From: Octopus vulgaris | Taxonomy: Eukaryota | Length of the DNA stretch: 64,000 bases | Direction: 5' to 3' | Assembly: GCA_951406725.2 (NCBI GenBank) | Contig: OX597830.1 | Coordinates: 51,770,001-51,834,000, forward strand | Shown: positions 1 to 64,000 of the stretch, in pieces | How positions within the stretch are numbered: the first letter of the stretch is position 1 | Layout: each line of letters opens with the position of its first letter | Translations under genes and position numbers: made by a program | The notes under the pieces: generated by a model | Database searches by the model: none | The model's input: the letters and a program-made list of their open reading frames with translations, nothing else | Told to the model about the DNA's origin: nothing

Positions 1-392
1 CATGTCTCTCACCTCGCCCCAGTTCTTGTCCACTGGGAGATCTGGACTTAACCTGACACCGAGTAACTTAGCAGGTCCATTCATCCAGCGCCCCACAACG
101 CTGTCGGTTGGCATGGGCCTGCTTCTCCAGGCGCCAAGCTGCAGGCCCACTGACATCTCCTGGTTGATCATTGCTGCTGTCACTGCTTCGTCTTCCCTTA
201 GGGTAGTGCCGACCATCACAATTTCCGAGATGTTTGACACTATCACAATGACGTCGTCCGCATACGCCGACAAGAACTTTCCGCATCCCAGTTCTCGCGG
301 GATGCCACCCTACATCTCCAGCTTCCGTAGTAATGGTTCGAGTGCCAGTACGTAAAGAAGGGTGAATGTGGGCATCCCTGACGGACCGAAAT
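1..392 (-). mobile_element. Tx1/L1-like non-LTR retrotransposon, reverse transcriptase fragment (frameshifted; runs off window start)
   Basis: Minus strand encodes SVRQGCP(H)SP (~360-392), then in another frame LYVLALEPLLRKL...SAYADDVIV (YADD at 253-264)...INQEMSVGLQLGAWR...GRWMNGPAKLLGV; collinear with the 56350-56838 RT fragment. Confidence 0.85.
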
Positions 393-419
393 CTGCCGCC
401 ATACTCCCTCGTTTTCGCT

Positions 420-975
420 ATGTAATGGATATCGTACCATATGTTTTTCAAGGCTTTTCCCACTTGGTCGCGTTTAGCATTTTCAAGCGTCCTTGTATTT
501 GTGTTTATACATCTGTAGACGACTGTTCGTTTCGCTGTTGCTCCCAGCATGTAGTGTGGAGCCATCAGTTCTGCCCTCCTTCCATTCATTTTCCTAAATT
601 CTGCCGCCTTGTTTAATTTTTCTACTTTGTTCCCCAATGAGAAGTTAATCCATTCCTTCACTGCCGTGATATCTGTGAACGTTCATTTCCCACCGCTAAG
701 TCCATTTTTATTGGGCGCTTCACACTCGCTTTCAATATTGTTTTGGGTGCTACTACAATTTCCATGTAGTGAGGAAGTCTTTACTCCTTCCTTCCTCTCT
801 TTCTTTCTGCATTTCCCTTCATTTCTTTCCTTGACTCTTCACTTCTCCTTGAACCTTCTTTTCTTCTTGCTGTCTGCTGCCAATCACGGTGAGGAGGAGG
901 GGACGTCCTCGTGCAAACTGCCGTGCAATCTTCCTTCCAAAATGGGGCTTTGCTTAACAGACGTCATCCCCTAGG
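420..975 (-). mobile_element. Possible decayed ORF1/5' region of the same Tx1-like element
   Basis: Non-microsatellite sequence directly upstream of the RT fragment with K/E-rich minus-strand reading; no diagnostic motif. Confidence 0.3.
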
Positions 976-1014
976 AAGGCAGCTGGTTTGAAAAACAATT
1001 TAACCAATAAAATA

Positions 1015-1150
1015 CCTTATTTACAGTTGACGGATATTTGTCCTCATCTTGTTTATTGTTAACCAAACATTTCGATTGATATACCTTCCTGGTTTCATTA
1101 GGTGCCTTGGGGAAATTTCGAACCTAGGTTCTCATTCCTAATGTATTTTT
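1015..1150 (-). mobile_element. Penelope-like terminal-repeat fragment with decayed hammerhead motif
   Basis: Minus strand 1062-1106: GGCAC-CTAATGA-AACCAGGAAGGTATATCAATC-GAAATGTT-TGGTT resembles CTGATGA..GAAACGTT with several substitutions. Confidence 0.4.
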
Positions 1151-1227
1151 AAGACCGCGGGCTACTAACCCCAAGATTCCGAGTTCGATTCCAGGCATTG
1201 ACCTGAATAATAATAATAATAATAATG

Positions 1228-1266
<39 letters not shown>

Positions 1267-1296
1267 GATGATGATGATGATGATGATGATGATAAA

Positions 1297-1935
1297 AGTG
1301 AATTAAAACTGGAAACGGATGCTTATATCTGTGCTCACAGAGCAAGCACTAAGAACCAACTACATCTAATACAGAATAGACAACACATCAGAAAGTGATA
1401 AACGCTGAATTTGTGGACAAAATGGTGAAACTTTATGGCACATTACCAGTCAATGTCAATGTACGCCACTAACCCGGAAAGAATACAAGAGACGTCATGA
1501 CGATATACCAAGAATTGTCCATTGGACACTTTGCAACATGTATTGACTTGACAGAGAAAAAAAGCGGTACGTATATATAAACCCGAAGGCATCACGGAAA
1601 ATGATAATGCAAAGATCCTTTTAGGATTTTAGGATTCAGTGCGACCATGAGATAGAAAATAGGAAGCCAGACATAGTCTTAATTGAGAGAGAAAGCAAAC
1701 GAAGCTGGATCATAGATATAGCGTGCCCAGCTGACAACAAGGTATGCGACAAGTAAGAAAGAAAATTCGATAGATACGACAGGTTAGCTTCAGAGATTAA
1801 GCAGTTGTGGTCGATGAAAAAGGTGGCAGTAGTACCAATAATTGTCGGAGCCCTGGGAACAGTGAGTAAAAATCTTGAGAAGTACATGGAACAAATATGG
1901 ACTGCAATAAGGGTGGAGCACTTGCAGGAAACAGC

Positions 1936-1936
<1 letters not shown>
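1297..1936 (+). mobile_element. Dong/R4-clade non-LTR retrotransposon 3' fragment (zinc knuckle + restriction-like endonuclease), decayed
   Basis: Translates across stops/frameshifts to EQALRTNYI..ICGQNGETLWHITSQC..YKRRHD..DFRIQCDHEIENRKPDIVLI..IIDIACPAD..VVPIIVGALGTV (PD..D motif at 1661-1729); flanked both sides by (TAA)n/(TGA)n, the known Dong target. Confidence 0.85.
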
Positions 1937-1978
<42 letters not shown>

Positions 1979-2010
1979 TGATGATGATGATGATGATAAT
2001 AATAATAATG

Positions 2011-2056
<46 letters not shown>

Positions 2057-2133
2057 TAATAAAAATGATAATAATAATAATAATGATAATGATGATGATG
2101 ATAATAATAATAATAATAATGATAATAAAAATG

Positions 2134-2167
<34 letters not shown>

Positions 2168-2178
2168 TAATAATAATG

Positions 2179-2251
<73 letters not shown>

Positions 2252-2317
2252 TAATAAAAATGATAATGATAATAATAATAATAGTAATAATAATGATAAT
2301 GATAATAATAATAATAA
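1936..2317. repeat. (TAA)n/(TGA)n microsatellite; further arrays at 1206-1293, 2868-3019, 3388-3520, 3634-3785
   Basis: Direct reading. Confidence 0.97.
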
Positions 2318-2867
2318 ATGCCCTGATGCAGTACCTGACAGTGGCTTCTGATCTTAACTGATTGGAAGTGTTATCATGTACATTGTTTTGTCTTGGTATA
2401 AAAGATGAGCTACAGCAAATATTCTGCTCAATACCACAGATTTGCTTGTCAGTTGTTTGACCTTAACCAGTTGACTTAATGTCACTTAATGGCTCACGAT
2501 ATGTGCATCTCTGATCATGAGCACAAGTAGTGGGAGAGCATCATAGCCGTGTGTTGAAAGGAATTCTTAGAGGTTGGATAATTCCCCTTTGGAAACATGG
2601 TGGGGTTCGTTCAACATCCTTAAACAATCTTTATTCAGGGACCTTTTGAGCGGGATGGGCTACTCGACCAGAAGAAAATTGTAACTGAGCCCCACCTGCA
2701 AGGTCATGCGCTGTTTATCTTGATATGAGATCACCATGTCGCGCACATATGGTTGTGATGCATGTGCCTGGTGTACCCTTATCAGACGGGTAGTCATGAT
2801 GGGTGTACTGGGCTTCGTATATTTTACCCCAGTGTCACTTTGATGGCGTGCACTGCTCTCTCGCTCA
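2318..2867. mobile_element. Unclassified ~550-bp interspersed element embedded in (TAA)n/(CAA)n arrays
   Basis: Complex sequence with sharp boundaries to trinucleotide arrays on both sides; no ORF motif; single copy in window. Confidence 0.4.
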
Positions 2868-2869
2868 AT

Positions 2870-2905
<36 letters not shown>

Positions 2906-2963
2906 AATAATAATAATAATGATAATAATAATAACAATAATAATAATAATAGTAATAATAATG

Positions 2964-3019
<56 letters not shown>

Positions 3020-3023
3020 CATA

Positions 3024-3386
3024 TCAAGAGCACTCCGAGAGCGCAAACTTTGCCAAGGCATCACCAACGTCCTCTCAACGAATAGCCAGAGATTATTTTT
3101 AAAATGTGAATATCTGAAATAAACTCGACTGCTCTCACAAACGAGAATGCTAAAAATGAGCCTCACTGCTCTCAAATATTAAGGGGAAAAAAACGAAAAA
3201 TTCATCAAGAATCTTCGTCCAGTACCGGATCGATCTCGAAATTTTATCCGTTCGTGCCAGTTACGAGGCCAAACATCCTTGATAGTTTGGTCCGAATCCA
3301 TCCTGCGTTTCTTGAAATATCTTGTCTACAGACAAACAAACAAACACGGCTGGAAAAAGTAAGTCCCCCTTCACTTAGGCGGAAGC

Positions 3387-3392
<6 letters not shown>
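3024..3392 (-). mobile_element. Helentron-associated non-autonomous element (HINE/DINE-1-like)
   Basis: Terminal hairpin GCACTC-C-GAGAGCGC, degenerate subterminal IR ending GGCGGAAG, internal (CAAA)n, A/T-rich ends; second copy at 7591-8562. Confidence 0.6.
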
Positions 3393-3452
<60 letters not shown>

Positions 3453-3641
3453 TAGAAGAAGAAGAAGAAGAAGAAGAAGAAGAAGAAGAAGAAGAAGAAT
3501 GAATGAATGAATGAATGAATGAAACATTCGTAGTGGATGTAAATCGATGACCGATGTGTCGTTCGCTCAATGTTTTATTCAACCAGCCATTTCTCTTTTA
3601 CAGAAGATCTGAATAATATCATTCCGACGCTAAATATTATT

Positions 3642-3712
<71 letters not shown>

Positions 3713-3718
3713 TATCAC

Positions 3719-3767
<49 letters not shown>

Positions 3768-4543
3768 TTCATCAACATCATCATCGAATAACTACACAGA
3801 ACGAGTGGATATATTTATTGAACAACTGCGTGTGTTTTCTACAATCATTCTTTTTATGGAGTAGAGAAATGTTTTGTTTTTTTCTTGCTTTGTGCGGGGT
3901 TTAGGACCGTATCGAATCTACACTTGGATTCCATATTTCAATATGGCGCTCTTCTTCTATTTGCATCCAAAAAGCTTTAGAATGTTAGTTACATATTTCA
4001 ATAGGAGTAATAGATAGTGACAACAACGACGACGACGACGACGACGACGACGACAACAACAACAACAACAACAGTAGCAGCAACGTTAATGCCAACAATA
4101 ATAAAGACAGCAGCCAAAAAGATTCTTGGACTAAACCATACTCTGTAGAATACTATTCTTTCTTCAACCAATAAGATCTAAAGGAACCGTAGCAGACAAA
4201 AAGGAAAAAAGTAAAAATAGGAATGAGGAACAGCATATTTCTATGATAATATATTTGAATTGCAGTTGGTAGAAACGTATTTTGACGAAATTCTAGATAA
4301 TATTTGCATCCTATTAGTATATCTCAAGCAGAAATGAACAGCCTGTAAAAATGGTTTATAAATATTGAAATATATATATTACGGTCTTCCATATTTGATT
4401 TCTATTCATCGTAGCAAATAATGCTACACCTCATTCTGCTATAGTTATAACTATTTATATATCTTGTGTTTATTGCTGCCGCCATTGGTTTCGTTATTTT
4501 GTTCTTGTTGTTGATGTTGAGGTATTGTTGGTATTGATGTTAA

Positions 4544-4765
4544 TGGCAGAACCGTTAGCACGCCGGGCGAAATGCGTAGCCGTATTTCGTCTGCCGTTAC
4601 GTTCTGGGTTCAAATTCCGCCGAGGTCCACTTTGCCTTTCATCCTTTCGGGGTCGATAAATTCAGTACCAGTTACGCCCTGGGGTCGATGTAATCGACTT
4701 AATACCTATCTCTGTCCTTGTTTGTCCCTTCTGTGTTTAGCCCCTTGTGGGCAGTAAAGAAATAG
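4544..4765 (+). mobile_element. tRNA-derived SINE family A; other copies 4877-5092 +, 5105-5240 +, 8977-9100 +, 43230-43315 -, 45300-45410 -, 53115-53230 -
   Basis: A-box-like TGGCAGAACCGTTAG, B-box GGTTCAAATTCC, shared body GCCTTTCATCCTTTCGGGGTCGATAAA..AGTACCAG; many near-identical copies in window. Confidence 0.85.
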
Positions 4766-6098
4766 CTAATATTGTCGCTGTTGTTGATGATGTCGTTGTT
4801 GTTTTTGTTGTTGCTGCTGTTGTGATTGTTTCAGTTTTATTTCTTGCTGCTCTTATTATTACTTCTCTTGTTTAAAGCGGCGAGCTAGCAGAACAGTTAG
4901 CAAGGTGGGGGAAATGCTTAGCGGCATTTCGTCCGTCTTTACGTTCTGAGTTCAAATTCCGGCGAGATCAACCTTGGCTTTCATCCTTTTGGTAGTCGAT
5001 AAAATAAGTACCAGGTGCACACAGGGGTCGATATAATCGATTAGCCCAACCTCCAAAATATCAGGTATTGTGCCTTTAGTAGGAAGGATTATTGCAGATG
5101 TTCTTTCAAATTCCGCCGAGGTTGACGTTGCTTTTCATCCCCACGGCGACGATAAAATAAGTACCAGATGAATACTGTGGTCGGTGTAACCGACTTACTG
5201 CTCCTTTAAAATGGCGAGCCCTTTGCCAACATTCGAAACAATTATTACTCTTGTTGTTTTGCTACTGCTGTATGCTGTGCTATTTTACCTACTTCAGTAG
5301 CAACAGATATAGTACTAGTAAGTGTAGTAGCAGTAATAGCAGCAGCAACAACAGCCGTTCAAGAATTTGGACATGGAGATCTCCATTTTCAGCGACTTCG
5401 AGGGCCACTACCCCAGTGGTGCCGGGCGTCAACGAAGAGCCCTCGACTACAACAAGACGACCAAAGTTTTTTTTTTCCGGGGTCTGGGGTCTCCCGCCCC
5501 TAAGCCCTAGACGATCACCTAATAATCCCTTACCGGTCATGTTGCTTAACAACAACAACAACAACAACAGCAAAAACAAGTGCTTCAGCAGTGGCTATAA
5601 CTGTAAGAGTGGTAGTAATAGTAGTAGCAACGACACTTGCTCGGACTGTCTATTTTATTCCTACTCGGCCAATAATTAGTACAAGTATTACATAAATGAT
5701 CACTACCCCTACCACATTTCTACTGAATTCAATCACTGTTTTGCGATTCTAGGTTTGAGTTCTTTTACACAATCATAACGAACCCGGTAGATATCTGCTG
5801 AATCTCAACTTCATAGATCTCTTAATATAGAACTACTATTTTAAGAGTTTTGACCTAAAGGAACACAGTTTGATACTCTTCTACAGAGGCAAACAGAACC
5901 AGACACTCATATATCTGTGTGTGTTGGTGGGGGGAAGGCATGTTTAGGTATACTTATATGTAAGTATACGCATATATGCATGTATGTATTTATACAAACG
6001 TGTATATATATACATACATATATACTTACATATATATATATATACATACTAATACATACATACATATATATATATACATGCATATATATATATAAATG

Positions 6099-6134
<36 letters not shown>

Positions 6135-6242
6135 CGTATGTATATATATATATATATATATATAGACATACATAGATATATACATACATATATATATATA
6201 TATATATAAATGCGTATATATATATGCATGTATGTATGTATA

Positions 6243-6274
<32 letters not shown>

Positions 6275-6316
6275 CATATATATATATACACATACATACA
6301 TACATACATACATACA

Positions 6317-6350
<34 letters not shown>

Positions 6351-6479
6351 CATACATACATACATACATATATATATAAAAGCAAAAACATTCGAATGTT
6401 CACACACGAACTGATATATCACTACTGTTAATATCATCTGCAGTGAATAGTTTTAAGTGACAGTATCAGCAACAGTAGT

Positions 6480-7030
6480 ATAAGCGGTGCAACAGGTCTA
6501 ATAGCATTACATAACTATAAAAGTTTAAATTAGCACAAAGCATGAGGATGCAGAGACCACATCGCCCTGTTTAGAAATAGGAGCTAAATTCCTAATTCAA
6601 CCACCGGAAAGCACCAAATAACAGATAAACAACGGTAGGCGAGGGAACGGATAAATAATTAAGGCATTAAAAAAGCACACCTTTAAAGAATGTACCGTTC
6701 AGATAACATGGTTTCGGGTTCTGGCTCGAGGGCCTCAACCTTCTTCAGCATAAGTCACTGGTAAAAATTCTAAGTCTGCTTGTGTTACGGCTGGTTTTGC
6801 GCCAAATCCCGTCCAGAGCAAATCTATCTAACTTTAGGGCAAATGTAGAAGTTTTTCGTTATGGTCCTTAGGGTAATCTTTTGATTACATGGGTACGAAA
6901 GGTTCAGTTCTATCCTGGATGTGAAATTGGTGCATAGTTTTCTTGGTTTCAAGGTTTATTCGCCCTGGTTGATCTGACGTGGGTAAATTTAGTAAACTCA
7001 TCTTAGATAAATATATACCTATAACGAGGG
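6480..7030 (-). mobile_element. Penelope-like terminal-repeat family member with hammerhead-like core; homologous segment at 13900-14080
   Basis: 6520-6690 aligns with 13900-14075 (TTTAGAAATAGG.GCTAAATT, AACCACCGGAA.GCA.CAAATA, TTAAAAAAGCA); minus strand 6705-6752 CTGAAGA-AGGTT..AACCC-GAAACCATGTT. Confidence 0.5.
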
Positions 7031-7070
7031 AAAAAAATAATCTTTAATTATGGTCTAATACCTGCAAAGT

Positions 7071-7159
7071 AGAAGAAGAAGAAGAAGAAGAAGAAGAAGA
7101 AGAAGAAGAAGAAGAAGAAGAAGAAGAAGAAGAAGAAGAAGAAGAAGAAGAAGAAGAAG
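7071..7159. repeat. (GAA)n microsatellite; larger array at 53468-53800
   Basis: Direct reading. Confidence 0.97.
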
Positions 7160-7590
7160 GTAGCAAGACACAATATCAATCCAAAAAGGAAGAATTCAAA
7201 TGTCACTGATAGTGACTGAGGATGGATTGCAGCACATACATTGCTAGAAATAAGAGTAAAAACCCCTATAACCACAAACAGAGCACAAGTCTATGTAATG
7301 ACAGGGGAGGTAACCGCCCCACAGACTTGTTTTACGTTTTTCGTTATAATGATCTTTGATTCTTATTTCTAAGCAGTGTATGCGCTACAATGCATCCTTA
7401 GTCACTATCAGCGACTATTTATATATTAATATATATTTATGCGTGTATATATATATATATGTGTGTGTATGTATGTATGTATGTATGTATGTATGTATGT
7501 ATGTATGTATGTATGTATGTATGTATGTATGTATGTATGTATGTTTGTATGTATTGTATGAGACACCTCTGCTTCAAAAGAAATTAAAGC

Positions 7591-8562
7591 AAACAAGAGC
7601 ACTCAGAGAGCGCAAAGCACCACCAAGGTGGTGCAAACGTCTACTTATCGATTAGCCTGAGATGATTTGTTTTTTAATGAAAATATCTGAAATAAACTCG
7701 ACTGCTCTCACAAACGAGAATACTAACAATGAACCCGACCTCTCTCAGAAATTAATTGAAAAAACCGGGAAAATAATCCACAATCACTGTCTCATACCTG
7801 ATCGATCCCAATAGTAGTCTTGGAATGTGAAGGTGGGTGTACGGACCGCGTTTGTTATGCTGTGTGCGTGTCGTCTGCAGTGGGAACAGGGACGGTTTTC
7901 TCTTTGAAGGCCTTTTTCAGTCTATCCACTGATATAGTGTCTTTACGACCATTAAGGTCTATAGTGAAAAATTCATCGGTGCGTGAAAGAAAACGAAAAG
8001 AACCTGTATATGGTGCTGCTAACATAGGTTTAACATCATTGCGCACAGAAACGTGAGCCCAAGAAGTAAAGCTTCCTTCAAGGCAGAGCTACAAATGGAA
8101 TTGTCAAGTAGGTAAGAGGTTTTAAACAGGAGCGATATACTCAAAATTGGTTAAAATATAAATTGTCGAGAATAAATTAGATTTATTATTGTAACTGAAT
8201 ATGTTAGTGTTATTTAATTTCTGAACAGTTTTGCTGCCGTTTGTTTAATAGAGAAACGAAAAGAAAACTTTGGAAACAGCAACGCCACCATAGCTTACGT
8301 GGAAGCTATGAGCGTGCTTTCAAGGGAGATGATCAGAGAAAGACTTGAAAGAACGTAAGATCGTATTACATCATGAAAGTAAAGTAAATATAAAAAACAA
8401 TAATCCTCAATCCTTAGCTGGAACCTGATCGATACCAAAATTTAATCAGTTCGTACCAGTCACGAGGCCAAACATCCCTGAATCCATCCATCAGATCTTG
8501 AGATATCTTGTCCACGGATAAACAAACAAACACGACTGAAAACAATACCTCCACATTTACTA
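7591..8562 (-). mobile_element. HINE/DINE-1-like element (7591-7813 + 8395-8562) interrupted by foreign sequence
   Basis: Both parts align in order with 3024-3392 (AACAAGAGCACTCAGAGAGCGC..AAACTCGACTGCTCTCACAAACGAGAAT; CAGTCACGAGGCCAAACATCC..AAACAAACAAACACG). Confidence 0.65.
7820..8075 (-). mobile_element. Gypsy/Ty3 LTR-retrotransposon integrase C-terminal (GPY/F) fragment
   Basis: LAAPYTGSFRFLSRTDEFFTIDLNGRKDTISVDRLKKAF matches the GPY/F...S.DRLK.A module of Gypsy integrases. Confidence 0.75.
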
Positions 8563-9820
8563 AACGATGCAGACACGCAAACATGCCGCCACACTTTTCC
8601 GATGCAACTTTTTCTCTGACAATTTGTCAAATGATGAAGACGAAAAGAATGTACCTAGTTACAAAAATAAATTAATTAATTAAATTAACATTTTGTGATG
8701 ACCAAGAAGAGGCAGAAATGCAACAAGACATGCTGTACACTTATTGGACCATACCAATAAACGATAGAGTAGAGTTTATTACTTATCTTAGAATTATTAG
8801 GAATGCTATGAATATACACGATAGAGTAATTTATTAAATGAATGATTGGAGGAAACCTGTCGCATGAATGTATCAAAGAATGTTAGCTCACACTTAACTG
8901 TTTTGTTCTCATACAGAGTGTGTCCCTTGATGTTTTCCCTTAGCCATCCTTAAACGTTTGATATTTTTGTGCTCTTATCCTTTCGGGGTCGATAAATTAA
9001 GTACCAGTTACGCACTGGGGTCGATATAATCGACTTAATCCGTTTGTCTGTCCTTGTTTGTTCTCTTTGTGTTTAGCCCCTTGTGGGTAGTAAAGAAATA
9101 GATATTTTTGTGCCCTTAGCTATACCTCCCATCTACTTGTACAACCAAATTCCTCTTTGACATAAATTTTATCATTCTTTATTTATTGCCTCTCAAAACT
9201 TTCCTAAGTGTTCTATTCTGAAATTAGAACCACTTAAAGTTGACCTTTCAAGATCTCATTAAAAGGTCGATGAAGTCAGCGTTTTGATGACAGTCATAGG
9301 AAATTGGTTATACATTCTCTTAATTTTCATGACCGTCTCCTCTATTTACGCAAGGTGTTATTGCAATTACGCATCGTTGTCGTATGTACTGGGTATAGAT
9401 TAAGTAAAAACAGTTTGAGCAAACATGAGACGACAAAAAATAGAACAGCGAATGCATTGCATACAACCTGGAACTAATACTACTAATGCCTTAGAAAAGC
9501 AAAAAAGTCAGCATAAAAAGGCGCATATGATTAACGTGGCACTAATATGTGAGATAGCGAAGAGGATAGAAATGATCGCCGTGATTTAAAATACAATTAC
9601 AAAAAGGTGAAAATCGTGAACTTCATAATACTATTCCTTCTATACGAGTCGTATAGGTACGATGCTGCTCTGTCGGTACGTTATATAAATATACACATAT
9701 ACTTATACCTATGCGCACACACGCACACACATACATATCTATCTATATATATATAAGTGTGTGTGTGTGCATGTGTGTGTGCCTTTACTTTTGAACATTC
9801 GTCATGTGTGAATATAAAAT

Positions 9821-10161
9821 TGACGAAATTGTAGTGAATAAGGAGTAGGTTGTACATTTAATTTGTAATCACTATAATTGTTTCCACACAATGCAGTTCT
9901 ATAAAAATACAGGTATTTGATTATTCAACTGTCTGTTTGCATAATGAGACCTAGTTGTGTTTCCTCAGGTGATATCCGTCTGTCTTGGTTTTAATTTCGA
10001 AAATCTCACCTGAGGAAACACAACTAGATCTCATTATTCAAACAAACAGTTGCATAATCGAATACCTGTATTTTTTGTGAGGTACATTGTTGGGAAATAA
10101 TTGTAGTGATTAAAAAACAACTGTCCAACCGTACCCTTTGTTGCTGACTCCAATTTCTTCA
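9821..10161. repeat. Long imperfect inverted repeat (core arms 9903-9972 / 10006-10075, 33-nt spacer)
   Basis: Arms are reverse complements with about 5 mismatches in the 70-bp core and weaker pairing for ~80 bp further out. Confidence 0.85.
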
Positions 10162-10744
10162 GCTTGTTAGCGATTTGTTTCCTCTGTCTTCCTATTCTTT
10201 TGGAGTTTCCATTGTTCCCTGTTTTTGAAGAAGAACTTTGCTGGAAACGTAAAAAAACCCTTTGTTTCCTTGCCTGAGTGTCTTATCAATACTCTGCATT
10301 TATCACATCCTCGCGTTTTCGGTGGATTTTTTTTATTTATTTATTTCTCTGCTATTTTCTTTTATTACTTATAGAAACAACTGTAAAGCACTACATCACA
10401 AGGCAAACCACAAACCGAGAGAAAAACATTAATAGATAACAGATCTATCCTATTCAGAAAAGCACAAGGAAATTCGATGTTAGTAGTAATTATGACAATG
10501 AATAGCAATATAACACTAAAAACACCCATAATAACCGCTAATGAATACAATAAGACTAACAGTAATCATAATGTACACAAATAACACTATACACACCCTT
10601 ATTATACCCAAATGAGACAAAACACACATGATATACACAGAGACGAAAGGCACACAGTATATAATATATTGCAAGTCTGGTAAGCAACCACAACATAAAC
10701 CGAGAAAAGGGTATAAATACTATGTGAAGGAAAAGCTGAAGAAA

Positions 10745-11310
10745 CTAGATATGAACAAATTATTAGGAAACTGATGTTCTGAATCGGAACAAATGGTGAG
10801 GTGCAGTTACGGCTGGTTGCAACATTTGTGAGTTAAAGATGATTCAACATTTTAACCTTGAGCAACCTGTCGCAAAGGAACGATTGGAACTGAAATCAAC
10901 AGTGAATATTGGATATGTGGTATGTGCGATCGTTTTCTGTTTTCAAAAGCAGGATGCGTGAATTATATGAAGTCATATGACAATCGAAATGCCCAGGTAG
11001 GTAATAATCTTGAAGACAATCCACCTCCTACGACTTGTGTCATATGCCGCAAAACTTCTAAGACAATATCTGGACTTAAAGAAGACATATGCAAAGGTGT
11101 AGAAGAAACTTGAATAATATCTATTTTAAATCCTGTCAGTCAGCAACTGGTCTTAAAAGCAAGGTTGGGGGTTGTGGTGTGTGATGAGGTGTAGAGAACG
11201 TGTTGATGGGTTGGTTATCTTCTGTCAAGATGAAGCAATCATCATTTGTATGTATGACTAAATGAAAGACTGCATGAGCATTTGAGACAATATGACGACA
11301 AAAACAAAAC
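10745..11310 (+). mobile_element. RTE-clade LINE 3' end with C2H2-like zinc fingers, decayed
   Basis: ETDVLNRNKW*GAVTAG (WE..A.DR..WR..V..G-like), WICGMCDRFLFSKAGCVNYMKSY, TCVICRKTSKTISGLK..RHM. Confidence 0.6.
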
Positions 11311-11554
11311 GGTCCCCCATACTCTAGAAACACACCAAGGACCAACATGGTGGTAACTGCTCTAGATATAGAAGCAGAAACTGAAATAGGATACAAAGAG
11401 CTTGTGACAAAGCAAACAGAGTGAACACATGGATTTGGTTTGCAAGATTCTTTATGTGAGTTCGGGTGTTGAAGTATATTCCGTTGTGTCTGGGAAGAGT
11501 CATTTTCTTTCTGTGTAGTGGTCATTAAGCAGCTGTCAAATCGTACTCCATCTT

Positions 11555-11625
<71 letters not shown>

Positions 11626-11627
<2 letters not shown>

Positions 11628-11760
11628 CACCGTCACCGTGACACCAGGCTATCAGATGTTGCTACACATCGCTATTCACAATGCGCTTCGCATTGTTTTA
11701 GCCTTCAAATGACGCCACCCACTGGCTAAGCGGGCAGGCCAATATATATATGTGTGTGTC

Positions 11761-11793
<33 letters not shown>

Positions 11794-11794
11794 G

Positions 11795-11829
<35 letters not shown>

Positions 11830-11836
11830 GTATGTG

Positions 11837-11887
<51 letters not shown>

Positions 11888-11889
11888 GC

Positions 11890-11922
<33 letters not shown>

Positions 11923-12282
11923 CTTGCTCTAATCAATAAGCACCTGGACCGTTGCCATAGTAATGAAGCCAAAGCATGCATTGTGAAGCTGCTTGCCACA
12001 GATTGATTTTGAATTCTATTGTGCATGTGCACTAAGATTTAGTGTTCTAGCTCCCTAGAGGCCTACGCCAAGCTTTCGGAAAGTTTTCATTGTTCTCGCC
12101 ATAATCAGGGAGATGTGAAAGTGAAACCCGTGTGTCCTTTCAGATACGTACAACTCATTTTTGCCCGGTGAGTGCGAACTCGAAACGTGTTTTGTTCAAA
12201 GACACAACTCGTCACCGGGAATCGAACCCTCGACCTGACGATCGTGAGCTAATTACACTCAACCCTAAGCCACGTTTCTCCA
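11626..12282 (-). mobile_element. tRNA-derived SINE (head 12125-12282, probable tail 11626-11742) interrupted by (TA)n and a mariner-MITE fragment (11929-12110)
   Basis: Minus-strand B-box GGTTCGATTCCC and A-box-like TGGCTTAGGGTT; 11929-11985 matches the left TIR region of the 54098-55005 element. Confidence 0.55.
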
Positions 12283-12326
12283 CTCTCATATACACACCTA
12301 CGCATTCCCGCATGCACACACACACA

Positions 12327-12387
<61 letters not shown>

Positions 12388-13076
12388 ATATACAGACATA
12401 TATAAGGGAAAGGAGAAATCTTTCTCATAGCAAAACTTATTGGCTTCCATTGTTTCATTTCAACTTTCGTTCAGATTGCCTCCCTCAGAATTCTATTCAA
12501 ACGCATTACAGTTGAGTTTATATTTAGATATTTTCAATTTTCAGTGTTCACAGTTCTCTTTGTGTTACTACGGCCAACAAAAACAGCCACAATAACAGCA
12601 ACAACAGCCAAAGTAATGGTAATTCTGATGATGATAATGATGATGATAACATTGATGTGTGATGGTTATAACATAATCCAAATTCAATAAACCAACTGTC
12701 TCGAAGCAATCACGCTTCTACAGACTCTTCGTCTGAATGGGCACATATATTTCTGTATGCGTGTACATGTACATCTACTCACAATCAAAAGTATATATAT
12801 ATATATATACACAAACATTTTGAAATGTATACACCCACACACATATATATACATACATATATATATATATATCTCAATTATGAATCTCAATTACTTAAAC
12901 CGTATATATATATATATATATGCATATGCATATATATATGCATATATATATATATGCGTATATATGTGTGTATATATATGCGTATATATATACGCACACA
13001 CTCACGATTTACATAAGGATAGATATAGAGATATACATAGATGCATACATATACGCATGTGTGTGTGCGTGCGTGT

Positions 13077-13120
<44 letters not shown>

Positions 13121-13238
13121 ATGTTTGTGTAGTTGCGTGTGCGGGCATATGTGATTCTACGTTCTCGCGTGTTCTGAGTGTGAACACGTGAGCATGTATG
13201 ACACCGCATGTGTGGGTGTATGTGTGTATGCATATATG

Positions 13239-13300
<62 letters not shown>

Positions 13301-13591
13301 ATCTAGAATAGAATATATATTTAGTAAGTTTCATTGTTTTGCGTTGTTCAGAGTTGGCAGCGAACAAACACTAGAAGAATTGAAGTAGATATAGATTCTT
13401 CACTATTTCTTCTTAGTTCATTTATTCTTAGTCATTGCTGAAATAAAGGAAAAAGCGAGACGAACGAGAGTAAAACAATAAATGACAGGCAAATTTATAT
13501 TCAGTCATAAAAAATATGTGCGTGTACGTATGTATCTCCTTACATTCCCACAAATATATGTTTGTATGTATGCATGTATAAATGCATATGC

Positions 13592-13640
<49 letters not shown>

Positions 13641-16080
13641 TATAATCTTCCGGTGCGAATGGTTTTTTTTTTTTTATACGGCGCCGTTTTTACAATACTG
13701 GAAATAATAATAATTATATTTTTATATAAGATTATAAAACTTATGGCGATCACAGTGCAATGACTAAGAAAAATAATCTAATAAATGGGGCATATAAGCC
13801 CCCGACAGAAAAAAGAAGTCTTTCGTATCCGCTATATGTATGTATATATATAAGAATGCCATATTAATATGGCGATAACAATTAATTTATATATATATAT
13901 ATAAATTTAAAGTGATTGCAAGGCATAACTATGCGGAAACAGCATCGACCTTTTTAGAAATAGGTGCTAAATTATTAATATAACCACCGGAAGGCATCAA
14001 ATAGCAGAAAAACAACAGTAGGGGAAGAAACGGATAAAGATTCAAGATATTAAAAAAGCATACCATTAAAAATACGCTCTTGTATTAAATGGGTGAAGGT
14101 AAAGATATATTTTACCATTAATTTATATTACAAATATGAAAATGGAGAAACACATTAGTTGGTTTATCAGCTTTAGGATATTAGAATGTTGTCTTATTTA
14201 ATTAACAAAACTACAACCATAATAACATACATATATACGGTATAAAATTAAATAAATTTAAGATAAGAATACAAATAGTTATTTTTAAAAATATAAATTG
14301 TTAGAATCTTTAAAATCACTTAATCATGCCGTGTTGTTTGTGTGTCTTTTTAGGACGTTAAATAAATGACTAAACTTAAAATAGTACTTGGTTGGATTAA
14401 TCTTTTGTACGGTGGTTATAGGATGGATAAATAATAAAAATGATAGCAGTATACGCCAATAGGTTGTGGTCAAAGAAGGAGAAAAGATACAATAAGGAGT
14501 TAGAGTAATCGTAATAGTATTTGATAATTGTTTCTAATACTAAATAATAATATGTATCATAATAAAGTGCTAATCGATTAAATGTAATTTTTTACTTACT
14601 ACTAGGTGTTTCATCCTATCCACCTATTGTCCAAAGTGAGATAGGCCAAGGTCCAGCGCACGCTATAATTGGGCAGTTCAAATTTGAAACAAAAGACCAG
14701 CTATTGCGACCGTTGACACGGGGTAAGCTAAATAAATGAATGGAAGAATGATATATGCTATAAGGGACCCGAAATCGCTTAAAGCAGTGTAAACTAAAAG
14801 TACAATATAATACAATAAGTAAGACCAATACTATTATTAAAATTTAGAGAAATACCGATTTGGACATTTGGGAATTTAGTCGGTTGATGAGAAGTGGTCA
14901 AAAAGCTTTTGAAATCATAAAATAAGTGTGAAAATCATTAAAAGAGAATGAAAAGGATTTTTGCTTTGGACAATTAAGGTTGAATAAGAATGGTTTAGGG
15001 GAATTAATAACTAGGGTAAGTGGCCTAAATTAGAAGTTTACAAGGCTACCAATCACTCTGTTGATTAACTAGCCAGTGCACCTGATCAATGAGGTAACTA
15101 TTCAATCAAACAACTAATTAACTAAAGAATCTATAAATCGATCATCCTAGTTATCAATTAAATAAGTTAATGTATATATCTCTAATTAATCAGTTAATGA
15201 AAACAAATTGAAATACTTGCAAATTATTTTCAGGGATACAAGCACTTATTACAATTTGCTCCTGCAAACATACTTAAATAAATTCACAATAAAGTGTGTG
15301 CACGTATGCACACACTCACATAAATATAAATATATATGTGTATGTACATACACAGGTATGCACCCTCACATACATTTATTAAAAATTACTACGATTACAC
15401 TAACTCCTTATTGTATCTTTGCTCCTTCTTTGACCAAACCTATTGGCGTATACTGCTATCATTTTTATTATTTATCCATCCTATGCACCCCGTACAAAGG
15501 AATTACCCAACCAAGTACTATTTTAAGCTTAATCATTTACTTAACGTCCTAAAGAGACACACAAACAGCACGGTATCATTATAAACATATCCAATTTTTC
15601 CTTTTATCCCTTGACCCTTCTTTTTATTATTTCTTTATTTATTACACTAATGAATCTCCATGTTTAAGATCGGTTTCATTACCAAATATGATAAATATCT
15701 TTAGCATATGAATGTCAATACCACACAACATGGGAAGCAGAAACAGCAATTAGATTGGATGCAATCTTTTTTTAATGAATTAATAAATAATAATTGATGT
15801 GATACAATTGTTGTTCATCAGTTATATGTCCATTTTCTGATTTCTTTATATTCTGATTCCCCATAAACTCATGTTTATCCTTGTCTATACCTATAATTTA
15901 TGAGAATAATATGCTTGCATATGTATGCCCATGCTTAAGTATAAGTAATATACCGGTAGTATATTGGATACCCTTTTCCCTTAGATGGCTGTCTTAACCT
16001 CTAACATATATATATATTGACACACACAAACACACACACTCACATATATTTGAATATATACATATATATATATATATATA

Positions 16081-16275
16081 CAATTCATAATTAAGGGCAA
16101 ACGAAAAAACAATATGTCCAATTTTTCAGCATATCTGGCATTAGAATTTTTTTCATTTGCCCTTAATTATGAATTGTTTATAGATTCAACCTTTGAAGGT
16201 ATTTTTTGATATGCTGGCCATTGATAAAATTTTTTGGGGAAAATAATATTTCTTTTCGAAAAAAATTTTATCCTT
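16081..16275. mobile_element. Penelope-like terminal-repeat fragment with inverted end; homologous (inverted) to 63150-63290
   Basis: CAATTCATAATTAAGGGCAAA / TTTGCCCTTAATTATGAATTG inverted pair; 16123-16273 is the reverse complement of 63150-63280, which adjoins an intact hammerhead. Confidence 0.6.
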
Positions 16276-16279
16276 CATT

Positions 16280-16353
<74 letters not shown>

Positions 16354-18049
16354 GATAGATACATATGTGAATAAAATGGTAAAAACGGAAAATGACTGCT
16401 TCGGCATGTTTTGATTCACAAAGCATTCATAGATTTAGGATAGAGAAAACTTTATCTTTGAACCACTTTCTCTTTCTTCTCTACCTATTCGTACACATAC
16501 ACACGCGTATCTATATTTTAACAGATATACAAATGCCTCTCTCTCTCTCACACACTTTCCCACGCTCTTTCTCTCCCTCCCTCTCTTTTTGCATTATATA
16601 TACATACACACACATATTTAGATATATAGATATGTATTTGTATATACATGTGTGTGTTTGTGTGTATGTGTGTGTGTGTGTGTATGTGCGTGTGTATGTG
16701 TGTGTGTGTGTGCGCGTGTGTGTGTGTGTATGTGTGTGTGTGTGTGTGTGTGTTTGTATGTGTGTGTTGTATTGAAACTCGAGCGTTCTCCCGCATCTTT
16801 GACTTTTCTTCTTCCATCACGTTTCTACAGATTTCTAACGTCTTCTCTGAAAATACATTTTTTTTGGTATGTCCTTTGCTTCATATCTTTTTTGACTAAC
16901 ACCCTAAATACCACTGAAATCATATAAAAAATGTAAAAATATGAAATGGAATCAAAATATGTTATAAACCACTTTCGTTATATTTGGGAAATTTTTAGGG
17001 GATAAAAGCAATATTACATTTATCTGTATTTTTTCCTTATTTTATTTTAATGATAAATTCTATTTATATTTTATTCTATTTTTATAAATTATATTTTTTC
17101 CATTTCCCTCTTGAAATAATTATAAGAAAATATAATTTAAAAGGAAATTAATCCAACTTATTTTTCTAAAGAAATTGGAAAGTTAATTGCTAAATTTCTT
17201 TAGTAGTGCATAACACGTAAAATAAAGCGTGGGTTTACATTGATAGCCGTATAATCTCATCTTATAATTAAGTTATTAAATGTATGCTTCGGGATTATGT
17301 TGCATTATTCGAGTTTCCGTTACTATTCGTGTCACGCAGGTTGGCCAAGTCGTTTACTGTAACTAGCTTCACCGCTAACATAAACATTTACATTTCGATG
17401 GAGACTGTGTCCGGGTTCTTTAACTGCTCAAAATAACAGCTAAATATTCTTTTCCAAATGACTACCTAAAGGTTTTAAATAAGGAAGGGCACATTGATTA
17501 ATCTAGATTTAGATACATCCTGCCTAAAAAATATTTGAGATAATCAAATTAATTATTTAATTTTGCTAAGCAATCCAATATTACTGTTTCAATTTTGGCA
17601 TCAGGCAGTTATGATGTGTGGTCAGAAGTTCGATCCCAGTTAGTTTACATCTACCAAATCCATGCACAAAACGTTCGTCGTCCGAAGGCTATATAGAAGA
17701 TACTTCCCCAGGATGCTACCTAGTAGGACACAAACCCGAGCAATGTGGCTGGGGCGTAAGCTTATTTTATTCATTCAAATTGGCCACGAGGGCCTTACAA
17801 AGAAAGGAAGCTGTGGGCTGGACATGGACATAATGAGATGGAATGATTGACGATATGATAATAATGAGGGCAACAGCAACGATTGCTGTTTACCCGAGCA
17901 CAGTGTTCTTTATAAAACATATTGAGGCGAAAACCTTTTACATAATAACACATTAAGGAGGCAATAGACCTCTTACATTTACGATATACAAAGCCATTGT
18001 GAGGCAATAAACCTCTTACATAAGTCCATTTATGAATCAATGAAAATAT

Positions 18050-19950
18050 ATTCCTGCCCGACCAGACTTCTCGCCTCTGCTAAACACCTGGACGGCTCCA
18101 AGACGGGCCAATTTAGCACAAATCTGAAGGTATCGTCAGAAGGAGTCCCTTATCTTGAACAGGTCGTTCTCCCTCATGACCTTCTCAGCCATCTGCGGAG
18201 GACAGTCAGGGTCCTCCGTGCAGGACGGAATCCCCTCCCTTCGGCCCTTCGATTTAAGCTTCTTGACAAAGCCCCCTACTGTCCCTTCCTTATGGAAGAG
18301 GACCACAAATTCCTCCTCTGTATCAGAGAGGGGATGTAAAATTTCCATCTTTGGTGGCACAAATCCACCAAAGATGCTTCGTGACACGCCGGCAGTGAGT
18401 CATAAACCACCCGTAGTGTGTCACAAACCGCCGGCGATGTCCCATTTTTTCTTTTTTTCTTTTTTTACTTTGAGTCAAAGGAGGCTGGAGTTTCTCCGCC
18501 TTGTCCAGCAGATCCTCCTTCCCTTCCGCAGCCCTCGGATCCTTCGGTGGGCAACCATTGTTGCCCACCTTTCGCTTTTTTTCCTTTTTTCGAAGATGTT
18601 TCCACCTCCCTCCAATGAGGGAGCAGGGAGCGGTATTTTTATCAACAGCTCCAGGACCTTATTTTGGTCCTTAGGGCAGATCTTTTTGATATGGCCCGGT
18701 TCCAGGCACTGATGACACTTGGGGGAGGGCGCCCCTCAAGCATCACCGGATACCTAGATCTGGTATTTCCAAATAATCTGGAAATACTAGATTTTCGGCT
18801 GATTGGGTCCATAAGGTCAAAACAACTTTTGACCCCTCCCAATCAGCCGCAGGCAGAATATATTTCTTTACTATCCACAAGGGGCTAAACACAGAGGGGA
18901 CAAACAAGGACAGACAAAGGGATTAAGTCGACTACATCGACCCCAGTGCGTAACTGGTACTTAATTTATCGACCCCGAAAGGATGAAAGGCAAAGTCGGC
19001 ATCGGCGGAATTTGAACTCGGAACGTAACGACAGACGAAATACGGCTACTAATTTCGCCCGGCGTGCTAACGTTTCTACCAGCTCGTTTCTACCAGAATA
19101 TTGACATTGAGGAGCTTGGTACTGCTGCCACCCAGACCCCGGCGGATAGTATCTTCTATCCACTCGGGTTCAATTCCGAGTGGCAAACCGCTGACCCTAG
19201 CCCTCGTCAACTTCTTCCCACAATATGTGGGAAGAAACAAAATTTCCTTGCCCTCCAGGGGCTGGCTTGTGAATTCGCATGCTTCTTCGGGGGAGTCAAA
19301 CAGCAACCACAACGTTGCATATTTGACTCTCACCTCGAGAGATGTATTTAATAGCTGGCATATAATCTGCCAGCTCCTTTTCTTTCACTTTTTCTTCCTT
19401 TCAAATTTTTCTAGCCATTTTTGGGAGGTGTTATTCCCCATTCTGTCAGTTTGTTTTTTGCCATGTGCAAAATTAAAAGTTCTAAAGACAGTCTACAAAA
19501 GATCAAATAATAAAGAAAAAAAGAAAGTATTAATACAAAGGAAGAAAAAATTAAAATAAACAGTTCAATACAGTTTTTCACAAAATAAATGACGGAAGAA
19601 GAGAACGAGAGTTCAAAACACAGCAAAAACAAATAGTTTTCGAACACACAGTACTCCCGGCCTTCAATGTTTTTCTCAATTCCTGTCCAAATGGCGGTGC
19701 CCCAGCATGGCCACAGCTCATAAGCTGAAACTAGAATCAATCAATCAATCTTCGAAATTGTTCCTTTCAAAAAACCTTCCACGAAGTCAAACAGACACTG
19801 TTTTCACAAATAATTGCGAATATCACAATACTCAAATTAAATTTGGAGGTGGGACACCCCTCAAACAGCAGTTCTCGCAATTAAGTGAGAAAAACAAACT
19901 GCTCTACCGCATGAAGATCAAAACCCAGAACCCAGTGAGGAATCCTTGCT
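18050..19950 (-). mobile_element. Tx1/L1-like retrotransposon 5' half (ORF1 with CCHC knuckle), decayed, interrupted by SINEs
   Basis: ATLWLLFDSPEEA..FLPTYCGKKLTRARVSGLPLGIEPEWI..YPVMLEGRPP, then CHQCLEPGHIKKIC (CX2CX4HX4C, 18676-18717). Confidence 0.7.
18862..19093 (-). mobile_element. SINE family A inserted in the LINE ORF1, with 8-bp target-site duplication
   Basis: Full family-A sequence on minus strand; CAGAATAT at 18854-18861 and 19094-19101; removing it rejoins the ORF1 reading (..LNVNILPAADW..). Confidence 0.85.
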
Positions 19951-19966
19951 TCTACAAAACAAAGGA

Positions 19967-20380
19967 GACTGCCACGTTAAGTTGACAGTATACAACTGCT
20001 CTATCGTTCCACTACTGCTTATATCTCTCAGAGATATTTAGAAATTTAATATTTCTATTTTTGGTGATCAGTGAATATACGTAACTGAAAATATATATGT
20101 TTACAAAGCCTAGACATGTATCTTCAGATTGCAGACCATTGCTACTCCAGACTGATGACGAGAAAGACTCAGAAACATGGTTGCAGGCCTAGCTGTTGGG
20201 GATGCTTGTCTCCTCTTTGTAAACATAAGGACACAGGAAATGTGTCAAAGCCGACAAGAAGCGTTGATGCTTCCGAGGGCTAAATAGCGTGGTGTGATTC
20301 TCTTTATGGGACTGTCACGTTAAGTTGACAGTATATACTGTAACTGCTCTATCGTTCCACCACTGCTTATATCTCCCAGA
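19967..20380 (+). mobile_element. Retrozyme-like unit 1: 343-bp period with ~66-bp terminal direct repeat and degenerate hammerhead
   Basis: 19967-20032 repeated at 20310-20380; CTGATGA-CGAG-AAAGA-CTCA-GAAAC-ATG-GTT at 20152-20182; homologous to 46825-47221. Confidence 0.7.
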
Positions 20381-20959
20381 TTCCAGGTCTTCCCACTCTA
20401 TCGTATACGGATAAACAAATAAAATGCCTTAATACAAAGGTACAACCCAAGATTTAGCAAATTTTAACAGATCACATACAACAATAACTGTTCACACGCA
20501 ATATCATTCTGCCACTTAGTATGAAGAATCTACACGGCTAACAAAATAAACATTAGCCTTTGGACTACATACAGACAACTCCTCTTCACTCTCCCACAAG
20601 ACAGATTAATTTTAGAGTGACTTGATTGTAATTAAATATGTACACGCAACTATATCGGCCTTCATTATAGGCGCAAAATATAAAGTCACATGAGACTAAC
20701 GCACGGATGTAGCGGGAAAGGTAGGAAAATGTTCAAAACTTAATACTGTGTTCATTCTCTAGAAAATATTTTACCAGAAAATATTCAAAGCATTCATTGT
20801 TTGGTACTGTCGCTGGATATGTTCAGTCAACCGAGAGACGTGCACACACACAAAGGTTCGGATTCCTATTGCGTTCTGCAAAACTCATATCTTTCTTTAA
20901 TCTTTTTCAGCACTCAGAATTTCTCTTTTCAATAAATTCATCATTTTCCGGGTTTACTT

Positions 20960-21028
<69 letters not shown>

Positions 21029-21237
21029 CGTGTGTGTGTGTGAGTGAGTGTGTGTGTGTGTGTGTGTGTGAGTGAGTGTGTGTGTGTGTGTGTGTGTGTG
21101 CGTGTGCGTGTGTGTACATGTAGGCGCAGGTGCGGCTTTTTGGTAAGTAGATTGTTTACCAGCCACATGGTTCCGGGTTCAGTCCTACTGTGTGGCAACT
21201 TGGGCAAGAGTCTTCTCCTATAGCGTCGGGTTGACCA

Positions 21238-21278
<41 letters not shown>

Positions 21279-21311
21279 CATATATATATATATATATACA
21301 TACACACACAT

Positions 21312-21346
<35 letters not shown>

Positions 21347-21347
21347 A

Positions 21348-21408
<61 letters not shown>

Positions 21409-21409
21409 C

Positions 21410-21469
<60 letters not shown>

Positions 21470-21544
21470 TGACGTGTGTGACTGTGAAATATGTTTTAAT
21501 TTCATTGTGTCAGAGTTAAATTTTGATAAATCTGATAAAGTCTA

Positions 21545-21830
21545 TTTTGGGGATGCATTTGACCACAGTGTATGGGTCGTTGTCATTTGTTCTGTTACCG
21601 GGTGGATCCAGCACATCGAGACTGTAGGGGATGACCTGTTCAATACCAAGTATACCCTCCCTGCATGTGTCGGTTCACAAAAAGTATTAGCACATGTGCC
21701 CAACATGAGATGTAGGCCTTCGGAACCTGATTCAGCCATCTCTGGATTTCATCCCACAGGTGTTCAATTGGGTTCAAATCCGGGCTGAGTGACGGCCATA
21801 GCATGGTTCTGATGTTTCTTTTGCATATTC
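21545..21830 (-). mobile_element. Tc1-family (DD34E) transposase 3' fragment
   Basis: [22 protein letters not shown] contains the [12 protein letters not shown] motif. Confidence 0.85.
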
Positions 21831-21943
21831 TTAGTTTATGCATATGTATGCAAATATAGTATGGGTATATCCCATTTATGTTCAATAGAAATTAAATAAG
21901 TAAAAAAATGTTGACATATACGAATATTTATTTCCCCCGACTG

Positions 21944-22004
<61 letters not shown>

Positions 22005-22130
22005 CTGTAAGTGCCATGTATATGCATCCATATATATATATATGTATACATATATACATTTCTATATATACACTATGTACTAGAGGTACATATTAGAATA
22101 TTAGTCTGACACTTGGTAAAGTGAGAAAGT

Positions 22131-22166
22131 CTTTTACGTTTCAAGCCTCCGCTCTTCAACGGAAAG
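22131..22166 (-). ncRNA. Minimal hammerhead-like motif, variant core
   Basis: CTTT-CCGTTGA-A-GAGC-GGAG-GCTT-GAAACGTA-AAAG. Confidence 0.5.
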
Positions 22167-22222
22167 GAATAAGAGAAATTAAACAGAGAGAGTATTTTAA
22201 AAATCGTAGATTTAGCGATGGT

Positions 22223-22274
<52 letters not shown>

Positions 22275-22682
22275 GTTTGTGTGTCTGTGTTTGCCCTCCC
22301 ACCATGTCTTCACAACCGATGTTGGTGTGTTTACATCCCCGTAACTTAGCTGTTAGGCAAAACAGACCGATAGAATAAGTACTAAGTTTACAAAGAATTA
22401 ACTTTTCGACTAAAGGCGGTGCTCCAGTATGGCCGCAGTCAAATGACTGAAATAAGTAAAAGAGTAAAAGAATATATATATGCATGCATGTATATATGTA
22501 CATGTGCGTGACTATGCTTGTGTTTGTGTGTGTGGTGGGGGGGTGATTTCCGCCAGTGTTAGGCGAGTCAAAGTGATGAGTCAAATAATAATTTAGATTA
22601 CGAGAAAAATCCTGCGAGAGTTATATACCTTTATGTCGGAGGTGTGATATCTGTTCAACAGAAATTCATAATATATGAATTG

Positions 22683-23249
22683 TTGGGTTGTCCGGAAAGT
22701 TCGTGCCGAGTTATAGTAGCTTAACTTTCGACTTATTTTAGAACATGGTTGAGTCCATGAAATAGGATTTGGCTACACCTCCATTTAGAGCACAGTTTAA
22801 GCTATATTTTCGTGGAAGAAGATTTATGTTCCTATAACCTGTGTTAATTCTGTAACCCTTTAAAATTGGGAGATAAGAAAGTTCATTTTCGTCACTTGAT
22901 GCTTTGGGAACCAGACAAAAATTGCTGCAGCTCGGCTGGGATATGTTACCCCACCCTCCATATTCACCAGATTTTGCTCCTTCGGATTTCCACTTATTCA
23001 GATCTCTGCAGAATAGTCTTAATGGTAAAAATTTCAATTCCTTGGATGACGTAAAAAGATACCTTGACGAATTCTTTGTTATGAAGCCATCTCAGTTCTG
23101 GGAAGAGGGTATTTTGAAGTTAAAGAAGAGATGGAGACGCATTGTGCAACAAAATGGTTCATACTTGGTTGATTAAGAATGTAATAGCAAATATCTATTG
23201 ACTTTTTTCTTTCCTTTAAAAATCGGCACGAACTTTCCGGACAACCCAA
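22683..23249 (+). mobile_element. Internally deleted mariner (DD34D) with both TIRs
   Basis: 27-bp TIRs TTGGGTTGTCCGGAAAGTTCGTGCCGA / TCGGCACGAACTTTCCGGACAACCCAA, flanked by TG/TA; N-terminus (GDKKVHFRHLMLW) joined to C-terminus with HPPYSPDFAPSDFHLF. Confidence 0.93.
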
Positions 23250-24051
23250 TAGATAAAAAACCTTTAGTCAATTTGATTAGGTAAAATTCCTGAAGGCGGT
23301 GCGTCAGCGTCGTCACAACATAAAGACGAGTAATAAAGGAGTATACAATGGCCGTGATGTTCAATGAGCAATTTCAGGAAATAAAAATAAATATATCATT
23401 TTATAAACTATAACGAAATTTGATATTGAAATTTGGCATAAAATATCATTTAATCGGGTTTCTGACGTCACAGATAGATTGGGTATAATAGGCTATATAA
23501 TTATTGCCGTTCAACAAGCATGGAGTAACTGGAAGTAGATGAAGAAGAAGAAGAAGAAGAAGAAGAACACTGAAACGTTCAATGGAGAAGCAAACCTAAC
23601 ACGCAAGATTATTGATGTAGGTGGAATATTTTTATTGGTTTAAAGAGAATGGCGCAACATATCAGTGAAAAATTACTAAGAAGAGTTCGGCATCTTCGCG
23701 GTGGCTATGCTGTGTACAGAGCATAAAATAACAAACGATGTTAATTATATAACACGTTTTTAAATTGATATTAAATAGAAGTAAGGTAACTAATGTCATT
23801 TAGGTTTAAGATTGAGCTCTTGCTAGCTTCTGGCGTCGGCATTTGGACAAAAAGTATGAAATTTTGGCGTGAGGAGAGACACCGGGAGGAAAGAGGGAAT
23901 TTCAGTTTCACAGACTAAAGTTTGATGGAAGAAAACGAAATGGTTTAAAAAAGGGGGCGGGGGAGAAAGGGAAATAGAGAACGAGAAAAACCACAATTTC
24001 AGAACGTATAATTGTAAGAGAAATAAGTATGTGTGTCTATGTAGTTGTATA

Positions 24052-24432
24052 TGGAGGCGCAATGGCCCAGTGGTTAGGGCAGCGGACTCGCGGTCGTAGG
24101 ATCGCGGTTTCGATTCCCAGACCGGGCGTTGTGAGTGTTTATTGAGCGAAAACATCAAAAGCTCTACGAGGCTCCGGCAGGGATGGTGGTGATCCCTGCT
24201 GTACTCTTTCACCACAACTTTCTCTCACTGTTTCTTCTTGTTTCTGTTGTACCTGTATTTCAAAGGGCCGGCCTTGTCACTCTCTGTGTCACGCTGAATA
24301 TCCCCGAGAACTACGTTAAGGGTACACGTGTCTGTCGAGTGCTCAGCCACTTACACGTTAATTTCACGAGCAGGCTGTTCCGTTGATTCGGATCAACCGG
24401 AACCCTCATCGTCGTAACCGACGGAGTGCTTC
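24052..24432 (+). mobile_element. tRNA-derived SINE family C, tail type 1
   Basis: A-box TGGCCCAGTGG, B-box GGTTTCGATTCCC; near-identical inverted copy at 28611-28965. Confidence 0.88.
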
Positions 24433-24825
24433 AAGATATGGATGAGTGTATATGTCTTTACACACACATATGCATGTATGTATATAGACACATCACATAC
24501 GTATGTATGCACATATGCATATTTACATATCCATGTCTATGCATACACTCACACACAGGCACACACAAACACACGCATATACATGATTTTGAATCTGCGT
24601 GTACATATCGTAGGATGCCGTTTACACTATTCGTCTACCTGATGTCATCAACAGTATGGAGGTATATGCCACTGGTTAACGTCAGGGATTCCGTAGGGCT
24701 TATAAAGATATGAGAGGAAGAAAATGGAACTCACCAGGCTGCTAATCACCAGAATAATATATGAATGATAAAGAGTCTCGTGAATTCCATATTTCTTTCT
24801 CTCAAGTACGTACATAGATTCATGG

Positions 24826-25380
24826 ATACATATATACATACATACATACATACATACATACATACGTACATACATACACACACACAAACATACATATATA
24901 CATACATATGTACATACATACATACATACATACACACACACACATACATATATACATACATACGTACATACATACACACATACATACATATATACATACA
25001 CACATACGTACATACATGCATACATACATACGTACATACATACATATATACATACATACATACGTACATACATAGATATATACACACATACATACACACA
25101 TGCACACAAACATGCATACACACACATACATACATACATACATACATACGTACATATATACATACATATATACATACATACACACATACACACACACATA
25201 CATACATACATACATACATACACACATACATACATACATACATACATACGTACATATATACATACATATATACATACATACACACACACATACATACATA
25301 CATACATACATACATACATGCATACATACGTACATATATACATACATATATACATACATACACACACACACACACACACG
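24826..25380. repeat. (TACA)n/(CA)n compound microsatellite; similar arrays 5990-6378, 31243-31564, 34010-34345
   Basis: Direct reading. Confidence 0.97.
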
Positions 25381-26150
25381 GCTAAGACTGAAAACTTTCA
25401 GACGATGAATATCTAAGTATAAATATATAGATATTTATAATAAGGCATATGTATGCCTCATTACACAGATTAAAAATAGAAAACAAACGACAGAGATATG
25501 ATGTCGTTTGTGTTCAGTTGTATGGGTTCCATGTAGAGATCGCTAAGGAGAATTGGGATATTCGTTGACATGTGTTCAAGAATTGTTTATCCATTAGTAT
25601 GATTTATAGGTAGCGCTCCGCCCAGCAACGGGTACATAGACAACAGATGAGATGCAGAAATTCTCGGAATAGAAAACACTTAGGGCTCGAATGATTCGCT
25701 CTTAGGCTCCAATGTCTTTATGAGAGGAACAATTCTGCCGGGTAAAAAGGAGCTTTAAGAGAAATCAAGGTGAGCAGATATGGAAGCAATCATGCGGATG
25801 GAGAAGTTGAAAATAGCAGCATCATTTGAGCTCTAGAAAGACATCGGGATTGAAGTTCGAATCTTTTGATCTATATACATACATCTATATACGTGTATGT
25901 ATATATATATTTGTATGAGTGAGCGTGTGTGTGTCACACAATTTCTCTCATTCTCTTTCTCGCTTTCATTTTCAATATGTGTGTGTGTGTGTGTGCGTGT
26001 GTGTGTGTGTGTGTGTATGCATATGTGTGTGTATGTATATAACATTTAATGTGGAAAACAGCTTTGCCATTAAATCGAAAATATGTGGCGCGTTCACATT
26101 AAAACTATTTATGCAAATATAATTTAAATCTAATTAAGTTGTTTATGATG

Positions 26151-26196
<46 letters not shown>

Positions 26197-26292
26197 TGTT
26201 CTTTTGTGTGTGAGCGTGTGTATGTTTTTTGTGTGTGTGTCTGTGTGCGTGTTTATGTGTACGTGAAAGTGTTTGTGTCCGTTTCTGTGTAT

Positions 26293-26342
<50 letters not shown>

Positions 26343-26690
26343 GTGTGTATGTGTGTGTGTATGAGTGTGTGTGCGCACGAGCACGTGTGTGCCTGTGAGT
26401 GTTTGTTGGCTTATAATTACAACTGTTGTAGAGAACCGAAGTTGTTCACGATTTATCTCTTTCCCATTAATTTTCGCTATGAATTTTACTAAATCTTATA
26501 AGTAACAGACTTTCACTCTCTCGATCTTTCTCACTTTCTTTCTCTCTATAAACGTTCATGCATACATACATGTACATGTATGTATAAATATATATGCTTA
26601 TATACATATATAAAGAGAGGTGGAAAGGGAGAGGGAGAAAGTGAGACAGAGAGATATGTCTGAATGTACATATAAATATGTGTGTGCGTG

Positions 26691-26721
<31 letters not shown>

Positions 26722-26902
26722 ATATGTACATACATATATACATATACATACACACATATATACATCTACGCACAAATATCTACACACACAAAGAAACGCA
26801 CACAAAAACATACATTTATAAACACTTATGTGCGCTTTTGCATATATATGAAGTTATTGTATATATGTATGCATATATACATACATACACAGACATACAC
26901 AT

Positions 26903-26978
<76 letters not shown>

Positions 26979-27414
26979 ATAAATATATCAAAAGAGACGG
27001 TAATGATAGTATATATTTTATCTCTTTGTAACAAGAAACTGTTTTCGAGTGGCGTCTATCTTTCAATTTTAGCTAATTAATGTATCTTCAATATTTCAGA
27101 ATAACTGTGAAATGCTTTTATATATGTATGTGTGTCTGTTTGTGTGAGGGTATGTGTGTGTGTATGTGTCTGTATATGTTTGCGTGTATGTATATATATA
27201 TATATATATATATACTTAGATATGTATTATATTCTTATTATTGCTGTGTTGTTTTATTGTTGATGTCAGTTTGTTTTGTTGTTTTTATTAAGGGTGGATT
27301 AACTGAATCTTCAGATCTTCCGGAAGAAAATAAACTGTGTTGCTGTGTTTTCCATCTGTTTAAATTCTGCGTTCGTATCTGGCCGAAGATAAAATTAAGT
27401 TAAAAAAAGTTATT

Positions 27415-28558
27415 TTTTAATCTAAAATATATTCTCATTTTCTACAATGCTCTTCCATTTATCTGGTAGACTTGAAATGTCCTTCTTCCAAAATTCACTT
27501 CACCGTGACGAAAGGTACTCCTTCAGTAGTGTACTGTCCTTGTCTACAGAATTCATAGCTTTTTCTGACCAAATGATTTTCAAGACTGGAATAAATGATA
27601 ATCAGTTGGGGTAATGTCTGGCGAATATGGTGGATGGGACATCGTTTCCCATTCAAACTGCTCCAGCCTTTGAAATGTCATCCTCGCTGTATAGGCCGAG
27701 CATTATCCTGAAGGAAGAACACATTTCGTCTTGTATGATGACCGTTTTTCTTCTAATGCTGACTTAAGCTGCTCATGCAGCTTGCAGTAGATCTCCTTTG
27801 TTATCGTATGGTTTGGGTTTAAAAGTTCAAAGGGGATTAAACCTTTCATGTCTCACCAAACAGATAACAAGACCTTACGTGGGTGAAAACTTTCTTTAGC
27901 CTGAGGTGCCGGTGTTTCTCTTTTTCCTGCCAAATGTCCTCGGCGCTTGGCATTTTTATAGAAAACCCATTTCTTGTTACCAGACATTATTCGGTCCAAA
28001 GAAGATTCACACGTGTGATGTGACATTAACTCTCTGCGCGCGATTAGACTCGAAAAGTTTCTGAGGAACCCATTGACCCCAATTGCTGACTTTTCCGATG
28101 GCGCGCAGGTGTCGATGAATGATTGAATTACCAAATCCAAGCTTTTCTGCAAGTTCATGGATAATTACAAGGTTTGCAGGACTTCATCGTCGAACTCTAC
28201 AGATCTTCCAGGAAGAGGCTCATCTTCTAGGCTGTGGTTTCCAGCTCGGAATGTCTGGAACCACCGTTGACGCTGGCTTACACTTATTGTCCGATCCCTT
28301 AATATTCCGTTGTGTTATTGCCTTTATTGAACACAGAAAGCAAATTATGCTGAGTATGCTCCTTTGTCACCTCCATTATAGCTTTGAAAAAATAACTGTT
28401 AAAATCGAACTGCACTCTTCAAAACTCTCACTAAGAAAAAGGACAAGGTAAAATTACTACCTGCATTTATAGCAAATATATGCAGGTAGTTTATCCTGTA
28501 CTCCACCGAATTTTAGTTCATGTATTTGAAAAACTGCATTATTTATGGGTTGACCCAA
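27415..28558 (-). mobile_element. Near-full-length decayed mariner transposon
   Basis: TIR-like end (TA)TTGGGTCAACCCATAAATAATGC at 28536-28560; LDRIMSGNKKWVFY (GDEKW motif), HPRKVLLSVW, FLQDNAR, HPPYSPD (27616-27636). Confidence 0.88.
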
Positions 28559-28610
28559 TACTTACACACACACACATACACACTCACACATATTTATATA
28601 TGAATATGTG

Positions 28611-28965
28611 GTGGAAGCACTCCGTCGGTTAGGACGACGAGGGTTCCGGTTGATCCGATCAACGGAACAGCCTGCTCGTGAAATTAACGTGTAAGAGGCT
28701 GAGCACTCCACAGACACGTGTACCCTTAACGTAGTTCTCGGAGATATTCAGCGTGACACAGAGAGTGACAAGGCCGGCCCTTTGAAATACAGGTACAACA
28801 GAAACAGGAAGTAAGAGTGAGAGAAAGTTGGGGTGAAAGAGTACAGCAGGGATCACCACCATCCCTGTCGGAGCCTCGTGGAGATTTAGGTGTTTTCGCT
28901 CAATAAACACTCATAACGCCCGGTCTGGGAATCCGCTGCCCTGACCACTGGGCCATTGCGCCTCC
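28611..28965 (-). mobile_element. SINE family C, tail type 1, with 25-bp target-site duplication
   Basis: CTCACACATATTTATATATGAATAT at 28583-28607 and 28965-28989; deletion inside the tRNA head. Confidence 0.88.
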
Positions 28966-29750
28966 TCACACATATTTATATATGAATATAAATACCCATC
29001 TGTGTGTCGATATGTATGTACTGAGAAATATATGCATGCAAAAGCAACACCACGTTCATGATACCCACGCATCTAATTAAACCGTATTGTTTTTAAAATT
29101 ATTTCACTCCATAAAATCGTTATCATCACTATTATCATTATCAACACTATCGTTATTCCCACCACTATCATCATTATTAATTTTATGATTATTAAAGCCT
29201 ATTTTTAGGTTTCACTGAGATTGAATGTGTGCATACAATATGAAGTCATATGGAAAGGTAACATATGCAAAAGAAAAAGAAAATATATAACAAAAATACT
29301 AAATATTTCCTTTTCGCCTGTGGAATCAATATACAGACAATGAAATAGAAACATATCACCTTTGAGCATCCATACATATTGAAGTCTCTCTGAGCAAACA
29401 TTGTCATCAACCATTTGTATTTAAACTGGATTAGCTGCAACATAAAAACGAGAAATATAATATTGCGTGCTGCCAGAAGAGCAATGATAATGCAATAGTG
29501 TTATATTCAGTGGGAATCTACATAAAGATAAATATTTGTAAGCAATGTGAAAGAAGTGAAAAGATAAATGTCATAATGTAAATAAACTGATTTATAGATG
29601 CTAAATAAATATTTATGCACGCAAACTCGCATATATATACACACATTTATGCTATTCTGCGTATATGTGTGCATACCGGTTACGTACACATAAATATAGG
29701 TATTTGCACATACACACATGCACACACACACACACACACACACACACGCG

Positions 29751-29790
<40 letters not shown>

Positions 29791-29914
29791 ATAATATGCA
29801 CACCCACATAAGTAAATGATGTAAAGAGAGGGGAGGACAGAGATGTTAATTTTTTATGATCACACCTACATTCGGCCGCGTATGATATTATATATACATA
29901 TACACATATATAAC

Positions 29915-29990
<76 letters not shown>

Positions 29991-30934
29991 TATATATATA
30001 TAGAGAGACATATGCATTTACGCATACATGTATGTATGTGTGCATATGTGCGTGTGTTTGCGAATGTGTCCCCAAATCTTCAGAGCTGGTATCTAAATCC
30101 ATTATAAAATGAAATAATGAATATATTAATTTGTTAAAATGTAATTCCCCGTAATACCATAATATAGACATAATATGATAACGTAATATATGGGCCATTT
30201 TTTTATTTTTCGTGTATCATTACAGCTATTAGCTAATTAATTTAGTGGGGGGGGGGGGGATTTTGTAGGCACACACTATATCTATGTTTATATGCATATG
30301 TGTAAGTGTGGTGTGTGTGTGTGTTGAAATATAGATGTGTGCGTGTGTATTTGTTTGAATGTAAGCATTAAAGTAGATATATGCATGTATGTATGTATGT
30401 ATGTATGTATGTATGTATGTATGTATGAATGTTTGTATGTATGTATGTATGTATGTATTATGTATCTATGTATGTACGTATATGTACATAAATGGCTTGT
30501 GTAATAATAGAGCCGATTTATATGAGTAAGTTAGGAGTAAACTATGGATGTCTTTACCTCCATGAAATGTAAAACCCATGCTGCATATTATCTTCTTTGT
30601 TCACCCAAAATGTCATATAAACATAATAAAATAGGGTAATAATAATAAATTATTATTACCAGTCGGTGCTCCAGCATAAAGGCGGTGCTCCAGCATGGCC
30701 GCAGTCAAATGGCTGAAACAAGTAAAAGAGTAAAGAGTAAAAGAGTGGCCTAGCACAAAAGACGAAACTGGCCTTGGCAAATATATCTTGTTTGTTTGCT
30801 GAAAATAGTTAGAAACCGTTGGTCTGGGATATAGTTGAGATGGTAAATGTTCTTAATTTTCATCCCTTTCATGAATTTATCCCTTTTTGTGTTCTAGCAC
30901 AACGCTTCCTTATTTGGAAGCCTCTTATTGTATT

Positions 30935-30999
<65 letters not shown>

Positions 31000-31240
31000 A
31001 TATATATATATATATATATATATAGATATATATATATATATATTATCGTGTTGTATTTGTGGTATACACATTTTATTTTACCAAACAAACACACGCACTG
31101 TATATTCGTTCTCTGCTCGTTTATTACTCTTCTTATCTAATATCCACACGTGTGATAAACGTGTAAATATGTAGTGTGTCTGTTTATTTGGCGATCCTAT
31201 GACCGCTAATCTACTGCCCTAACAACTGGGTCAATGCGCT

Positions 31241-31296
<56 letters not shown>

Positions 31297-31421
31297 GTGT
31301 GTGTATGCATATATGTATATATATGTATATGTATATATATGTATATACGTATATATATATGTATATATATATATATGTATATGTGTATATGTATGTATAT
31401 GTATATTTATATAAATATGTG

Positions 31422-31460
<39 letters not shown>

Positions 31461-31479
31461 GAATATGTGTATATGTATG

Positions 31480-31568
<89 letters not shown>

Positions 31569-32676
31569 TACTTATGTATACCTATATACATATGCATATG
31601 TGGGCACGGGATGTCACAAAACGTAAACAACAAAAATACTAAGTACGAAGACATTGAATATGAACTTTTGCAAACAACGCAAGAAACAAATGGAAAACCA
31701 ATCAAACAACAGAAAGAACGACCCTTCATCATTTGTCGGCTGTTTTTCTAATCCGTATCTAGAGCAATTCACGACAAGATACGCCTTCGACAAAACATTT
31801 GCTCCTGCAAAGCAACTGAAATTGTTTTGAGAAAATTTGGTTTAAATGTTTGACAACTCAGCACCGTCCTTTGGACAGGGTACGTTTTTTTGCTCGTATA
31901 TATATATATGTGTGTGTGTGTGTATATATATGTATATATATATATATATTCGAAAAATAAAGAAAACACAAAGACGAGGTGAAAGAACCCAAAATATGAC
32001 GTATTGGGTTTACACTGATGTTAACTGGAAAATTATTTTTACCTTTCTTACCTACGCTCTTCTACGGAAAGGAAGGAAACGGTGAAATAAAATGTGGAGA
32101 GGAGAAAATGCATGTCTGAGTTAAACTGTCAAGGCATAATGAAATGACCGGAAGCGCGAGACATGGGTGGCAAGGGAGACAACAGTACCTATTTGCGTGT
32201 GTATGTGTGTGTGTATGAGGTAATGTATGCGTATATACACTCTGTGTTTCTGCTTTTGTGTACATGTGTATTGCAGAGGGTATATGAGCTTATGAGACTG
32301 TCAGACGTGTGGGTATGAAGTTATATGCGCGTGTGTTCTCATTTCCGTTTTGTATTATGCGTATAAGAGCCTATTAGACCTATTAATGTGCGTGAGTGTG
32401 TGTTTGTGTGTTTGTGTGCGTGCATTTAAGAAACAGTACTTTGTGCGAGTATGCTGTGTTTATGTGTGTGCATGCGTGTGAACGAGTCTGTCTGCACCCC
32501 GTTTTCAGTTTGTGTGTCTATGATCATTGACGTGATTGCATTGCATCTAGTTTATACGGGTTCTAGGGCTGTAATTTTTGAAGGACGTATGAAGCTAGTG
32601 TGTTTGTGCATGTATATACGTATGTATGGGCCATTGTATTTGCTTCCGAGACTATTATATCTGATGTATTTGTGTA

Positions 32677-32906
32677 CAGTAGTGGACAAAGGTTTAGATC
32701 ATTTGTTTTTTAAATTAAATTTGTTATGCTCAAATATAATTCGATTCAAATGTATACAACTGATCAAATAGCTCAATATCTACAAGAAAAAATCGCCAAA
32801 ATAATAATATAGCTCGACCAATTTGCTTACTTTTAACAGAATTTTTGGAATTTAATATAAAAATTCTAATTTTCAGGCCTATGTTGCAAACTTTTGGCCA
32901 CGACTG
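32677..32906. mobile_element. Tc1-type MITE
   Basis: Imperfect TIRs CAGTAGTGGACAAAGGTTT / AAACTTTTGGCCACGACTG, flanked by TA/TG. Confidence 0.7.
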
Positions 32907-33294
32907 TGTGGTAGGAGATTGTTAGGTGTGTCATACTGGATAGAGATGTTAAGTGGAATAGCGGTGAAAAAGTGATAGGTTTTGGGAAGAGTGATTGTGC
33001 GATCGTATACTTACTGTTGTACATGAAGATGGATAGAGTAGCGTGTGTGATGATGGTGCTGATGATGGTGATGTGTTTGAATGTGTGGGTAGTAGTGCGA
33101 GTAGTGGAGTAGGAAAAAGGATAGTGTGTGCACGCGTTTGTGGAAGTGTGTGTAGAGTGGGAGGCGTGTTAAAATGAAGAGGAATGGAGAATTAAGGTCG
33201 TGAGGGACTGGAATGTTGAGAGAAAATTACGTTCAGTTCCAGATGGAGATGGAAGTCCATGAGTATAATAAACAATTGCACATACAGATTATAC

Positions 33295-33840
33295 ATACAG
33301 CTGCAGTTTCATAAGCGCAGTCGCCGAGGCATCTTAAACATCAAATGGATAGAGTCTCAAATATGAAAGTTTGGGGGCCAGCCCAGATGCCGAACTTAGA
33401 TGTACTGCTCACACAGGCTCAGCTAAGATAGCCTAAAAACTTCGTGCGCATGCAGGATAACAGGTTACTAAAGCAGCTCTTCTACTCTGAACTGGCAGAG
33501 GGCCATCGAGCAAGAGGACCGTCGAAACTTTGCTATAGAGACACCCTGACAAAAGGCCCTCCAGATATGTGAGATTGATGAAGAACAACGGGAAATTGTG
33601 GTCATGAACAGATCTGGAGGCAAGCAATTGGAATGAAAAAAAACCTACGAATATGGAAGACGAGTCAGCCAAGTGGAAAAGCGCGTGGCAATGAAGGCCA
33701 AACCTAACACAGCATCGTGTATCAAGTATGCGGTCACCACAGTGCATCTGACTTTCGCTTCAAAGCTCATATGAGGCTACTCAAATGAACAATGTGCTAG
33801 GTTGGACTTTTTCGATCATGATAGACGACCAACAACAACA
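33295..33840 (+). mobile_element. RTE-clade LINE 3' fragment, decayed
   Basis: FHKR..RGILNIKW.DRVSN..QAQLR..RMQDNRLLKQLFYSELAEG..; ends in (CAA)n tail. Confidence 0.75.
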
Positions 33841-34737
33841 GATACAGACATATACAATAATGCAAAAATGATCAACATACATCATTGTGTAGAGAGAGTA
33901 TGTTAAAATGTGTTTTGCAAAACAAGACCTACACATTTAGAGGGAATAGTCCTGTTACCTCATATACATAATAGATAGAAAAATAGATAGACAGATGGTT
34001 AGATACTCGCATACATACGTACATACATACATACACACATATATACATACATACATACATGCATACATGCATACATACATACATACATACATGCATATAT
34101 ACATACATGCATACATGCATACATGCATACATACATACATACATACATACACGCATATATGCATACATGCAAACATACATACATATATTCATACATACAT
34201 ACATACATACATACGTACATACATACATACACACGTATATGCATACATGCATACATGCATACATGCATACATACATACATACATGCATACATGCATACAT
34301 ACATACATACATACATACATACATACATACATACATACATACCCACAAATACATATTCACACATACGCACACGTATATGTACAAGTGAGGTTGTGTGTGC
34401 GCGCGCTGGGGCGTGTGCAAAACAAGATGGAGGGAAAAGTGTTCGCATGCCAAATGATGAGGGAAATATTATTTATTGACGCTGGTAAAATTGCACAAAC
34501 TGTTACTCCAAGTTTCATGTAACCATTCGTCACATAGCTGTGAGTATCCACAACAACGCAATAGTCTATAAGTATGAATATTCATGATAACCAACCCATG
34601 AAATAAATATATAAAGCCAATTGGGTTAATAGTTTTTAAAATAATGAGACACCTTTTACATAAGAGCTATTGACAGTTACGGAATGTTATAAAAACATTA
34701 AGTTGAATCAAATAAAAAATTTTAAATTGGATATATA

Positions 34738-35157
34738 GGCGCAGGAGTGGCTGTGTGGTAAGTAGCTTGCCTACCAACCACATGGTTCTGGGTTCAGTCC
34801 CACTGCGTGACATCTTGGGCAAGTGTCTTCTGCTATAGCCTCGGGCCGACCAATGCCTTGTGAGTGGATTTGGTAGACGGAAACTGAAAGAAGCCTGTCG
34901 TATATATGTATATATGTGTGTGTATGTGTATGTATATGTTTGTGTGTCTGTGTTTGTCCCTCTAGCATTGCTTGACAACCGATGTTGGTGTGTTTACGTC
35001 CCCGTCACTTGCTGTTCGGCAAAAAGAGACCGATAGAATAAGTACTGAGCTTACAAAGAATAAGTCCCGGGTTCGATTTGCTCGACTAAAGGCGGTGCTC
35101 CAGCATGGCCGCAGTCAAATGACTGAAACAAGTAAAAGAGTAAAAGAGTAAAGAGTA
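34738..35157 (+). mobile_element. tRNA-derived SINE family B, full length; other copies 36180-36642 +, 39355-39777 +, 42118-42425 +, 47886-48264 -, fragments 17640-17760 -, 30662-30745 +, 47300-47660 -
   Basis: A-box TGGCTGTGTGG, B-box GGTTCAGTCCC, internal (TA/TG)n, GGCGGTGCTCCAGCATGGCC, (AAAGAGTA)n tail; copies nearly identical. Confidence 0.9.
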
Positions 35158-36351
35158 ATATATACATAAATCTTTACACGCACACAGTCACATACTCTGA
35201 TGCACATACTCACACATACGCAGACTTATGGACATATATATGTCTCCTATGTGTGTGCTGTGCGGGCGGTTTTGTCTCTATATATATTAGAATAGGTATA
35301 TGTACGTAGGTATAGGTATGTGTATGTAGGCGTGTGTACACCTATCACTAACACCACTTTACAAATATGCTATTGGCTTACTCTGTACTCGTTAAAGTCA
35401 CAGTACAGTAAATCAATAACAATAACTGTCAGATATATTTTCCTTTATCAATCAGTGCTGTCCAGAAAAAAATATTCAGACAACAGGAAACATTTTCTGA
35501 AGAAACGAATGAAATACTTTAAGATCAGAGATAAAAAAAAAAGCACAATTACGATATTTATTTGAAGGAGATCAATTCACAACATTATTTTTTTTTATTT
35601 CTATTGGTTTAACTAAATCAATTTTCTATCTCTTAAGATATATAATTTACTTTATACTTTTCGTTTATCTTTATCCCTTAATTCTGCTAACTCCATCAGT
35701 TGTCTTCTCAGTTTTTTTTACAGAATTTATTTATTAGCAATGACGTAAGACTGGATGGTCAGTAAGATAACTGACCTAAAGATTAGAGACGGAAAATAAT
35801 ATAGCTGAATGTTCTCTCAATAAACGTGTGAATATATCACTTTCACATCAAACTTAATCTTCGCTGTAAAAACAGGGAGCCCATGGGGTCGCGATAGATG
35901 TTTATAGGTAGAGATTTGAGCTTATTCTATATGTCACTCAACAAATATTTTGCTTTTAATGTATGGAGAAAATTAGATGTTAAGACAGCGTCTATGCAGT
36001 ACCTTATAATGCTAAATATAGCAACCAAATCACTATCTCATCAAATTCTAGTCTTCAAAAATTGAAATAATATTAATCAGTGAGTTGAACTTCAATATTC
36101 TCGGTTGATCTGCTGAATATAACAGCCAAATGGACACTTGAGAAATGCAGTATTTTTTGAAATCAGAAAGCACACGTACGCGCAGGCGTAGCTGTGCGGT
36201 AAAGAGCTTGCTTACCAACTACATGGTTCCGGGATGGTTCCGGGTTCAGCACCACTGCGTGGCACCTTGGGCAAGTGCTTTCTACTATCGCCTCGGGCCG
36301 ACCAAAGCCTTGTGAATGGATTTGGTAGACGGAAACTGAAAGACTCCCACC

Positions 36352-36415
<64 letters not shown>

Positions 36416-39400
36416 GTATTGATCTATATATGTGTGTCTGTGCTTGTCCCTCCAACATCGCTTGACAACCTATGCTGGTGCGTTTACGTCCCCGTAACTT
36501 AACTTAGCGGTTCGGTAAGAGAGACTGATAGAATAAGTACTAGGCTTACAAATAATAAGTCCTGGGGTCGATTTGCTCGACTAAAGGCGGTGCCCTAACA
36601 TGGCTGCAGTCACATGACTGAAACAAGTAAAAGAATAAAAGATTAAAAAAAACAAATCGAGCAACTATCAATTTGCCTAGATCAGCTTCTGACAGATCCA
36701 CACACAAGCATTTGGTTGTACCGAGGCGATTTCCGTTGTAACTTGGAATGGCACTTTTGTATCCTTCTATATGTTGGATATACAGATTTCACGAACTGGA
36801 GATAGACACAACTGACTTCATACGGCGTACTTCAGCTTTTAGTCGGCTCCAGGCCATAGTTGAAGACACTTGACCAAAGTAGCACGCTGTGGGATTGAAC
36901 ACAGAACCATGTGTTTGGGAAGCAACTATATTGATGTCTGTCTATTCTTTCGTTATTTCATCAAAAGAATTGGTTGAAATGAAATATGAGGAAATTATGC
37001 CGGATTAGGTAACTTTGAGGAAATCCTTTAATCCACTCTACGAATAATTAAGATCGATATGATGACATAGAGATCCTGTATTGATATCGATTTTCGTAGA
37101 AGTAACTTCATGTAAATATGATTTCTGTTCTCAGCAGCTGACGATGTTGAGTAAGGGATGTTAAGGTACAGAATTAGAACGGAAATGGAAGAGAAATAAT
37201 TCAGAGAAAGAGAGAGAGAGAGCGAGCGGAGAGAAGGGAAAGACGGAAAGAAAGACTGGGACATAAAGTAAGGAAAAGTGGGTAAAGAAATAGAAGATGA
37301 GAGAAAAGAGAGTTTGGAGTGAGGGAAAACGATTAAGAGAGAGATGGAGACAGACAAAGACAGAAAGATAGAGACAGGACAGAGAGAGAGAATGGAGGAG
37401 AGAGTAAGAGAGAGATAGCAAAGTAAGAATGAAAAGCATGAGAGAGAGACAGATAAAAAAAGGTTGAGAAAGTGGGAAAGAGGAGGAGAAGCGAGGGATT
37501 TAGTGACAGAGATAGAAACAAAGAAGAAGACAAAGGGGATCTAGAGAAAGTGTGGCAGTAAAGCACAGAGAGAAGGGGGGGAAGAAAGAGTGGGAATTAC
37601 TATTAAGTGAAGGCAATAATTGGTAGCATTGCAGGTAAATTAGAAGCCGTTATTGAAGGCAACGCTATGGCTAAAACAATTAGGAAACAGAAGTGAATGC
37701 TCTACAGGGTTTAGTGACATGTTTTGTGAATTTTCTATTTATAAAGATTGATTTGGCGTTCGGGGTTCTCTCCCCACACTCTCTCTCAAGGATTGATTGA
37801 ATAGTTATTGAACAAACATCGACAATAATTTAATTACCTGAGATTTGCCAACAATGTCTAATGTCTCCGATGAATATAAAAATTTCTGTTTAAGAAAATG
37901 TAGAGAACATTCCGCTAGAAATCTGCTTGATCAGGGCTTTCAAAGGGGACCTGTCATTTCATTTAGGGGAATCTGTCTTCTAATTCAAGCCAACACAATC
38001 TAGAATGTTCTGGTAGTGTTTCAAGTATTAGCCTTACCCGCTACGCAAGCTTACAACTATGTTTTCAGGTACCGAGGTAGAATTTGAACTCTGGATGCGA
38101 AAAGGCTGGAAATATAGCATAAATTGTTTCGTTCGATGCCTCAAAGAAGTCCATAAACCCGCTGCCATGAAACGGGGCTTTATCAATCGATTCCGATGGG
38201 ATGAAAGACGAAGTTGGCCTCGGTCGAATGCAGAGCACCAGAACGCACATCACCAGTCATTCTGTTTTCCATTCCAACGGGGTAATTCCCTACCTCAGGT
38301 TTTCGGTTAAGTGAAAACAATAACCTCGAAACTATTTTATTTTCCCGTAAAATATCCGATATAGTCTTGTTCAGCTACATTTAGCTATTGATTCAGGTAT
38401 TAAGGTAAGCAACATCTTTTATCGACTAGCATTGATCAGGACGACAGAGTCACCACATACCCAATTACTTCTAGAATTATGGCATTTATCTCATAAATCT
38501 CGGATATGTATGGGATTGTTTCATCATTCTATCTTTTGAAGCCAGTAATATTTCGGCTCGCCACTCTTCACAAGAACACTGCGGTTTTGTGGGATTTTCA
38601 CCGACAGCCACCGTACAAACACCAACAATTCGGTCAAGATTACCAGCCGCAGTTTTCTTCAAAGATCATGGAAGGTTCCAGCACCCATGGATTAAATCGA
38701 TCTAAGTGCTTCCAAAAGATAAAAGCTACAAGATAATTTCAGGATAAATTTAAAACAATATGAAGAAAAGAAAGAAGAAAAAAAAACATTTGATGAAATA
38801 ATATGAATGCTAAACTCGAACTCACAACATACAAGTCGGTAACTAAATACCTTGAGGAACTTTGTCTGATGCTAAACTGAATTTGTTTTAACAGCAATCT
38901 ACATTTGCCTTATCAGTAATCTACATTAATCTGCCTTTAATTCCTTTGTGTTTTTTGTTTCACAAAACCGCTTCAAAATAAACACTGACACTATCAATTT
39001 GTTGTTCGTTTCATTTGACGGATGGAGTGTTTTCATAATAGCTATATGCAACAGCATCTTCCCTTCAGCATTATCTCTAAATACTTTAAAATCCAGAGAA
39101 AAATGGGCGTGGTCGAAAAATATTTATTGTTAAATAAATAACTGGCCATCTCACTATAATTAAAAGATTACAAAGCTTTTTACTTTCTGCTCATTCGAAT
39201 CTGCGGCAACTAATTCCTTTTTTTTTTTTTTTTTTGCTTTGTCTGTTTCATTATTCCTGGAAATGGATGGTTATCTCGGCTCATTGATTGAAACTTTGTT
39301 TTTTAATATTTAACACAGATGAATCTTTTTGAATACAATTTATCATTGTTTAGTCAGGTAGTGGCTGTGTGGTAAGTAGCTTGCTAACCAATCACATGGT

Positions 39401-40229
39401 TCCGGGTTCAGTCCCACTGCATGGCATCTTGGGCAAGTGTCTTCTGCTATAGCCCCGGGCCGACCAATGCCTTGTGAGTGGATTTGGTAGACGGAAACTG
39501 AAAGAAGCCTGTCGTATATATGTATATATATATATATGTGTGTGTGAATATGTTTGTGTGTGTGTTTGTGTGTCTGTGTTTGTCCCCCTAGCATTGCTTG
39601 ACAACCGATGCTGGTGTGTTTACGTCCCCGTCACTTAGCGGTTCGGCAAAAGAGACCGATAGAATAAGTACTGGGCTTACAAAGAATAAGTCCCGGGGTC
39701 GATTTGCTCGACTAAAGGCGGTGCTCCAGCATGGCCGCAGTCAAATGACTGAAACAAGTAAAAAGAGAGTAAAAGAATATATTAACAAAAACAAAGAAAA
39801 AAAAAACAGAAAGCAATTGAAGCAAGGATTTTAAGTGACTTTATAAACCAAAATTTATTGGTAGAGCAACGGAAAATGTTGTGCCAGAATAAATAGAATA
39901 ACAGACTGTACAATGACATTGGAACGTTGCAGTAATAAAATTGCCAGAATATTAAAACCAAATGCCTTGCGATCCTTCTTTTTCCTTCTTAGTTCAAATC
40001 CCGCTGATTATGTCCTTGCGCTTCGTTTTTCCTAACACTCATATCATGAAATAGCAATCAAACGTTGCGTTGTCTTATGTACAGGATTGCCAGGCTGAAT
40101 TTCACGAATTTTATGTCTATTTTCGAGGGGAAATGCTTGATGTATAGGGAAACAGCCAACGGCATTGGAGAGCATAAAAATTACTGTTCTGGGTGCAAGA
40201 AAGTTAACTGACATGGAGAACTGGAAGCC

Positions 40230-40877
40230 ATCATAATATTAGAAAAGAATTACCTGTATCATTATGATTCGCACCAGATATCAAAATGACGACATCACGA
40301 CTGCTACTCAATGCTCTGTGGACACTGTAAAGGGAACACTGTAAGGGGACAGCTGCAACAGAGACAACGAGGCCGTGGCCAGCAGAGAGAGAGATACAGC
40401 TGAGGTTCTGACTGCGTCCGCAAGCCGTAGTTTGTCTAAGAGCACCAGGACAAAGTGAGCACCAGGACAGATCCGAACAGGGGAATCCGGATTTTGGCGA
40501 GACAGTTGGGTGTTGGTGCCACCACAATGAAGCTGGCTCTGAATGAGGACCTTAGATACCACTCGTACAAAAGGCGCAAAATCTAAATTCTGACACTGAT
40601 AGCCAATGAGAACCTTTTGACGAAGGCAAAGTTCCGCCCGTTGAGGTGGGGATAATCTGATTCTTCTCAGATGAAAACAAATTGTGTCAAGACAATTTGC
40701 ACAACACACAGAAGAATAGAATTGGAACATTGCTATTGAGAGAAACGGTGATTATGTCGAGAAGTAGGATGTGATCTACAGAGGACCAGCTTCATTTTGA
40801 TGCATGATACATGTTCCTGTGTTGGTAATTATACCTGTCCTAAACAAAAAAGCATTACTTTTTGACTCACCCTCGTA
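40230..40877 (+). mobile_element. Tc1/mariner-superfamily transposase remnant with 3' TIR
   Basis: FFSDENKLCQDNLHNTQKNR (first catalytic-D motif, 40661-40720); mariner-type end TTTTTGACTCACCCTCG(TA). Confidence 0.65.
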
Positions 40878-41105
40878 TGTGTGTAGTTATATGCATATGT
40901 GCATACTAGATATAACTCTTTGGAGAGATCGACAATGCCAAATTAGTTGGCAACATCGCTTGGGTACCGTTTGGCAACTGTATGCCATTTAAATTGAGAA
41001 AAATACCAACTTAATTATTTCAATAAGAGTCGCTTGTCATGGGATGAAAACGCAAAAGTACCTACACTGATGCTTTCTACATGCTATCGGTTGTTTTATT
41101 AATCA

Positions 41106-41496
41106 CAAGCAGTATCGCCCAGCGTTGCTCGGGTTTGTTTCGACCCTTTAGAATTGGAATTTTTGAAAAGTAAAAATTTTGCATTATGTAGCTTGTTATG
41201 TTCTTTAAGTGAACATTTTTCGGGTTGAAATACACCGAAAAATGGCGACACAGTAGTCAAAATATCGTAAAAAAATAGGGATTTTCATAGAAAAAAAGCA
41301 CTTTTTTGATGTAAATAATTTTTGGCGTTAACATGGTCCGATTTGAATTTTTTCTTCTACGAAATAAAGAGCAAGCCTTCTTCTATCATACTCTCAATTT
41401 TGGTCAACTTGCGCTGCAGGGTCTCGGAGGAGATAGTGTTAGTTGAAGGCTACCAAACCTGCCATACACAGACAACTTCAGCTTTATATATATAGA
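41106..41496 (-). mobile_element. Non-autonomous Helitron
   Basis: Minus strand begins TC(TATATATATAAAGC) and ends with GC hairpin CCCGAGC-AAC-GCTGGG about a dozen nt before CTTG-T (CTAG variant); no TSD. Confidence 0.75.
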
Positions 41497-41961
41497 AATT
41501 ACAAAAATACACATCTAATAAGTCAGTATTTATGACTGTACAACTGCTATAAGTATACCATCCAGACCCAGCGCACCGCATAGCCGAAATTGTGACTTCT
41601 CACCAAGCGGAGTTGTATCTCTAGCAAGTAATAGGCAATGACTTCATCAATATTTACTTAATTCTGTGTGCGAACGTATGTGCTTCAAACCACGCTTATG
41701 TTTGCCCTTGTATGTGCATGTGGATTTTTAAGAGCGACTGTACGTGTGCTAGACCACGTATGTGTAGGTGTTTATGGTTCCATAGCTATTAACGGTTATA
41801 TCAAATACCTTGTTCGCTGATATTTGTTATGGATCTTCTATGAGTATAAAGCTTTATAACTTAATTTGTCACTTATATATTCGAAGGCCAAGAAGAAATC
41901 TTGCGAAACACAGGAGACACATCTACACTGACAGATACACCTAAACCATATTTTCAGTGTC

Positions 41962-42008
41962 TCACCCGCGAGGGATCGATGCTAGTTGGGTCGAAACAAC
42001 TGTAGTGA
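41962..42008 (+). ncRNA. Decayed type I hammerhead motif
   Basis: TCAC-CCGCGA-GG-GATC..GGTC-GAAAC-AACT-GTA-GTGA: stem I perfect, core damaged. Confidence 0.5.
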
Positions 42009-42070
42009 ACAACAGAGATTCTCGCATCTTCCATCTTCCATCTCTCATTAATTATGCACACACGCACACA

Positions 42071-42117
<47 letters not shown>

Positions 42118-43744
42118 GGTCACAGACGTGGCTCTATGCTCACAAGCTTGCATCCTAACCACATGGTTTCATGTTCAGTCTCACAATGTGGCAACTTGGG
42201 CGAGTGTCTTCTACTATAGCCTCGGAATGTGCGTGTGTCTGTATCCGTGTTTATATATATGTGTGTGTGTTCTCTGTGTGTGTATTTGTTTGTCCCCCAC
42301 TACCACTTCGCAACCGGTGTTGTTTCGTTACTGTACCCCGTAACTTAGAGGTCCCGCAAAAGAGAGGGATAGAATAAGTACTTGGCATTAAAGAAAGAGT
42401 ACCTTAAGGGGGTGCCCCAGCAGGTAGTCCTCACAGATACATATATATCTTCATGGGACGGCATTCGCTAATCAACAAACGAAAGAGAACATGTCACCAT
42501 TATTATGAGTCGGCACCTATAATCATCATCACCACAGGAGCAACCCAGAACAGACTCAAGTATTACATTTTCGGGAAGATTCATTTGAATATTAACATGC
42601 TGTGTTCTTGAGAAGAATATGGTAAAGCAGAATCAAAGACCAAGTAACATTGGCATATTACAACCGGTCATCAGCCCTTTGAGTTATATTATCTTTCGCT
42701 AATTAGAATTATATGCCAGCAACCATGAATATTTAATGAAATAAAATACCAACTATTATAGTAATATCACTTTGTCCAGTAGGAATTACTTGTAGGAATA
42801 TTTGATAATTTAATCATAAGCTGATATATAACGGTAATTAAAATTACAACCAATTTCATTTCGTTTTAACAAGACTGCTTGCGAACAACAGCAGCTAAAT
42901 CGTGCTCAAATTATAGCGTTTCTTCTTGGAACCAAAAGGCATATTCGATAATGTGCTGCTAGATACACAGTATCAATGAAAATTATGAGATAGTCGTCAC
43001 AGGAAGATCATTTGTAATGATACTTATGAGAATTATAAGATAAATTATATGGATGTTTGGAGAAATACAGGGTTTTCTTGCCCAGTCTTACAGTTTGCAT
43101 ATGAAGAAAATAAATCACAATATTTCATCCAAAAATAAACGTGTTTTAAAAAAATTAGGAAATATCAACAACACTAGGGCCAGGAAATAACAGTAGCCGC
43201 ACTCAGCTTCATTCAAGGCCTCAAGATGGTTCCGGAATTTGAACACAGAACGTAAAGACGGGCGAAACGCTGCCGAGCATTCTGCCCGGCGTGATGACGA
43301 TTCTGGCAGCTCACCATCTTGTATTTAGCTATTAAAATTAAAGACGGAATAAATAAAGTGTGCAAGAATACACAGTGGACAATACGTTAGAAGAAATTCG
43401 GTTTTATCAAAATACTTGAAGCTTATCGGATGAAATAGCATTCCGTTTGACTGACATGGTTATATGTTATGCTATATCCAGCTGATATCAAACTGAAGCT
43501 GACACAGCGCTCACGGTATTAATATTTTGTACGGAATTTTCTCTTGTAATCTCTGGAATTATACTCGGAATTATTCCATTGCTATGTTGCTATGTTTATA
43601 TATATAATGTATTAGTGATATTAACGTTTTAGCATCGAAACCAATCGAAGATGAGGGCTGATTAGCTGATCGGTTAACCTTTCCCTTAAAAGATAAATAT
43701 ATTTGTGTTCTTATGTTTATATGCCTGTATGTCTATTTGCATTA

Positions 43745-43786
<42 letters not shown>

Positions 43787-43810
43787 TGTATATATATATG
43801 TGTATATATG

Positions 43811-43844
<34 letters not shown>

Positions 43845-44307
43845 TGAATGTATATAGACGTATACTTGCATATACATATTCATATATGTACATATGTATG
43901 TATGTATTTGTGTACATGTGTACACACGCATGGAAAAACGCACCCATAGTACACGCACAGTGCACACACACACTCACACACACATGAATATATTACTTAT
44001 ATGGAGTTTAACCTAATCAGTAACACATGAGGCCAGTGTTCTAAACCATCAAATAAATATTGTCACCCATAACTCTTCATAGGAAATGAAGACTACATCT
44101 ATACTCTGATTCATGTATTGATTTCTTTTTCTCCTCTTTCAAAACCATGACTTTCAAAAGCGTATGTACGTCACACACACATACACACATACACATTCAC
44201 ACACACATACACAACAACCCATAAAAATCATGGTATCCAATCGCAGGGTCTATGTTCCTAGTGTATACCAGCGTAAAGTTAAATGGAGATTCTAATGAAA
44301 GAGATAC

Positions 44308-45267
44308 TTCTGGAGGGTCATTAGTGAAACGTGTGGTCGAGCATTGTCATGAAGAATGATTGGCCCTCTTCTGTTGACAAGTCTGGGACGGAGGAGTAGA
44401 AGTCTTCCGTTCATTTTGGCAATTTCATGGCGATATGTTACAGCAGTAATGGTTTTCCCGGGTTTTAAGAAGTTATAGTGGATAAGTCCAGTAGTACACC
44501 ACCAAACAGTCACCATAAACTTCTTTTGAAGAACTCTGGTTTAGGGAAGGTTTTTGTTGCTTTATTTTGGTCCACCCACTGGGAAGAATCTTTTTTTATC
44601 ATTGTACAAATCCACTTTTCTTCGCAAATTACAATACCATTGTGAAAAGGATCCGTCTGTTTACGGAGAAGAAGCGATGAGCATATTTCATAGGGGGGCG
44701 ATTTCTGATTTTCATTCAAATCAAGTGGTACCGATTTGTGGAGCTTTTTTTGATTTTCCAGTCACATGTAAATGGCTGCCGACAGTTTTCTGGCTAACTT
44801 GAATTTCTTTTGCCAGTTCTTAAGTGGTTGTACGTGGATTTTTCTCAACGACTGCCTTTATTTGGCCATCGTCGATGACACATGGGCATCCATTATGCTC
44901 AGGATTTTCATGGCTCAGGTCTCCACTGCGAAATCGTTTAAATCCTTTTCGAGCTGACCACTCGCTGGTCATTTCCTCACCAAATGTTTCGTCGATATCG
45001 CAAGCAGATTCAGCTACTTCACGTTCTTTTTTGAAGTTGAATAACAAAATTGTTTGAATATTGCGCTTTGCCAGTTCTATTTCAGATGATTATAACAACG
45101 GTGAAAAATATCAATGTTAACTTTTTGATGTATTTCGGCAAGTCTATGTCTATATTATCAGACAATTACAAAAAAAAAGAAAATGTTTTAAAAGATTCAA
45201 AACTCAGCAAAAATCCGGTACAAATTCTTCATGGCTCAAAATGTTGCCTACTTTTTACTCAACCTAG
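44308..45267 (-). mobile_element. Decayed mariner transposon, 3'-truncated
   Basis: TIR-like (TA)CTAGGTTGAGTAAAAAG; HTH ..GFKRFRSGD..; IVICEEKWI; MVTVWW..GLIHYNFLKPG..ILHDNARPH. Confidence 0.9.
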
Positions 45268-45461
45268 TATACTGATTTCAAATTTTGGCACAAGACCAGC
45301 TATTTCGGGAGAGTGGGGTAAGTAGATTACATCAACCCCTCTGTTCAACTGGTATTTATTTTATCGATTCTGAAAGTTGACCGCGGCGGAATTTGAACTC
45401 AGACTGTGAAGACGATTCAGCTAGTTCGCCGTCTTACCTCACTCGATCACTCATATATATC

Positions 45462-45777
45462 TTTATTTATTTATGCGCCCTTTTCAAGCTTAGGCTGACT
45501 CATGGACCCGGTTTCCCGCTTTCTATGACGTATGTGCTCCCCCCCAGTTGGACTGGACGCCAGTCCATCGCAGCGTTACTCAAAAAACAGGAAGAAAGAG
45601 TGAGAGAAAGTTGGGGCGAAAGAGTACAACAGGGGTCGCCACAACCCCCTCCCGGAGCCTCGTGGAGCTTTAAGTGCTTTCGCTCAATAAACACACACAA
45701 TGCCCGGTCTGGGAATCGAAACCACGATCCTCTGACCGCGAGTCTGCTGCCCTAACCACTGGGCCATTGCGCCTCCA
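45462..45777 (-). mobile_element. SINE family C head with tail type 2
   Basis: Same head/body as 24052 up to CTTCCTGTTT, then unrelated 3' sequence. Confidence 0.8.
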
Positions 45778-46366
45778 CACTCGATATATATTGCTGATTA
45801 TCAAATCTAACTTCAATTGTGAAACCACACACACAATCGTAGAACACAGAAATGCATGAGTATTTATAAGTTTTAACTATCAGCAATAAAAACTCTTTGC
45901 CCACGCACAAAAGGCCTTCAGATTAAAGTAGAATAAATGTAAATCAGTGAAAGCTTGTAACCACACACTTGTGTAATGCAGGAAGTAAAAAACATATATG
46001 GGAATGTGTTTCGTGTTGGAGCACAGCACCACACCTACTGATATTGCACATAATGGACTGACACGTAAAACTTTCTCACATTGCGTTTGCTAATGCAATA
46101 CTTGTACGTAATCAGGGAGCAGCGGAGTGTTTCGTATGCGACCTGATAAATACACTAATGGAAAGAGAGGAAAAGAATGATCTAAAGTCAAAATTGATTT
46201 CGTACTTGGCGCGTCTGCATATGATTGTCCTTGTGCAGATACGCTGATAGAGATGTGCGCGCATGCGAATGTACACACACGCACACGCATACGCATAAGC
46301 ACACGCACTCACACACGCGCAGGTACACTCACGCACACACATAGACTGATCGATCAATCGATCGAT

Positions 46367-46821
<455 letters not shown>

Positions 46822-46824
46822 CAA

Positions 46825-47221
46825 GGTCAGCCATATTAAGATGGCTAGTATACTTTACGTTGTCGAGCGCTTAGTGTTTACATCTCGCTCAGAGATTTAT
46901 TATTGCTTTCAGACCGTTTTTCGAAATCAGTGACAGTGGTTACTGAAAAAACATTAAATAGATATACGCAAACAGGTCTCTCTTATCGAAAACCCGTGAT
47001 TAGCGTGTGTTGACAAGAGACAATAATCTCGAAACTGCAGTCCATGCGTATCACTTAGGTTTTCGAGAGGGGATGACTTCCCTTTGCGAATATCATTAAA
47101 GGGCACAGGATTGTGTCTAAAGCCAGCTGGAGACGATGATCTCCTGGGGCTAAGAAGCTACACTAACACCCCCACCCCTAGTGGTTAGCCATATTAAGAT
47201 GACTAGTATACTTTACCTTAT
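46825..47221 (+). mobile_element. Retrozyme-like unit 2: 358-bp period with 39-bp terminal direct repeat and intact hammerhead
   Basis: 46825-46863 repeated at 47183-47221; hammerhead at 46996-47054; homologous to 19967-20380. Confidence 0.78.
46996..47054 (+). ncRNA. Type I hammerhead ribozyme, U3-A8 core variant
   Basis: GTGAT-TA-GCGTGTG / TTGACAA / GAGA-CAATAA-TCTC / GAAAC-TGCA-GTC^ / CATGCGT-ATCAC; predicted cleavage after 47042. Confidence 0.8.
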
Positions 47222-47365
47222 ATAAATGCAGTTATGCAGAAATGCATTCCTATTTTGTATTTGTGTAACTTACTTATAAATGTTATAATCTCCAACTTTT
47301 ATTCTGAAACTTGTTTCTGTCATTAGACTGTGGTCATGCTGGGACACCAGACAGCCACTCCTGCG

Positions 47366-47418
<53 letters not shown>

Positions 47419-47822
47419 CTGTGTGTGTCCGGGTGTTTCTTTGTGTCTGTATTTCATCCCACGACCGCTTGACGACTGCTTAACTTTTTATATACTCATT
47501 TTCCTCGAGTTCACCAGTGTGTACAAGTGATTTCTGTATACTCTTGTTTCTGTCATTAGAATGTGGCCATGCTTGGGCACCGTCTTGAAGAATAGTTTTA
47601 GTCGGATGACTCGACCCCACGTATGTTTTTGATTTAAACGCTGTACTTATTCTATCAATCACTAATGTCCAGTATGTGTAGTGTGTTTGTTGAGCCGTTT
47701 GGACTCTAATTTCTAACAATACAGTGTACTATCTTGTACCCTGATTATAAATCAATAATTTCTCATTTTGGGCTTTTTATGTTTGTCAACCACTTATATT
47801 ATTTTTTTATTAACAATAAATT

Positions 47823-47888
<66 letters not shown>

Positions 47889-48274
47889 TTTTATTCCTTT
47901 ATGTTTTTACTTGTTCCGGTCATTTGACTGCGGCGATGCTGGAGCACCACCTTTAGTCTAGTACTTATTCTATCAGTCTCATCTACAGAACCACTAAGTT
48001 ACGGGGACGTAAACACACCAACATCGGTTGTCAAGTGATGGTGGGTTACAAACACAGACACAAATAGATACATACATATATGTACATATAATGTATATAC
48101 TTATACGACAGACTTGTTTCAGTTTCCGTCTACCAAATCCACCGACATGGCTTTGATCGTCCCAAGGCTATAGTAGAAGACACTTGCTCAAGTTAAAACG
48201 CAGTGTGATTGAACCCAGAATCATGTGGTTGGGAAACAAGATTCTTACCACACAACCTGCGCCTTACATAAGTA

Positions 48275-48488
48275 CAGGGTGGGCCAAAAGTAGATTTGCA
48301 GTTATTTAACTATCTCTTTCGCATTCATATATTAGCAGTTTAGATCTTAATTATAAAAGAATTATGAAACCATTATTCTATGCTAATTTAGGTAATTGTA
48401 AGAGAGAAATTTAAATGTAATAAAATGTGTTAAGAGAAATTTAAATTACCTAAGTGACAACTGTAAACCTACTTTGGGGGCCACCTTG
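48275..48488. mobile_element. Tc1/mariner-type MITE
   Basis: TA-CAGGGTGGGCCAAAAGTAGATTTGCAGTT / AACTGTAAACCTACTTTGGGGGCCACCTTG-TA. Confidence 0.75.
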
Positions 48489-48506
48489 TATGTTATATTA
48501 TGTATA

Positions 48507-48557
<51 letters not shown>

Positions 48558-48673
48558 CATACATACATACATACATACATACATACATACATACATACAT
48601 ACATACATGTACTTAGATAGATATATATGTACAGGAATATTTTTATATACATATATACGTTTATGTATGTATG

Positions 48674-48722
<49 letters not shown>

Positions 48723-49161
48723 CGAGTAAACACATAAATGTGAAACAAGGTGGAAAAAAGAGTACTCAAATACCAGTGGTAGAGTAATATGCTTGTATGA
48801 ATGTATGTATGTATGTATGTATGTATGTATGTATGCATGTATGTATGTATGTATGTATAAGTAAATAAATGGAGTTGAAGGCAGGTGTTATTCAAATTCT
48901 TTTACTTTCGACTGCACGTTAACCTGGAATTTTCTACCTTTGAATAGGTCGCGACATCCTTGTCACTTGCATGAATTTTGCTACCCTGGTGACTGTCTAT
49001 TGAATTTTCCATGTTAAATGTAAACAATGGATAATTCATTCATACATTGATATATATTGATATATATATATATATGTATAGGAATGAAAAGGAACACACG
49101 AGTTGATATATATGAAAAAACAAGTCAAGATAGAAAATGCTAAAATAATTTTATAATTAAC

Positions 49162-49207
49162 ATTTCAGTACCGGTTTCAGCCATTTTGAGACCTTTTCAA
49201 CTGTAAC
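49162..49207 (-). ncRNA. Minimal type I hammerhead, U3-A8 core variant
   Basis: GTTACAG / TTGAAAA / GGTC-TCAAAAT-GGCT / GAAACCGGTA^ / CTGAAAT; palindromic stem III ACCGGT. Confidence 0.68.
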
Positions 49208-49286
49208 GATTAAATAATTAAATTTAGAAAAATTAAAAGGAAAGATTTTTAAAAGAATATTTGTATAGTGTTCAAATATAAGTGGC

Positions 49287-49359
<73 letters not shown>

Positions 49360-49484
49360 CATACATACACACACACATTCATTCATATATAAATATACAT
49401 ATATATATATATATATATTACATATGTATATGAATATGGATATATATATATATATATGTGAGTATTACCTACGAATATGTGTGC

Positions 49485-49545
<61 letters not shown>

Positions 49546-50753
49546 ATTGTAATAAAACGACTGCAGATTCTACTCTCTCTTGTACTCATAAACGTAATCC
49601 TCGACAAGCCTCATCATTTCCAAAATAGTGATTCTTGAAATCGCAAACACAATTTGGCCGATGAGAGATATCACCCTGTGTGTCTAACCAATTTCCGGTA
49701 AGAAGAATTAGTTTGGCCAAAATATTTGTTAGGCTACATTTGCCCCAATGTGCGGATCAATAGTATCGAACTTGAAAACCGAGTTTTATATGTAATTTTT
49801 GTCACCATTCTTCTCTATCTACGTACACGACGTACAAGATTCAAATTCAATACAAATACACATTACACATCATATGTCATCTAAAAAGAATGCGGGAGAA
49901 TTTAATAGAATTACAAATTATGTTTGTATCTATTTTACATTAAAATGTCAAGCAGAGTTAGTTTTATGTGAAGTAAGGTTATTTTATCGTAATCCAACTG
50001 CAATCAAGTTAAGCCATGCCTAATACATGTCAGGACAGACTACTTATGAAAAAGTAAATAAGCTAAAAGAAAAAACATCGATTTCCAAATTTATTAGAAA
50101 AATATTTTAGCTCCATGGTAAAAAAAAAAAAAAAAGAAATGGTGGTGAAAGCAAAAATAGACTTCCGGTAGTGAGTAAATATTCAGAGAGACTTATTTCT
50201 GACATTAAGCTTGCGAATTAGCGTTAATGATTGCGCATTGGACTAAAAGCTTTATAGCATAAATCACACTGGCCTCAGTATTCTGGTTTCAAATTCTGCT
50301 GGAATCAGCTATGTCATTCTACCTTTAAGATACATATACGCTCGCGCATATACACGGTCGCAGGCCCTGCTGAAAATAACAGTCAAAGTATTTCTCGTAG
50401 CATACGGCATTGTTTTAGTGTTTACATATTCAATATTTTTGTATACTTTATATTATTTTACTTTACTCCCTCTCGGTAGTTTGAAAGACAGAAGTGAGAA
50501 ATCACTGGGAAGTTTTAAGCAGGGTGAAACCAATTGATTTTATCGTCTCACCAATTAGCTGAAAGCCATTTGATTTAATGGAGAATAAAAGTTTAGATCC
50601 AGAATAGGTCAAAATTTGTCGAACATATAGCTATGGGTGTGTATATAAACCCACATGTATGGCTATATGTCCATATACAGAGGAGATTTAGCTATGATCT
50701 CTGTATTTAAACTATGACTCTGATTTAAAACTATGACTCTGTATACAAATATA

Positions 50754-50790
<37 letters not shown>

Positions 50791-50984
50791 GGCTATGTAA
50801 TCATATACGTAGCTATATTATATGTATAAAAACAAATAAATACTCTTGGAAGTGTATACGAATGTATAGTCTGGGCTGTGTAAAGATATTTTGAACTCAT
50901 ATTGTATTGGCTATTAACAAAAATGACATTATTTAGGTAGCGTTAACCGAGGTGTAATTTCTCTGCAAAATATATGGAACGGTT

Positions 50985-51810
50985 TAGGTCTGGTGATTTC
51001 AAGCTGACTTGGCTTTGATATCAGATCTGGTAGATTAAGTTTCACTTGGTTTCAATTTTAGATCTGATGGATGAAAGACTAACTGGCTTTGACTTTAGAT
51101 ATGATGGATTAATTATTGACCTAGCTTTTATGTAACACCTGAAGGATTAACGCTCACTTGTCTTTCATCTAGGTATGTACCGTCAGTCATTACTCAAGGT
51201 AGGCAGTTGGTGAGCTTTATGTAGTAAAACACAAAAACTGTGAAGGCAGATTTATTTCTTCCTTTATAGCACGTAAAGAAAATGGTGTTGTAGAAGTGTA
51301 CGCAGCATGTGTACTACAATACTACAATGCGTAGCTTAAATACTGAGATTGAAAAGCAGGGGCGAATTATGCCTACCTATTCTACAAAACAAAAATATTT
51401 TGCATTTCATGCATAGTAATTACAGTAATCTTCCTAATTTTATTGACTTAGGTGCACATTTTGCCATAAATGGAAAATGCTGCTATCGATCTCTTCTATT
51501 CAAGGTAGGAGTGCCTACATTGCCTACATAGGCAGCACGTCCCTGCTTTCATCATCTATTTGATCTGGCTTTGATTTCCTTTTTAATCTGATGAATTAGC
51601 ACTGATTTGGTTTAGATGTCAGATCTGATGGATTAATGGCGATCTGTCTTTGATATTAGATCTGATGGATTAATGCTAACGTGACTTTGATTTTATATAT
51701 AGAGGATCAATGGTGATCTGGCTCTGATTTTAGATTTAATGAATTAACTATGACGTTGCTTTGATCTTTGATTTTATATCTAATGAATTACCGCTAACCT
51801 GGATTTAATC
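50985..51810. repeat. Degenerate ~37-bp minisatellite (AGATCTGATGGATTAATGCTGACTTGGCTTTGATTTT-like), interrupted at ~51175-51555
   Basis: About 5 units at 50985-51172 and about 6 at 51560-51810. Confidence 0.75.
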
Positions 51811-52339
51811 TACAACCCATGACTACCGCTAGAATACCGTTAGATTAGTTATCCGACTTAACACCACTCCTTGGGCCATAAGTGCCTTTAGCAGAGTCCA
51901 TTTCGTTAAATGCATTCAGACGAAGTCATCAGTCTAAAGATAGATCCTTTCTTTACATCCACTTGACTCCAAGAGTCTCGAAGAATGCGCATATAACATT
52001 GGTTCTTCATTCTTTCACTAAATTATAAACATCCATTTCATTTCATCTTTCAGGCAAAGCACATTTCGTCCAAAACCTCAGAAGGGCAAAAACTTTCACT
52101 GTTAGTAGATGCCAATAACTAGTAACTTTTATTAGTAAATTTTATTACCACTATTCTCGATACAGACCGTTTGTGAGTGTGATTCTGACATTGCATGAAA
52201 CCGTAATTATTTACCAATTTAAATTACCATACACATATTTCTTAATTAACAAGGATTTTTGTTTTGACAATGTTTTCGTCATATTAATTTCTCTTAGATT
52301 AACGAACTAATTAAAATACAAATATAAATAAATAAATAG

Positions 52340-52380
<41 letters not shown>

Positions 52381-52910
52381 AATAAATTGCAATAAAATTT
52401 TAACTGCGGCACTCGAAATATCGACAGTTTTCCGATATATATTTATAAATTGGAAATCGTTTGTTTTTAAATTTGTCTTTGTTGGAAATAAGCTATTGCT
52501 GTTTTTATTTCCTTCTTGTTTTTAGATATTCTTTTTCTTAGTTTTTTTCTTTGCTTCATTTTTTTTTTGTTTTTACGACTTGAAGCAGAAAGATAATTCA
52601 ACCGACTGATTAGAGACGAAACATTAAATTACTAGAATAATATTGTAAATTTCTCATTTTTTAAAGGCATGTTATAGCTCTGACTAATTCGATTAAGTTT
52701 AATTTTCCATTGATTTATATCGATAACAGATGGAAATGGCTATTTTCGAATACTAAGTTACTTTCATTTAAAAAATGTTTCAGATGAAAGCTAGGTATAT
52801 AATTGATGATGATGATGATGAGGAGGAGGAGGAGGAGGATAATATATACATGCATATATATATATATATATGTGTGTATGTATGTATATATATATATGTA
52901 TGTATATATA

Positions 52911-52956
<46 letters not shown>

Positions 52957-54097
52957 TATATATATATACATATATATACATATACAGATGTCTGTCATGC
53001 ATGTATATAGATATAGATATGTATGCATGTGTATATATATATATATATGGAGAGAGAGAGAGAGAGAGAGAAAGAAAGAGAGAGAGAGATCACTGCAGTT
53101 CATAACTGTTACTTTTACATCAAAAGGATGAAAGGCAAAGTCGATCTTGGTGTGATTTGAACAAAGGATGCAAAGAAGTGGATTGAATATATTGCGCAAA
53201 CGCATCTGGCACTCTATCACGTTGCCACCTTACAGCATCAAGTAGGATACCTGAAGATGAATGGCTACACAATAACTACAACAACAATGACAACATTAGT
53301 AGGAAATGAGGTGTGGAAATTTCTGCAGCGGTGGGGTAAACAGACACACTATATCTCCACCCGACATCTCCACCACGAGTAACTACTTGTTTGAAGCGTC
53401 CTTCATTTCCTGAATATCCTAATAACAAATGAAGCAAAAGAAAAACAACAATAATTATCATTACGACGATGAGGAGGAGGAGTAGGATGAGGAGGATAAG
53501 AAGAAGAAGAGAAGACGAAGAAGAAGAAGAAGAAGCAGAAGAAGAAGAAGAAGAAGAAGAAGAAGAAGAAGAAGAAGAAGAAGAAGAAGAAGAAGAAGAA
53601 GAAGAAGAAGAAGAAGAAGAAGAAGAAGAAGAAGAAGAAGAAGAAAAGAAGAAGAAGAAGAAGAAGAAGAAGAAGAAGAAAAAGAAGAAAAAGAAGAAGA
53701 AAAAGAAGAAGAAGAAGAAGAAGAAGAAGAAGAAGAAGAAAAAGAAAATAAGAAGAAGAAGAAAAAGAAGAAGAAAACGAAGAAGAAGAAGAAGAAGAAA
53801 AATTACCATTATGAGACTGTTATTCTTGTTCCATTCATTAAATAAGGCGAAATGTCAGGTCGTAATGAAGTGGAAAGCTCATGGGTATTGCAAACTATGG
53901 AATGGATAACATAAGAGAGGAAAGAAGAACCACAGTGCGAGCTGTATGTTTGGTAATAATAAAAATGGTTTCATTTATTTGCCAGCAGGGCGAAGGATGA
54001 GGGGAACAACACAAAGACAGACATAAAGTGTTGGGGTTTATATATAAGAAAATGATAAAATAATCGCATACGTAACAAAAAAAGTAAGTATACACGG

Positions 54098-55005
54098 TAC
54101 CTGGTCTGATCAATAAGTATCCGGACTGTTGCCATAGTAGCGAAGCTAAAGAACGAAGAGTAAGGCAACTAGGCAACGATTGACCGTGAACTCTGTTGTG
54201 CTTGCGCTCTAAATGTTAAGGTCCTAGCTTACTTTCGCTCTTTACAGCAGTGCTTGGAAGGAAGTTGTTTAGCGTGTGATCGTCGCATTGACCATGGTAG
54301 AGAAAGTTGTCATGGTGATACCGGCTCAGAATCCTACGCAAAATTGCAGAAAGTGTATGGAGAAGAGTGCATGAGCCGCACAAAAGTGTACGAGTGGTTC
54401 AGACGTTTCAAACATGGCCGAAAAGTTATCGATGTTGAGGAATGCTCTTGGAGACACGCAAGCAGCAGAACTGAGAAAGACATCGCAGATGTGCGTGCAG
54501 CTGTGAGGGGAAATCGTTAAATCACCATCCGTGAGTTATCAGAGGATGTGCAGATTAGTTCCGTTCTAGTTCAGTCCATTATCACTGAAACTTTGGGTAT
54601 GAGACGCGTGTCTGCCACGTTTGTGCCAAAACTGCATTTAGCTTACCAAAAAGACACTAGGGTTTCACTTGCAAAACATCTTGATTATGGTCGAGAATTA
54701 TTAGGAATTTTCGAAAAGTTTGCGAAGGCCTCTGAGCAGGTTTCAGGAAGCTTTTGGCAAAATTTGATGCAGATTCTCTGCTCAGCTTTCTCTGTCATGG
54801 TCAATGCGACGATTACACGCTACACACCTTCCTTCCTTCCTTCCTTCCTTCCAAGCACTGCTGTAAACAGAGGAAGTAAGCTAGAACGTTTAAACTTAGT
54901 GTGCATGCAGAGCCGACTTTAAGATCTCTGCGAAATGGCTTTACTCTGCGTGCTTTAGCTTCGTTGCTATGACACCATCCGGATACTTATTGATCAAACT
55001 ACTTA
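54098..55005 (+). mobile_element. Internally deleted mariner (irritans-like) with long TIRs
   Basis: TGATCAATAAGTATCCGGA..CGAAGCTAAAG / CTTTAGCTTCG..TCCGGATACTTATTGATCA; HTH LQKVYGEECMSRTKVYEWFRRFK, LGMRRVSATFVPKL; catalytic domain absent. Confidence 0.88.
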
Positions 55006-55620
55006 TACACTGAAAAGGAAATATACATAGTATATAAAGGTTAAAAAACAACAAAAACAACAATAACAATAATGGTTATTTATCTTATTAGTCAGAGGGG
55101 CAAAATGGGTACGACATTACAGGGATAGAGAACAATTTGTGTGGGGATTTGCATAAAGAATGCGAAGAAATAATTTTAAAATGTGAAATGTGATAAAAGT
55201 ATTCATAGTACACAAAGTATGTAATAAGAATGAATCAGTCCTTCTGATACAGGAAAAACTACAGACAAATCCCGACAAATCCAGGATTATTCTAACCACC
55301 AAAGGCATGAGCTCTCTCGGGGCCATTCACTCTAATCATTTTGCAACAGTCAACCATCTTTTCATATATTCACCGGGAGTTAGCACTTCCTGCTCCAACC
55401 TCACTTTGCTTTGCAAGTGAAACCTAAAAAATGTATCGATGAGAGTTTCAGCGAAGGGGAAAGTGTCATTATACAATCCTTTCAACCTCGCCCACCACAC
55501 AACCTCTTTTACCCAAAATTTTATCATTGAAAGCAAGGGCCCGAGATGGAAGCAACGCAAGGCCAAATACGAGAGAAAATACTGGAGAGTGAATTAGTAA
55601 CAACAGCAATACTTATAGTG

Positions 55621-55685
<65 letters not shown>

Positions 55686-55731
55686 TGTTGTTATTGTTGT
55701 TGTTGTTGCTGTTGCTGTTGTTGTTGTTATT

Positions 55732-55770
<39 letters not shown>

Positions 55771-55797
55771 ACGGCACCACCACTACTACCACCAGCA

Positions 55798-55832
<35 letters not shown>

Positions 55833-55857
55833 CATTATTATTATTATTATTATTGTT

Positions 55858-56057
55858 ATTATTTTATGTTTGCCTTTTGCTTTGTATTTGTATAAGTTGA
55901 CTCCAAGTCCCATCCAGAGACCTTGAATTTGTTTTAAAATTTGAGATTACATAGATAATATTTTACGTAGGATATGGGCAGTTTCCATGTGCACTCTCTT
56001 TTGAATTTCTGTCATTTTGGGGTCTCCTGGTATCTGAACTAGGTAGGAATCAGCCCC
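55858..56057 (-). mobile_element. Dong/R4-like LINE extreme 3' end plus UTR
   Basis: IPGDPKMTEIQKRVHMETAHILRKILSM*, followed by short UTR and (TAA)n array. Confidence 0.7.
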
Positions 56058-57470
56058 TATACATAACGATCCCCACGCTATGCGATACGTCGTAGAGAGG
56101 GCTGGCACAAAAGCTGGCTTCGGTGGAGCCCTGATCAATTTGGATCAATCAAAAGCATTCGATAAGGTCGATCATCGCTATTTGGAAGCCGTCCTTAAAT
56201 CAGCCGGTTTTGGACCCGTTTTCAAGGGCTGGATCGCTTCAATGCTCAGCGGCACCTGCTCGGTGGTCAAAGTAAATGGCTATCTATAGGAAACATTTAT
56301 CATCGTACGCTCGGTCTGTCAAGACTGCCCCCTGTCACTTCTTCTGTATGTGATGGCTTTCGAGCCACTGCTGCAAAAGTTTGAACAATTAAGGGTCATC
56401 CCTTTCGAACTGGGATTCAGACGAGCAGTGTCTGCATACACAGACGACATCACCGTCATGGTGTCGGATGACCCCAGAGTGGAGACGGTCGACTACATTC
56501 TAGAAGAATATGAGTCGGTTGCAGGGGCTAAAATCAATGCCGAGATGTCGGTGGGCTTGCGACTGGGCACCCGGAGAGGCAGATCGATGCTTTCAGATGG
56601 CATCGTCGGACGCTGGACTAACGTGCCAGTTAAACTGCTCAGGGCCTGGTTTACTTCTGACCTCCATGTGGATAAGAAATGGAAAGAGGTGACGAACAGG
56701 GTGTACAGTCTTACCCACCAATGGGCTGAGAGGAAGCTGTCCTTAACAGGTGAGTCAGAGGTGGCGAATGCCTACATCACCTCCGTTATTATTTATCGTC
56801 TGACCATCGTGCCACGTTCCAGTTATTGCTTGGTCTAGCTGGAGCGTCTCCTGCTCATGTTCTTGTAGAGGGGATGCGTTCCAATGGTCATGCGGTATAT
56901 CTGCCGTCAGCTCTCTCTGAGTGGCGACTCAGTCATGGCGTGGCTTTTCATGAGCAGACATGCTCTCAGGTTGCGCCATCTGCAATGGTTTCTAGAAGGT
57001 GAACGCGTGTGGGCTCCGTTTGTGAGGCACATATTTCCACAACTCGTCCTGGGTGAAGAATAGATCAAGACTGGGCGTCTGTCACTGTCTTCTACCAGTC
57101 GGGCAATAGGATCGGCAGATGTTCCACTTTAGCTATTTATAGAGGATCAGTGATGGGAAAGTGCGACGATGTCCTAGGGGAGACACTGGCCGTTAACGAA
57201 GACGAACTAACTAGTCTGTTCCGGAGGACTTTCTGGTCGGGAGCTACTATGAATAATTTTCAGATGTCTCTGCTCTGGTAGTTCTAACGGAAGGTGCTAA
57301 CGGTTCGAGATAAACTTTACATGTACGAAGATGTTGTCAGACGGGCTTGTCCGAGGTGCACGCAGAGGAAACCATTCTGCATGCACTCGTTCAGTGTCCA
57401 GAAATTGCTGACTTGTCGAGTCATGTCGAACAGCTACTGTCCTGTGTATGACGGATCTGTCTGTCACCCG
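56058..57470 (+). mobile_element. Tx1/L1-like retrotransposon ORF2 (RT to C-terminal zinc finger), decayed
   Basis: LINLDQSKAFDKVDH, SVCQDCPLS, SAYTDDIT, AGAKIN, RKLSLTG, CPRC; several stops. Confidence 0.9.
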
Positions 57471-57510
57471 AGTCCATATATATAAACCCTTACAGGGGTT
57501 TATATATAAT

Positions 57511-57850
57511 GGTGGAAGGCTGGCAGAAACGTTAGCATGCCGGGCGAAATGCTTAGCGGTATTTCGCCTGCTGCTACGTTCTGTGTTCAAATTCCACCGA
57601 GGTCAACTTTGCCTTTCATCCTTTCGGGGTCGATTAAATAAGTACCAGTTACGCACTTAATCCCTTTGTCTGTCCTTGTTTGTCCCCTCTGTGTTTAGCC
57701 TCTTGTGGGTAGTAAAGAAATAGGCATTTCGCTCGCCGCTACGTTCTGAGTTCAAATTCCGCCGAGGTCGAATTTGCCTTTCATCTAATCGTGGTGCCCC
57801 AGCATGGCCACAGCTCGTGAGCTGAAACTAGTTGAAATAGAAATATTGAA
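57511..57850 (+). mobile_element. SINE family A with partial tandem duplication and GGTGCCCCAGCATGGCC tail (same tail alone at 19692-19750)
   Basis: 57724-57785 repeats 57558-57620. Confidence 0.82.
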
Positions 57851-57944
57851 ATAATGATGAAAAACACATTAGATCTGTCTTTGTATTGTCCCCCTCACCC
57901 TTCGCCTGGTGGCAATTAAAAAAAAAATTATCATTAATATTATC

Positions 57945-57998
<54 letters not shown>

Positions 57999-58327
57999 GT
58001 AATTATTAATACTGTTGAAGTCATTATTAAGGTTGTTTATATAAATATCTTAAAGGGAAGAAACCTTTATCACTAATGAAGGCGAGTAATCATAATCACC
58101 TTCACCATCATTATCATCATCGTCGGTATCATTATCATCATCATCATTGCCATTCTCTTTATCATCATCGACGCCGGGGTCTTTGTCGTCTTCGCTGTCG
58201 CCACCGTGTTCATCGTCAACATCATCATCATTATCATCGCCATCACCATCACTTCCATCATCATCATCAACATCATAATATTGCAAGAACGACTCACAAA
58301 TGACTTCAACACAAGATTTAATGACAC

Positions 58328-58419
58328 ATTGATGTATTCAATTTTAATCATTGAAAGCTTTATTACCATTAACGACAACATATACAGCTATATATACATA
58401 TACATATACATATACATAC

Positions 58420-58501
<82 letters not shown>

Positions 58502-58613
58502 GTATGTATGTATGTATATGCATATGTATATGTATATGTATATGTATATATAGCTGTATATGTTGTCGTTAATGGTAATAAAGCTTTCAATGATTAAAAT
58601 TGAATACATCAAT
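58328..58613. repeat. Perfect fold-back inverted duplication centred on (TA)n
   Basis: ATTGATGTATTCAATTTTAATCATTGAAAGCTTTATTACCATTAACGACAACATATACAGCT.. exactly mirrored at the right end. Confidence 0.95.
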
Positions 58614-58684
58614 ATATGTATATATATATATATATATATAGAAAAGAAAACAAACTGGAACAAGAACGTAACAAGCGACATATG

Positions 58685-58755
<71 letters not shown>

Positions 58756-59534
58756 ATGTATATATATTTATATGCATGTCTGTGTGCATTTGTATTTGTA
58801 TGGATATATGTACATATATATATATATATGTGTGTGCGTGTGTGTGTGTGTGTGTGTGTGATTGCAGATATACAAAAATATATCCATACATATATGATAT
58901 ACGTGTATGCGTATAACGCACGTATGTGTGTATCTACGCACGTTTGTGCACGTCTTTATAATGTCTTTATTCTCGAGAGTGACTAATTATCGAACAATTA
59001 ATTCCAGTTAATTACAATTTGAGATTTGCATTGGGAATTCAATGATTTTAATTGTATAATAACTGACACTGTTTTTTGGTAAGGGTTATTTCGACTAAAT
59101 CTAAGATTCTTCACACACTTTCAGAGTGATATAATCGCAGAAGTGTTGCTTTTGTTGCTGGTGTTGGTGTTGTTGTGGGTTGTTGTGGTGGTGTTGGTAG
59201 TGGTGGTGACTGTAGTGACGGGCGTGGTGTTGGTGCTGGTAGTAGTGCTGGTAGTGGTTATCATATTGGTCATGGTGGTTGTGGAGGTGGGGTGGCGTTG
59301 ATGGTATTGACCTTATTGGCGTTGGTGGCGTTGGTGGCGTTGGTGTTATCGTTGGTGCTGCTGATAGTGATGGTGATTACAGTAATGTCGTAGGTCATAG
59401 TAGAAGCTGTCATGGTGGTGGTGGTGGTGTTGGTGGCGATGATGGTTATATTGTCGTTGCCGGAGGTTGTGGTGATGGAGGTGGTGATAGTGGTTGTGAG
59501 GTTGCTGGTGGTGCTTTTGTTTGTTTTGTTTTTG

Positions 59535-59874
59535 GTTTGTTGAGCGAAGCGGTCTTCATCCCAGTGGGAGTAGTCCGAAACGTGGTCCTTTGCTATTCGT
59601 AAGACCCGCAGAAGAGATAGCAGGTCAACCCCCGACACCGAGAGCATCGATGGATGGATGAATGTGCATCCAGGCTCAGCGGTTGCGTAGGAAGTCGGGG
59701 ACGAGAAACAGGAAGAAAGAGTGAAAGAAAGTTGGGGCAAAAGAGTACAACAGGGGTCGCTACCCCCAACCCCCTACCGGTGCCGCGTGGAGTTTTAGGT
59801 GTTTTCGCTCAATAAACACACACAACGCCCGGTCTGGGAATCGAAACCGCGACTCTCCGACTGCGAGTCCGCTG
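59535..59874 (-). mobile_element. SINE family C head (5'-truncated) with tail type 3
   Basis: Same head/body to CTTCCTGTTTC, then a third unrelated 3' sequence ending in (CAAAA)n. Confidence 0.78.
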
Positions 59875-60159
59875 GCAGAAACGTTAGCATGCCGGGCGAA
59901 ATGCTTAGCGGTATTTCGTCTGCCGTTACGTTGTGAGTTCAAATTCCGCCGAGGTCGACTTTGTCTTTCATCCTTTCAGGGTCGATAAATTAAGTACCGG
60001 TTGATTCCATCGACACTAGTACTCAAATAGTACTTATTTTATCGACCCCGAGGATAATGAATTGCAAAGTCAATATCGGTAGCATTTGAACGCAGAACGT
60101 AAAGATGTACGAAACGCTGCTGAGCAATTTGTCCGGCGTGCTATCGATTTTGCCAGCTC
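59871..60159. mobile_element. Two family-A SINEs tail-to-tail (59871-60003 +, 60009-60159 -)
   Basis: Both match the family-A 5' half in opposite orientation. Confidence 0.8.
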
Positions 60160-61668
60160 AAGGACTTCACATTCCAATAAATATCAATATAAATGTATCT
60201 CATCATGGACGAGAATTTTATAATTTAGAAATTTTTGCCTATAATATTTCCGTTTTCCGCTTTTGGATTTTATTTCATCTTATTTTTTTTTTTATTTTCT
60301 CAATTTCAATTTTAAATTTGAAAAAAAAAAAACCTGAGATATTCCAGAAATTAAGATTCGTAGCGGATAAGGAAATCTAGAAAATGTTTTACAAATTGAA
60401 ACTTGAAAATTTAATTAGCATCAAAATTCAGATCAATGATATGCCAATTTTCACATTGTATTGATAAGAATACATACAAGTTTTCTGGCGAAATTTCGGT
60501 CTGTGTTTAAATTTTAATTTCAAACAATCGAGATTCATAGAAATTCCACTATTATTATTATGTTTCCCTAAGCGTTCTTATTTCTATTTCGATGCACAAA
60601 TTTATAAATCTTCATAACATTGTTTTTATTACTTTAAAGATTCTAATGACGTCTCAGAATTCACTGCATAGTTAAGGTTCTCGAATGTATAACGCAAACT
60701 TTAGAACTTTAAAGATTTCGATTATGTCTTCGATGGTGTTCCCTATTTACGTGCAACACACGAACACCATGTTGAATATTATAGAAGGATGTGTCGGGAT
60801 ATGTAGGATAATATTATAGAAGTCGCCCACTAAAATTTCACTTTATGAAACGTTTTAATTTTGAGATTCATATTTGGAACCGAAAATATCAAATAAAAGA
60901 AAAAGATAAATAAATAAAATATTGCCCGGAATTTATCTATTTTTATTTCTCTTACAAGCATACTCATTTCTGTATCACGATGGAAAAATTCTTCCTAGCA
61001 CCCTAATTATGATCATGAATCCAAAAGCAAAAACAGTTTAGTCTCTCGAAATGTGAAAGAACAATTGAATGGTGACTCAGAGAAATCAGCAAATGGAAAA
61101 GAAACAAAAAAAAAAGCAAAAGAAATGATTTGTATCGAACTGAAATAGAATTTGAACCAAAGTTTTAGAGATAGATGCAATTTTCATATCAGTTGAATGT
61201 CAAGATTATCGGCAGAATCACTTTTGAGAATACCTTGTTAAGAAATGTTTCATGTTTTATATTAGAAAAGTAGACATTTGATGATAAAATCTTCTCTAAA
61301 GCGGATTTAAAAGCTCAGTCCTGTCGGATTAATGACATACGCATTATGACAGATTTGCCTTCAAAATGAAACTTTCAAGTGACAGTCACAAAATGGTATT
61401 TCATTCATGAATGGAATAATGAGAGCAGAATTTTTGTATTCACTCAGCTATTTGTCTCCGATTTCCCAACGCATTTTGCATCTAAAGGGGGTTTCTATTT
61501 CGGTTCTAAAAGGTCAAATTCAAGCACGATTATGGACAGATTATTTGTATTTACACCAGGTGTTTGTGTGTATCTTTTCATTTTTGTCTCTGTTTCTCAC
61601 ACCCCTCTGTCTGTCTCACGTTCGCTCTCTCATAATCTCTCTATTTATCTCTCTCTCTCTCTTCCTTG

Positions 61669-61727
<59 letters not shown>

Positions 61728-62147
61728 CACATACACACAAATACAAACACGCACACACATACGCACACATAAACACAAATATATATAGAGAGAGTGCTCC
61801 ACTCGAACCGTGAAATCCTTTTTCCTTTCTTTCGTTTCCTGAGCGTCAAATAATACAGTACTTGTACCACGTCCTTGCATTGTTGTTTTTCCTTGCTTAC
61901 AATTTAAAAATAGGATAAAATCTTTATAAGAATTTATCAAGTAGTTAGCATGAAAAACCCCATAAGAGAAAATTTTCTCTTAAATGTATTTCTTTATATT
62001 GAGGGCACTACTATACATAAATGCCACGCGCTAGGAGGAACTCTTAAAATCAAAACAACCAAAATAAATATACATGTAGTACCGAATACGAGGGAATGCA
62101 ACTCTCGAAGCGAGCCTCTTAAAAACAGAATTGAATTGTATATCATA

Positions 62148-62313
<166 letters not shown>

Positions 62314-62992
62314 AACACAAAATGGAGAGGCACTTGTTAATAACATCATATTATTTATAAAATAGTTGTACAGAAGTTAGTATAAAGGTGCATAAATTAA
62401 GCATTAAAACAGGAAAACGGTAATGAGAGAGTTAGCAGTCTTCTTTATAGATGTATATCCTGAAAATTCATACTCCATAAACAAAGATAGATAAAATACG
62501 CATAAACAAAAGTGAAGAGGATCCGAGTAGTTATTTATAGTGAATTTTCATGGATATGTAAGTGAGTGTCCGATGAACCGAACCTCACAATAAGGGAGTG
62601 AAGAGCACGAGTACTTGTTTAGTGTTGTTTCCAGGGTTTAGCGCTCAGTAAGTGCTGCATCGTACATTATGTCTTCAAATGCGTGAAATAGTTTGGTGTT
62701 AGCAGATGTGTATGAAATAAACACAAGTTTAGTTTATATGAACTCTTACCCCATCTTAAGAAGGAAATAAAATTTAGCGAAGGAACATGTATCAGTTATA
62801 TATGGGGAGGGGCAATGTGTGTGTGTGTGAGAGAGAGAGCAAGGAAATCTTAGCGCTAAGCAGTGTTTACGCATAGGCAAAATTTAGTTTAGTCAAAATA
62901 TGTAACTGAAGTTGAAATATATAACAAACATATTCTAAGTAACCTAAATATTGCGCATACATTTTTTTCTCTCTTTGTTTCTTTCTGTGTCC

Positions 62993-63028
62993 CTTTCTGT
63001 AGGAGAGCGTAGGCTCGAAACGTAAAAG
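62993..63028 (+). ncRNA. Minimal hammerhead-like motif, variant core, in Penelope-like terminal repeat (62860-63122)
   Basis: CTTT-CTGTAGG-A-GAGC-GTAG-GCTC-GAAACGTA-AAAG. Confidence 0.55.
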
Positions 63029-63349
63029 ACTTTTTTCTATTCCTGAGCGTTATACTAATACATCTGTTTGTTTTGTACACCACCTGCCTTCGTCTTTTGT
63101 TCTTTTTTTTCGTAAACTCTCCTTATATATATATATATATATTAATATAGGATAAATTTTTTTTCGGGAAAAAAATTTTATCAATGGCCAGCATATCAAA
63201 AAATGCCTTTAAAGGTAAAATTTATACATAATTTACAAGATAAGGGCAGAAGAAAAATTCTAATGCCAAATATGCCGAAACAAAAAATTGTCGATAACCA
63301 TTATAATTTATGCGTCTCGAAACAAACCGATAGAAATCTCTAAAAAATT

Positions 63350-63420
63350 CGTTATTACCGTATTGGTCCAATTTCGGGGTTAATTCATAAGAAATGTTCC
63401 CCTCTTCAGCGGCAAATACG
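63350..63420 (-). ncRNA. Canonical type I hammerhead ribozyme in Penelope-like terminal repeat (63150-63440)
   Basis: TTGCCG / CTGAAGA / GGGG-19 nt-CCCC / GAAA-TTGG-A-CCAA-TA^ / CGGTAA; all core nucleotides canonical. Confidence 0.85.
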
Positions 63421-63440
63421 CGAGATATAAATGAAATACT

Positions 63441-63489
<49 letters not shown>

Positions 63490-63818
63490 TATACTTAGCA
63501 AAGGCAAGGGAGAATGGCATATGGTCATATTTTGAGTTCCATTTTCCAATCAATGGAATGATATTTAAAACAAGAAAAGGAGAAAGAAGAAGGGGCGGGG
63601 CGGGCATAGACGAGGGTGGAGATGTTGGTGGGATGTAGCTATAATAACAATATAACGTTACGTCACGCAGATGTCAATAATTAATCCCGAAGAATGTATG
63701 AACCTCGGAGAATTATGAGTAGTGTATGCGTGTGTGTATGTGTGTGTGTCTGCTTCTACATATTTATGCATATATGCATGTATATACACACACACATATA
63801 TATATGCATGTATGTATG

Positions 63819-63862
<44 letters not shown>

Positions 63863-64000
63863 GGAATTTTATATTTTATATTTATATTTAAATATATAAT
63901 GCTATTTACTGAATCTCAGCTTTTTATATGCTAGACCCCTGGTGTTAAAATTGATCTTATCAAATTAATATCCAATTTTTCCTCTCATTTTAATTATTTT

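Follow-up and report, generated by a model that had tools for sequence, protein, structure and literature searches.

A U3-A8 variant hammerhead motif in a dispersed 358-nt repeat of Octopus vulgaris, probably a further animal non-LTR retrozyme

At 46975-47072 of the 64,000-nt stretch of octopus DNA analysed here (the window), there is a hammerhead-like motif whose core reads TTGACAA in place of CTGANGA. This raises the question whether the motif is an intact ribozyme or a decayed one, in which form it might cleave, and what kind of element has brought it to this place. We consider, with a probability of about 0.7, that the locus is a dispersed copy of a high-copy non-coding repeat, that is, a non-LTR retrozyme whose RNA would show dimer-dependent cleavage, form a circle and be copied back in the Penelope manner.

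Sequence inspection reveals a full-size type I hammerhead motif in 46975-47072, with U3 at 47010, A8 at 47015 and C17 at 47042. Its parts are as follows.

46978..47071, plus strand: outer rod around the ribozyme, with helices 46978-46982/47067-47071, 46986-46994/47058-47066 and 46996-47000/47050-47054 (pair probabilities 0.68-1.0 in the 98-mer)
47001..47003, plus strand: internal loop 1, 5' strand U-A-G, opposite U47049; predicted docking site for loop 2, from its likeness to the Schistosoma loop
47004..47009, plus strand: 5' strand of helix I, 6 bp with 47043-47048 (from the fold and pair-preserving variants)
47010..47016, plus strand: catalytic core U3-U4-G5-A6-C7-A8-A9 (TTGACAA), from the sequence
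47017..47030, plus strand: helix II, 4 bp (47017-47020/47027-47030), with the hexaloop CAAUAA (probability 0.85-0.99)
47031..47042, plus strand: G12-A13-A14 (G12 at 47031, GAAA at 47031-47034), helix III and C17, with the predicted cut after 47042

The invariant hammerhead bases (U4 G5 A6, A9, G12 A13 A14, A15.1-U16.1 and H17) are all present, and the Watson-Crick 3-8 pair is kept as U47010-A47015. The cleavage triplet is GUC, with C17 at 47042, and helix III is the palindrome ACTGCAGT at 47034-47041, in which A15.1 is 47034 and U16.1 is 47041. The first-pass annotation had reported this core with its U-A 3-8 pair, the GUC triplet and the palindromic stem III, and all of them lie where it had placed them. 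In the cleaving register, stem I pairs 47009-47003 with 47043-47049 as G-C, U-A, G.U, U.G, G-C, C-G and G.U. Distal to it there are a UA bulge (47001-47002) and the GTGAT/ATCAC helix (46996-47000/47050-47054), and then a 1x3 internal loop and the 9-bp helix TCGAAAACC/GGTTTTCGA. The same annotation had drawn a long extended stem I through GTGAT/ATCAC and TCGAAAACC/GGTTTTCGA with a 2-nt bulge. Both helices and the UA bulge exist and the pairing does continue, but the second interruption is the 1x3 internal loop and not a 2-nt bulge, and the whole is rather a 6-bp helix, a loop-1 docking site and then a rod belonging to the whole element. For the 98-mer, the computed fold has -35.6 kcal/mol (z -4.54), a value that none of 200 shuffles reaches. 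The three helices, with helix I open, are supported by covariation, which rests on matched depths and not on phased reads. Judged by its letters, the motif is an intact type I hammerhead with U3-A8 in place of C3-G8.

We searched the window with a type I descriptor that tolerated any pair at positions 3-8. Only two matches appear in 64 kb, namely the motif at 47010 and a canonical one at 63409 on the minus strand, while none appears in any of 20 windows shuffled block-wise with dinucleotides preserved. Rfam, on the other hand, gives 0 matches of any kind over the whole window at gathering level, and four weak matches in 46820-47230 at E<=10, none of them to a hammerhead family. This miss might speak for a chance look-alike within an ordinary SINE-like repeat, but the empty shuffles, the covariation and the existence of sister subfamilies with canonical cores (see below) argue against it; the idea is hardly credible, and we have rejected it. 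The Rfam miss is a limit of the models, a match to them being no defining biological feature, as the canonical motif at 63409 is overlooked as well (no hammerhead match at E<=10).

This second hammerhead (63415-63355, minus strand) is of type I and unrelated to the first. It has a CUGAAGA core with C3 at 63409, a 6-bp stem I, a 4-bp G-C stem II with a 19-nt loop, a near-palindromic helix III and an AUA triplet. It comes after a (TA)n run, and a 76% copy of the 150 nt that lie downstream of it is found at 16124-16293.

Is the U3-A8 pair then a trait of a family or the decay of one copy? Family data were taken from contigs of public sequencing runs, 20 of the 24 listed runs carrying part of the stretch; these runs bear four organism labels and come from nine studies, with a best share of 0.40, and the run index lists none of them as RNA. 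Four DNA-type runs were aligned to 46815-47360 (546 bases), and three presumed-RNA runs and one DNA run to 46950-47125, in all seven distinct runs of the 24. On the 546 bases we have found 2,819-5,072 contigs per DNA run, part of which lie on the neighbouring repeat 47309-47348. The highest summed depth belongs to a very abundant SINE-like repeat with at least 8 copies in the window, seen at 47296-47349, 47543-47581, 47910-47948 and 30684-30734, with further copies at 35094-35146, 36589-36641, 39720-39759 and 57792-57833.

The depth is far from even along the unit, where summed contig depth is no copy count: the flanks 46834-46909 and 47119-47213 are 15-40x deeper than the bin of the U3-A8 core, and the 3' half of the ribozyme is several-fold deeper. 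Loose contig ends show this helix III preceded by other 5' halves, with CTGATGA, CTGAGGA, CCGAAGA or CTGACAA as the core. This accounts for the deficit in the core bin, and it implies a larger family, with C3-G8 as well, in which the U3-A8 form makes up one subfamily. Within the subfamily, A8 is near-fixed: A8>G has a depth of 27.2 of 23,198.6 in DNA run X4, and is otherwise seen in one divergent contig of X12 (31.7 of 129.1). No variant row is listed for position 47010 in either set of alignments. The variant table for 46950-47125 omits rows that the longer alignment gives for one and the same run (46966, 46984 T>A, 47044, 47070 and 47088), so that the absence of C at position 3 is taken from the per-run tallies of the longer alignment: these exclude T>C at a share of 5% or above in X10 and X4, since all four T>C places of X10 lie elsewhere and the two of X4 are 47078 and 46984. 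Between 47003 and 47049 there are 17 variant rows, and the core is affected in only two of them, namely A8>G and a G12>A in one contig (depth 4.49).

The variants in the stems tend to keep the pairs. In stem II, 47020 A>G and 47027 T>C have equal depth in X12 (69.9/69.9), X17 (11.4/11.4) and X19 (15.4/15.4) and near-equal depth in X2 (8155/8430) and X10 (585/550), which is a change from A-U to G-C with pairing kept if the partners go together. The pair 47008-47044 is U-A in the octopus copy, U.G in most of the family depth, and also C-G; 47044 is G in 88-99% of depth, sister subfamilies included. Other stem variants turn 47005/47047 from G-C to A-U, 47007 from G.U to A-U, and 47030 to G.U. Helix III varies at 47037 (G>A) and 47038 (C>T), with equal depth in X12 (31.7) and X17 (20.2), and less even depths in X4 (96.3/62.7) and X19 (0/4.49). 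Taken together, the two changes leave the 8-nt palindrome perfect, and they exchange one base pair for another only if the helix is formed by two molecules. This family variation supports the earlier suggestion that the palindromic stem III is suited to a dimer. A further change there, 47039 A>G (23% in X4), yields wobbles only.

Overall, since A8 is near-fixed, stem variation is pair-preserving and C3-G8 sister subfamilies exist, U3-A8 is a subfamily trait and not decay. We also considered a private double mutation of a C3-G8 copy, and rejected it. Motif pattern scans of metagenome contigs and of viral contigs, collections not expected to contain the family, gave 0 matches and hence no sign of a viral or microbial origin there.

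The outer end of helix I deserves a closer look. The Schistosoma ribozyme combines an internal loop 1 of the sequence U1C2C3A4:G5U6A7C8 with a loop 2 that reads CAAAUA. There, the 3' A of loop 2 is paired with U1, while C8 is turned out of its helix and into loop 2 (PMC2632901). In the octopus copy, helix I (6 bp) gives way to U47049 in one strand and to U-U-A-G (47000-47003) in the other. That is, like the full-length Schistosoma mansoni hammerhead (PMC2632901), it has the 5' U on the 3' strand of loop 1 (47049), U-A on the 5' strand, and a hexaloop 2 with C...A ends, including the loop 2 3' A (47026). Unlike it, the octopus copy has G and not a pyrimidine at 47003, the equivalent of C8, and U3-A8 instead of C3-G8. 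In the family, 47003 is C in 25-32% of the depth in four DNA runs, and the loop 2 variants 47024 T>A and 47025 A>T in family contigs produce CAAAUA, the Schistosoma loop 2 itself. By this analogy, the 2-nt "bulge" is predicted to be the canonical loop-1 docking site.

How the motif might cleave was approached by folding with four parameter sets at 37 and 15 C, i.e., 8 settings, with tertiary contacts omitted. The minimum-energy fold of the monomer has stem I slipped by 2 nt (47003-47007 with 47043-47047), out of the cleaving register, and sequesters the helix III loop; the slip is possible because 47003 is G. The cleaving monomer lies 6.8 kcal/mol above this minimum (Turner 2004). The slipped monomer has a probability of 0.88-1.0 in three of the four parameter sets and of 0.07-0.19 in Andronescu 2007, the only set that gives the monomer's cleaving register a probability of 0.76-0.88. 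In the two-strand fold, helix III has a probability of 0.99-1.0 in all 8 settings (pair probabilities 0.84-0.99 in a separate dimer computation), and the dimer is 5.7-9.2 kcal/mol below two monomers. The 8-bp homoduplex of ACTGCAGT is computed at -11.1 kcal/mol. Stem I of the dimer is in the cleaving register at 7-17% in two parameter sets and at 73-93% in the other two. For comparison, the canonical motif at 63409 is predicted off by 3.8 kcal/mol with the same method.

According to these models, the activity of this copy as a monomer is doubtful, since stem I is slipped in three of the four sets, 47003 is G, and the locus has a single hammerhead; activity appears plausible for the dimer and for the family. 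The earlier judgement that the motif is probably still active can be kept in the latter sense, but it does not extend to the monomer of this copy.

One may argue that the family is a retrozyme family but that the U3-A8 ribozyme is efficient as a monomer, with loop docking and co-transcriptional folding overriding the slip. The cleaving register prevails with Andronescu 2007, the hammerheads of invertebrate retrozymes mostly cleave as monomers (PMC7761336), and the nearest-neighbour models lack tertiary contacts and look pessimistic, as the result for the canonical 63409 motif indicates. Against this, a single pair beyond A15.1-U16.1 with a palindromic tetraloop is the design of the dimer-needing axolotl ribozyme (PMC7229834), where the Amex1 monomer cleaves 6% in an hour and the dimer much better. 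The palindrome-preserving double change in helix III and the G at the C8-equivalent position point the same way, and we find monomer efficiency rather unlikely.

The opposite reading takes the ribozyme of the U3-A8 subfamily, or of this copy at any rate, to be without catalytic activity, a passenger spread by reverse transcription of uncut tandem RNA. It is consistent with the slipped stem I in most predictions, with the finding that only one of nine predicted Xenopus retrozyme dimers cleaved in vitro and eight were inactive (bioRxiv 10.64898/2026.07.22.740005), and with ribozyme mutants of a Penelope element that insert in vitro (PMC11167929). Contigs of the presumed-RNA runs also cross the cut site 47042/47043 uncut and almost unchanged (X12, 71 nt with 0 differences; X17, 93 with 1; X19, 95 with 2), where the "RNA" label is a guess and each site has 1-4 contigs; aligned with no silent-stretch control, they fall short of proving expression. 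Such contigs would, however, also be expected from precursors, ligated circles or DNA. Moreover, the invariant core bases are all kept, with 2 of 17 variant rows hitting the core and the stem rows pair-preserving, and U3-A8 ribozymes are active in vitro and arise by natural covariation (PMC3088659). We regard a dead ribozyme as unlikely; the ribozyme is probably functional at the family level.

The same presumed-RNA runs show another pattern. At 47003, 47008 and 47020-47027, near-canonical alleles are commoner in them than in the DNA run of the same label, with 1-3 contigs per site. For example, the G-C form of 47020/47027 constitutes 49-58% of depth in X12, X17 and X19 (1-3 contigs each) and ~2% in X4, a DNA run that shares their organism label; under other labels, DNA runs have 9-59%. 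Preferential expression of the more canonical alleles is a lead, no more.

We now turn to the element around the ribozyme. The layout of the insertion is as follows.

46812..46823, no strand: left target-site duplication, where a (TA)n microsatellite ends; identical to 47219-47230 in 11 of 12 letters
46824..47218, plus strand: whole insertion, 395 bp, i.e., one 358-nt unit plus a 37-nt terminal redundancy (direct repeat at 358 spacing; family depth ends at ~47216)
about 46824..46860, plus strand: 5' copy of the 37-nt repeat, containing a 6-bp hairpin (92% identity to the 3' copy; fold)
47156..47190, plus strand: AC-rich segment before the 3' repeat, a candidate start of reverse transcription, from the sequence and by analogy to PMC11167929
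about 47182..47218, plus strand: 3' copy of the 37-nt repeat, with the length of a Penelope-like "tail" (direct repeat, family depth)
47219..47230, no strand: right target-site duplication, matching the left 12-mer

The left 12-mer is matched equally well at 52 of 63,988 window positions, so a match exactly at the opposite end of the insertion is unlikely by chance. The right end is also marked by the family depth, which drops sharply past ~47216 in all four DNA runs and is zero at 47233-47251. At 13833-13903, stretches of 42-48 nt match the left junction region weakly (about 79%) and in both orientations; they may come from a related copy whose end has decayed, or reflect nothing but the TA run.

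Within the insertion, no ORF exceeds 30 codons (the longest ATG ORF has 30 codons), and the AC-rich core 47160-47178 precedes the 3' copy of the 37-nt repeat. The 358-nt unit has 42% GC, and its circular fold is 60% paired, with a z of -4.05 for the ribozyme strand (0 of 60 shuffles) vs -2.18 for the other strand (1 of 60). These values are in line with those of retrozyme units, which have ~170-400 nt, GC under 50% and a strongly self-paired fold. As in retrozymes too, the family is multi-copy, each unit has one type I hammerhead, and the target-site duplication is longer than 4 bp (12 bp with one mismatch, at one locus). Of tandem copies, the defining layout of non-LTR retrozymes, we have found none in the 64-kb window, and 46824-47218 has one hammerhead. 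With one ribozyme only, the locus itself probably could not release unit-length RNA. Weak support for tandem copies comes from joints that read beyond the tail in two single-contig cases, 47201 to 46871 (X4) and 47195 to 46875 (X7). Joints that go back from 47169/47175 to 46824/46825 were considered as tandem junctions and rejected, the 37-nt tail alone accounting for them.

The surroundings are those of an animal repeat landscape, AT-rich (GC 0.28-0.47 in 2-kb bins), with plentiful microsatellites (120 rows) and Tc1/mariner remnants. Transposase remnants of the latter (HTH_48, Transposase_1, DDE_3) lie at 44295-45089 (-), 54173-54517 (+), 27856-28164 (-) and 21643-21891 (-), and a tandem repeat of period 37 with 3.4 copies at 51621-51747.

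The hammerhead lies roughly in the middle of the insertion: between the predicted cut and the left end there are 218 nt, and between it and the right end 176 nt. As the cut is ~180-220 nt away from both ends, the insertion ends were not made by the ribozyme, and the same distances require a circle or a head-to-tail transcript as the template. What we infer is cleavage after C47042, a circular RNA and Penelope machinery. The RNA would cleave itself after C47042, mainly when two ribozyme copies pair via the palindromic helix III. Following the retrozyme model, head-to-tail transcripts would be cut at each unit (PMC7229834, PMC7761336), a host ligase would close the 358-nt monomer into a small circle, and the reverse transcriptase of a retroelement would copy more than one unit. 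A Penelope-type reverse transcriptase would then copy the RNA back into AT-rich DNA; the insertion runs from the tail start once round to the tail end.

Penelope-like elements leave a tail of 30-40 bp and favour microsatellites (PMC8557442). In the anole, a Penelope protein cuts one strand of AT-rich DNA and begins synthesis at either of two positions in an AC-rich stem-loop, the distance between them being equal to the tail (PMC11167929). The octopus insertion has a 37-nt redundancy at the edge of a (TA)n run, and this redundancy fits the 30-40-nt tail between two start sites of a Penelope reverse transcriptase. In that system, ribozyme mutants still insert in vitro and cleavage is not needed (PMC11167929); by this analogy, an uncut tandem RNA would be an equally possible template. 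No Penelope protein and no GIY-YIG domain is found among the 103 window ORFs scanned, and no ORF with reverse transcriptase and GIY-YIG lies in or adjoins the insertion. As for reverse transcriptases, the window holds two adjacent weak hits (E about 0.005) at 56047-56835 (+), and a zinc-knuckle hit at 18478-18735 (-), which are decayed retroelements.

The Penelope signatures also allow another reading, in which an autonomous Penelope-like element left a pseudo-LTR here, solo or truncated, that was copied from its long linear RNA with no small circle. Both the 37-nt tail and the (TA)n target are such signatures (PMC8557442, PMC11167929), U3-A8 is known in Penelope pseudo-LTR hammerheads (PMC4209133), and retrozymes and pseudo-LTRs are homologous in Xenopus (bioRxiv 10.64898/2026.07.22.740005). 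In each run, 20-36 contigs go on past 47216 into different, partly shared sequence (agreement 0.51-0.61), which would suit a longer element. But the metazoan pseudo-LTR hammerheads are minimal, with a long helix II and an ill-defined loop 1 (PMC4209133), while the octopus one is canonical with docking loops. In addition, the unit closes on itself at exactly 358 nt and folds strongly as a whole, and no coding remnant adjoins the insertion. A pseudo-LTR origin is thus improbable in our view. The contigs that share the 3' part of the unit enter AT-rich, partly common sequence past 47216, which could be a sister family or an autonomous partner element.

Returning to the retrozyme reading, it may be carried one step further. 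The slipped monomer or circle would be silent and the dimer would cut, as a built-in dimer switch; the 3-8 pair would be swapped between living subfamilies; and the 358 + 37 form would be the footprint of a Penelope reverse transcriptase acting on circular RNA. We offer this combination tentatively, as possible but short of an even chance. If true, the carrier of animal retrozymes would be named, and a circle could be tested against uncut tandem RNA as the template. The clean ends, i.e., a unit plus a 37-nt tail within a 12-bp target-site duplication, offer a way to learn by which enzyme animal retrozymes are mobilised and what it copies; for dimer cleavage, the family supplies a ready test set in its natural variants of the 3-8 pair (C3-G8/U3-A8) and of the palindrome.

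The literature already describes hammerheads of this class, the exchange to U3-A8, cleavage by dimers, and retrozymes. The earlier statement that 3-8 compensatory variants occur in Penelope-associated hammerheads is borne out in print by the U3-A8 of Cercyon (PMC4209133), and in our literature search the minimal hammerheads of Penelope elements were the only ones for which U3-A8 was named. This search found no description of a cephalopod retrozyme, though the supplementary alignments of PMC7229834 and PMC4209133 may include such a motif. The 2026 octopus repeat annotation (PMC13282606) has, in its accessible part, 0 mentions of ribozyme or retrozyme, and for the giant squid genome 235 Rfam hammerheads are reported as a count only (PMC6962438, accessible part). 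As had been anticipated, the U3-A8 core escapes the CUGANGA descriptor. Since searches with this descriptor and with Rfam miss the U3-A8 subfamily, animal retrozyme counts are too low.

Among the known systems, the axolotl/newt HHR_Amex1 (PMC7229834) shares with the octopus motif the one base pair and palindromic tetraloop in helix III, the loop 1/loop 2 design and the predicted dimer dependence, whereas U3-A8, the G at the extrahelical loop-1 position and the competing slipped register are features of the octopus copy. The minimal hammerhead of the Schistosoma Penelope-like element Cercyon (PMC4209133) has the same 3-8 covariation, a palindromic helix III region and dispersed single motifs. 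Unlike the octopus motif, it has a helix II of 7-8 bp, a helix I of 4-5 bp and an ill-defined loop 1, and resides in pseudo-LTRs of coding elements; the octopus hammerhead is full-size, with a helix II of 4 bp and a helix I of 6 bp, in a non-coding unit. A minimal Penelope pseudo-LTR hammerhead was therefore rejected for this locus, in view of these helix lengths and the canonical loops. With Penelope-like elements in general (PMC8557442, PMC11167929), the insertion has in common a tail of 30-40 bp, an AT-rich or microsatellite target and an AC-rich segment at the candidate start, but it is without an ORF for reverse transcriptase or GIY-YIG.

The closest likeness is to the animal non-LTR retrozymes. 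The non-coding unit of 358 nt compares with 350-390 nt in mussel and 330/350 nt in axolotl (PMC7229834); GC under 50%, a self-paired fold and a canonical-size type I hammerhead are shared (PMC7229834; bioRxiv 10.64898/2026.07.22.740005), and so are a target-site duplication longer than 4 bp and the lack of an LTR/PBS layout, with solo monomers known (PMC7229834). The differences are the U3-A8 core of the octopus element and its form as a monomer with a 37-nt tail. Overall, the octopus repeat is probably a further animal non-LTR retrozyme, and is likely to be mobilised by Penelope machinery.

Follow-up and report, generated by a model that had tools for sequence, protein, structure and literature searches.

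A 64,000-nt stretch of Octopus vulgaris DNA (the window) carries members of a superfamily of ~350-nt hammerhead repeats, or retrozymes, that are likely to be non-autonomous Penelope-like elements (PLEs), with a predicted promoter of the U1/U2 type and with the reverse transcriptase (RT)-endonuclease of a PLE acting in trans, an overall reading that we regard as probable. The retrozyme itself is ordinary; what is new is the mapped two-primer anatomy of its insertions, the likely snRNA promoter and the LINEs that target its +1 position. Coordinates given without a locus name are those of the window, and all the features described lie on its + strand.

Two diverged families in the window and many copies in the genome

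The family A copy (46825..47221) is a single arm of 1.1 units, made up of 46825-47182 and a 37-39 nt repeat (period 358), with (TA)n on its 5' side and its end at the short 3' site described below. The family B copy (19967..20380) contains 1.2 units, 19967-20309 plus a repeat of ~66 nt, and is at most ~90% identical to other copies; its period is 343, compared with a unit near 350 in other family B copies, and its 3' end is non-standard, at unit ~60-66. A third family (C) is represented by a 38-nt fragment (13851..13888) with the H5 hairpin and the short end, amid TA repeats. An earlier reading of the window made from its letters (the sequence-only reading) had the coordinates and periods of the first two stretches right, and all of the motifs it named are present in both, in the order it gave. 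The terminal repeats of the window copies are partial tandem units, not LTRs, and no LTR, PBS or PPT was found in the units (PBS and PPT judged by eye). Repeat finders run on the window gave output dominated by microsatellites.

The A and B units are homologous, the local alignment score being 165, whereas 300 shuffles averaged 46 and never exceeded 79, which bears out the suggestion that they form one diverged group; they are two related families within a larger superfamily. DNA searches gave 3,684 first-look candidates for A and 2,930 for B, and 40 were scored for each family. A pattern common to both families had 2,045 exact matches compared with 1 for the reversed control, the matches listed being of B type, and an A-specific 27-mer had 997 compared with 0, so that the further copies for which the sequence-only reading had advised a search number at least 2,000 in the genome. 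Among the loci examined at least four families could be distinguished: A, B (with several subfamilies), C and D. The unit is short, non-coding, tandem or partially tandem and present in many copies, as is characteristic of non-LTR retrozymes (150-450 bp), and the copy counts, together with the covariation described below, support the original proposal of a non-autonomous, structure-conserved, high-copy retrozyme family. Contigs from four presumed-RNA runs match family A; these contigs carry no information on start, level or circles.

The hammerhead is conserved across the superfamily

Copy A has an intact type I hammerhead (47004..47048) in which stem I (47004-09/47043-48) encloses the core TTGACAA (47010-16), a stem II of 4 bp (47017-20/47027-30), GAAA (47031-34) and the palindrome ACTGCAGT (47034-41), which forms stem/loop III; U3-A8 replaces C3-G8, and the predicted cut falls after 47042, where the sequence-only reading had put it. 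In copy B the core CTGATGA..GAAA (20152..20182) is followed by a deletion of 6-7 nt spanning U16.1/C17 and the first bases of stem I, and so the cleavage site is missing from this copy; relatives of B keep it. The idea of a shared hammerhead core was thus correct for A as an intact ribozyme, but the A core is not CTGANGA and the site in B is deleted. With Rfam neither stretch gave a hammerhead match, even with E relaxed to 10, and for the whole window only microsatellite-driven matches were seen among the 150 of 274 listed.

A type I core with stems I-III is found family-wide in each unit, with covariation between C3-G8 and U3-A8. In 48 cores taken from the 60 best loci, positions 3 and 8 were T-A in 24/25 A cores and C-G in 21/23 B cores, and loop III was palindromic in 22/25 and 18/23 respectively, the B palindromes occurring in three forms. 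Both the U3-A8 core variant and the palindromic loop 3 are described for the minimal hammerheads of PLEs in PMC4209133, and their combination here fits the dimeric PLE-type hammerheads of that account.

Covariation supports a hairpin domain closed by a long-range helix

Downstream of the hammerhead, copy A contains the 3' arm of an extended stem I (47058-66) with a GGGGA/TCCCT hairpin (47058..47083), then the conserved hairpins H3 (GGCACA/TGTGTC) and H4 (AGCC..GGAGA/TCTCC..GGCT) at 47102..47151, and finally the 5' arm of a long-range helix, hairpin H5 and the short end point, at which the copy A insertion stops (47160..47216). The upstream repeat holds another H5, with its TTAAG loop, together with the short insertion end point or predicted RT start (unit 26-42; 46828..46858); next come the 3' arm of the helix, which spans the tail, and the ATCTC..GAGAT hairpin with the long insertion end point (unit 74-89; 46882..46908). 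In copy B, H3 and H4 lie at 20229..20281 and H5 with the short-end region at 20311..20340.

The structure was examined in 16 representatives, one for each 90% cluster of 99 distinct segments. For the 33 pairs of the named structure 92.4% of cells were paired, and two-sided change was seen in 21/33, a count that is inflated by sequence relatedness; none of 500 shuffles reached 21/33, and slid controls paired at 24-44%. One pair of H5 held in only 5/16 representatives. The earlier remark that several stems differ in sequence and still pair is therefore upheld. Segments from the predicted start onward folded better than shuffles (z -2.7 to -3.0).

The long-range helix, which the sequence-only reading did not include, joins the region before H5 to the tail. 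Its arms are ACAGTAA/TTACTGT in A, GC(A/G)GTGGTG/CACCAC(T/C)G(C/T) in B and G(A/G)CAGC/GCTG(T/C)C in C, and pairing was 97% across 28 copies of family A and 91% across 49 of family B. Copy A itself departs from its family norm by a compensated double change, TTAGTGT (46871..46877) facing ACACTAA (47160-47166). These data support a domain of H3 to H5 closed by the long-range helix. Since the two insertion end points flank the tail that closes this domain, the extra hairpins are likely to serve in RT recruitment, one of the functions that had been proposed for them.

Insertions have the anatomy of Penelope-like elements

The first listed matches of an A-specific motif, after six duplicate loci had been dropped, provided 64 loci with 115 arms. 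Ends of the arms were concentrated at two fixed sites ~48 nt apart, which together accounted for 92/115 (47 at unit 26-42, the short site, and 45 at unit 74-89, the long site); the remaining 23 were elsewhere, many of them being alignment breaks near the unit boundary. At 43/64 loci arms were present on both strands as head-to-head pairs. Exactly one long and one short end was found at 25 loci, and exactly two long or two short ends at none. A target duplication of at least 8 bp was present at 16 of the 18 long-plus-short loci that were not flagged as microsatellite (mode 12; three of the 16 are TA runs), compared with 6 of 306 mismatched pairs used as a control. Family B has the same two ends, near 37-39 and 90-97.

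Two alternative 3' ends (the tail), 5' truncation, an inverted partner and partial tandems are thus all present. Inverted partners and partial tandems are given as PLE hallmarks in PMC8557442, and PMC11167929 traces the PLE tail to the use of two start sites by the RT, each DNA strand being nicked and extended. This anatomy leads us to view the units as non-autonomous PLE derivatives (non-LTR retrozymes) that are likely to be spread by a PLE enzyme supplied in trans. The sequence-only reading had named Penelope-like elements as background but had overlooked that the insertions themselves are of Penelope type.

The same features would be expected if the units were merely 5'-truncated pLTRs of an autonomous PLE with no amplification of their own, since two-end tails, inversions and partial tandems also occur in autonomous PLEs (PMC8557442). 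However, long arms enter a further unit (up to 1.76 units) and never an RT-GIY-YIG frame, and in the loci obtained from searches other than those for PLEs no PLE ORF was found that runs through its end into a unit of like orientation; those that came near to this were insertions into PLE remnants. We consider the pLTR explanation quite improbable.

Arms longer than one unit numbered 13/115, and 42/115 had a 5' end upstream of the predicted +1, which together point to read-through multimers or circles as templates, in agreement with the earlier suggestion of copying from a circular or multimeric template. A route in which the repeats multiply chiefly as circular RNAs and depend on PLE enzymes for integration alone would fit the longer-than-unit arms and the strong structural selection, and mussel and coral retrozymes are described as forming abundant circles (PMC7229834). 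On the other hand, arms of more than 1.8 units are rare, longer-than-unit arms are accounted for just as well by read-through of tandem loci, and the main template of an anole PLE is described as uncleaved RNA (PMC11167929), so that we think the circular route unlikely. The 5' ends of arms were distributed over the unit and showed no clear concentration at the cut (unit 218; 9/115 at 214-222).

Search for the partner PLE

Three PLE families with GIY-YIG-type frames were sampled, and in none of them is the terminal repeat homologous to A, B or C; a 781-aa Neptune-like family, a 717-aa family and the third family were each rejected as the partner on account of their unrelated terminal repeats. 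The hairpin-domain model gave no match in the repeats of sampled PLEs (81 loci), and its one match outside the window was a family C unit. PLE fragments adjoining a LINE (L360) and a family C unit (L416) proved to be cases of insertion into a remnant. In 2 of 160 loci the third PLE family adjoins an A arm, head to head in L027 and with one inserted inside the other in L451, and these junctions are a weak lead to the partner. The L027 arrangement (690-1884), in which the PLE is 5'-truncated, is duplicated at six places and is possibly a mixed-template insertion. As a separate observation, L067 and L072 belong to young autonomous PLE families with many open frames of 781 aa and 717 aa; these families carry hammerhead-like motifs of their own, one with a U3-A8 core.

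The units carry a likely snRNA-type promoter

The motif ATCA[GT][TC][GC] was present at -56..-61 in 30/30 U1 loci and 21/30 U2 loci, and among the remaining U2 loci were four that carry an insertion at +1, as well as variants of the motif and probable pseudogenes. Many U1/U2 loci are tandem copies, and the weight matrix was built from 11 promoter types. The best matrix site fell at -54..-64 in 21/23 anchored A units and in only 7/25 B units, where the same element is mostly at -53 from an ATCT anchor. In copy A the predicted PSE is an ATCAGTG element at -59 (46926..46945) that matches the U1/U2 upstream element, and the predicted +1 (ATCG) lies at the 5' base of the extended stem I (46985..47001), near unit position 161 in family A; the equivalent stretch is duplicated on LINE insertion in other copies. 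The PSE-like element also forms the CAGTGA/TTACTG hairpin, and copy B has both element and hairpin at 20067..20088. The sequence-only reading had identified this hairpin correctly as a motif and had missed its overlap with a snRNA-promoter-like element.

In retrozymes generally the left edge of the LINE duplication was preceded, at a distance of 53-62 nt, by ATCAGTG (ACCAGTG or ACAAGTG in some families) in 35/38 rows, as counted by a script that required the motif 44-72 nt upstream and with two spurious rows among the 35. The motif is short: five sites in the window score at least 12.2, two of them being those of copies A and B, and the PSE score was reached by 2-13 of 300 shuffles. The case therefore rests on position and on conservation, the element being kept in all families examined, and suggests that the units likely carry a promoter of the U1/U2-snRNA type.

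The 3' box of U1/U2 genes is ..A(C/T)AGAC; A units have CAGAC after the ATCTC..GAGAT hairpin, and no U1-type 3' box was evident in B units. A U6-type Pol III promoter was rejected, since likely true U6 genes have ATGC(A/T)AAT..GCC near -75 and by eye this element is absent from the units. Some further observations were made on the snRNA loci. A hairpin, (A)TCTCC..GGAGAT, that resembles the retrozyme ATCTC..GAGAT hairpin follows U2 genes (L297-L326) and is absent after U1; a variant U6 tandem cluster (L285-L289, period ~1.1-1.4 kb) has its own upstream element; and several other U6 matches are pseudogene-like and followed by a common short repeat.

A LINE and an ORF1-only cassette insert at the predicted +1

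The retrozyme +1 is also an insertion site for an autonomous LINE, a feature of the units that the sequence-only reading, right in calling them retrozymes, had overlooked. The element, which from its domain layout we take to be of Tx1/L1 type, has an ORF1 with a CCHC knuckle, an ORF2 with endonuclease (APE), RT and zf-RVT domains, and a target-site duplication (TSD). Exact matches to its 3' end (n = 25) were at U2 +1 (5), at the starts of A/D-type retrozymes (19) or elsewhere (1), so that 24/25 were at a U2 or retrozyme +1, compared with a target-specificity threshold of >20% of flanks. Full-length LINEs at U2 +1 duplicate nt 1-14 and also occur in tandem (U2 cluster, C3; L358:3066-8640 and L359:1685-7260). 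A diverged relative (79%) starts at the predicted start of a B-type unit (L116:1741-2882).

At two B-type loci, where cassettes were first found, an insert of ~1.65 kb carries a single frame for a protein of 443-463 aa with a CCHC knuckle, without ORF2, and has a LINE-type 3' end and a TSD. The ORF1 of the LINE is 26% identical to this protein (E 1e-30), and judged by sequence the cassette is a HAL1-like ORF1-only derivative of a LINE. A word-index search found no homologs of similar length, and an exhaustive one found 401 unnamed relatives; the protein lies near ZCCHC3-type RNA-binding domains by Atlas, which we take as a lead only. Between diverged open frames (8 frames, first 245 codons) dN/dS was 0.06-0.15, indicating that the ORF is under purifying selection.

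All 90 exact matches to the 3' end of one subgroup of cassettes were classified. At 68 of these a retrozyme start follows: in 53 the cassette adjoins a retrozyme directly, at the base of hammerhead stem I, and in 15 no more than the initial ~15-20 nt of a retrozyme start come next, in most cases with another cassette after them. The other 22 are elsewhere, one of them at the +1 of a U2 gene. Clear duplications were mostly of 13-17 bp and host-specific. A tree of 67 cassettes required at least 14 changes of host and was clustered by host (shuffled mean 27), which argues for repeated independent insertions and, in addition, for joint amplification or a preference among subfamilies. Several composites break off within the cassette and lack a duplication, one of them having an inverted arm, suggesting that these were copied by the PLE enzyme.

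Two alternative accounts of these composites were considered. Units of ~2 kb containing the ORF could be ancestral, with 350-nt units as deletion derivatives; the purifying selection on the ORF (dN/dS 0.06-0.15) would suit such an origin, as would the fact that composites are bounded by retrozyme units and that some look PLE-copied. However, the cassette ends in a LINE-type 3' end of its own, its duplications are specific to the host, cassette-TSD-cassette arrays exist, non-retrozyme sites and U2 are also occupied, and at least 14 host changes would be needed on the cassette tree. The duplications and arrays largely refute a coding retrozyme ancestor, which we reject as highly improbable.

The second account concerns the targeting itself, which could reflect a sequence preference of the endonuclease, with the PSE match incidental or the dead relic of a captured U2 promoter. 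The U2 +1 (ATCGCTTCTCGG) resembles A-type starts (ATCGAAAACCGG and ATCGCTACCTGG), with ATCG....YGG in common; a LINE-type 3' end was found at +1 in 0/30 U1 loci and 4/30 U2 loci; off-target sites often begin A(T/A)C; and cassette clades cluster by host. Yet B and C starts are little like U2 and are hit at the same distance from the element (the 35/38 rows at 53-62 nt), near-identical cassettes occur in three host families, and the PSE-like element is kept across all the families examined. We give sequence preference an appreciable chance, rather less than even. A general targeting of TATA stretches was rejected, as it fits two off-target sites only.

Several loci outside retrozymes are of interest in their own right. 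In L136/L234 a CCAAT and then a TATAAAA box precede a cassette, the box by ~32 nt, and the insertion is possibly at an ordinary Pol II start. A related ORF1-only subgroup with another 3' end forms head-to-tail arrays outside retrozymes (L153, L156, L158, L159; period ~1.8 kb, ~98-99% identical), the L158 array lying downstream of a TATA-like stretch; the protein of this array-forming element had 13,295 first-look candidates in the genome.

Discussion

The cycle that we propose would begin with Pol II, which is predicted to start at the base of stem I, ~58 nt beyond the PSE-like ATCAGTG, and to read into the next unit. A PLE protein may then bind the conserved H3-H5 domain closed by the long-range helix and nick both strands of AT-rich DNA ~12 bp apart, one cDNA being primed at the short site and the other at the long site, after which the 5'-truncated cDNAs would join head to head; for this two-cDNA step the product anatomy comes from genomic copies and the enzymology by analogy from work on anole Poseidon. 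In multimeric RNA the hammerhead, whose loop 3 is palindromic, would be expected to cleave as a dimer, and unit-length circles could result. The Tx1/L1-type LINE and its ORF1-only relative are found inserted at the same +1, with the first ~13-17 nt duplicated and the hammerhead left intact, and may sometimes be carried along by the PLE enzyme.

Taken further, the data can be read as three tiers, in which retrozymes with a borrowed snRNA promoter are moved by Penelope via a docking domain, and a LINE lineage with its ORF1-only offshoot homes to snRNA-type starts, those of U2 as well as those of retrozymes, by promoter position and not by sequence alone. We put this forward tentatively, with rather less than an even chance of being right. 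If it is true, retrozymes become ~2-kb protein-coding, hammerhead-flanked units that ride on Penelope machinery, and the docking domain sets two priming sites, one for each DNA strand.

How PLEs recognise their RNA and complete insertion is an open question in the field, and a minimal template of 350 nt with a covarying domain, two start sites and a rule for the product makes the two-primer model directly testable. The promoter points to how animal retrozymes may be transcribed and would add an invertebrate to what is known from the newt, and the possibility that a LINE recognises transcription starts by their position bears on the targeting of retrotransposons in general.

The sequence-only reading had called the family possibly uncharacterised in cephalopods. 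The retrozyme class is already published, and so are mollusc retrozymes of similar size, those of mussels having repeats of 350-390 bp (Cervera and de la Pena 2020, PMC7229834). A search of open papers found no report of octopus retrozymes; Repbase, Dfam, subscription papers and supplements may hold these families unannotated. The main text of an octopus repeat annotation does not contain the word 'ribozyme', and in a squid genome paper 235 hammerhead matches are listed but not analysed. Among open papers no report was found of a PSE in invertebrate retrozymes or of LINEs at U2 +1.

The octopus repeats share with the metazoan non-LTR retrozymes of PMC7229834 their unit size, type I hammerhead, non-coding nature, thousands of copies and partial tandems. 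They differ in being mostly dispersed two-arm inverted insertions of at most 1.8 units and not long arrays, and in having a conserved hairpin domain and two end points mapped. That retrozymes are non-autonomous PLEs has already been proposed (bioRxiv 10.64898/2026.07.22.740005), where the link is made by pLTR homology in Xenopus, whereas here no homologous pLTR was found in the three PLE families sampled and the link is made by the anatomy of the insertions. The octopus units resemble the Anolis Poseidon PAc element (Frangieh 2024, PMC11167929) in their AT-rich targets, their two adjacent predicted RT starts and the likely nicking and extension of both strands; their tail is ~48-55 nt compared with 30-40 in the anole, the unit is non-coding, and the long-plus-short pairing and ~12-bp duplication were counted in genomic copies. 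The one precedent for a snRNA-type promoter in a hammerhead repeat, newt satellite 2 (Coats, Zhang, Epstein 1994, as cited in PMC2220036), where the Pol II promoter is internal, is an amphibian tandem satellite, in contrast to the dispersed invertebrate family described here, for which the promoter is predicted only. Finally, target-specific Tx1 LINEs (Keno, Tx1-Mar; PMC4494074, PMC4640811) and ORF1-only HAL1 elements (PMC5753468) are known, and the octopus elements have in common with them APE and RT domains, a U2 or transposon target, tandems with one TSD and an ORF1-only derivative. Keno and Utopia are described as inserting before U2 nt 39 (PMC4640811), whereas the present LINE duplicates U2 nt 1-14 and also occupies the equivalent position in retrozymes.
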